Below, one piece after another: positions 1 through 64,000 of a stretch of DNA of 64,000 nucleotides. The position numbers were made by a program, and so were the translations under genes. This DNA is from Lepidodermella squamata. Its lineage: Eukaryota; Animalia; Gastrotricha. The notes beneath the pieces were generated by a model that saw nothing but the letters and a program-made list of their open reading frames with translations, was not told the DNA's origin and did not search any database. The DNA is taken from positions 2,356,001 to 2,420,000 of the forward strand of contig JBLDXI010000032.1 in assembly GCA_047495785.1 (NCBI GenBank), written 5' to 3'. Each line of letters begins with the position of its first letter. Positions within the stretch are counted from its first letter, which is position 1.

Positions 1-3000
1 GGTGTAGCAGCTTTGCTTGCAGGTTTAACGGGTTCTTTGGCTAAAAGGTTCAATTTAATTTTGCTCAAAAATTTATTTCTAAGAAAATTGAAAGACGAGC
101 CAGCTCAAATTAGGATTGGTAGCACGAGGTAGCACGAGCACAGTAGCACGAGGAAACTTAGGAAACACTATAAGGAAATTTTGAATTTGTTTTCAGGTTC
201 GGGGATAAGAAGAGGCGAAACGAAGCTTGAGAAGAGCTTGAAGTTGAAGTGATTTCTACTGGCAGAATAAAGGAACGCGCGAAGTCAAGCAGTAGTAATA
301 CCTGTTTTACCTGTGATTAAGCAATTACGTTCCAGGCTTTATTTACGCATCTAATTTCTACATTGCTACTTGCTACCTGACGTTTTCGCTGTTGTTGTCC
401 TGGATTCAGTTTCGTCATCCGACGACTCTTCGACCTTCGGTTTTTTCGGACTTGCAGCCTTTTTAGCTGACACAAGGAGTGGTGAAATTAATTTTCAATG
501 AAAAATTGCAGTCCAAAAATGTTATATAGCTGAAAAATAACTTTCTCGCTTCTACCCTAGAAACCTACACTGTGCGGGTGCTTGCTTCGCACTAGGTTTG
601 GCGGCCGATTTTGAAGCTTCAGTTTCTGTTTCTGTCTCGGTTGTATCAGTCGTTACCGTTGTACCCGTAGTAGCTCTCGAAGTTGCTGCTTTACTACTCG
701 TAGCTGCCGTAGTAGGAGCTGTTGTTGATGGTGGCGGTCTATCGAAAAATCATTTTTCAGGATAATTCGAAAATTAGTTCAGATTTTTTCAGTTTCCAAA
801 TCAAAAATCAAAGGCCGAAAATTAGCTGGCCAACTTTTAACGTGAACATTTTATTTCAAAATGAAATCAAAGCAAGCAAAGGAAAAATCTACGTCGATAA
901 AAATTAGGCAAATTGGCAAGGTAAAAAAGCTTGGCGAAACGGGTTCAGCATATGCAAAATATCACAATTCGCAAGGACAATAACAAAATAATTTTCTTCG
1001 CATTTTGATTTGAATAATAGACCGTTACAACAATAAAATCTCAGTCTTCACGCATGGCGTTATCACAGTTTGATTAGAATTTCGAAAAACAACATGAAAT
1101 AATGTGTACCTATCCAGACAAATTTGCGTAATGCCGATAGCTTCAAAAAATAATAACTACTCAATGTTGAACTATAATTCTCATTCAGGAGCATCTAATT
1201 GCCTTCTGTTGGACGTTTTACTAACAGTGCTTTTTTGTCGCTCTTCAACTTTTTGTTCATCCGTCTCGGGTTCCCGCGTCTCTACTGGCTTTTCTTCATC
1301 TTCCTTCTCCCTAAAAGATTCAGGCTCTTCTACAACCGGCTCGTGGTCAGCATGCTGGAATGGGCGGGTAAAACTACCAAAATCTTCGTTATCATTAGTT
1401 AAGGCGGCTAAAGAAGAGGTTAGGAAAACGTTCTCAGTATCGTAGGCTTCAATTCTGTCTATCGCACTGCGGTGCCAGTTGATCAGTCTCTGCTTCGACC
1501 TTTCCCACCTGAATAAGAAGCAGAACAAAATATAAGAGGCATGAAATGAAAATTTGCAACAAAAAATGATTAATGCAAATAAAATATATAAACTACGGCT
1601 TGACTGACAACATAAATACGCACCAATCAATCATCATTATCATAGCTAAATAAGCAAGCAAAAAATGAAAAAGGCGTGGCTTTAAAATCTTTTGCTATGG
1701 TAAAAACGTACTTGTTCCCTTCAGCAGCGTGGAGCCGATCAGCTGGAAGCGCTGATTTCGAATCTGCTATCGGCGGCCGGAGTTGTGAAGGCGGTATCTT
1801 ATCCTTGGAAACTTTTTCAAGAGCGCCACGCAACGTTTTGACTTCTTGCTGTAAGTTTGTGACGTCATCAACTCGCTGAAAAATGGATAAATAAAATTAG
1901 CCTAGAAACCAATAGGCTCTCGAAGTCAATACCATGACTTGCTCATCACCAATTTTGCTTTGGGTCTGAGTTCGAAGACCTTGAACCATCTCTTTGAGCC
2001 GCCTAATTTCATTTTCGGCCTGGAAAAAACGGGAAATATTAAAATACCTGTCAAATCAGAACAGCACATCATTACGCGAAATTAATAAAAATTCATAATT
2101 CACGTGCATTTCTCTAATAACGTCAACTATCAATCGTCTATAACACTTTATATAAATGAAAATGAACTCAACGGGTTTACAATATCCGGGACATCAAACT
2201 TACGTTTGTTGATTCACGGTTCAATTTGGTCTAATTATAATTGATTATTAATGATTACCGACAAGACTTCTAAGCTGCGGACTACGGTTTCCCTTCTTCT
2301 GAGGCGAATTCCACGAAATTAAAACGTACCAATGCTACCGCTACATTGACATCAGCTCCGCCTTTAGATTCTAGGCCAGCTATTTCGTTGATCATTTGCT
2401 TCAAATTGTTGATCTCGTCCGTTCGATTATCGCGTTCGTAATCAATTTTTTCGCGAAGCTCGCCGTCGTTTCGAACAACCGTATGCGATAAGTTGTTGAA
2501 CTAAATTATCAGATTTGAATTCGAGTAAAAAATGAGAGCGAGATTTACATTTTCATTCGAGGCTTTCACATCCCGCTCCAAAACCTTGACTTGTCCCGAT
2601 AGTTGGCCTACTCTTCGATCCAAATCGCCAAGGCTTGCTGTCATTGCCTTCTGGGAGTCAGTTATCTGCCTCTGGACTTGGTTCTTAAGCTGCAAGATTC
2701 ACATATTCGAGATTAATTTTCATATATTCAAACAATCGAAAGCGCGTCAAATAAAAATTTGGCCATTCATGAACGCATTTGTGATGCTACCTCCTCACCT
2801 CATTTTGCAACTATTCGAGTTTTCACATGAAAAATACAAAAACAAGTTAGTCTCCCGCTGAAATGTGTGATGGATCAACCGAGGATCAGCGAGCAACTCA
2901 AGATTTAGTACAAAATTATACAAATTTATAAATAAATTAGGATCTTATAATCGAACTAAAATTGTGTAAGCTTTGCGGGTCTTTTTGTGATTGGGTTTGA

Positions 3001-4694
3001 TACCGATTTTTTAAACGCATCCATGTCGATTTTAGTTCGAGTTGTTCGGTCGTAAACATCAGGCCTCTCGCTAGGCGACTCACGATCATCATCGTAAGGC
3101 TCATCTTTCGGCCGCCGGGCTGTTTCTTTGGCAGGGGAAACATCCTTTGTAGGGGTCCTGACCTTCGGGATGGCAGGACCCGCATCCGCTGCTCTCAGTG
3201 CTTGATTTGCTATCTCAGCCGATTCACTTGCCATTTCTTGTGCGTATTTTAGCTGATTTTTTCGATAAAACATTACAATTTACACCGATTTTTAAAATAA
3301 TTAATTCAGCCTTAAATGCTGGTTTAGAGACTCAACTAAGGCAGTCAGTGACGGGAAAAAATTTAGCAAGATGAAAATAGTCATTTCAGGGCATTTTTTC
3401 TTGAATTTTACCTGTTGTTCCAGCACTTCCATCTGGCTCGAAAGACCTTGAATATTTTCTTGCAAGCTCTGTTGAAGGTTCAGCAATTTGTGGTCAAGGC
3501 TATTGATGCGGTCATGCAGTTCTTTGAAAGTGTTCTTCCGAGCCGTTATTTCAGCCGCCAATATTTTATCCACTTGTTTGCGCGTATTTTCCAAATGTTT
3601 GTCAACCAAATTGATAGCTTCATCCAGCTTTAAAAGCGAGGCGCCATATTTGTTCCGTTCACTGCGAATAATATCTTTTATAGCTTTCATCTCATCCTCA
3701 TGGCCGCGTCTTATTAGGTCAATCTTTTTATCAGCCTCTTCAACGATCAGCTTTTCCTTCAAAATTCGATCAACATGTTCGGCCTCGACGACTTTTTCAA
3801 TGTTGACAAAACGCGTTTGCATTTCATCCCGAATGCGAAGTTCGTTCGCTAAAATGCGCTTTGTCACTTCCTCCGCGATTTCGCTGACTCGAACTTGAAG
3901 CCGCTGACGATCTTGGTCCATAGCGCGTTCACGCTCGGCTTGGGCAGCTTCAAATTGCCGCACAACCTCCTCGCGGCGCCGATTCTGTTCAACAATCGCG
4001 GCTGCTAAATCCGTGATTTTCGCGGCAATATTCTGCTCCATGCTACGCCGATCAGCAGTTTCAGCGTCAACTCTCTGCCTAACAATCATGGCGATTTCTC
4101 GCAACTCAGCGATTCTACCCTCAATCTGGCTTCTCATCTGCGCTGATTGGTAATCCTGAACATCTGTTTGTTGGGTAGTTTTTTTCAAAACCTCAAGTAA
4201 CGCTCGATTATCGTTATCATGCTGCGACGTTTTGTGGCGCAGTTCGCCGACAATGGTCGATAAATCAACAGATTGTGAATCGTATTTGAACTTGAGATTT
4301 CGCAATTCATCCTGCAGGGTGACGACTTGTTGCTCGAGCCGATCGCGGCCAACAGCCATTTCGTCGAGTTGCGTCTTCAACTCGGCAATTCGCTGAACTT
4401 GAAAATCTTTCCGGGTTAGCACGTCCTTTTGCGTAGATTGCACCGTCGCGTCCAGGGTGCGTGAATGATTCGCGTAGGACATGAGTTGATCGCGACTTTC
4501 AGCGATTCTGTCCTCGGCTCGTTGCATTCGAGACATGAGTTGGTTGATGGTGTCTTGCGCGTTATGCGTGACCGACTCGCTTTGCGCGCGTATGTTGCGC
4601 TCTTCGCTCAAAAACCGCTCGTGGCGGTCCAAAATCATGCGAATATCATTTTGAAATCGCAAAAACTCGTCGACCAACGAGCGGCTGGTTTTTT
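1..4694 (-). CDS. CCDC154-like coiled-coil protein, multi-exon, with alternative last exons; 5' end unresolved and 3' end runs off the window
   Basis: Phase-consistent GT-AG exons: 4694-3412, then 3252-2956 (stop) or 2689-2549, 2500-2330, 2019-1933, ~1875-1712, then 1508-1181 (stop) or 738-569 (Thr/Ala/Lys-rich) and onward. The long heptad protein has segments (RVDAETADRR, KQVDKILAAEITAR) resembling the CCDC154 family; the family call is from memory. Confidence 0.65.
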
Positions 4695-5033
4695 CTGGAA
4701 AACAAAATTATGGCATTAAATCATCTTCAATGCCAGATGAATAATAAGAATAATAACTATAGGAGGTCACTGGGAACACTTGCGACGGCGGGTAAATATA
4801 TACCTAGCCAGTAAGAAGACGTGAGCGTGAGCAACTTTTATTTGCCACCTTGTTTATCTGTAGAATTAAAGCTCGCAAAATACAGGCGTAACAGCGGTGG
4901 AATCTTGCACCCTCAGTGACCTCTGCAATTCGTGCCCAGACAGCGTACACAAGTACAAAATTAGAGCAAACTTTTGACGTAAAATTTTTATATCCCTGGA
5001 TTTGCTACTTCGGTTCAAAATTACCTGATAAAA

Positions 5034-5629
5034 ATGCTGTTTAAATGTTTAGTGTTAACATTAGCTCTTCATATATCGATTTGTCTCGGTATTTTCGATC
5101 ATTTTAAAATTATGAGATAAATTGCAACAATTATTTTCAGCCCTTCGCTGCTATGAAGGCTCCTCTTATGATGGTAAATTCCCCACCAACGCGACAGTTC
5201 AATTCAACTGCACGTCATGCGCGGTATGGCAGAAAACTAAAAATGTTGCACATTGACGTTCATTTCGTTTTAGTCTTCAAAAATGGAGCACTACTTGTAC
5301 TCATTTGTGACTTATCAATGGTCGTGCCAACGCGGGCCTCCGAATGCACCCCCGGTCCCAGAGTCGCAGTGTGCCACTATGACGATGGAAACAGCTGATA
5401 AGGGCAAAACTTATTCTCAGGTAAGAAAAATTATTCATATTATTCAATCAATATTTCCCACGTATATATCACCGTTTTTCAGGCTATGTGTCAGTGTTGT
5501 GATGATCTGTGCAACAAAATTCAGTGCCGTGCATGGAATCAACCGAGTCGGCTCAGCAATTCCTCTACCCGTGTTCCTATCTCAGGAATATTTTTCTTCA
5601 TTGGACTAATCACATATTTTTTCTGTTGA
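5034..5629 (+). CDS. Ly6/uPAR (three-finger) domain protein, predicted GPI-anchored
   Basis: Exons 5034-5088, 5141-5223, 5274-5420, 5483-5629 splice in frame. The product has a signal peptide MLFKCLVLTLALHISICLA, an LRCY start, a C-terminal CQCCDDLCN motif and a hydrophobic tail ISGIFFFIGLITYFFC. Confidence 0.8.
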
Positions 5630-5922
5630 AGAAAAAACTTTATAGCCAAGCCGAAGATATGCGTAATGCTGGAAAAATGCTCTATTTTGTATTGTCAAAT
5701 ACCAGTAATTTCCGCTCCGCTGATTAATCTTTCCAACCTGACATGAAAAAGAAAACCTCGTCTACTCACCACATGCCAATAAATTTTCAGATAACATGTA
5801 AATTGGTTTGATCACGCAATGTCATTCGTCAAATGCACATTTCACCTGAAATTGGCACAGATTCTTAGCTCGGTAAAAAACGTTGAATTTAAACAATCCT
5901 CTTAGTTTCAATAGAAAGTATA

Positions 5923-6775
5923 ATGGTGCTATGCAATCTCTTCTTGTTACAAGTTATCTTCGCCATTTCATCCGTTCAAGGCAGATTTATGATAAACATT
6001 TTAGCCAGGTTTTACTTGAAATTTTTGACAGGTGCTACCGAATACCCTTGCAGAGAAATGGCCGACTTCATTGTGAAATCAGCGATTGATAACAATGCAT
6101 CGGTGAGTGCGCTCTGCTACAGAGCAACTGCCTTAATCATATGAACGATTTAGTTACCAACGAGAGCTCCGGAAAACGATAATATCCCGCGCGCATTGTG
6201 GGAGCGGGTCATTTCTGGGCTTCGGAGGCAAATGAATATCTCCCGAGGGGATTGGGATCCCCCAGGCAGAAATTTTTCGCGTGGCCCGTGGGAGCGAGGA
6301 GACTTCAACTTTACCCGACCAATGCAAGGCGGTCCTATGGTTTTACCGATGCCGATGATGCCATCAGTTGTAATGCCACCTATGGCACCTATGGCACCTA
6401 TGGCTCCGAACTTCACAAGACCTGGGCCACCGGGACTTCAAGGTGGTCCTGATTTCCAGGGCGGGCAATTCGTCGCTGTTCCTTTTGGTCAGTGGAATAA
6501 CACAATACCTGACGTGAGATCAGCTTGCTCATTATTAACAATTCTTATTACCTGTTTCATTTTTCTCATAGCGTGATAAAATGCAAGACGCAAAATGCAC
6601 CTGTTCCGTTTTCCTGGACGCTTCGAAATTGATCATCGGTAATAACATGCAAGACCTCGTTGCAAATAGCCCTTACAGCCTTTGCATTCAAAAAGACAAC
6701 TCTGCGCCGCAAATGTTCACCTCGGAATTTTTTGTGATAATTTTGAGTTTTGCCCTGATCATGTCTTGTCCGTGA
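5923..6775 (+). CDS. Uncharacterised secreted, probably GPI-anchored protein with a Met/Pro-rich centre
   Basis: Signal peptide MVLCNLFLLQVIFAISSVQ; in-frame introns 6103-6153 and 6514-6571; (PMA)n tract; hydrophobic C-terminus FFVIILSFALIMSCP. Confidence 0.65.
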
Positions 6776-6829
6776 CGTTTTTCTATGACTCCTGCTATCC
6801 TAATTTATATTTAATGTGACTTGGTTTTC

Positions 6830-8349
6830 TCACCAGATTAAGGGATCGGCTAAAACATTGTCTAATAAACCTGTAGTTTGTAGTCGATTGTCGATGAGAG
6901 CATATCTATCACCAGCAGCAAGCGGGTCGGCAAACGCTGCACTAGAGTAAGCCAGTTTAGATGCAGGTCCGCCTGGATATATATTTGCTAGCAATTGATC
7001 GGCGGTTGAATGCGGCACGAGGGCTGTATTGTTAGCACCTCCAATCGATGGCAAGGGAGGGTATCTTGAAGGAAGAGGACCTCTGATTTCGTTGAAATAC
7101 GAATTGGATCAAGAAAATAAATAATTATTAATTAAACCTACGATAAAGCGACTAAAGCTCTATCCATATTGTTATCGTTTGGTCCGTAGTCCTGTTGATC
7201 GGAGTTTTCTGCATACAATGGATTGTTATTGCTTGAGCTAGATCCGGGACGATTTAGAGAGTTTCCACGCTGCGTCGCGATTATAAATAACAGTTCGAGC
7301 GCAAAAAATTAACAACATACCCCCAAAGGTGAATCAGTGACTCTGCCTAATGGTATCTGATAGGGTGCAGCTTGCCGATTATTAAATTGGCGATTCCTGC
7401 TGTCAGTAGAAGCCTGAAAAATAACCGGCAAAAAGGTTCAAAAAGGCCATCGAGATTATTCTGATAACAAAATGGAGGTCGAGTAAATTCCAGAGCATGC
7501 GAACTCATATAAAATCAAACAAAGTTGATGCAGTGCAATCAGGTGTCATCATCCAAATGGGGGATAAAGAAATGTACGAAACGAATAAACCAAATATCAA
7601 CGAGAATATTAATGCAACCGAAAAACCTGTGGGCCCTCATCGGATAAAAAGGCTGGAAAACAGCGAAATGAAGTTTTAGTCGAGAAGAAACGAAATTCAT
7701 TGATTCAATGCATAAATGAAATTCTAAGTGCTATAGATCGAACAAGACTTCCCAAATGCTGATATTTCTGCTTGAATTAGGTACAATTCTTACCTTGTTT
7801 GACAGGACCACGTCTAGCCATCAAATTGAAGTCCAGCAGATTAAATGCCTACGCAAAAGAATATAAACAGAATCAATACAATTATTTGAATAGGGTATCA
7901 TCTAGACGATAATGTTGAGTGACAAACAAGTTATCCACCGTGATCCATACTCAATCTAACATTATCTTTTATTTTTTCGCATAGCTCGTACAGGCCTATG
8001 ATGGCACAGATTTCCCAGGATTGCTCCAGCCCTAAAAGTTGAAGGAATAATTAACAATGCCTTTCATGCGAGATATTCGAGATTCCATATTGATGGGTGG
8101 GGTCAGCGAAGAGGTGACTGCCACAAAATTCGTGTAGCAAATGACACCCACGATAGAATATAGAATACATGCAACCTCAAGCAGAAATTGAGAACTCGAA
8201 TTATCTGGTGAAATCATACTCTGTAACTATGGCCAACAGTTCCAATGGAGGGAGAAAGCGAGCCCTAACAATTCGCAATTCACATTTTTGGTAATTTTAA
8301 GTACAAAAAAACAAGTAATGAAAATAGCCGAAGAGAATAAGCTTAGCGC
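6830..8349 (-). CDS. Uncharacterised multi-exon gene, possibly a membrane protein with a low-complexity tail
   Basis: The three 3' exons (about 7413-7321, 7269-7142, 7082-6830) splice in consistent phase. Upstream hydrophobic segments at about 8050-8350 could not be spliced unambiguously. Confidence 0.45.
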
Positions 8350-8982
8350 CTAAATAGAAGCGTAAAAAACAGACGAAATGCTAGAAATCTTGAGCTCCTT
8401 ATGATAAGTCGATTCTCGCAGTCATGCCAAGCGGGTCAAGCAGCTGTGGAGGTCAACATGTCATTACCAAAGACGCTTAACGCTAATTAAACTGAATTTA
8501 TTGCATTATTGTTTATAAATATTTTCATAGGTGGTAAGTAATTTTTCAAGTTTTATGCGTGAAATGCAATATTTAAAATTATGCGCCGTTTTTTTGTGCG
8601 AGTTGACGAGGTGTCAAAAGGTGTCGAGAGGTGTTTTTTGTTTCCGGTTCATTCCGGCCTGCCGCGTGCCGCGTTGACCCATTAAACACCTTAGATCTTA
8701 GAGCTATCAGCCACCTTTCACTTTTTTCTTGTATCTTGCCGATTGAAACTGAAAAATGTTGAGGATTGTGGACCATTTTCATCTCATCTTCAGCCTTCCG
8801 CTATCCGATATCCGATCATCTGGTGCGTCTTGACTGAGATACTTTTCGCCGCGCACCGAGCGTGAGCAATAGAGATTATTTGAAATATATAGGGAATTAT
8901 AAGGATGCCAACATTTTGATCGTCAATCACCAAGGTTAATGGCGGCGCCCCGTCACAGCTTGTGGCGATTGGCGATGAGCGG

Positions 8983-9257
8983 CTTAGTGGAACCAACGAA
9001 TCCACGAAATCGCTATTGGTTGGACTAAAATTTGTTGAAGCACGCGATTGGTTAGATTTTCCAGCATCTTGGCATGTTATTTCTTGAAAAGCAAAATAAA
9101 GTCTCAGAAAAACGCTGCTCGGTCACCACGAGTCGAACCCGGGAAATTCAGGTCAAGAAATAACACGCTATGATGCTGGAAAATCTAACCAATCGCGTGC
9201 CTCTACAAATTTTAGTCCAGCCAAAAGCGATTTTGTGGATTCGTTGGTTCCACTAAG
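8983..9257. mobile_element. Hairpin/MITE-like element with ~105-bp inverted arms
   Basis: 8983-9087 is the near-perfect reverse complement of 9153-9257; TA near both ends; the 65-bp spacer holds a B-box-like GGGTTCGACTC on the minus strand. Confidence 0.75.
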
Positions 9258-9860
9258 GGAGATCGATTTTAGCCCTTATCCGCATCCACGACCCACGACC
9301 AGCTACGGCAAGTGCTGTTACTAAAAGTCAGCGCCTCCTAGAATGAACTGTGGCGCTCTCAAGAAACTAAATGTAATGGGGACCAATCCGATTTTGGACG
9401 AGCCTATTTTCATTGAACTCGCCGATACGCCTATATCGATCGATCGAATTGGAGCTCGTACCGCTGGTCAATTGAGTTTTCTTCGCATATTTGTAGATGG
9501 TAGAGGGTAGCTAAAACTTTCAGATTTATTCAATCTTACTTTCTCCCGATGAGTATGACAATAAGCTTACTGACTCTTGGCTTTCTGTATTCTTTTCTCA
9601 TAGGATTAGGGTTTAGAATGAATAGGTCTAATGCTCTCTTAGAAATCACGAATTTATTGATGAACTGCCTGTTTTGAGTCAGACTAGATTAGGCTTCCTT
9701 TATCGCATCACAGATCATCAGATATTACAATTTTTACTACTCTGCTCTACATATACCTTCCGCTAGAATAATCATCCAGTCTAGAATTAAAAGTGAAAAT
9801 CATTCTTATGTGATAGGTTTTACGACCATCGTAGAAGGTGCAGTTTACTTCCTCCTTTCG

Positions 9861-10936
9861 ATGACGGGCAAGGATGGAAACGGTAAAATGATTGAAAAGA
9901 TTCAGTACACATTTAATGACTAATAACTGATTTAATTATATTAGCCTATCCTCCAACACGCGAGTCTTTCTTTGAATTTTGGGGCAATTATCAATTCCGG
10001 CGAAGCACGTTCAAGAGATGGCCGTATCAGAAAGAAGATAGCATTTGCCATCCAATATATGTAAGTTTTTTCGGCTATCATAGCTCTGGCTTCAACTCGT
10101 ATTATTTAGATGTCAATGGAATGGTGGAGGTCATCGGGCGATAGTGATGTGAGCTGTGTCATATGTCCGAAAGAGCTGGAAGGATGGGAGGAACAAGATC
10201 ATCCTTTGTAATACATTTTATATTTGAACTATCGGGCCATGATAATTTATATTTTGAATCATCAGCTTGGAGCACAAAAGACATTCGAAAGCCTGCCCGG
10301 TTGTTGTTGTTCATACTTTCTTACATAGCCTTTCAACTGAAGACCTTGAATCACTGCGCAGCGAAGCCAAGCTGAAAGAGGCTTACATGAAATGGGTTGA
10401 CAACATCGAAAACATTCCGTTGCCAACTGCGAACGCGTCCACCCCGGAATTAGCTCCATCTACTGTGGTAGCTAAAGGCAAGAAGGGTCGTGTCGCTAAG
10501 AAAGACGGTGCGCTCAAAACTGCAGTTAGCGCCAGAGACTTGATGGCTGCTGTCGAAACGGGCGATGGTGATTTGTTATCGCCGGACCCGAAAACTCAAA
10601 GAAAGCAGCCTCGGCGTCAGGTTTGCATTTTGAATTGATATTAACTATTAGTTTTGAACATTATTGGATAGGTGAAGCAAACCCTGCCGAAATCAGGCCT
10701 TAGTGCACCCAACCTGGCTACTGTTGTCAAGAAAACGATTTCTCGAGTGGACAAGGTGAGTATTTAGGGCTGTTGACAAACAAAAACCTCATTTTTGTGT
10801 CGATCAGATGACTATCAGCTACAGCGAGTTATGTGCCAGCCTCGAAACTATCGTCCAGTCCGATTCCCCGAAAAATCTCGCCCAGGCGCTACTGAAACGC
10901 GTGAGAGCCGCAGGCTGCGTAACCAATGACTCCTGA
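9861..10936 (+). CDS. BIRC5: Survivin-like single-BIR protein with a C-terminal extension
   Basis: Exons 9861-9882, 9945-10060, 10110-10207, 10266-10620, 10672-10755, 10808-10936 give RRSTFKRWP...CVIC PKELEGWEEQDHPFLEHKRHSKAC, with the BIR Zn ligands C, C, H, C. Confidence 0.8.
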
Positions 10937-11220
10937 AACGGTCCGGTGATAAGCTGTTGTGTAAATACGATGCGATAAGCTGGCGCTTACGCCTTTTCAC
11001 TAATTCTATGATGTGTATCTCATATTAAGCTTCGTTCATTTTTTATCCCGATGTCTTTTGACTTCTTGTCACATGCTAATTGTTGCAACTATCGTATAAG
11101 AATAAAGCTCGCACAGTTTTGTTACTTACTGGCGGCGTTCAGTCTTTTTGGTTGTCGGGCTACGCAAATACGCGTGACATGGTTGCGATAAGAATTTTAC
11201 GTGGTTGAGCTGTAGATAAA

Positions 11221-12966
11221 ATGGTGATACAAGAACCCGACGCAACCGGGAAGATAGCGCGCTTTGGTGGGTACATCGCTGCACTGCTGTAAAACAGCCT
11301 CAATTTCATCGACTCCACGCCGATTTGCCACGAGCTATATGGACCAATCCAAGGACGTCTTGGTTCATCATGATGAGAATGAACGATCGGTTGAGCCGAG
11401 TTTGGCCGATCAAAGGCGTTCGACCAGCGTAGCGCCACCGCCCATGAAACGCAAACGCTTACGGAAATTTTTGGCTTACGGTGTAATAGCCATGTTTCTT
11501 TTTTTGACCGGTGTTCAGTACGTGCTCATTCTTCCGACTGCTTTTGATTACGTCGTGAAACTTGGCGGCAACCATAACACTTATGGCCGTAAGTGATTGT
11601 TTGATATTAGCTAGCCTTGTTTTACATTTTTGCGGATATAGTTGTACTGGCATCGTTCAGTTTATCAGCACTTGTTTCGAACTTACTATTCGGATGGCTC
11701 GCTGATGGCAAAATGTCTGTTACGGTATATAATTTGCCTAGTTGAGAGATAGGTAGTAGACAAACTTCATTTGCGTAGATGGCAGCCACCATTTGCAATG
11801 TTTTCCTCATCGTCGGAAGTTTCATGTATTTCGTCGGCTACGAAGTGTGGTTCCTAATGCTTGCTCGATTTGTTGCGGGCGTTGGCACAGGAGCTGGCGC
11901 TTCATACTGGGCCGATCTTTCTCGAAATACGCCTGAAAATGAGAAAACGAAAGTGTTCTCAATCATCATGCTTTTCCGTCAACTTGGCATTGTAGTCGGT
12001 CCTGCTTTCAACATTTTGTTCGGCTATGTTTTCGACAAAGATCATCCGCAATATGAGTTGGGTCCTTTCACCCTAGATATCGGCTCTATTCCTGGCCTGT
12101 TTATGGCTGTGGTTTGGATAGTCATGCTCCTCTTCTGCATTTTCTGCTACACCGACTTAGAGTTGTTCCTCGAGAAGCCCATAAAGAGAGGTCCGCGGGC
12201 TTCAGCCGCCCCACCTGGCACTCTTAATACGGCGACAGACAGTGTATCGAACGTTGACATTGAGGCCAAGCTGGGAGAAAATTCACACTTGGTTCGGCGT
12301 TCGACATCTACTATTCCCCGGAAAAAGACCTTCAAAGACTACGTTTGGGCGATGGCGAAGGAAGATGTGTTGTGCCTCCAATTCGCTCTTTTCACGATGA
12401 GTTTTATCCAAACTGCTATCGAAGCCTTGCTTCCTCCGATGTCATTCGTTTACGTGCAGTGGGGTGAAGACCAAACTTCGTTGTGGTTTTTGATTTCCGG
12501 TATCGCTACCATTGTAATTTTCCTCCTGGTCTCCGGCCCGCTCACTCGGCTTTTCCACGATTATTGGCTGACCATGTTTGGCGTTTTCCTCGAATTGTTT
12601 TCATTCCCCTTCCTTATTGCTATGGCCTACGTCTGTCATACTTGCTGTGACAAACAACTGGGACGTTTGCAACCCAACGACCCGCTTGCAATGCCTTTGT
12701 TGTTGGCCGGCTTTGGTGTTAACACCTTGGGAATACCATTCATCGCCTCATGCACAGTTTCACTGTTTTCAAACGCGGTACCTGTCGAATTTCAAGGCAT
12801 GGCTCATGGCATTCGCAGGAGCTTGACATTCCTCGGATACTTGATAGGTCCGATCTGGGGAGGAGCCTACTTACCTTTACTTGGCATAAACTTCGCAGCT
12901 TTGTTGGCAATGTATGCGATAGCATTCGTTATGCTCCTATGGTCCAAAGATACTTTATTCCGATGA
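11221..12966 (+). CDS. MFS transporter, MFSD8/CLN7-like (start codon uncertain)
   Basis: Multiple TM segments; motifs ARFVAGVGTG and GIVVGPAF; short introns near 11589-11641 and 11726-11778. Confidence 0.75.
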
Positions 12967-14525
12967 ATTTTTATCTTCGAGTGGCCAAATGCATCAATTT
13001 TATTTCAAAGTCCATATGCAATGTTTGATTTTCTCCATAGCTCCATGTAAATGTTTGACATACTGATCAGTATTCATGTTTTTGATGGATTGTGATGTGA
13101 GCGCGGTTGGGTACCGTGCTTGCAGAGTTGTTAATAACTTCAGTCGAATAAATAAATAGGTATCATGTATCATAATGAATTGTGTACGTGAAATTTGACA
13201 TCGCCAAGTTAACCCTGCGTCACAACTTGGAGCCAACGCCCGTGTCTGCGCAAGAATTAGTGATCACGACAGCGGCCGACCGAAGTCGCTGGATTAAACT
13301 AAATTTCGGCTAGAAGGAGGTACCCCACTATCAGAAGCACCTCCTAAAAAAACCATGCGAGTGCTAGAAGCTAGAAGTCTTTTTATAAACCGATTGTTCC
13401 ACAATTGTGCAGCTGTACACGCCGATAACTGGCAAAATTAGGAAAACCCATATATGCGTGATATAGGTGGTCTTATGTCGATCAGTCAATGTAGCAAGCC
13501 GTGTGCAGAAAGCAGAGAGCGCGCGATGGCTGAAGAGATAAGAGTCAGGTGTTGAAATTCATAAGATGAAAACTGAACCCAAACAGCAGTATCGCATATA
13601 GCCTCGCGCAGCTCTCTACCAGCCTCGACCAGAGCGTGTGCGGCCATGTAATCCTTTTGAAAGAGCAAAAAGCATCGTGTGTTTGCATCGCGTACCTCCT
13701 TTTACTTGGTGACAGTAAACGACAACTTGCGGAGTTGGACTTGAGACGTTACTGTTTCAGCTCCTCGAAATCTGGAACCGGCAAATAGCCAATGCCTTTC
13801 TTCGGCTCGACGCAGCCTTGAAATTTCACCCGCCATTTTAAGCTGTTGAGCTGTAAGGTCGATTACCATGAGAAGATGAGCGGCACGAAAAAGCGATGAT
13901 GACTTAGCGAAGAAGTCCCGCTATTTTTTTTAAATCTCACGCGGCGACAAGCAAATTCTTATAGACAAGTGAATTTCGAAATTTTTATAAAATAAAAGAT
14001 TAATATCCTTTTTGAATTTTTATTGAATACTTCACACAAGCCGCCCGCCAAAAGCGTCTAGTATTAATGTCTGGGTCATCCCAAAGGTAAGAAGAGGGCC
14101 TCTCGAAAATCTCCCGTCGCTTACCTTCGGAAGGTTGATGGGCGATGGTGCTCTCTGCTCTCTGCCAACGCAAACCGGAAACCGGAAACCTGACTCTTCC
14201 TTAAATTTCAAAATCTGTGAAGATTCACGCCAAAGACTTGGGTGTCGGATAGACTTTTCCTGGAAGAAGAAGACCCATCATTTTTGTGTATCAAACAGCA
14301 AGGTGTTAAGGTTTCTTGGTCACACATCTGCTAGTATCCAATTACTGGGTCTGGCTTGAGCTCATATCTTAGCTCCCAACTTCTCTGCTTCTTTCTCATC
14401 ATTTTAAATACTTGAGAGACTCAGCTATGAGTGTGGCGTCGATTTGGTTTGGGTCAATTTGGTTCAATGCTGTAAAAATTATCATATGCGGTCTTTTTTG
14501 CTAGATTTATTTTCTCTGGTAATCG

Positions 14526-14855
14526 ATGGATAAAAAAAAGTTTGAGGTCCTACCGGATAAGCCGGAAGGTGTTGCAGCAGATGATACTAGTTGTGAAACA
14601 TACGTGCTATATGATGAAGATCACACTCTGTGCAATGCTCTTCGAGTGGTGATCATGAAAAATCCAAAGACGAAATTTTGTGGATATTCTATTCCCCATC
14701 CGTTGGAAAACAAGGTTTTGTTCCGAGTGGAAACATTTGGAGATGTGCCATCAATAGAAATTTTCAAGAAAGGCCTGGAAGATCTGCAAGCCATGTGTGG
14801 TATTGTCTTGGAGAAGTTTGAAGCTGCAGTCGAAGAACACAACCTGGCTCACTGA
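14526..14855 (+). CDS. POLR1D: RNA polymerase I/III subunit AC19 (RPAC2)
   Basis: DEDHTLCNALR...CGYSIPHPLE motif; intronless. Confidence 0.92.
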   Translation: MDKKKFEVLPDKPEGVAADDTSCETYVLYDEDHTLCNALRVVIMKNPKTKFCGYSIPHPLENKVLFRVETFGDVPSIEIFKKGLEDLQAMCGIVLEKFEAAVEEHNLAH

Positions 14856-14930
14856 TAATTCATACCGCTCAACTATTGTGCCAATGAAATTTTATAGCTA
14901 TATACTTGGATGTCGTTACAATATATTGAC

Positions 14931-15851
14931 ATGTCTACTTTTAGGGTTTTTAAAATGCTGTCAAACTTCAATCGTTTCTGCGTTTTGAAGGGACGGGGCC
15001 TTGATGCTTCTCTTAAGTAAGTGAGCCTTCTACCTGAATACTCAACTTCATTCTTCTCCATTCATCGAATAGGCTAGTAAGCCGTTCTCTGGCTTCCCAG
15101 CCTGTTGAAAAGGCTAAACCAGCAAATGAAGCTGCCAAAGGCTCGCCTGATTTGACCCCTGACCCTTATCCTTGGAAAGATCGCGGGAATTACAGCCCCT
15201 TCCAAGGCGAGAACACATGGGCCGAATTCGCACTGGCTCGCGTGGATGATTTGCTTAACTGGGCTCGCAAGGTACAGTATTCTATTATTTATGATAGCAT
15301 TCTCACCTAATAAAATTCCAGGGCTCCCTTTTCCCAATGACTTTCGGCCTAGCCTGTTGTGCTGTCGAAATGATGCATATCGCCGCTCCCCGATACGATA
15401 TGGATCGGTTCGGCGTCGTCTTTCGTGCATCCCCACGTCAAGCCGATTGTATTATCGTTGCTGGCACTTTGACTAACAAGATGGCTCCTGCTATTCGCAA
15501 GGTTTTCTTCTAACTTGGCGTTTCATTTGATTCCTTAAGCTTGTCTTTTAAAAATAACAGATTTACGATCAGATGCCTGAACCGCGATGGGTAATTTCGA
15601 TGGGAAGCTGTGCTAATGGTGGCGGCTATTATCACTACTCGTATTCAGTCGTGCGAGGATGTGATCGCGTTATCCCTGTCGATATTTATATCCCTGGTTT
15701 GTTTGCCAATTCCCTGTATATCTTTCAGCTTAATTTCGCCCCGCCTTTGTTAGGTTGCCCGCCGTCTGCCGAAGCGCTGATGTATGGCATTTTGCAACTC
15801 CAAAAGAAGATCAAGCGCCACCAATTCACGCAGATGTGGTACCGACGATAA
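14931..15851 (+). CDS. NDUFS7: NADH:ubiquinone oxidoreductase PSST subunit
   Basis: Five exons; [42 protein letters not shown]. Confidence 0.96.
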
Positions 15852-16028
15852 AAAATCGGCTTATAATCCAACCCGATATAAGATAATTAAATATAATGAT
15901 TCGATTAGTTCACGTTTTGCATCGAGAAGTGGCCCTCTAGGGAACGCAACACCTTTCCCAAATAAAACTAGACCAGCGTGTTGTATTCTTTGAATTTATC
16001 TTTTTAGGATTTATAATATTTCGGTTTG

Positions 16029-18160
16029 ATGCCCGCTTTACGGGCATTCGGTCGGAGATGGGCCGTCGCATCTGACGACTTTTTCTTTCCGGCCTTGACC
16101 GAACTGCTCTTCCGAGGAACATGGTGAGTTCACATTTAACCATCCCAGCCATTTACCGATATCTTTCTCATAGGGTTGCTATTGTCCTTACATTAATCAT
16201 CATTCATGCGACCACCGGAGGCTTAAATAGCGAATGCTCCTTGGATTACAATCTCAATATTTTTTATTTCGCTACTCTCGCCCTTTACTCATGTTTTGTA
16301 ATACTGAGTGGAGCTATTGCAATTGTTTCATCTCGAGGGACAATTATGAACGAATATCCACGCCGATCAATACCGAGCCTTCTTTACGTGAGGCTGCTGC
16401 TATCAATCTTCGAGGTAGCTCTGAACATTTTCGGATCGATGTGGCTATTCAATCCCAGTTCGAGTGACGCAGCTAAATGCGACTCTTTTATCAAGGAAGC
16501 TGTTCCTGTGGCTCAAACGATCGTCATCATAAGTTGGACGTTGTTTCTCGCATCGATCATTCTATTTATCGTTATTTTCGACCCACTGGGACGCGAGCCG
16601 CTTAATTCAGCGGGGCCCAGAAATTTTTCGGAGTCATCGCATGTTCAAGTGTGGGAGCGTCGTTGCAAATGGTTATGTTTTTGTTTTGCTGGATCTGAAG
16701 CGGAATACAGTGAGATCGGCCACATGTTGGCCGAGTACTTTGTTGATACCGATCTGGTAGCGACTGACGTTGCGGCTGGATTAGCCCTTCTTGCCGCTCA
16801 ACGGCAACACGATTGCGACCACAAGTGTCACCCACCTCATTACACATTGGAAACGATACCCAAATGGATGAACCTAAACAACGCTCTTCATTTCATGCCT
16901 TATGCCTCGGCTATGTACGGATGGCCGTTTTACGTTTTCCACCAGGGCTGCGCCGGGTGTTGCCGGCTTTGCAGCTCTTCGCTTACGAATTGCTGTTTAA
17001 AGAGCGCTCGAGCGGCCCCGGTTCACGGGGATAACTGCTGCAAGTGCAATTTAGCCACCTTAAAACATCACATTGTCGACCTTGATTATGCCGATATCAT
17101 CAAAATGGAGCTGAAAAACAGGCTCTATGAAGTGCCTTTCATGGTCTGTTGTGACCGACAGAAAAAAGTTATCGTTGTAGCTATCCGAGGTACGCTTTCC
17201 CTGGCGGATGCCGTGGTCGATATCACAGCTCGCGCGGAACCTTTCGCCCCGAACGAAATCCCGCCCAATATGGCTGATCGGGAAAATTCGGCTAGTGCGA
17301 GATGGTATGCCCATAAAGGCATTCTAATGGCAGCCCGTTGGGTTGTTGGGCGTCTCATTGATGATGGCGTGCTGCGGGAAGCGTTCGACTGCCACCCGGA
17401 ATGTAACCAGGGTGTTGTAGTTGTTGGTCATAGCCTCGGCGCTGGAACTGCGGCTTTAGTCTCGATTTTACTGAAAAATAGAAACGACGAAGTGCTGCGG
17501 AATAAGGAGCTGAAATGTTTCGCCTATGCACCGCCTGGCGGCTTGGTTTCACGGGATTTGAATGAATCTGTGGCGCAAGATTTGATTTGTGGTGTCGCCC
17601 TATCTTCAGATTTGGTACCCAGACTGTCTCTACCGAACATGTTGAAATTGAAGCAGGACATGATTCAAGCGCTCAATCGATCTCGCCGGCCCAAGTATCA
17701 AATTTTCGGCGGTGTTTTCTGTTCGAAAGCGTGTTGTGTCAAGCCGTCGACGACCGAGGCGCCTACGCCGGAGACGCAAGAAGAAGGTTACCTCGCGATT
17801 CCACAAAGTGAACACGCAAATTTGATAAATTCCGGGCCTTCCTCGCCTTTAGGTATCGTTATCATCGAACCGCCTACGCCCACCACGTCGTTGGTCACCT
17901 CAGCTCTTCACCTTTCGATCACTGCCGAGATCAATCAGCTATTCCCGCCTGGTCGCATGCTAACAGTCAATGAGAGCTACGATGCCGGTGACGTGGCGCG
18001 GTATACGGCCACGTTCTGCGACCCGTCAAAGTGCTTCCAGCAGGTTATCATCGGCACGGACATGATCCGTCAACACTTGCCCCACAGCCTACATAACGCG
18101 TTGCTGGCGAGGCCAAGGGAATCTAATCCTATCACTTCTGCTGCAGTTTCTAGCTCTTAG
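16029..18160 (+). CDS. Diacylglycerol lipase (beta-like length, ~693 aa)
   Basis: Exon 1 (16029-16123) MPALRAFGRRWAVASDDFFFP is the DAGL N-terminal signature; intron 16124-16173; 4 TMs; lipase motifs IRGT, GHSLG, DLVPR and a catalytic His region. Confidence 0.92.
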
Positions 18161-18902
18161 CCAAACTTGTTGCGACTTGTGTTTTATGATTTTTTTTCCG
18201 GTTCATGAAGAAAAATTGGTCATTGGTGCTCAGATATTTTCGTTTCACTGTCAAGGTTTCTTTAGCAAATAGCATCACGTGAATGTATCAAACGGGCTAA
18301 CGAGCTGATTATCTTGAAGCATACCTATGCACGAACATGGAATGCGTTTAACAGTTTTTTTAGCTCTAGGCACAGCGCTCACCTGGTGGGGCTGATAATC
18401 TGTGGAGATGTTTTGCCACGAGTTGGCCTATTGAAAGCGCTATCATTATCTATATAATGGCGCATGGTTTTTTGTTTCTAATTATATAGCAAGATGAGCA
18501 CGGTTTCTTTCGCCAACTTTTTCTTCATGTTCACATGTGATGCGAGTATTTTGTTCAAATATGTTTGTCTTGAATGTCAAATGCTTCGCATTCGCGTCTA
18601 CCATGACATGGCTCAGATCGTTACGTATCATACAGCATATAGTACTTATTTTATCGATAATCAGTTGATAATCGCATATTTTTAGCTACGCTTCCCGTCG
18701 CCTTTTTGCTGGCTGTTTTTATGTGAATATAACGCGCAACTGAACCTGTGGTGTTGATACCCGATTTTATGGTTATATTTCAATGAAAATACTCGGGAAT
18801 TCGCTTTTAATGTTGAACTAATATTGTAAATGGTGACGAAAAAAGACAAATATACGAACTGAATGCCGCTGGTTTTTTCATCTTAGATTTTGTTGAAAAT
18901 TC

Positions 18903-21209
18903 ATGACATCTCGTGAAAATGGTCGGAATGCACCGATCGCAACTGGTGACGACTCGAGTGTATCTTCTATCGTCGAGGGAATGGGCGGATCTTCGGTGAG
19001 CAGCAGCGACCCGGGCACAATCAGCGCGGCGGCTCATCGTACCTATGTCGCGAAGTCTTACCTTCAGAAAAATGAACTGCTAACCGAAGTTCAGCGACTG
19101 CGGATAGAATTAAGGCGGAAAAATGACGAATTGGAACATGTGCAAAATCAAATGATCCTGGCGGTCGATGATCGGGAGGATCGAATCGACGATCTGATGA
19201 GGGAAAACGCTCGCCTAAAACAATCAATTTGCAAGGAGGAAACAATTATAGGTGAACATGCGAAAATGCAAGACGAAGCCCTGAAACGTGAGTTGAACGT
19301 TCTTCTTGAGCGAGTTCACGCCCTAGAAGCTCTCAACGTTCGGCTTACTGGCGAACAAGCCGTTGCTAAACAAAGCTTTCGGTTGATCCGTCTTACTGAA
19401 AGCGAATACACCGAATTGAAAGCTGCAGAACTGAGAAGCGAGCTGTCATTGAGTGAGCTAGTTTCGATCCGAGTCTATGAAGAGCTTCGTGAGTTGGCTA
19501 AACAGCTCGCTGAACTCACCGATGACCGGAGAAGGTTGGACGAGGAGAACCGAAGCATGAAATCTCAATTCGGCTCGTTGCAGCGCCAACTCGAGGAAAA
19601 AAGTGACGAGTCTGAACAATTAAGGTGGACCAACATCCGGCTCGAGAAACGTTTGACAAACTTACTAGGCGGCCCTGGGGCAGTTGCGATGCACGAACCA
19701 CATTCTTTGACTGAACCAACGGCTTTCGTCGAATCAGCTAAGCCGGTTTCGATGGTTGAGAGTGAAATGGCTCGTTTACGATCGCAGCTTGACAGTGTTA
19801 CATCTCATTTGACCAGTGAACGAGAGCGACTTGTTCGAGAGCTGGAATCAGCGCGAGATGCCCTCAGGGTCGCGGCTGATGAAGGGAACATGCTGCGCCG
19901 GCAAGCTATCGACGCGGGTCAACGAAGCGTTTTTCTCGAGGAGCGACTAGCGTCTTTGTCAGCCCAACTCGATGCTGTGAAAAACGGTCGAGAAGAGCTG
20001 CTCGAGAAATATTTGACCTCAAAGGATGAAGCTAGGTCTGAATTCAATGCTAAGATCATTCACGAACTTGATGAGCTTCGCTCGAAGAATTCGTCCGAAT
20101 ATGAACGGCTACATCGCCAGATGAAAGAAGTGTTCGAGCAAGAGAGCGCCTCCTTAAAAGACGCGAGGGATGCTGCGATTGCTGAAAGAGACCGAGCGCT
20201 AGCCGCCGAACAGGAATCTCGCTCGAGATACGAAAAAATGCTGATGGAGTGAGTTGATCAATTTATTAAGGTGGATTTTTTTAATTAACTATTTTGCAGA
20301 TTCAAAAATTTGGAATTTTCGTTGGAAAGCCAAACTGCTGATTTGGTATCTCAACTGCGCGTCAAAACGTTTGAGCTCGACCGTTTGCGTACATTGCTCG
20401 AAGAAACAGATGCGAATTTACGCGCCACAAAAGATTCGTACGAGTCAATCCGGGAGAAGTTCGACGCCTTGCTGCGGGACCACCAGTCGTTTGCTTCAGA
20501 AGCTGCTTTTGAGCGCAAAAAACTTACGGATGAGTTGGAAATGGCTCGTCAGAAGTTGACTGCGTTCGAGCGGACCGAGGCTGATCTCGACGATTTGGTC
20601 ATGCAGGCTGCTGATACCGGCATGGGGAATGAAGCTGAGCGAGTGCTTGTTTCTTATGGCGCTGTTGCAGCGGTACCGCCGTCGTTTCGTCGTAGAATCG
20701 AGCAGTCTGTTCGGTTGGCTCGGCGAGTTTTGGAACTCGAACGGGTTAATAATGTTCTCAAATCTGACTACGAGAAGAAGGCGAATGAAGTCACCCGTTT
20801 GCATATGGAGGTGTCGGATTTGAGTAATCTTCTATCGCTTTCTCGGAATTCTGATCAAAAAGTGATAGTCGAAGCACTTCGGACTAGAGATGAAGAGTTG
20901 AGAATGCTCAAAACTAGAATTCACGAATTGGAGTGCCAAATTGATGCTGCTAGGCATGAATTGACTCAACTAGTGAAAGAAAAGGAAGAAATGGCAAGAG
21001 ACATGCAAACTTTATTGAGCCATCGAGACGAATTGGCTGCTATTCATCAGCAACTCAGTCATTCCAGGACGTCCAAACACGATCAGTTGTCGCCTAATAA
21101 TGGCAACAAGCCGAAATCTCAGCCAAACCGTCGGCCAAATTTGAATGGCCAGAAAAAGCCGAATGCTCATCATCACAATATAATATCGCCTCCTGTGCTG
21201 CTACACTAG
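18903..21209 (+). CDS. PIBF1: Progesterone-induced blocking factor 1 / CEP90
   Basis: Two ORFs joined by intron 20249-20299; coiled coil with the conserved SYG...RRRIEQSVRLARRVLELE segment. Confidence 0.85.
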
Positions 21210-21515
21210 CCAAATATCGCGTTGATACTGCTCATTTTCTTTGTTTTTTATACTCTACAAATTTCGCACTGCATAATTTGCTATAATACTGTTATTGTGA
21301 TTTTTCTGAAATGTCACTTTTTGATACACTCTTGCAATAAAAATGGCTTATTTCTCATTGTTATTTCATTGATTATTATTTATTGTTTTCTAGCTGGGCG
21401 GCGCAGATTTATTGAGAAAGCTGACGATGATTTTCAAGGATTGAAATCATTTATTATAATCGTGATATTTTCCAGCCGAGAAAGATCTGAATTATACATT
21501 CTAGATTTTTTACGA

Positions 21516-23660
21516 ATGGGTGTCGCGAATTTTACGGACACGTCCGTCAAAATAGTCTCAATTGAATCGGGGGACAAATTGGTTTTTAATAATGAAGCGT
21601 TGGAAGAAATCGTCCGAGGTGTTTCCAACCTTCGCACGGCTGCCATCGTGATTGCAGGTCCGAAAAGAAAAGGCAAATCTTTCCTGCTGAACGTTCTTCT
21701 GTCCTACCTGTACAGCCGCGAGAATAAACAAGAGTGGAGTTACGCGGATAGCAAAAATTTTGTTCGAGGTCGCGGATTCGCTTCGAGCGGCGGAACCAAT
21801 GCTGTTACTGTTGGACTGCATATTTGGAGCAGACCATTCATCCTGACTAAGGCCAATGGCACTCAGTTCGCCTTGTTTGTCTTTGATATGCAAGGCTCTT
21901 TTGACCCGACGTCCAGTGAAAACATGGAGTCAGCATTGCTTGCGATCGGTGGCGCTATTTCAAGCGTAACCATTATCAACATCGACCAGCAAATTGACGC
22001 AAAGATTTTATCAAGTCTGGCCAGATGCGTATCCCGCATTCAACTCGCCGAAAAAAGTTTCCGAAATCAGACAATTTCGAGCGATGAAGCAACTAAAGTC
22101 TTCCAGGTTAATGCGCCTATTGTTAAATTCTCATAATTTAATGATCGTTTTTGTGACAACAGAAACTCCTGTTCCTGGTTCGAAACTGGAACTCGGTAGA
22201 GGAATTTGACTACGGTGAAAAGGGCGGACGGCGCTACCTTGAAAAAGTTCTAAGCAACTCGGCTGAGCAGAGCGAGACAGGCATGATGGTTGAATCGATA
22301 AAATCAAGTTTCGAGGAAACTGATGCGTATCTAATGCCGATTCCTTCGAAGGCTCTTATGTTAGGCGAGCTGGAAAATCCAAAATGTATGAGAGATGTGC
22401 CTAAAACTTGAAAACCTTATTCATTTTTCTTATTCTCTAGGCTTCAAAGAAAATGAATTTTCGTCCTTCATGTCGGGTTTCGTCAAATTCCTGGTCAATC
22501 CCGAAAACTTGCCCCTCAAAGCGTATTCTGCTGGAGCTATGATTGAGCTGATGCAGTCACAAATTGACGCATTCAACAATTCTGGCCGAATTCCACGGAT
22601 TATCAGTGGATTTTTACAAGATCACTGCTCTGCGTTGTTCAAACGCGCCAAAGCAGAATATAGCCGCGGTTTTGCGGAATCAAAGTTTTATTTGGAAGAT
22701 AAGAAGAAATTAGAAACAGAGTTTTACAATGATGTGAAAAGCAAATTGCAGGAGAACCTGAAGAAGTGGAGTAACGATCGAGATTACGTCGATTCAATGC
22801 ATGCCTTTCGCCAACATGTGTTACGACTGAGTCGTATCATGGCTTTATGGAAAAAACTTGTCGATTGTCGCAAGTCGGTTGCTCTAAGTTTGAATAAATT
22901 GGCTTTTGAAATTGGCAAGTTGAATACCCAGGCTCGGACATGCCGCTTGACCGGCTCATCTGCAGGAATAGCTGCAAGTGGCTTGTCAATAGCTGGGTTA
23001 GCTCTAGCTGTCCCAACGGCTGGAGCTTCATTAGCGTTGACTGCAGCTGGAGCAGCCTTGGGCGCTTCAGGGGCTGTTACTGGCCTTGTACCTACCGCCA
23101 TGCTTGCCGCAAAAAGTAAGGCGGCTCGAAAAAAAGCCGAGCGCCTGATTTTGTCCGCGAGCGAAATTGACCAAGAGCTGCGCAATGAGCTTGGATATCT
23201 TGATGATGCCACTGAAACCGAACCATTTCTCACTTTGATCACAGCTCAACGTGTTATTATGGCTGCTCAATTTGGAATTGGAATAGACAAATCAAACGAA
23301 TATTCTGAATTCTATGCCAAGATAAGCGAAATCCTCAGCGACTTAGACAACGCCAGTGGTGTCATCGTTACCTCAGTTAAAAGCAGTGCTGCCATTGCCG
23401 CCACTATCGAGGATTTCGTTAGCCCTTCACTTCGAGCCGTAGCAACGATGGGAAAAACAGCCGCGGGTACTCTGGCGGTTGTCACAGTTCCTTTTGATGT
23501 GATCAGCATCGTGACTGATAGCATCGACACGCACAAAGGAAAGCCACATAAAATGGAAGAAAAGATTCGCGAAATCGCCGCAAAATTTAAAGCAGCACCG
23601 CAATCGTCTGATGTTGAAAGAATCGAAGCGCAGTTTGCTGATTTCATCAAGAAATTGTGA
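21516..23660 (+). CDS. Atlastin-like GTPase / apolipoprotein-L fusion protein, copy 1 (677 aa)
   Basis: Exons 21516-22106, 22163-22385, 22441-23660 total 2034 nt in frame. G1 GPKRKGKS, G2 Thr in AVTVGLHIWS, G3 DMQG, G4 LVRNW. ApoL hairpin GLALAVPTAGASLAL and C-terminal DVISIVTDSIDTHKG helix. Confidence 0.88.
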
Positions 23661-24236
23661 ATGCCTGACCTTGAGCGATGTGTGTGATGATCCATTTATG
23701 ACCTAGATAACTTCACTGATTCGAAATCTTGTAGACTCTCTCAAATTCAAATGACATGCTTCTCCGACAAACGCTACAATCTCATTAATCTATGATAATA
23801 ACTAATCTCAGCGTAAAGGAATTAAACTTATGTTTTGATTTGGCATTTTATCGGTTACTTTGTCAACTGTGCTCAGTGCTCAATTCGATGTAAATGCGCA
23901 TACCTGTGATCATGAGATTTTATCACGATGAACGTTTTGGAGCTATTTCGATTATTCTTTTCAAAACGATGAATGATGGACATGTGACGAATTCATCTTA
24001 TTATTTCTGTATAATCTCGTTATGCAAATGCATGTAGAATACACTCATGCAATAAAAATTGCTTATTTCTCATTGTTATCTCATTTATTATTATTTATTG
24101 TTTTTCTAGCTGGGCGGCGCAGATTTATTGAGAAAGCTGATGATGATTTTTAAGGGTGGAATTTTTTTGTTCTAATCGCAATATTTTCTAGCCGGGCGAC
24201 ATCTGAATATTGAACATCCTAGATTGCTAATTACGA

Positions 24237-26384
24237 ATGGTTTTCGAGAGAGTTATGGGCAAATCTGTCAAAATTGTTTCAATTGAATCAGGTGACAAAT
24301 TGGCATTTAATAATGCAGCTTTGGAAGAAATCGTCCGAGGTGTTGCCAACCTTCCCACAGCTGCTGTTGTGGTTGCAGGCCCGAAAAGAAAAGGCAAATC
24401 TTTCCTGCTGAACGTTCTTCTTTCGTACTTGTACAGCCGCGAGAATAAACCAGAGTGGAGTTACGCGGATAGCAAACATTTTGTTCGAGGTCGCGGATTC
24501 GCTTCGAGCGGCGGAACCGATGCTGTTACTCTCGGATTGGATATCTGGAGCAAACCATTCATCCTGACTAAGGCCGATGGCACCCAGTTCGCCTTGTTTG
24601 TCTTTGACATGCAAGGCTCTTTTGACCCGAACTCCAATGAAAACATGGAGTCAGCATTACTTGCTATCGGTGGCGCTATTTCAAGCGTAACCATTATCAA
24701 CATCGACCAGCAAATTGACGCAAAGATTTTATCAAGTCTGGCCAGATGCGTATCCCGCATTCAACTCGCCGAAGAAAGTAGCCAAACTCCGGCAATTTCG
24801 AGCCAAGAAGCAACTAAAGTCTTCCAGGTTAATGCGCCTATTGTTAAATTCTCATAATTTAATGATCGTTTTTGTGACAACAGAAACTCCTGTTCCTGGT
24901 TCGAAACTGGAACTCGAAAGAGGAATTCGGTTATGGTCAAGCAGGTGGGCGGCTCTACCTTGAAAAAGTTCTAAGCAACTCTGCTGAACGGAGCGAGACA
25001 GATCTGATGGTTGAATCAATCAAATCAAGTTTCGAAGAATGTGATGCGTATCTCATGCCGATTCCTTCGAAGGCTCTTATGCTAGGCGAGCTGGACGATC
25101 CAAAATGTATGAGAGATGTGCCTAAAACTTGAAAACCTTATTCATTTTTCTTATTCTCTAGGCTTCAAAGAAAATGAATTTTCGTCCTTCATGTCGGGTT
25201 TCGTCAAATTCCTGGTCAATCCCGAAAACTTGCCCCTCAAAGCGTATTCTGCTGGAGCTATGATTGAGCTGATGCAGTCACAAATTGACGCATTCAACAA
25301 TTCTGGCCGAATTCCACGGATTATCAGTGGATTTTTACAAGATCACTGCTCTGCGTTGTTCAAACGCGCCAAAGCAGAATATAGCCGCGGTTTTGCGGAA
25401 TCAAAGTTTTATTTGGAAGATAAGAAGAAATTAGAAACAGAGTTTTACAATGATGTGAAAAGCGAATTGCAGGTGAACTTGCAGAAGTGGACGAATGATA
25501 AAAATTACGTCGAATCACTGCATGCATTTCGCCAACATGTGTTACGACTGAGTCGTATCATGGCTTTATGGAAAAAACTTGTCGATTGTCGCAAGTCGGT
25601 TGCTGAAAGTTTGGATCAGTTGGCTTATGACATTGGCAACTTGAATACTCGGGCTCGGATATCCCGTGTGGCCGGATCATCTGCAGGAATAGCTGCAAGT
25701 GGTCTGACAATAGCCGGATTAGCTCTAGCTGTTCCAACGGCTGGAATTTCATTAGGGTTGACTGCAGGTGGCGTTGCTTTGGGCGTTACGGGTGCTGCTG
25801 CTGGCCTTGTACCAACCGCCATTCTTGGCACAAAAAGTGAGAAGGCTTTTCTCGAAGCCGAGCGCCTGATTTCAACTGCAAACGAAACTGACAAAGCCTT
25901 GCGCGCTGAGCTTGCATGTTTGGACGATGCTGCTGGACCTGAAAAATTTGTCAACTATATTACAACTCAATGTTATGTTATGGCTGCTCAATTTAACGAG
26001 GCGAAGGAATCTTGTTTGATTGAAACCGTGGAGAAAGGTTCTCTCCACGCAAGCAAAATTGTCTCCAACGCAGTCGGAGGCGGTCTTGCGATTCCGAAAA
26101 TCGTCACAGCTGTAGAAGAAAGCGTTGGCGCTTCATTTCGAGCCTTTTCTGCGATGGGGAAAACTGCTGGGCGTGTTGCTGGAATTTTATCGGTTGCCAC
26201 CATTCCACTTGATGTGATCAGCATCGTGACGGATAGCATCGATCTGCACAACGGAACGCCACATGAAGCGGCACAAAAGATTTGCGAAATCGCTGCATTA
26301 TTTAAAGCAGCGCCGGACGCGTTCGATGTTGAAATAATTGACAAGCAATTTGCTCATTTCATCCAGGACTTGAGAAATGTCTGA
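24237..26384 (+). CDS. Atlastin-like GTPase / apolipoprotein-L fusion protein, copy 2 (678 aa)
   Basis: Exons 24237-24827, 24884-25106, 25162-26384 total 2037 nt in frame; same motifs and intron positions as copy 1. Confidence 0.88.
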
Positions 26385-27140
26385 CCTTATGCGATGCGTT
26401 TGCTGATCCATTTGTGGCTTCAAAGTTTCAAAATCGTGTGTCTTCTCTCAAATTAAAATTACTTGCTTCTCCGACAACCGCTTCAACTCGTTACTAATTT
26501 ATGATCATTACTAATCTCAGCTTGGTGTAAATAACTAAAGTAATTTTCTGGTGTGATATTTTATGGGACATTTTGTCAACCTTGCTCAATTCGATGTAGT
26601 TGAACATACCTGTGATCATGAGATTATCCTGATGAGGATTTTTGAGCCATTTCGTCTTCTCAAAACGATGAATGATGGAAATGTGACGAATTGATCTATT
26701 TATATCTTTATTATCTCATCGCTACGCAAATGCATGTAAAATTGTGTTTTATGGTGAGTTCAGTAAAAATTTTCGACAAATCAATAAATCGCATCATTTC
26801 GAATTTTCTGTGCTAGTTTCACATTTTCCGCCTTCAAAGTGCATAAGATAAGGTTGATGGAAGACTGACAGAGCAGCCGAGTTGAAAGCAGAGGACACAA
26901 GTTTTAAGGGAAAATATTTATGAAATTCTGTTTCAAACTTGGCCCGTACTAATTGAATCGGGGTTAATAATAAAACTAATCAAATTGCCCTTCATCCAGG
27001 CTATCCAACACTACCCCACTCCTACGGTCTTTACTTGAAAATCATCGATTTTTAATATGCGCAAGCCACTCCATTTTGACAGTAGACAGTAGTCTACAGT
27101 TGACAGTAGTCGTTCAGTCACGAAAACCCTGAGTGGTCGA

Positions 27141-28137
27141 AATGTGACGCGATTGAGTCGTGGGCGAAAACTTGTCGATTATCGCAAGTCAATTTCCAAA
27201 AGTCTGCATACCGTCAGATGGGGCGACTTTGGCCATGGGGGTGACATTGCCATAGGTTTTTGCGATCGAGTTTAGATTACACACGACGTCATTTTCTCAG
27301 ACATGATACATGTCAAGTAGGATGTCAATGGAAATCCCTGATGATGGAGAATTTAATTATATACGTCGTGGAACCTTTTGGGCCGTATGTACCTTGATAA
27401 ATGACGTGGAAGGGTGGCAAAGTGACCCTGAGTACGGTTTAGATGCAGATGGGGTGACTTTGCCCTAACTCAAACCGCAGGTGGAAAGGTGGATACCTCA
27501 CAAGTTGGGTACCGCTGGATAGCTTGTGTCGGGGGCTGCTCGAAAATGACAAGGTCTTTTCATTTTGAGCACACCTGGTCGACTTCAGAGTCATCTATAT
27601 TCTGCCGAAAAGTGTATTTTTTTCGCTCAACTTTACCTGTGTTTAATTACCAGGTATTGTTAAAGGCTGAAGTATGTTCAAGACATTCCAGTTGGTCTTT
27701 TCTCGGGCTTTCCAACGGTATCCCACTCAAGGGGTCTTTATCTTGATACCTCTGAGATATGGCTATGCGAAAGTCGCCCCATTTTTCCGTGGCAATGTCA
27801 CCCCACTGTCCAAAGTCGCCCCATCTGACGGTAATTCGGAAGTTTGCAAGTAGAATACCCTGGCTCTGATTGGTCGCTTGGCTGGAGTGAAATATGTGCA
27901 GGAATAGCCTTAAGTGGCATGACGAAATGGCCGAGTTGGCTCTAGCTTTTCCAACCGCTGGAATTTCATTAGCGTTGCCAGCAAGTGGAGCTGCCTTGGG
28001 TGCTTCGAGCGCAGCTGCTAGCCTTGTACCAACCGCCAAAAAGTAAGGCGGCTCTAGACAAAACCGAGCGCCTGATTGTTACTGCTGACGCTACTGACCA
28101 AAAAGCCTTGCGCGATTAGTTCGGAAATTTGGATGGC
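27141..28137 (+). pseudogene. Decayed ApoL-domain fragment of a fourth paralogue, split by a MITE
   Basis: 27141-27208 and 27834-28137 align to exon 3 of copies 1/2 (aaacttgtcgatt.tcgcaagtc; gcaggaatagc; gccttgtaccaaccgcca) with indels and stops. Confidence 0.85.
27211..27831. mobile_element. Tc1/mariner-pogo-type MITE, 621 bp
   Basis: TIRs of about 42 bp starting CCGTCAGATGGGGCGACTTTGG, flanked by a TA duplication; internal repeats of GGGG(C/T)GACTT. Confidence 0.9.
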
Positions 28138-28728
28138 GAACTGCTTCGAATCTGATGAGAAACGCCACAGGCACTAGAAATAGACGACGCTGCTGGCTGA
28201 AGATTCACCGTTTATATCTCGGATAAATCTACCTCTACAGCAGTAAGGACGATTTCGGAATTTCGTCTTAGACAGTACACCGTAATGTCAATTATTTGAA
28301 GAAGTTATGAATCGCCCATTTGAGGAATATTACTTTTCGACGTTGGCTAAAAGAAAATGTTGGTCATTTTAAAATCTAGGATATCTAGGTGATGGTAACT
28401 CCGTTTTATCATTGTCCGGCATGGTCTCATTTTGACGTCTCTCGATGAAAAATATCGACGCCATTGTTGTAATTTGAGCAAATCGGTCGAAATCGTCTCG
28501 GTGAGAAATGTTAGGAACTTTCAGCGTACCCGTGTTAATTTTCCGTCTTTGTTGCAATTCAAATATTATTTGATTCCCTTACGATATTCTTTAAAGGCAG
28601 TGTTAATAATAAAGTGGGACGGGGCTCGTGCCCTTTTTAGCATTTAAAATGAATCATACTTACTCACGTGTGCTCATTTTTTTATGCCTAAGGGGTTTTT
28701 TTTTATTCGCAACCCTTCGAACAGTATA

Positions 28729-29241
28729 CAGTAGTTATGCGTTAAGCCGGACTCGATCCGCGCCGGAAGAATAAGTCCGGCTTAATGAAAGTCCGCTATA
28801 TTGTAAGCCGGACTGGTCCGGTTTAAAAACAAACGGTGCATTTCTTCAAAAACTACTCAGGAATATCAACCCTATAAAGTTATAAGCCATTTACGTGAGT
28901 AAAAAGTTCGATTATCGAGCTGGAATTAAGTTTTCGCCACACGCGTGAACAGCTATTTTTCTAGACTGCGATCATTTTGCTGTAAATTTTGCTGATGTAA
29001 GCCACCCAAAATCAGCACGAGGGTGTTCATGCGCTCGATATTAAAATTATCCTATAAGCCGGACTTTTTTAACTAAAATTCACTAAAAATCAGTCCGTTA
29101 TAACGCAAGTCCGGCTTATGACAGTCCGGCTTATTGCAACCATTTGCATGTAAAGCGCTAGTCCGCGGCACGAGCCAAGCAAAATGGTCCGGCTAAGCGC
29201 AAGTCCGGCTTATGATCGTCCGGCTTAACGCAAAACTACTG
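28729..29241. mobile_element. Tc1/mariner-pogo-type MITE, 513 bp
   Basis: TIR CAGTAGTT(A/T)TGCGTTAAGCCGGAC; TA duplication; many internal AGTCCGGCTTA copies. Confidence 0.9.
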
Positions 29242-29587
29242 TATACTGTATTTTGTGTATTATCGTTCGAAAATAGCACTCTCTACAAAAAATGCAATAA
29301 CTTTCTACGCGTTCATAAATTCACTATATTTTATACGGTGTAAAGTGTATTTTTCCAGCACTTGATTTTTGAATCTGTATAAAATACAGAAATTGTAAAC
29401 CATTCGCAAATGTGACTTTGTTTATTGGGCGAAATCGATGTGGAGGGTTCGACTCCTCGTGGGGTCAAGCCATTTTTTTGTTTTAATTTTTGCCCCGACA
29501 CTTTTTATGCGCACAAACAGCCCCATTTCTACACTTTGCACACTTTTCCTGGCTGTATTATTTGTAGGAAAAATAGGGCTGTATTTT

Positions 29588-30636
29588 GGTTCTATGTCAA
29601 TTGAGCAAACGAAAATTGAGCAACGAAAATAGAGCAAGGGCTTTTGAGCAACGATATTAGAGCAAACGAAATTAGAGCAAAACGACTTCTGAGCAAAACG
29701 AGATTAGAGCAAAACGACACGAGAGCAAATTTTATTTAAAATAAACAACAGCTGCAATTAATTATTAAATTTGCTCTCGTGTCGTTTTGCTCTAATCTCG
29801 TTTTGCTCAAAAGTCGTTTTGCTCTAATTTCGTTTGGGCTCTACGACAATTTAGCAATACAAAGATGAAATCCGACATTTTTTCTGCGACATTTAATCAA
29901 AGCAAAATAAAAAACGACATTATATAAAACGTAAAACTAGGGCCGACAATTTGGCAATCTTAATTAAGCAAAGACATTTTTAAATAAATATTCTTATGAA
30001 TTTATTTATGTATTAGCCCTCAAAGGTAGCACCGACTTCAACAAAGTAAGTCACGTAGGGAAAAAATTGTAAAATACAAATCAGCGGCGACAAAATGTAG
30101 GTTTCTTTGATAATGAATGAACCGACAAATTAGCGATAGGGGTACGGTTAGGTACGGTGAAGGTGTAGGTATGATAGAGGTACATGGTGTTACCGTGGGT
30201 GCTACCGTAGATCGGTATTGTAAGTTTTAGCATTGGTCACTCCTGGTCAAAGTCGCCTGAACAGCGTTTGATCTCCTAATTTCATCACTTCTGCTCAATT
30301 TTTTCTCGTGAAGCTAGAATTTTTTTGCGGAAATGGTGGTGAAATTAGTTACTTTTGAAAAGGTCTGTGTCAGATTTGTTGTCGCTGGATTGTCGTTCTC
30401 ATTATTTCGGTCAAAATCTAATGTAATGGTAATCAAGGCGATTTTTAACATTTTGTCGGAATTATTTGTGCTTTGCCAAATTGTCGTTTCATAACTTATT
30501 TTGCTAGATTGTCGTAACGCGTTTCGTTTGCTCAGAAGTCGTTTTGCTCTAATTTCGTTTGCTCTAATATCGTTGCTCAAAAGCCCTTGCTCTATTTTCG
30601 TTGCTCAATTTTCGTTTGCTCAATTGACATAGAACC
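29588..30636. mobile_element. Foldback-like element, 1049 bp, with subrepeat-built long TIRs
   Basis: TIRs of about 110 bp starting GGTTCTATGTCAATTGAGC, built of GAGCAA(A)CGA units; 8-bp duplication TGTATTTT (9 bp CTGTATTTT is also possible); extra internal palindrome at about 29665-29836. Confidence 0.88.
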
Positions 30637-31007
30637 TGTATTTTCTGTATTTTTTATTCGAATCCGTAGAAAATACAGGAGAAATACAGTATTTCTGTAG
30701 CGAATTTTCGAATGCAACAAACTGTAGCTGTAGCTGTATTTTCTGTTGCGAATAAAAAAAACCCCTCTTTTGCACAAATTACAAATAAATTTTTTCATTA
30801 GACAATCGAAATATCGCGGTGGCCAACAACTGGTGCTTTCTCAATCTTGGCGTGCGACTCGCGGTCTAGGAATCTTGAATGATTCAGTTTGAATGAGTTT
30901 AGTGACTAGTCTAGATGCGATAGATGTGAAGATTACAATCATTTTTCACGATCGTTACTATCCTGAAAACATCAGAATTATAAATTATTTGTTCACGAGT
31001 AAAAGTC

Positions 31008-33112
31008 ATGAAATCAATGGGAGAACCTGTCAAAATTGTCTCAATTGCGGCTGACAAATTTATTTTCGACAAAAAAGCATTGGAAGAAATCGTCCATGGC
31101 GTTTCCAAACTTTCAACAGCTGCTATCGTGATTGCAGGTCCAAAAAGAAAAGGCAAATCTTTCCTGCTGAACGTACTTCTGTCCTACTTGAAACACTGCG
31201 ACAACAACTCAAAGTGGAGTTACAAGGACAGCGAACCGTATGTTCGAGGTCGCGGATTCGCTTCGAGCTGCGGAACCGATGCTGTTACTGTCGGACTGGA
31301 TATCTGGAGCGAGCCTTTTATTCTGAAGAAGGCCAATGGCAAGATGTTCGCCTTATTCGTCTGCGATATGCAGGGTTTGTTTGACCCGACGTCTAATGAA
31401 AACGTGGAAGCAGCCTTACTTGCGATCTGTGGCGCTATTTCAAGCATAACCATTATCAACATCGACCAGCAAATTGACACGACCATTTTATCATGTCTGG
31501 CCGGATCTATCAGTCGTATTCAACTCGCCGAACAGAAGTACAGAAATCAGGGGGAGGGGGCGGTAAAAGTCTTTCAGGTTGGTATAGACGTACTGTTATG
31601 CACTCATAATTAAGTAATTAAATGATTGTTTTCGGAAACAGAAACTCCTGCTCCTGGTACGAAACTGGAACTCGGTAGAGGAATTTGACTACGGTGAAAA
31701 GGGCGGACGGCGCTACCTTGAAAAAGTTCTAAGCAACTCGGCTGAACGGAGCGAGACAGATCTGATGGTTGAATCGATAAAATCAAGTTTCGAAGAAACT
31801 GATGCGTATCTAATGCCGATTCCTTCGAAGGCTCTTATGTTAGGCGAGCTGGAAAATCCAAAATGTATGAGAGATGTGCCTAAAACTTGAAAACCTTATT
31901 CATTTTCCTAATTCTCTAGGCTTCAAACAACATGAATTTTGGTTCTGCATGACAAGTTTTGTCAATTTTCTGGTCGATCCTGAAAACTTGCCTCTCAAAG
32001 CGCATTTTGCTGGAGCTAATATGGTTGACATGTTGCAGTCAAAAATCGACGCATTCAACAGTTCTGGCCGAATTCCACGGATTATCAGTGGATTTTCGCA
32101 ATGTCACTGCACTTTGTTGCTCGAACGCGCCAAAGCAGAATATCGTCGCGGTTTTGCTGATTCAGAGTTGTACATGGAAAATAGGAGGATATCAGAAGTT
32201 GAGTTTTACAATCGCGTGAAACACCAATTGCTGGAGAAGTTGAACATTTTTAAGGATGGTCAACATCATGTCGAATCACTGGACGCATTTCGCCAGAATT
32301 TGTTGCAACTGTGTCGCATCATGACTTTATGGCAAAGCCTTGTCTATTCTCGCGTGTCGGTCGCTACAAGTTTGAATGATCTGGCAAAAGAAGTTGAGGG
32401 TTCAAATTCTGAGACTCGAGTTAGTCGCTTGGCCGGCTCGACGGCTGGTATTGCTGGAAGTACCATGACGATTGCTGGTTGTGCTCTAGCTCTTCCAACG
32501 GCTGGGATGTCAATGGCGTTGACTGCTGGCGGAGCTGCCTTGGGCGCTTCGGGCGCTGTTGTTGGCCTTCGCGCAACGAACAACCTTCACGCAAAATGTG
32601 AGGCGGCCTTAGCTAAAGCTTTTCAACAGGTTGACATTGCAAATGCAGCTTTCAAAGACTTGTGCAATGAGCTTGAAAAACTGGATAATGCAGCTCACCT
32701 TGACAATTTTATCAGCCTGATTACAAATCAATGTAGTATCTTGACGGCTGTTGCTCGAAGCTTACCATCAGAGTTTGGCGGTTTGGCTGAAACTGTGGCT
32801 GATACTTCAACTCCGCAATGGAGAGAAGTGTTCACTTGGGCCAGAGTTCCGACTGCTTCGCTCTCGGCAATTGTTTCGACTGTCGGGTCGATGGGGAAAA
32901 CAGCTTTGAGGAGTTTCTCATTTGCCTCCATTGCTGTTGATGCGCTCACCGGTGTGAAAGATGGTGTCAACGAGTTACAAGGAAAGCCTCATGAAACGGC
33001 GCTGAAGTTTCGCGAAATTGCTCGAAATTTTGAAGAATTGCCGGCATTTTCTGATGTTTACAACATCGCCACAAATTTCCGTCTGTTCGTCCAGAAATTG
33101 AGAAATGCCTGA
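31008..33112 (+). CDS. Atlastin-like GTPase / apolipoprotein-L fusion protein, copy 3 (661 aa)
   Basis: Exons 31008-31577, 31642-31864, 31920-33112 total 1986 nt in frame; same G motifs and ApoL hairpin (GCALALPTAGMSMAL). Confidence 0.87.
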
Positions 33113-33142
33113 GAAAGGTGTGTGATAATCCACACTTCGATA

Positions 33143-34004
33143 CACCTTTTTTCCTTTGCAATTTCATTATTTTTATTAAAGAAAAACGCGTTTATTTTTT
33201 CATGATCATCAGCGTATTCATTTAATTCATTTTCTTACTTTTTTCTACCTAAGGATTTACTCGATCTATTCGAAGGTTTGCTGTATGCGAATACGAAACC
33301 CGAATGGGATGAATTATATATCAAATTGAAGCTAGATATATAATCTTTTCAAATATGCGATCAGATCGGCAAAATCATTATTTGTTTCGCAGAAACTAAG
33401 CAGTAAGTAGAATGAACTGCAAAAATGTTTTCCTTGGATAGTTTTTATATTTTATAGGTATAAGGCCCCTCCCTCCTCCCCAAAAATGATTAGAACAATC
33501 AGGCGAAGGTGATATCTCGAGTAGAAGCGATAGAACCTCAAAAAATTTGGCTTTAGTAGCATTTTGGGCAATAGCTTACGCGGGTGCTGAGGTAGTTTTC
33601 ACAAATATTGCTTTGGTTTCATCATGAAATGATGAAATTAGCGAAGACTAAGTAATAGAATAGTTCCTTAGCAGTTATTTGTTGAAAAATAAACATAATT
33701 GTAGGTAAAATCAGAAGAAACTTTCCGAACAACCAGTCGGCTAAAACGTTGAATACCTTCAAGAACAAAATGGCATCCAGTATTTTAATATCACAGCTAG
33801 ATAGATCAGATCTCTAGCTTCAATTTGATATATAGTTCATCCCATTCGGGTTTCGTATTCGCATACAGCGAACCTTCGAAGATCAAGTAAATCCTTAGGT
33901 AGAAAAAAGTAAGAAAATGAATAAAATGAATACGCTGATAATCATGAAAAAATAAACGCGTGTTTCTTTAATAAAAATAATGAAATTGCAAAGGAAAAAA
34001 GGTG
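33143..34004. mobile_element. Long-TIR non-autonomous element, 862 bp
   Basis: Inverted arms of about 195 bp (33143-33337 and 33812-34004), ends CACC...GGTG, TA on both sides. Confidence 0.85.
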
Positions 34005-34609
34005 TATTAACCGAACTGTAACAATAACTTTTATCAAATTTCAAATGATTACATTCTTCTCCGCCAAAAGCTTATACTAATTGCTGATCACTCGTGCATG
34101 AACGTATGCATGTAAAATGTGTACTTTCTGAGAATAACCTATCTCGAGGTACAAATTTCCAATCGGGTAAACATTGTAAATCTAGTTGGAGATGTAATAA
34201 TGGCGAAGTGTCATTGAATTTTCTTGAGTACTTTATCTTTTCCATTTCACTCTGAATTTTTCGTCCTTGAAAAAGCCATAAATCGCATTCATTTATTCAT
34301 TTTCTTCAGAATAATTTTAAATTTTTAACTTAACTTTTCCTTAGCCAGAAAAGGTATACCTATTATCCAGCAGCTGCATTCAAAGCACGGATTTATTTTG
34401 ACAGAAAATATGAATCGATTGGCGGTACACTTCCAAGCTTGATCATTTAACACAGGAATAAAAGCCAACTGATTGCCATGTGAATAATTTATTCCTTTGT
34501 TCAAGAACAATGATTTAGAGCCTGCAGGTGGTCGCTGTCAGCCTTCGACTCATTCACATGTCAGCACTAACATTAGTCATCAATCTATGGTATTAGTTGA
34601 TCCATAAGA

Positions 34610-35764
34610 ATGCTATCAAAATGGAATAAAACAGTCGACTTACTACTACCCTGTGCGAGAAGTACGAGGTCTAACACCTGGACGGAGGTGGAGCAAACTG
34701 TATATGGCTACGTAATACCAATTGTTTGCACCTTCGGTGTGATCACCCATCTAATCAATATTATTGTACTAACCGATCATCGCTTGAAAGCACCGACTTA
34801 CGTCTACCTAACTTACATTTCCATCACCCAGCTGTTGGGCCTAGTCGATCAGGGTATTTCTGCTGTTGGAACTAATGAATTCGGTAATTTGATATGGACT
34901 GAGCTGTACCTGATCTATATTCATCGTGCTGTGTCTAAAATTACATCAACCGCATCGCTTTGTCTGATCGCGATCGCTACCTTGGATCGACATGTTTCCA
35001 TTTTAAGATATTCCCATGCCAGGAAAATTGAGAGGACAAAAGCGGGATTGGCAGTTTTCGGGATTCTTCTGCTCGCCTTTATTACTAATTTACCTCATCA
35101 ATTGGCATTGAAATATGACTGGAGAAAATTTTGCCGAATTTATCGATGGCCGAGTAAATACGATGAGTATTATTCAATATATTCCATCTGTCAGCTGATT
35201 TTAACCAACTGCAGCTGTATCGTGATTCTTCTCACGTTCAACTGCCTGCTATTGAAAATTTTTCGGAAAACTTCAACCCAAGCATTAAGGCGGCTTTGCA
35301 TGGCGTCTTCCTTTGTCGGCCATCATGCACCAAATCACAGCCGAAGTTTGACAATTAACCTAATAGGAATCGACACGTTAACTCTGATCGCTGAAAGTGA
35401 GCTTGAAATCGATTTAATTAGGTCCTCCTTAAAATTGTTTTATACAGCTCCAATTATGATTCTGAATGCAGCAAACATCCTGCAGACCTGGGGCAGCCGG
35501 GAAAATGTCATTTTCGAACCCTCTCGATCTTTGAATCTTATCGCAGCCATAATAACAGTTTTCGAGTTCAGTTGTCTCATTTTCGTTCATGCCATCCTGA
35601 ACAAGAATTTTCGAGCCTTACTTCTGCAAAAATTACGGCTGAAGAGACATGCAATCGTTGTAGTGAAAGGAGCGTCTGCGCCACCCACGGCCAATCCCGA
35701 GGTATACGATGTTTACGATTTCGGAAAGCCAGTCGACCGGCAAGAGATGCTAAGCCAATTATGA
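34610..35764 (+). CDS. Rhodopsin-class GPCR, divergent peptide-receptor-like
   Basis: 7TM pattern, YGYVIPIVCTFG, PTYVYL, TLDRH. A probable 51-nt in-frame intron (35397-35447) restores the TM6 sequence LIAETP. Confidence 0.8.
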   Translation: MLSKWNKTVDLLLPCARSTRSNTWTEVEQTVYGYVIPIVCTFGVITHLINIIVLTDHRLKAPTYVYLTYISITQLLGLVDQGISAVGTNEFGNLIWTELYLIYIHRAVSKITSTASLCLIAIATLDRHVSILRYSHARKIERTKAGLAVFGILLLAFITNLPHQLALKYDWRKFCRIYRWPSKYDEYYSIYSICQLILTNCSCIVILLTFNCLLLKIFRKTSTQALRRLCMASSFVGHHAPNHSRSLTINLIGIDTLTLIAESELEIDLIRSSLKLFYTAPIMILNAANILQTWGSRENVIFEPSRSLNLIAAIITVFEFSCLIFVHAILNKNFRALLLQKLRLKRHAIVVVKGASAPPTANPEVYDVYDFGKPVDRQEMLSQL

Positions 35765-37330
35765 GTAAACACAACCCCAACATATAAGACAATTCATCTT
35801 TTATTTTCTTTGAATTACGTTTGTTTTCTTGCAACCAGTTCGTGCGCATCAGCAAGGCAATCACGAAATATAGAAATGATATCATACATTTATAATAAAT
35901 GTTCCTTTACATTCAATAGATCGTTTTCATATATAGGTATATTTTAGGTAATGTAGTAAATTAACCTTTGCAACAATAAATTTCGAACAATCGCCAGAAG
36001 CTGCTCATAAACGAAGGCGCGGTGAAAATTCACATAGAAAAATGAGATTTTTTTCATCAAATTCATCCGCTAACCCAGCCGTTATATTAATAGATATTTC
36101 ACGTGGTTCTACCTTCGAACTGCACAGGTTTCGGCGCGCAACAATATCAGAGAATTATATACAGATTTTTCTGTACATTTCACGCAAGCCAAGTTGCGGG
36201 TAACAATTTTTGACTTGAACCTTTATGATGAGAGTTTTCTTACAGAAAATAAATTTTTTTTGCCAACAAAATGTCTTTGAAGAACTCGCGCACAGCTTCC
36301 GAGGTGTTATCGCGTGTTAATTAGACGATTTTAATAACAACAGCGATGATGATGATGTAGAAAGTAACACGCATCGTTTCTCGCAAGACAAAGAAGCAGA
36401 AGAGCAAGCGGCGAGCAATACACATGTATGGTAGAAGAATAGAGTGAGTCGAACAAAAGAGTGGTCGGGGTTTTTTTTATCAACGTTACCCAGCTGCAAT
36501 AGCCTCGAACTGAACAACCGCATTCCAGTCGACTGGGACGTTACGAGATAGAAGATAGAAGTAGTAGAAAAAAACGTAAACAATGCGTTTTGCGAGAGAA
36601 CAACCAGGTCAGCTTTTTTGTGTCGAAAAGAGGAGAGAAAAAAAATAAGCCGTTACGAAAACCTTGTTACTATGAGCAGTCGGTCAGAATATTTTGTTTG
36701 CAAGTCAAGGTCAACGTATTTAAGGTAGTGTCCAGTTACAAATTTGCTGTTGTATAGAAAGATAACACACGTTATAGTTATCTATTCGCCATCATATTTT
36801 TTTGTTATCACACGGCGATGCACAACCAGTCGCCAAATAATTTTACCAACCGAAGAAGAGACGACGACAAAAAAATTAGAAGTATTTTCGCTAAATCAGC
36901 GGTCATCTACGCACTCATTTACGTGGTAGCAAGGGCATAGACGAGATGTATTGTGAAGAAAATATTATTACCATATTCGTTAATGTAACACACCGATTGT
37001 CAGCGGAGAAGTATGAATAAATTAGCCTTCACGATCATGATGCACGAGGATTATAGCAAAATCATATAATATATTATCGTATTACGAAAAAAAATCATTA
37101 CAAAATCTTGGTAATTTCGTCTCGATTAAGGCTCAACTGAAGGCTAACAACTTTACAAATTATTACTTTTTCTCGGACAAAATGATGTGAAAAAGCAGCG
37201 AGCCAAGAATGATGAAAGATGGAATTTTGAATAATTCTGGAAAAATCAAGAAATCCACCTAAAAATTCGCAAAGTTATTCAAAATTACAGCTTTTCACTC
37301 GCGGGAGATAACAATAGATTTATTTGATGA

Positions 37331-40300
37331 TCAAAAGCCACCCGCCAGGCGGAAACCACCTGCCGGGTTGGTTGGCGATGACCGGTTCGTGACGTCGAGG
37401 AGCGAGGGGTTGTTTTCGAGGATGAGCACGATGAGTTGGCCGACGTACTCGCGCAACCGCCTGTTGGCATCTTGTTGCTCGCGCAGGTTTTTCTGCAGCT
37501 CCGAGCTGTCCTTGTCGTCGGGCCAAATTTCGTCGGAAACTTGCGCGGCGAGGGACCGGTCGACGCTGTCGAGGCCCTCGGTGACGACGCGTAGGCTCAG
37601 CTTTTCGTTGTTTTCGCGCAGCTCGCGAATTTCTTCCTTATACCGCGCCGACTGTTCCTCGAGCTCGCGGCACCGCCGTTGCCACATTTCAGCAGTAGGG
37701 CCGCTCGGTGGTGGTTCCACACGAGAGAGCGCCGCGCTCAGCTGCGTGCGCAGTTCTAGCACTTCGGCCGCAGCTTCGGCCTCGTGCGCGGAAAGACGGT
37801 TCTGGGCGGCGGCGAGCGCGGTTTCGCGCGAGTCGAGATCGTTGCGCAACTCGTCGCGCTCCTTTTCAGCCTCGTGCAAATCTTGGCGAAGCGACCGCGC
37901 TTCAATTTGGACCCGTTTTAACTCTTCTTGCAAGCGCGATTCATTGGCCGAGGATTGATCTGCTTCACGTTGTAATTTTTGGACACTATAAATGGAAGAG
38001 ACAATTATGAGATTTAAATTCCTATAGTAGATTTTGTATAAGGTACTACAAGCAAAAATTTTACGTTTCCACGCTTTTCCGGCAAATTTCCACGTCTCAG
38101 ACCAATTCTCCATAATTTCGGCATTTTTGGCTCCAAATCATGTTTTTTAATCTCATTCGTAGAAAGATCAACTACGTGATTATTTACTTAAAAAAACTTG
38201 CGCCAGATGAATAACAAATTTAGTAATGAGTCATTTCGATGATTCATCAGAGCAAATGAATTGAAGCTTAAACACATCCTGCGCACCTGCTCATTTCCGA
38301 CTATACAAAATAATTCAGCCGAATAATTACTAGGGAAAAATATGGAACGTTTTTTTCGGCTGGTGTAACCTCATAGAGTCAAATCGAATAAAAATACTTA
38401 CGCTGCTGAGAGGAAGGCGACTTCCGAGGCTTTCTCACGATCAGACTTATTGAGAGCATCGCGTAACCGCCGCTCTGCTAGTTCTCGCTCATCGTGAGCC
38501 TCCCGCAATTGCTCCTCAAACTGAAGTATCCGTTCGCGGAGTTGCTGGTTTTCAGACCTTAGGTGCCGAAACACCATTTCTGACTGGTTATCGCTCAGTT
38601 CACCGAGCTTATCTTCGAGTTGGCGAACTTTGTCGGTGAGGAAATAAATCGACTCGTCAATTTCGCCGACCAGTTCGTTGCTCGTCACAGCAGTCACGCC
38701 AGAATCGGACGCGTTCGAACTGGCATAACCGCCAGTTCCGCAACTGCCACCGCTGTTACCGTTTTTTGTCCGCCTTTTTGACCTAATATCATACGAAAAA
38801 TCAGGTGAACGAATTGTCGAAAGCGATGCTCGAGGGAGTTTTTTCATTACAACTGGCTATCAAATTAACAAAATAAAATGCGCCCCATATAAGGACGTGT
38901 CATAATATAAATAGCGAAGAATGGCAATAATGTACTATAAGGTTAAAAACAAAATTAAGTGCTCTTGAATTGCGGCACGGCAGGTAAATAAAAAGTAAAT
39001 AAATGCGCTTACCCGCGTATTGAAGATCGAATGAAGCTATTGCGCGCCCATTTCTCCGTCGCGCCGCCCATGCCAAAGCCGGAGCGGTCAGGATCGATCT
39101 CGCCGTAGTCCTCAAAACTCTCGCCAAAGTCGCCCGAGCCAGCGCCGAGCGAGCTCGCGTCAGCGCTTCTATTAGTAAACAACAAAACGAAGGCTAGTTA
39201 TAGCAACTACTATTTAAGTAATGAATAGCGTCAAAAATAAATCCAAGATGAAAACAAAATCGCAAAGGTAAATAAAACAATATGCACGCGCGCCTTTTCA
39301 TCCAGCTTAAAAACGTGATCTGAATTATAATTGATGTGCAAAAAACTCACCGTCCTGCTTGCGGCATGACTGCCGAATTCAAATGCGTGGGCGATGACGT
39401 CGTAAAATTGTCTGAATTATGAAAATGATCTGATTCAGTATCGTCAGCTCCAACAACCATTAAAACAGGTGGCTATAATATAAGAAATCAGGAAAAAAAT
39501 GTCATTAATTAACAAGTCATGAAAACATATTAGATGCTATCCAGCTAATTCATCTTGCTACAGCTATTTTTGACTGCGAACTATGCGTACAAATTAAGAG
39601 AGAGACGCGATTTAGAGACAAAGCAAAAGGTGATAGGTTGAAGTGGCAAAAACGAGGCAAGACGAGACGGTGCTGTATCGTTAAAACAAAGCCGACGGAC
39701 GCCTCTCTCGCCATAAAAGAGATACTCGCACAAACAATTGTTGACGACAAATAGAAGCCGCCGAGGAAGCATGCAGCGTCAACAATGTTCACAAAAATAA
39801 TGATCCAAGAGTCGCATAAAACGGTATAACACTCAATAATAATTTTTTCAAGTGCGAAATTCAGCAATGAGAGCTATCGATCTCGAAAATAAGGGAAGTA
39901 ACGAAAAATATCGCACGCTTTATTTTCAGGTAATTGAGCTAGAAAACATTGTACCCAATGCCGTTATTATTATTATTTATGCCTAAGGAATGCGCTGCTG
40001 TGCGAAAATGAAATGTTTGCGCTTGCATGTATTGCCAAGGCAGCTGAAATCACAGCGCGAAAATTTGCATTTTAATTCGTGACCAAGCTTATATACCTGG
40101 CTGGTTCAATACGCGGAACCGAACGCGTGAACGTCTTTTGCTGCTGCTGCTGCTTTATTACGATTCGCTTAGGTGCTTTACGACCAACGAAATAACAGCT
40201 CGGGACATTCTCATAACCGCGTGCATGCCCATTAAAGCGAGAATGGAGACAATTTTCTGGAGCATAACGTGACTTCTTATAATCGCGGTCATCGCAATAT

Positions 40301-43098
40301 CACCTTTGCCGCGAAACTTCAAACTAAATATTGTCTCTAGCCTGCGCCACTTAAGCCTACAGGTAGAATATAACATACTTAACGACAGTCTACAGCATCA
40401 ACATTGCCCTAATAAAGACAATCTGGAAGTTGAAGAAATATCAATATATGAGTATGATATTAAGGTGGATCTGATTAAACTGGCAAATTAAGGAGGTTAA
40501 AAAAATAATATCTAAATGCGGGCCAATTTTTCAAATGAATAGAATCCGATAGTGAATTAGCTCAGCTATATCGCTCGATTCTTGCCCCAATTTTTCTGAA
40601 TCGAATGTCTATCTGTAGAAAATGTAATGTCTTTAAGCATTAGCCACTGCTGCTGCCCCCTGCTCAAGAGACAAGGCCCATCATAATACGATGAGAGATG
40701 AGACCCGAAAAACACTCACAAACGCAAATAAGATGTCTGCGATGTGACCAAAAGTGGCCACAACAACAAATGAACAAATACACAAGGGTAAGACACTGGT
40801 AAAAATGCGTATTAAACTTTCTCGGCGGCAGAAGAAGCAGCGGCAGCACGTAAACACAGCCTCGGCGGCGCATCTGCCTTGATGATAGATGGATGGATAG
40901 TAGTGGTAGTAGTAGTAGTAGATGGGCACAGAAATGCGCAAGTTTGAGTATCGCAGTGTGGGTCATGCCCGATGGAAGATGATATACCTGTTGTAGTCGT
41001 TATTGTAAGACGACGATCATTAGCATGATAATAGCTGCTCAGTGTTTGTGGCGATCGAGTGCCAAACGTGCGTGCGTGCGTGGCAAAGAGCCGCCGCCGA
41101 CCGACCGACCGACTGGTCGCTATACCGGTCAACACCGCGCACTTGTCGCAGGTGCGACACTCGGGTAATATACCCGAAAACACGACTTGTGAAATTAAAA
41201 CATCAGAAAAGTGCGCGCGCGTTGCGAGTTAAGATCAAAATATTGTCGAGCTTCTTAACAGCTTGTATACTCATGTTGTCCGGCGGAGACAAACACCGTG
41301 CTGTTGCGATCTTAATCATCAGCTATTCAGAGGTAAATTTTTAAGGCGGACGATTAGTCGCGTTTATTATAGCCATCGGCGCGCGAATGTAGGTATATGC
41401 ATGGCGCGCGCAAATACAACAAACAACACGGGCGGAGACGAGCGCGGCCGAGGCGGAAGAAGCGTTTTATACGCATTAAGGAAGGCTTTTTATAAACAAA
41501 GATCGAGGTTTGACATGGCGAGACCCGTTGCCAGCCAAGCATGCAGCGACAAGTGGCAAACATTGCAACTTTGGGGCGCCGCCGCCTGTTGCCGCAAAAT
41601 GGCAGTAGAAATAATAATAACAACAATGCTAAAAACAATAATAACAATGAAATTAACGCATTAGGCGCCGCCGACTGTAGTGCAGTGGCTAAATTAAGTA
41701 GTAGAAACCTATATTACCAAAAGGTAAGTAGTCAACTCCTCTCGCCATCTAATCTCGCCCGACTTGTTAAGGTACGTTCGTTTTGCACTGATGTGAATAA
41801 AACAGCCAGCACGTGGTTTTAACTGCTTGGCAATTAACCCTACCGAGTGATAATGAATATCTGCGAACGCGATATACGCCTCACGAGCTCGATTAACTGA
41901 CACGCGTAGCCGCAACGGTAGCACGCAGGTGGAGGAGAAAAACAGCGCTGCGTTTTATGATATAGGCCACAGATAGTGCGTGCCCGGGGGCGATATGGCA
42001 GCGAAACCCGAGAAGTAGAAATAAACCCAAGTCGTTAAAAGCCAAGCCCAATAAAAAAGTATCATGCTATCTGAAGGGGTTGAATAAACACGGGTTTGAA
42101 ACGGTACGCGTAACGCCTTGAAATGGCCACAGCAGAAACTTCAAGGTCAGCAGGTAAATAATAGCTTTGGGCGAAACTATTATTTAATATAGTCGCAGGC
42201 AACCAAATTAAGGCGGATTCGCTAGATAATAGATGAGCTTTGTAGGCGTATCGCAAAGGCCGCGAATCGGGCACGTGCGACAAACTGCTTACTTACTACT
42301 TCTAGTAGCAGTGTTCAATACCTATAGATGGATGAGTTGGTATAACTGCTATGCAAACACAGCAGCAGAAGTACTACTAGTGCAAAGGAGACGAAAAAGT
42401 GGGGCTAGGGCGTTGAATCGCAAGCGTCACTGACGCTGCTGTGCTGAGTCAATGTACACAGATGACATCACCGGGTGAAATCTCGCAATAGATTGCAGTT
42501 AGATCTGCTATTATAATAAATTATATCCCCTCTTCAAAAACGGCCAGGCATGCAAAGGTATACGGCTAAAAAGATAGACAGATAAGCGAACGATGCCACG
42601 CGCTGGCCCTCAACAAGGTGTACGCGCCGCGCGGTACAAGAGCAGCGGCTGTTTTGGGCCAATAAAAAGCCCATATAAAACAGGCATTTACGTTGTTAAT
42701 ACCTCATTCCCCTCGCCCACCTAAAAACCAGGCGTGAGTAATCCCGCTTAGGGCCGCGCCTACTATGAATTTTCGGGCCACATGTTGTTTTCACAACTCG
42801 TATTAAGGTGGATGTTTAATAGCGTGTTGGCTAATATATTATTTTGTAATAGAACTGCACTCTGGACACCACCACAAAAACGCATCAAGGTTAGACAATG
42901 ATAATAACTGTTGACAGGCTTTTGCACGAATAATATTAAAGCTAAATCGTGATAACAAGATTTTCGCAGTTAACAATTTATGCAAATTATTGAGGACTAT
43001 TATTATTTTTCACATCATGAAAAAAACTGTGCACTTACCGGAACAGGCTTGTCGTCGTCGCTGCTAAGGGTGGGAGAGGTGGAGGCGATTTGCGCCAT
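37331..43098 (-). CDS. Rab11 family-interacting protein 3/4 (nuclear fallout-like); 5' exons uncertain
   Basis: Exons 39411-39351, ~39168-39013, 38782-38402, 37985-37331; ESFEDYGE motif; C-terminal Rab11-binding domain NRRLREYVGQLIVLILENNPSLLDV. A candidate first exon at 43098-43039 does not join in phase directly. Confidence 0.8.
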
Positions 43099-43382
43099 GG
43101 TAACACGAAGTATAAAAAGTGTTAGGTAGGTATAATTGTGTATGTGTCTAAAAAAACACGAGAATTAGATTAGTTTAATGGCAGGCTCGAAAGGTCGCGT
43201 GTTTTATTATGCCATCGAAAAAAATTCATTCAAAAAAACACAGCGCTAAAACTGGCAAAAAATTGTGAAAGAACATTGGTTTAAATTGTTAACTAGGCTT
43301 GGCTTCGCTGTTGTTCCATGCGTGTTATCTATATAAAAAAAACAAATAAAAAACATGAGCTCATTAGCTAAATAGTGTGCAT

Positions 43383-43433
43383 ATGCAAATTAGTTGGCGA
43401 GAATTTTTTTAACTACATGTTTTCTAGTTATAA
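43383..43433 (+). promoter_or_regulatory. Putative type-3 Pol III promoter (octamer plus TATA) of the RNase P RNA gene
   Basis: ATGCAAAT at 43383-43390 and TTATAA at 43428-43433, about 30 nt upstream of the P1 helix. Confidence 0.6.
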
Positions 43434-43461
43434 GGCGGAATTTCCCCACTAATTCTAACCC

Positions 43462-43774
43462 GAGTTGGGGTCACGCTTGCCTGGGGTGCTACATTACAGG
43501 GTGCTAGTCACCATTAAACGGAGCACTTGGGAAGGTCGGCGTCAAAGGCACTTAACGCTCGAGACGGGCGCTATCCTAGCGGATTAGGTGGGTCACCAGA
43601 AACAAGGCCCTGCGCTGGATCAAATTACCGCGCGAGACGCCCGGTTCGCCGGGCGGATGCGATGGTCCGGCGTTCGGTTGGAACGGCTCACAGCCAGCAC
43701 AGACAGCGAGATCGGCAAGGTGGCTACTATCTAAAGTGGTCATAACTCAATTCCGACTACGTTGACGCCAACTC
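43462..43774 (+). ncRNA. Nuclear RNase P RNA
   Basis: P1: GAGTTGGGGTCAC pairs with GTTGACGCCAACTC. CR-I GGGAAGGTCGG (43529-43539) pairs in P4 with CR-V AACTCAATTCCGACTAC (43744-43760). CR-III-like TTGGAACGGCTCACAGCCAGC. P2 CTTGCC/GGCAAG. Confidence 0.9.
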
Positions 43775-43780
43775 GTAATG

Positions 43781-43786
43781 TTTTTT
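43781..43786 (+). terminator. Pol III T-run terminator
   Basis: T6 run six nt after the 3' strand of P1. Confidence 0.7.
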
Positions 43787-43835
43787 CCTGTTTAGCAAAG
43801 CAGATTATTTAGAGTAAACTTACGGTGGTGATTCA

Positions 43836-46228
43836 TTATTTTTGAGCGAAACAGCTGATGCCAGCTTCTGGCAGGTAAATTCCGCAGTCGGTCAGGTAAT
43901 GAAAAAATCTAGCGTAAATATTTATGAATAGAGTGCGTGAGCGAGTGAGAAATGAATGTAATCATTATGGTAAATACCTCCGACGCTGGCGGTCGTTACA
44001 GGTCAGTTTTCGCCCGAGCTCAGCGCGGCATATATCGCGTACGGTCGAGGCGCATTCGGCGAAACGCAACATTCGCGTTCGATCGTGGAAGAATTTATGC
44101 GGCTGATTGACGCCGCACAACAAGTGGTCGGCGAAACCTTCGCGCGTGCCGAGAATGAGCTGATCGAGGCACGAGCAAACCTCATCAGCCGCCGCGGCAC
44201 CACCTCCCGCCATCGATCCGGCCACTGCCTCGAGTTCGTTGCGGCTATTTACCAAAATAAAGAATACTCAAGTAGCACGCAATAGTATATTAATCGATTA
44301 ATCGCGTTTATTAGATTATTCTATCGAGCGAGAAATTATTGTATGGAAAAGCCCCCTTAAAAAGCTACTACAAAACAAAGCAAACAAACAAACCCGTGGG
44401 CTGTCGCAAATTCGCCACTGGTGTAACCCAGTGTAATTCCGGCACTTTGCCGCAACTCGTCGCGGCGATCGAGTAAGTTAGAATAACAAGAAATCGCCTC
44501 GTCGATTGAGTCTTTAAGCGGCAGGCCGCGCGAATCCCAGCGCATTTCGACCTGACTGCACAGCACGTCTAGCTGTGACTTGAACAATAAGTTGCGGACA
44601 ATCGATCGTTGAGGCAAATAAGTCGGCAGTTGGTTGTCGCCACCACTAGTCTCGCTCGCGACAACAACTTCATCGTCGTTTTTGTTAAAATAATGAAACT
44701 GTAGTGTGTTAACTGCGCGCCGAATGTCGCTTTTTGTCGAGTGGACAATGGCTTTTAACGAGGCAAGCGGAAGCCGACCTCGACCCGCTGACAACGCTAT
44801 CGCGGCTAAATGTTTACACAACTCCGGCTCGCTCGGCCGCGTCATCTCGACCAGCAGGCAGAAGTTCAGCAGGTTTTTGTCGACGCCCTGCGGCGACGAT
44901 GCTGTTAGAATGAAAGGCTTCTCGCCACAAGCAATCAGTCGTGAAAGCGCTGAGGCAAATCCGACGTCACTCTCCGCAAAAATTACATCCGCTTCATCAA
45001 TTAAATACAGTGTTTTCGACTCTAGGGTCAGACCGGTGTTTCGTTTCACAGTCGGGACCTCGATGTCCGAATCTTCTAGAGACGGCTCTTTCGCCGCTGG
45101 CTTTTTATTCCTCGGCTTTTTCCGTCGCCGTTTCACTTGAAAGTCCTCGTCACTGTCATGGTCAGATTCGTTAATTACAATAGATTCAGGTTCCTCATCG
45201 TCGCCAGAATCGACGACGATCACGTTATTTGGCTTCGAACTTTTCCTTTTCTTGCCTGCAGATGGCGGCGCGTGGTCCATTCCGTTTTGAACTGTCTTTT
45301 CCTGTTTTTGTTTAGCAGGCGCCTCAGGCACAACGGCAACAGATTGCTGCGGCCCCGCCTTAACTTTAGGCCGAGCTATCCATCCGTCAAGAGGGCCAGG
45401 TTTCGGAGACGGTTTTGACTTAGGCGTATCGCCTTTTTGATCAATGATTTCCACAGGCTTTGAATCTGCCGGCGAGTCTGGTTTGGATTTTGAAGTTCCT
45501 CCTCCAAATAACTTCTGAAACGCCGATTTAACATCAGGCTTCGGTTTTGTGGCTTTAACCTCTCCGTTTTTCTTGGTTTCAGTGGTTTTCTCGTTTTTCT
45601 CCGTTAAAGGCCTCGAATCCTTGAACTCGCTGCTGAAAAAACTCTCCTTTAACAGCGAATTCGCGTCCACTCGGTGAAGACCAGTAGCAGCTTTGAATTG
45701 CTCCGTTAGAACCTTGCCAGAACGAATTGATGATGAATTAATTTCCACTACCTTTGATAAAATGGCAAATTTGTATGAAATCAGCATTCAGCCAGGTAAC
45801 CATACCTTGAAGCCCTGCTCTTGACATAAAGCGTAAACTCCTGAAGTTTTGCCGCTTCCACAAGGGCCGCAGATCAACAATGCTTTGTTAACGCTCTCCC
45901 CCTCGTCATTCGATTCCTCAGAATCTGGCATGAAATCCGAGTCTGAATCGTCAAGACGAACTCGCCGTTTCTTTGATCGAGGAGTGCCATTAGCATTCAG
46001 CTCTATTGGTGGCTTTTTGGCCCAATCGGAGAGCCAAGATTTAACGAAAACAGCACTATCCTTGTTTCCTATAATATCAGCAGAGGATTGCGGACGAAAT
46101 TTTGTCGACCAATGACTATCTTCATTATCCTTGGCCGCGGTTGAATAAGAATCGACTAGCGATTTCAGCTCATCGGCGGAAATACCGAGATCTTTACTGA
46201 CTGCATCTATTTCAGCAGCTAGATTCAT
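43836..46228 (-). CDS. ATAD5: ATAD5/Elg1 RFC-like large subunit (short form)
   Basis: Exons 46228-45806, 45751-44394, ~44244-43978, ~43908-43836; WSTKFRP, GPCGSGKT, VVEINSS, LIDEADVIF, C-terminal RRRFFHYL. Confidence 0.85.
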
Positions 46229-46287
46229 TTACGAATAAATAAACCCTAAAATGATAAATATGAACAGCATATATTTAATACCATCAG

Positions 46288-46847
46288 TTAGATGTGCTTG
46301 AAAACGACGTCGTTTTGGCTTTCGACGGTTTGGACTTCCAACTTAACAACACATTTGAGCATGTTCGACAGCATTTCTTCGGTAAAGCCGACTAGGAAGT
46401 ACAGTTTCCGAGGCATAATGGACCTAGTGACAAGGCAGGCAATGCGAATGGTGTTGTGCTGCCGTTTCACGATAACCTATCCACAAAATGCATAGTTTCA
46501 AAACATTTAGGACATCTGCCGTGATTATTTACCTCAGACGCGACAAGATGTGGGAAAACTCCATGCATGAATTTACGAATGACTAAATCCTCCCAAGTAG
46601 ATTCATATCGGCGCAATCCTCCCCATAAATTCGAAGTATTCCACGAATTCCATGATTTGCGGACTCCTATTTGATACGCTGGATTAGCCATCTCGTAAGT
46701 CAACGGCAAGTCCCGGTTTTTAGTAGGCTTGTAAACGCTGGAGCGCAACATTTTCCCCGATACCGAGCGTGAGGTATGGATGGATGAAATCGAAACGGTA
46801 TCTATTAGCCTAGAAACTTGCAAAATCTTCGATTCGATGAACGCCAT
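46288..46847 (-). CDS. MRPS24: Mitochondrial ribosomal protein S24 (uS3m)
   Basis: Intron 46477-46532; PLTYEMANPAYQIGVRKSWNSWNTSNL, SEVIVKRQHN, YFLVGFTEEMLS. Confidence 0.93.
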
Positions 46848-46950
46848 TGCCGAGAATCGATCAATAAATCGTCAACAAAGTCTATGTGTAAACGGTGATT
46901 CCTAACTTAAAATGTATTCAAAATAAAATAAAATGCAGAAATCAAGCATA

Positions 46951-47544
46951 TCACAACGTTTGATCGGCGCTGCGGATCAAATCAGAAACAGCGTTTACGA
47001 TTGTTTCGGTATCTGCAATACCTCCAGGACCAACGTCACCACACGCCAGCTTTTTCTCAACAACAGGTATTTCCACGAATCCCCACGACTTAAGCTTTTC
47101 GACATGCTCAGCTGTAATCGGATGCAGGTACATTGCGACATTCATAGCCAATGCAAACGCGACAGGTTTACTGTGAATATCCCAGGCCCGCATGACACAT
47201 GTGAGCAAATTATCAGCCAGGCCCATCGCAATTTTTGCCAGAGTATTAGCGTCTAGTGGGGCTAAAACTGCTACATCGGCCCATTTTTTCAATTCGATGT
47301 GCAGCACAGGGTCTCCCATTCCTCGCCACTGCCATTCATCTTTTTCCGTCAGTATCTCAGCTCCATTCTGCTTAATACTTTCTACGTCATCAACAGATAA
47401 AAAATGGAGGGCGCGCTCTGTAGGAATGACACGAACATCGGCATCGAGGCGCTCTCTCAGTTTTCCAACAATTTGAGCTATTCGAACTGATGCAACAGAC
47501 CCTGTGCAGCATAATAGAATTCTCGGCTTTCGTTGCAAATCCAT
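46951..47544 (-). CDS. PPCDC: Phosphopantothenoylcysteine decarboxylase
   Basis: TGSVAS, VLHIEL, APLDANTLAK, KKLACGDVGPG; intronless. Confidence 0.93.
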   Translation of the reverse strand: MDLQRKPRILLCCTGSVASVRIAQIVGKLRERLDADVRVIPTERALHFLSVDDVESIKQNGAEILTEKDEWQWRGMGDPVLHIELKKWADVAVLAPLDANTLAKIAMGLADNLLTCVMRAWDIHSKPVAFALAMNVAMYLHPITAEHVEKLKSWGFVEIPVVEKKLACGDVGPGGIADTETIVNAVSDLIRSADQTL

Positions 47545-50500
47545 TTTAAAACAATGAACAACTATAATAAATTAGACCAGCTGATCAATGGCATAGCAAA
47601 AATGATGATATGATATTTCGAAAAACGACACAAGATGATGAGTAAATGTAGCTTAATTAATGAAATGTGTCGCAAAACCACTCAATCGGGTAGCCAGTTG
47701 CAGATTTTTTCTGAATTCAAATAATTTGCAACAAGCAACTTTGCAATGAAGAGTGTGTTTTTTACGCTAATATAAAAATTGACACAAAGATAAGCTATAA
47801 AGACATGCTGAGAATTATTAGTACACAATTCCTTCGGCTCAAGTTAACGACGAATGACGAATGATTGTTCATAAATTGGAGGATGGATGCATGAAATATT
47901 CCGGATGTCAGATGTTCAGATACAATGTAAAAGTTAAACACTCCAGGCCCAAAATGTTTCTCCTCTAACCACTTGAACGTGTACGGTTAATTTCGTCAGT
48001 GGTCAGCGATTAAAAATTTCAGGATGGCAAGATCCTTGCAAAAAAAATAACAAAACAACTGAACCACAGGTAGTTTCAAGGAGAAAGCGGTAAGTTTTTA
48101 TACTCCATGTTATACTCCATGTTGTGCTCAGTAAAATTTGAAATATAAGGCTAACTGATAACTGAAAGTTACTAGCCATAACAATCCTACACTCTCCATC
48201 TTATCGCGAAAACGAGTTACTTCGCGGATTAGCTGTTCGAGCGGCCTTCCATTCAACGGGCACAATGGCCGCGTCGACGTAAGAGGTAAGTGGCGAGTTT
48301 TTCTCGGTGAAGCGTTCTGCTTTTAGCTTCAGAAGTTAAGGATCCCTAAAGATCTTCGGGTCATCTCCGTTTCGTTTCGCGTTCGCTTTTGCGCGCGCGT
48401 TCAAAAAAACGCTATTATTCATTCGTCAAAATAAATGTGTTTTAAAATTACACAAGATCCATTTGAATTAAGAGAAACTTTGGCCATTTCATCTGTGAAA
48501 ATAGTAATAGAGGGTATCAATTTTTCTCAGTATTTTGCGGTTCTTTTCTCCCGGTTCGTGAGTACTTCTCGCTTCGAACTGAGGGCAGCGTCCAGCGTCA
48601 AGCATCAAGCATCATCTCGGGACCAAATCTCCGATACCTGGTAGTTTTCAAGCTCGGGATTACCTGGTTATGGAGGACCAGATCGGGAGCTTTATTTTAT
48701 GCAAAAATTTTGCTTTTCCCCGTAGTTCTTGGTTCAGTTAATCGTCAGCGGTCATTTGCTTTCCTGATTGACATGCTTATTCCATCTCGGGTCAAAGAGA
48801 GATCGAAGTTCGAAGTGCATAAATGATGTATTCTGGCAGATTGTTTATTGTTTGTTGTTATAGATGCCTTTTGAATGTACTCTAACAGTTTAATGCTTTC
48901 AACTTATCGAGTCTGCAGTCGAGAGTTTTCACGTCACGGCTCACTGCAGTGTCTTAATCTCGCCTTTGTCCCTGCTGTCCATGTACTCAATGTTTAAAAA
49001 AATTATGTCAGGCGAGCATGTAGAAGGCTGGCGATGTAGTTGTTTCCTAAGCTCATATTACATCAATATCTACCCACAGGGCGCATGCTGTTAATATCAA
49101 ATCAAATGGAAATGAGCTAAGTGGTGTTTCTCAAATTAGTTATCAATTCATCGATCCTCGACAAGCTTACTGGGCCTTTTAGTTTTTTTTGCTCACCTCT
49201 TATCGACTAGTTATCCGTATTAAGCTGTTTTAAGCTGTTTTAAATTACAAAAATTCTTACATGACGGTCGATTATTAGTCTTCCATCATTTCGTCCTTTG
49301 TAACCCTATTTCCTATTGTTATCATCTTATGGAGTCTATACCGATGGGTTAGCACTAGAGTTTTTGACGATTTGGGATTTCAATTTCATTTATTCAAAGT
49401 AAGTCGGGAAGTGGGCTTTGATGAAAGCAGTAGATGAGCGAATTGTCAAATCTCATTGTTGGTAGCATGAAAGATTTATGTCCTGTTTCTTTGCTTGTGT
49501 CCCATTGGTGTCGTTGGGTTGCATCGCCGATCTCCAATTTTCAATTATGGTAATGGGATCAGGATAATATTTGCAGCTGATAAATGAAATGTGAACATAT
49601 TTGAATGCTTCGTCATTTAGCTTTATGAAGCGAGATACAATTTACAATTCGAACTATAATTATCGTAAGCTTTGTGCTGATTGTTCTTTGTTCGAGGCGC
49701 TTGACGCTTGATCACGTCATGATCATCACTAACTAGTAATATTGAACTCTTCTATTGCCTTTACTTTAGATTCTATATAGCGTTTGACGTTTAAATGCTG
49801 CACATTAATTAGGAGCATGATTTTACGTAGATTTTCAATAGTTCCTCGACTTGAGTTGAAATGAGGTTCTTAATTCACGAGCGTAACGACTTATCTTAAA
49901 ATTCGGCTTCAACTTGGATTTTACGGATGTGTTCTGCAGGTATAATATGTAATTATCTTCATCGTAAGAATTTGAATAGTTGAAAATTAGTAATGTTGCA
50001 CTTGAACTTTCGTGCTCAGTATAGGGAGGGGAGTTTGTTAATTGATGACGTCCCATCAACCGTTGGGATTACGTTGTTTTTTCTTCTGAATCCGCTTTGC
50101 AATCGATGGTACTCGATCATCGCTTCTCCAGCGCACTCTGTTCAACGCACATGAGCTTACTGTGAAGTTGAGAGAACATAGGTTTGACTTCGAGCAAAAA
50201 TTTATAGCCTTTTACTCAAGTAAATAAGTTGAAGTGAACGAGTATTTTTTCAGATCTATTGATGATATTGATTGATACAACTTCTGCTTGCGGACATCGA
50301 AAACGTTTTTTATTTCGCTCATAATATCTTGTGCCATTTTTACGCCCGAAAAGGAAAATAGTGCGCTAATTACACGGCCGTCTATTGTCACTTGTTTCGT
50401 GGGGGTTTGAATGCGTTTTAGATATTTTCTTGCTGAACACGCGCTAGATCTTACTGACTGAACCGTTTGAACAACTGATCATTTGTAAATTATAACAAAC

Positions 50501-51076
50501 TGCGACGATCCAAAAAACAGTGCATCGTTTCCTTTAGGATTGTTAATTTGATTGTTTTTGTGAACCTAGTTGGATCACCACATTGCCTAATTTTTGAAGA
50601 TATTATGTCATATATTTATTTATTTTATATTGGTTGTTCAGAAATATTTACGCCGGTCTTCACCTGGTCGTAAGGTATTCGGCGTTATTCATCATATTGC
50701 TTGGCAATAATTTAGTTATGCATGACCATTGCTAGACTAGACAAGCTAGTCTACATCAGCATTGCCTGATAGCAACACATTTTTAGACTCGCAGCTGCAT
50801 TTGATGAATTTACCTTCGTATGCTATAGTCTAGCATCGCATTTATCTGGGATTCTGTTCTCGACTCCGCTCAATAATTTTTCGTTCTAGATTGACACGTG
50901 TACCCTTGCGTTATGCGATACAATATTGATTTTTCTTTTTTGCCGTCTAGGGTGTTTTATTCGAAATAACTGATTAATAGGATCGATCACGAACCAAACG
51001 TCGTTCGAGCTTCTTAACTAGCTAACCGACATATGCTGACGGCGAATACTACTCTTCTATCGTAATAAAAGCAGGA

Positions 51077-64000: not shown

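What the first reader, a model, noticed from the sequence alone, without database searches (positions are those of the whole stretch)
21516..33112. Tandem family of atlastin/GBP-type GTPase - apolipoprotein-L fusion proteins: a candidate single-chain membrane-attack system
Seen: in all three copies, two conserved GT-AG introns and a 223-nt middle exon missed by the ORF track join a GB1/RHD3 GTPase to an ApoL domain in frame (677, 678, 661 aa). The GTPase is atlastin-like (GPKRKGKS, GFASSGG...T.G..IWS, DMQG.FD, FQKLLFLVRNW...F.YG..GG..YLEK). After a short helical segment, where atlastin has its transmembrane hairpin, comes a full ApoL module: amphipathic helix, Gly/Ala hydrophobic hairpin and C-terminal DV..IV.DS..LH.G helix. 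There is no signal peptide. Known: ApoLs permeabilise membranes, and human GBP1 and APOL3 cooperate against cytosolic bacteria as separate proteins. Inference: the fusion couples GTP-driven dimerisation or membrane remodelling to ApoL insertion, possibly in cell-autonomous immunity or cell death. I do not know of this architecture being described.
Basis: partly seen in the sequence, partly recalled or inferred. Interest (0 to 1): 0.93.

Follow-up and report, generated by a model that had tools for sequence, protein, structure and literature searches.

The report
Atlastin-like GTPase fused to ApoL
Three neighbouring genes of an invertebrate animal each join an atlastin-type GTPase to an apolipoprotein-L membrane-insertion module in one protein, a pairing that also arose separately in sturgeons, gars and bowfin and that mirrors the GBP1-APOL3 partnership of human cell-autonomous immunity.

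Summary
Three tandem genes (677, 678 and 661 aa), each with two short GT-AG introns, are in frame and have no internal stops. Pfam places the GBP/atlastin G domain (PF02263) on exons 1-2 and ApoL (PF05461) on exon 3.

The fusion does not depend on the splice model. Homology to the genome's own canonical atlastin runs through both junctions into exon 3, the same exon that carries ApoL. Contigs of a probable RNA run break exactly at the exon edges and read from exon 1 into exon 2.

On a tree the G domain falls on the atlastin side of the atlastin/GBP split (100/100). The atlastin transmembrane hairpin is replaced by the ApoL module. All three copies read RN where 118 of 120 atlastin homologues read RD, the motif that recognises guanine.

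No orthologue turned up among 1.84 billion representative proteins. The architecture itself is not unique: true GBP-ApoL fusions, annotated only as "GBP2/4/5-like", occur in sturgeon, paddlefish, bowfin and gar. They are an independent fusion (AU p 0.012). I found no paper describing either one.

Function is inferred, not shown: nucleotide-gated ApoL membrane insertion, probably in defence or cell death. I rate it a new variant of known kinds, interest about 0.7.

The parts
21516..22106 (+). copy 1, exon 1: N-terminal two thirds of the G domain (P-loop GPKRKGKS at 21657-21680, DMQG)
   Evidence: Pfam GBP E 1.6e-19; atlastin-1 E 1.5e-19; RNA contig runs from 22106 into AAACTCCTG, the start of exon 2
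22107..22162 (+). copy 1, intron 1 (GT..AG, 56 nt)
   Evidence: spliced out in X1 contigs, retained in the DNA run X2
22163..22385 (+). copy 1, exon 2 (223 nt): G4 region, LVRNW at 22175-22189, Asn codon at 22184-22186
   Evidence: Pfam GBP profile 159-230; atlastin-1 residues 213-274, FLVRDW versus FLVRNW; X1 record 2 lies only on this exon
22386..22440 (+). copy 1, intron 2 (GT..AG, 55 nt)
   Evidence: X1 records 2 and 3 stop and start at its edges
22441..23660 (+). copy 1, exon 3: end of the atlastin-like G domain, helical linker, ApoL domain (Pfam match 22887-23585; hydrophobic Gly/Ala hairpin 22956-23111), stop codon
   Evidence: blastp to the own atlastin continues to residue 295; Pfam ApoL E 8.9e-16; hydropathy; all-helical AF2 model
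24237..24827 (+). copy 2, exon 1
   Evidence: X1 loose end AAACTCCTG behind 24827
24884..25106 (+). copy 2, exon 2
   Evidence: X1 record 8 ends at 25107 with 30 further letters
25162..26384 (+). copy 2, exon 3 (linker + ApoL)
   Evidence: Pfam ApoL E 1.5e-17
27927..28134 (+). remnant of a fourth copy: ApoL hairpin fragment, frame-shifted and with a stop
   Evidence: tblastn residues 455-526 in two frames; genome search hit with 1 TAA
31008..31577 (+). copy 3, exon 1
31642..31864 (+). copy 3, exon 2
31920..33112 (+). copy 3, exon 3 (linker + ApoL)
   Evidence: Pfam ApoL E 1.9e-10; the probable RNA run holds only 14% of this copy's words

Best explanation
SHOWN. The locus is a lineage-specific tandem family of three intact, spliced genes plus one remnant. 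At least copies 1 and 2 are transcribed. Each gene encodes a cytosolic single-chain protein built from an atlastin-clade GB1/RHD3 G domain, a helical linker and an ApoL module. The ApoL module, with its Gly/Ala hydrophobic helix-loop-helix and C-terminal helix, takes the place of atlastin's transmembrane hairpin and tail. A fusion with the same layout arose independently from true GBPs in non-teleost ray-finned fishes.

INFERRED. The G domain works as a nucleotide-dependent dimerisation or assembly switch, as in atlastin and GBP1. This switch concentrates and triggers insertion of the ApoL hairpin into a target membrane, giving permeabilisation or remodelling. The most likely setting is cell-autonomous defence or regulated cell death. 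The protein would thus do in one chain what GBP1 and APOL3 do together in human cells. The RD-to-RN change suggests altered nucleotide preference or a binding-only switch.
For: Gene structure and reading frames. Domains; atlastin-1/3 are the best solved relatives.

Colinearity: copy 1 residues 10-295 align to the own atlastin residues 22-296 across both junctions, and exon 3 carries both the atlastin-homologous stretch and ApoL.

Transcription: X1 contigs break at the exon edges and read from exon 1 into exon 2, while X2 (DNA) spans the intron. X1 holds 67% of copy 1's words but 14% of copy 3's, whereas X2 holds 81% and 74%. X1 therefore behaves as RNA.

Catalytic motifs: the P-loop with its internal Arg, the switch-I Thr and DxxG are all kept.

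Selection: dN/dS is 0.35-0.38 on the GTPase and 0.44-0.55 on the hairpin, against 0.7-1.1 on the rest of ApoL. A hypervariable tract, tandem duplication, a pseudogene remnant and gene-conversion tracts complete a pattern typical of defence effector families.

Independent recurrence: fish GBP+GBP_C+ApoL proteins, one on an intron-less 2391-nt transcript-like contig. The tree split is 100/100, and the AU test rejects one clade at p 0.012. In both lineages the ApoL module starts at Pfam position ~50-70, after about 150-200 helical residues.

Literature: GBP1 and APOL3 act synergistically on membranes (PMC13702560). GBP1 and atlastin hydrolyse GTP in G-domain dimers using an internal Arg finger (PMC5084822).
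Against: There is no functional data of any kind. The guanine-specifying Asp of the RD motif is Asn in all three copies, against 0 of 120 atlastin homologues, so GTP binding may be weak or changed.

dN/dS near 1 in parts of ApoL could reflect relaxed constraint rather than diversifying selection. The RNA evidence comes from assembled contigs of one run whose RNA nature is a guess, and no single contig was shown to span the whole mRNA. Copy 3 is barely represented in that run.

The structure model is of moderate confidence (pLDDT 69.5) and has no specific fold match. Immune induction, subcellular location and the target membrane are all unknown.
Confidence: 0.5

Rival explanations
1. The protein is a housekeeping membrane tether or fusogen. 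It would be a divergent atlastin paralogue that uses the ApoL hydrophobic hairpin only as a monotopic membrane anchor in place of the TM hairpin. It would remodel ER, lipid-droplet or mitochondrial membranes with no role in defence.
For: The G domain is on the atlastin side of the tree. The hairpin sits exactly where atlastin's anchor sits. The genome carries other atlastin-like paralogues with different tails: L009 has no TM segment and L011 has a single C-terminal TM segment. APOLs are also proposed to control membrane dynamics generally (abstract of PMC13177371, as listed; the paper itself was not read).
Against: A canonical atlastin is already present (L010). No orthologue was detected in 1.84 billion representatives, which argues against a conserved housekeeping role. 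Tandem multiplication, a pseudogene remnant, fast evolution of the ApoL half and a long stem branch are unusual for a core organelle factor. The parallel fish fusion comes from GBPs, which are immune GTPases.
Confidence: 0.25
2. The G domain is a pseudo-GTPase or scaffold that has lost GTP use because of RD to RN. It would serve only as a dimerisation or targeting domain, and the ApoL part would act constitutively or under other control.
For: Asn replaces the guanine-binding Asp in all three copies, and none of 120 atlastin homologues has this. The G4 Asp mediates guanine specificity, and EHD proteins show that G4-region changes can switch nucleotide use (PMC5084822).
Against: The P-loop, Arg finger, switch-I Thr and DxxG are intact, and the G domain is under purifying selection (dN/dS 0.35-0.38). 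This fits a working nucleotide pocket, possibly with changed base preference.
Confidence: 0.2
3. The fusion is an artefact: two separate genes (a GTPase and an ApoL) wrongly joined, or decaying pseudogenes.
For: No full-length transcript was seen in one piece. Copy 3 is poorly represented in the probable RNA run.
Against: Exon 3 is one uninterrupted ORF that contains both atlastin-homologous residues and ApoL. Three copies keep the whole frame open at dS up to 0.8. Contigs break at the predicted junctions.
Confidence: 0.03

Closest known systems
Atlastins (ATL1-3, Drosophila atlastin; GB1/RHD3-type dynamin-like GTPases of the ER)
   Same: The G domain is best matched by atlastin-1/3 structures (E about 1e-19). 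It is colinear with the genome's own atlastin over residues 10-295, has the P-loop with internal Arg, switch-I Thr and DxQG, and groups with atlastins at 100/100.
   Different: There is no TM hairpin and no C-terminal amphipathic tail; an ApoL module replaces them. The G4 motif is RN instead of RD. The clade has a very long stem branch and is not an atlastin orthologue, since the canonical atlastin is elsewhere in the genome (L010). It is a tandem family with no detected orthologues.
Apolipoprotein L family (APOL1-6; PF05461)
   Same: The Pfam match is above threshold. The Gly/Ala-rich hydrophobic helix-loop-helix and the C-terminal D..IV..S..LH.G helix are present. Nearly invariant family columns are kept: A154, G185, T192, G194, S196, L199, G203 and D352 of exon 3.
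   Different: There is no signal peptide. The first ~70 positions of the Pfam model are missing and replaced by the GTPase and linker. Identity to any ApoL in the databases is only ~25%.
GBP-ApoL fusion proteins of non-teleost ray-finned fishes (annotated 'guanylate-binding protein 2/4/5-like'; e.g. XP_058865344.1 of Acipenser ruthenus; also Polyodon, Amia, Atractosteus)
   Same: They share the order and proportions: G domain, then ~150-200 helical residues, then ApoL from Pfam position ~50-70, for ~690-750 aa in total. In both, the usual membrane-attachment end of the GTPase is replaced.
   Different: Their GTPase is a true GBP, with a GBP_C middle domain and an intact RD motif. It lies on the other side of the 100/100 split, and a common clade is rejected (AU p 0.012). 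These are independent fusions, not orthologues.
Human GBP1 + APOL3 two-protein system against cytosolic bacteria / in phagosome permeabilisation
   Same: It uses the same two protein superfamilies acting on one membrane, with a dynamin-like GTPase preparing the membrane for an ApoL (PMC13702560).
   Different: The human partners are separate, interferon-induced proteins. Here they are a single chain, the GTPase is atlastin-derived, and no activity or induction has been shown.

Membership tests
GB1/RHD3-type large GTPases (GBP/atlastin superfamily, PF02263) | Significant match to the G-domain profile | tested here: met
   Exon 1 scores 63-71 bits and exon 2 scores 29 bits, against a cut-off of 21.1, on contiguous profile positions
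GB1/RHD3-type large GTPases (GBP/atlastin superfamily, PF02263) | G1 P-loop with internal arginine finger, switch-I Thr, G3 DxxG | tested here: met
   GPKRKGKS aligns to atlastin-1 GAFRKGKS; the Thr in ..AVTVG.. and DMQG align to atlastin-1. The roles of these residues are taken from PMC5084822
GB1/RHD3-type large GTPases (GBP/atlastin superfamily, PF02263) | G4 'RD' motif (Asp binds the guanine base) | tested here: not met
   All three copies read VRNW. 118 of 120 atlastin homologues read RDW and none reads RNW
GB1/RHD3-type large GTPases (GBP/atlastin superfamily, PF02263) | Nucleotide-dependent G-domain dimerisation and cooperative GTP hydrolysis | not testable with these tools
   This needs recombinant protein.
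Atlastin proper | G domain in the atlastin clade | tested here: inconclusive
   It is on the atlastin side of the GBP/atlastin split at 100/100. It lies outside the canonical atlastin orthologue group, on a long branch
Atlastin proper | Two closely spaced TM helices plus a C-terminal amphipathic helix | tested here: not met
   Replaced by ApoL. The only hydrophobic stretches are the ApoL hairpin (444-495) and the 608-634 helix. The own atlastin L010 has the TM pair
Apolipoprotein L (PF05461) | Significant match to the ApoL profile | tested here: met
   41-64 bits against a cut-off of 25.9, on profile positions ~70-290 of 298. The nearest Atlas clusters are ApoL, score 0.93
Apolipoprotein L (PF05461) | Gly/Ala-rich hydrophobic helix-loop-helix and conserved C-terminal helix | tested here: met
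   Hydropathy; nearly invariant family columns kept in a 60-sequence alignment
Apolipoprotein L (PF05461) | Complete domain including the N-terminal part of the model | tested here: not met
   Profile positions 1-69 are not matched in any copy
Apolipoprotein L (PF05461) | Membrane insertion / ion-channel or lytic activity | not testable with these tools
   This needs liposome or cell assays
Fish GBP-ApoL fusion family | Common origin of the fused GTPase (one clade) | tested here: not met
   A 100/100 split separates them. Forcing one clade costs 39.8 lnL, p-AU 0.012, though the group was named after the tree was seen

The most novel reading that the evidence does not exclude
Fusion of a GB1/RHD3 GTPase to ApoL has happened at least twice, once from the atlastin clade in this invertebrate and once from the GBP clade in early ray-finned fishes, with nearly the same junction. 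This would be a 'Rosetta stone' showing that large-GTPase/ApoL cooperation is a direct, physical and ancient mechanism: a nucleotide-gated alpha-helical pore-former. It would not be a mammal-specific coincidence of two interferon-induced proteins. The invertebrate version may in addition have switched its nucleotide (RD to RN).
Probability: 0.35. Interest if true: 0.85.

Novelty: new variant of a known kind. Interest (0 to 1): 0.7.

Why it matters
How GBPs hand a membrane over to APOL3 in human cell-autonomous immunity is still argued from models. Natural single-chain versions fix the stoichiometry and the orientation of the two modules. They therefore offer a simple system for testing whether nucleotide-driven G-domain assembly directly gates ApoL insertion.

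The same join arose twice, once from atlastin-type and once from GBP-type GTPases. In both cases it replaces the GTPase's own membrane-attachment end. This is comparative evidence that the pairing is functional rather than accidental.

The finding also extends ApoL-based effectors to an invertebrate lineage. It flags a set of mis-described fish "GBP-like" genes. And it supplies a natural RD-to-RN variant for studying nucleotide specificity in this superfamily.

Tried and rejected
(1) The search for homologous proteins with exon 3 gave one weak fish ApoL only. This shows no close relative, but the tool's word and length filters limit what that means.

(2) The profile search of 1.84e9 representatives found 801 ApoL-type hits. 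None scored below 1e-30 and none covered the linker, so no orthologue was found. Only 150 rows could be inspected.

(3) The linker (first 151 aa of exon 3) had no significant match in the PDB by sequence. Only its first ~25 residues align to atlastin by blastp. I therefore do not claim an atlastin three-helix bundle.

(4) The AF2 model of exon 3 (pLDDT 69.5) gave no specific fold match. Foldseek against the PDB had no hit at E<=1e-3; the weak top rows were ClyA-family alpha-pore-forming toxins (AhlB, SmhB, MakA). VIA-align wide reached Z<=10.6 on generic helical bundles, below the ~13 background for helical models. The Atlas by shape gave nothing relevant. No fold claim is made.

(5) Atlas feature searches showed no cluster combining GBP and ApoL.

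(6) Six literature searches and one targeted read found no description of a natural GBP/atlastin-ApoL fusion. The library lacks most subscription journals.

(7) The two-separate-genes artefact is rejected; see the rival explanations.

(8) The full-length spliced protein could not be given to Pfam, the folding tools or the complex tool, because it has no reference and long letters must not be typed. Pieces were searched separately and the joined protein was used only inside scripts. Complex prediction was not used because only a partial G domain could have been supplied.

(9) Species identity: the own atlastin is ~53% identical to mollusc, annelid, nemertean and vertebrate atlastins alike, so only 'bilaterian invertebrate' can be said.

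Full report
**1. What is in the sequence**

The window is animal DNA. Its genes have short introns and include CCDC154, a rhodopsin-type GPCR, a FIP-RBD protein and PPCDC. The genome is 121 Mb in 151 contigs.

Between 21516 and 33112 on the + strand lie three paralogous genes. I rebuilt each from the raw sequence:
- c1: 21516-22106 / 22163-22385 / 22441-23660, 677 aa.
- c2: 24237-24827 / 24884-25106 / 25162-26384, 678 aa (672 aa from an alternative ATG at 24255).
- c3: 31008-31577 / 31642-31864 / 31920-33112, 661 aa.

All six introns are GT..AG and 55-64 nt long. The middle exon is 223 nt in every copy. Every joined frame is open to the stop codon.

A frame-shifted, stop-containing fragment of the ApoL hairpin at 27927-28134 is the remnant of a fourth copy.

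**2. Domains**

- Exon 1 matches the GBP/atlastin G-domain model PF02263 at E 1.6e-19 to 2.3e-17.
- Exon 2 matches the same model at profile positions 159-230, directly after exon 1's 3-156.
- Exon 3 matches ApoL PF05461 at E 1.9e-10 to 1.5e-17, over profile positions ~70-290 of 298.

The ApoL call is echoed by the Atlas feature search. It is also supported by a profile search of 1.84 billion representatives, whose 801 hits all align to the ApoL part.

The proteins have no hydrophobic N-terminus. Their only strongly hydrophobic stretches are the Gly/Ala-rich helix-loop-helix at residues ~444-495 and a helix at ~608-634.

**3. Is it really one protein?**

Three lines of evidence say yes.

- *Colinearity with atlastin.* blastp of c1 against the genome's own canonical atlastin is colinear from residue 10 to 295, against atlastin residues 22-296. 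That atlastin (L010) is a single-exon, 510-aa protein with GAFRKGKS, FLIRDW and a TM pair. The alignment runs straight through both junctions: VFQ|KLLFLVRNW against PFQKLVFLIRDW, and ..PKC|FKENEFSSFMSGFVKFLVNPENL against ..IDPEFIQNLNVFVPGILGSENL. Exon 3 is one uninterrupted ORF that holds both the last atlastin-homologous residues and the ApoL domain. The fusion therefore does not rest on any splice prediction.
- *Conservation of the frame.* All three copies keep the complete frame although they have diverged to dS 0.2-0.8.
- *Reads.* I laid two public runs on 21200-26600. Run X2 behaves as genomic DNA, with a contig spanning intron 1. In run X1, contigs end at 22106 and at 24827 and continue with AAACTCCTG, the first nine bases of exon 2. 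One contig lies only on exon 2, with unaligned overhangs on both sides. Another begins at 22441 after 24 unaligned letters. Another ends at 25107 with 30 more letters.

X1 holds 67% of c1's sampled words but only 14% of c3's, whereas X2 holds 81% and 74%. So X1 behaves as RNA, c1 and c2 are expressed and spliced as predicted, and c3 is weakly represented or absent in that sample.

Caveats: these are assembled contigs, the RNA label is the tool's guess, and no single contig spans the whole mRNA.

**4. What kind of GTPase**

The best solved relatives of exons 1 and 2 are atlastin-1, atlastin-3 and Drosophila atlastin.

I built a maximum-likelihood tree of G domains. It included the three window copies, three own-genome paralogues, 12 atlastins, 14 GBPs and 6 fish fusions. 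A 100/100 branch separates an atlastin side, which holds the window copies, from a GBP side. The window clade sits on a long stem outside the canonical atlastin orthologues, so it is atlastin-derived but is not 'the' atlastin.

The genome also has atlastin-like paralogues with other tails. L009 continues into a soluble coiled-coil and low-complexity tail. L011 ends in a single TM segment.

The catalytic apparatus is kept: the P-loop with internal arginine, the switch-I Thr and DMQG. One defining feature is not. The 'RD' G4 motif, whose Asp binds the guanine base in GBPs and atlastins (PMC5084822), reads RN in all three copies. In contrast, 118 of 120 atlastin homologues read RDW and none reads RNW.

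In Ras-type GTPases the equivalent Asp-to-Asn change shifts preference toward xanthine nucleotides (my own knowledge, not tested here). The same review notes that EHD proteins of this superfamily use ATP because of changes around G4. The nucleotide used here is therefore an open question.

**5. The linker and the ApoL half**

Only the first ~25 residues of exon 3 are demonstrably atlastin-like. The remaining ~120 residues before ApoL have no detectable relative.

An AlphaFold2 model of exon 3, built on a 60-sequence alignment, is all-helical. It has a long helical hairpin whose tip is the hydrophobic Gly/Ala segment. Mean pLDDT is 69.5. Fold searches gave nothing specific. ClyA-family alpha-pore-forming toxins top the Foldseek list, but at E about 0.1-0.4, and I do not count that as evidence.

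**6. Evolutionary behaviour**

- dN/dS is 0.35-0.38 on the G domain and 0.44-0.55 on the hydrophobic hairpin.
- It is 0.6-1.1 on the rest of the ApoL half.
- Between c1 and c2 the nucleotide identity is 100% over 22395-22694 and 22095-22194, stretches that include both introns. This indicates recent gene conversion.
- Identity falls to 43-61% in 23195-23476, inside ApoL.

Tandem copies, a dead copy, conversion tracts and a hypervariable effector segment are the usual signature of defence gene families. Relaxed constraint cannot be excluded.

The genome holds only one other ApoL-like gene, a stand-alone one on contig C74 whose hairpin is 45% identical. It has no other GTPase-ApoL fusion.

**7. 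Is the architecture known?**

No orthologue exists among 1.84e9 representatives. Of the 34 longest ApoL hits, however, one carries GBP + GBP_C + ApoL. It is 'guanylate-binding protein 5-like' of the sturgeon Acipenser ruthenus.

Searching with that protein found the same architecture, 690-750 aa, in four more taxa:
- Polyodon spathula;
- Amia ocellicauda (two genes);
- Atractosteus spatula (two genes);
- Acipenser sinensis (fragments).

All are named only as GBP2/4/5-like. A 2391-nt Logan contig encodes a 714-aa sturgeon version without introns, so it is evidently an mRNA.

Their layout parallels the window proteins: G domain, then the first half of GBP_C (~150-170 aa), then ApoL from Pfam position ~50-60. 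Their GTPases are true GBPs with an intact RD motif. They lie on the GBP side of the tree. Forcing them into one clade with the window copies is rejected (delta lnL 39.8, p-AU 0.012; the group was named after the tree was seen).

The two fusions are therefore independent. In both, the part that normally attaches the GTPase to membranes is replaced by ApoL. For atlastin that part is the TM hairpin and tail. For GBP it is the C-terminal helices and lipid anchor (the latter from my own knowledge).

I found no paper that describes either fusion. The library lacks most subscription journals, so this is not proof.

**8. Most likely mechanism**

Shown: the architecture, at least partial expression, intact catalytic motifs apart from G4, and purifying selection on the G domain and hairpin.

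Inferred from the families: atlastin and GBP1 G domains dimerise across the nucleotide site and hydrolyse GTP cooperatively (PMC5084822). ApoLs insert a hydrophobic helical hairpin into membranes. In human cells GBP1 and APOL3 act together on one membrane (PMC13702560). The simplest reading is a cytosolic, nucleotide-gated ApoL: G-domain assembly raises the local concentration, releases the hairpin for insertion and permeabilises or remodels a target membrane, in defence or cell death. I give this about 0.5.

The main rival, at 0.25, is a housekeeping atlastin-like tether or fusogen that uses the ApoL hairpin merely as an anchor. A pseudo-GTPase scaffold reading (0.2) overlaps with both. An annotation artefact is nearly excluded (0.03).

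**9. Verdict**

Novelty: a new variant, namely a new domain combination from known families with an unusual G4 motif.

Interest is about 0.7. Two independent natural single-chain GTPase-ApoL proteins make the proposed GBP-APOL coupling directly testable.

Noticed in passing
window 22095-22194 and 22395-22694 versus 24816-24915 and 25116-25415 (approx.): Copies 1 and 2 are 100% identical over stretches that include both introns, while the flanking coding sequence is 81-95% identical. These look like recent gene-conversion tracts inside the tandem pair.
   Followed up: partly
window 23195-23476 (copy 1) versus the matching part of copy 2: There is a hypervariable tract inside the ApoL half (43-61% nucleotide identity, with indels), lying between the hydrophobic hairpin and the conserved C-terminal helix. 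It may be a specificity-determining segment.
   Followed up: partly
L004 733-1761 (G000:C74, about 951632-952660): This is the genome's only other ApoL-like gene. In its 342-aa open frame the C-terminal-helix motif (IPLDVWILIQEASKLHKDEP) comes before the Gly-rich hairpin. That suggests tandem ApoL repeats or a permuted or multi-exon arrangement.
   Followed up: no
L009/L013 (G000:C54:3254000-3260000) and L011 (G000:C24:4880247-4883684): Two further atlastin-like paralogues have non-atlastin tails. One continues into a soluble coiled-coil and Ser-rich tail. The other ends in a single C-terminal TM segment and has KD instead of RD in G4. The atlastin family in this animal seems prone to tail swapping.
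   Followed up: partly
proteins P0067, P0280, P0283-P0286 (Acipenser, Polyodon, Amia, Atractosteus): A conserved GBP+GBP_C+ApoL fusion family in non-teleost ray-finned fishes is annotated only as 'guanylate-binding protein 2/4/5-like'. One member sits on an intron-less 2391-nt transcript-like contig (L016).
   Followed up: partly
proteins among P0002-P0151 and P0334: ApoL domains in fishes are also fused to RING fingers (2 proteins), a myosin tail, a sulfotransferase fragment and a protein kinase (Pseudorasbora). Some proteins carry several ApoL repeats (P0004, 1092 aa). ApoL behaves as a promiscuous effector module, although some of these may be gene-model artefacts.
   Followed up: no
P0003 cluster (7 members, 272 aa, JGI/Logan contigs of ~1 kb): The second-best match to the window's ApoL half (E 2.5e-24) is an unnamed 272-aa ApoL protein known only from short environmental or transcript contigs. 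Its organism is unknown.
   Followed up: no
window 18903-21209 (+): Directly upstream of copy 1 lie two long ORFs of a coiled-coil protein with a weak Uso1/p115 C-terminal match. A probable RNA-run contig covers 21200-21351, apparently its 3' end. It is unrelated to the fusion family.
   Followed up: no
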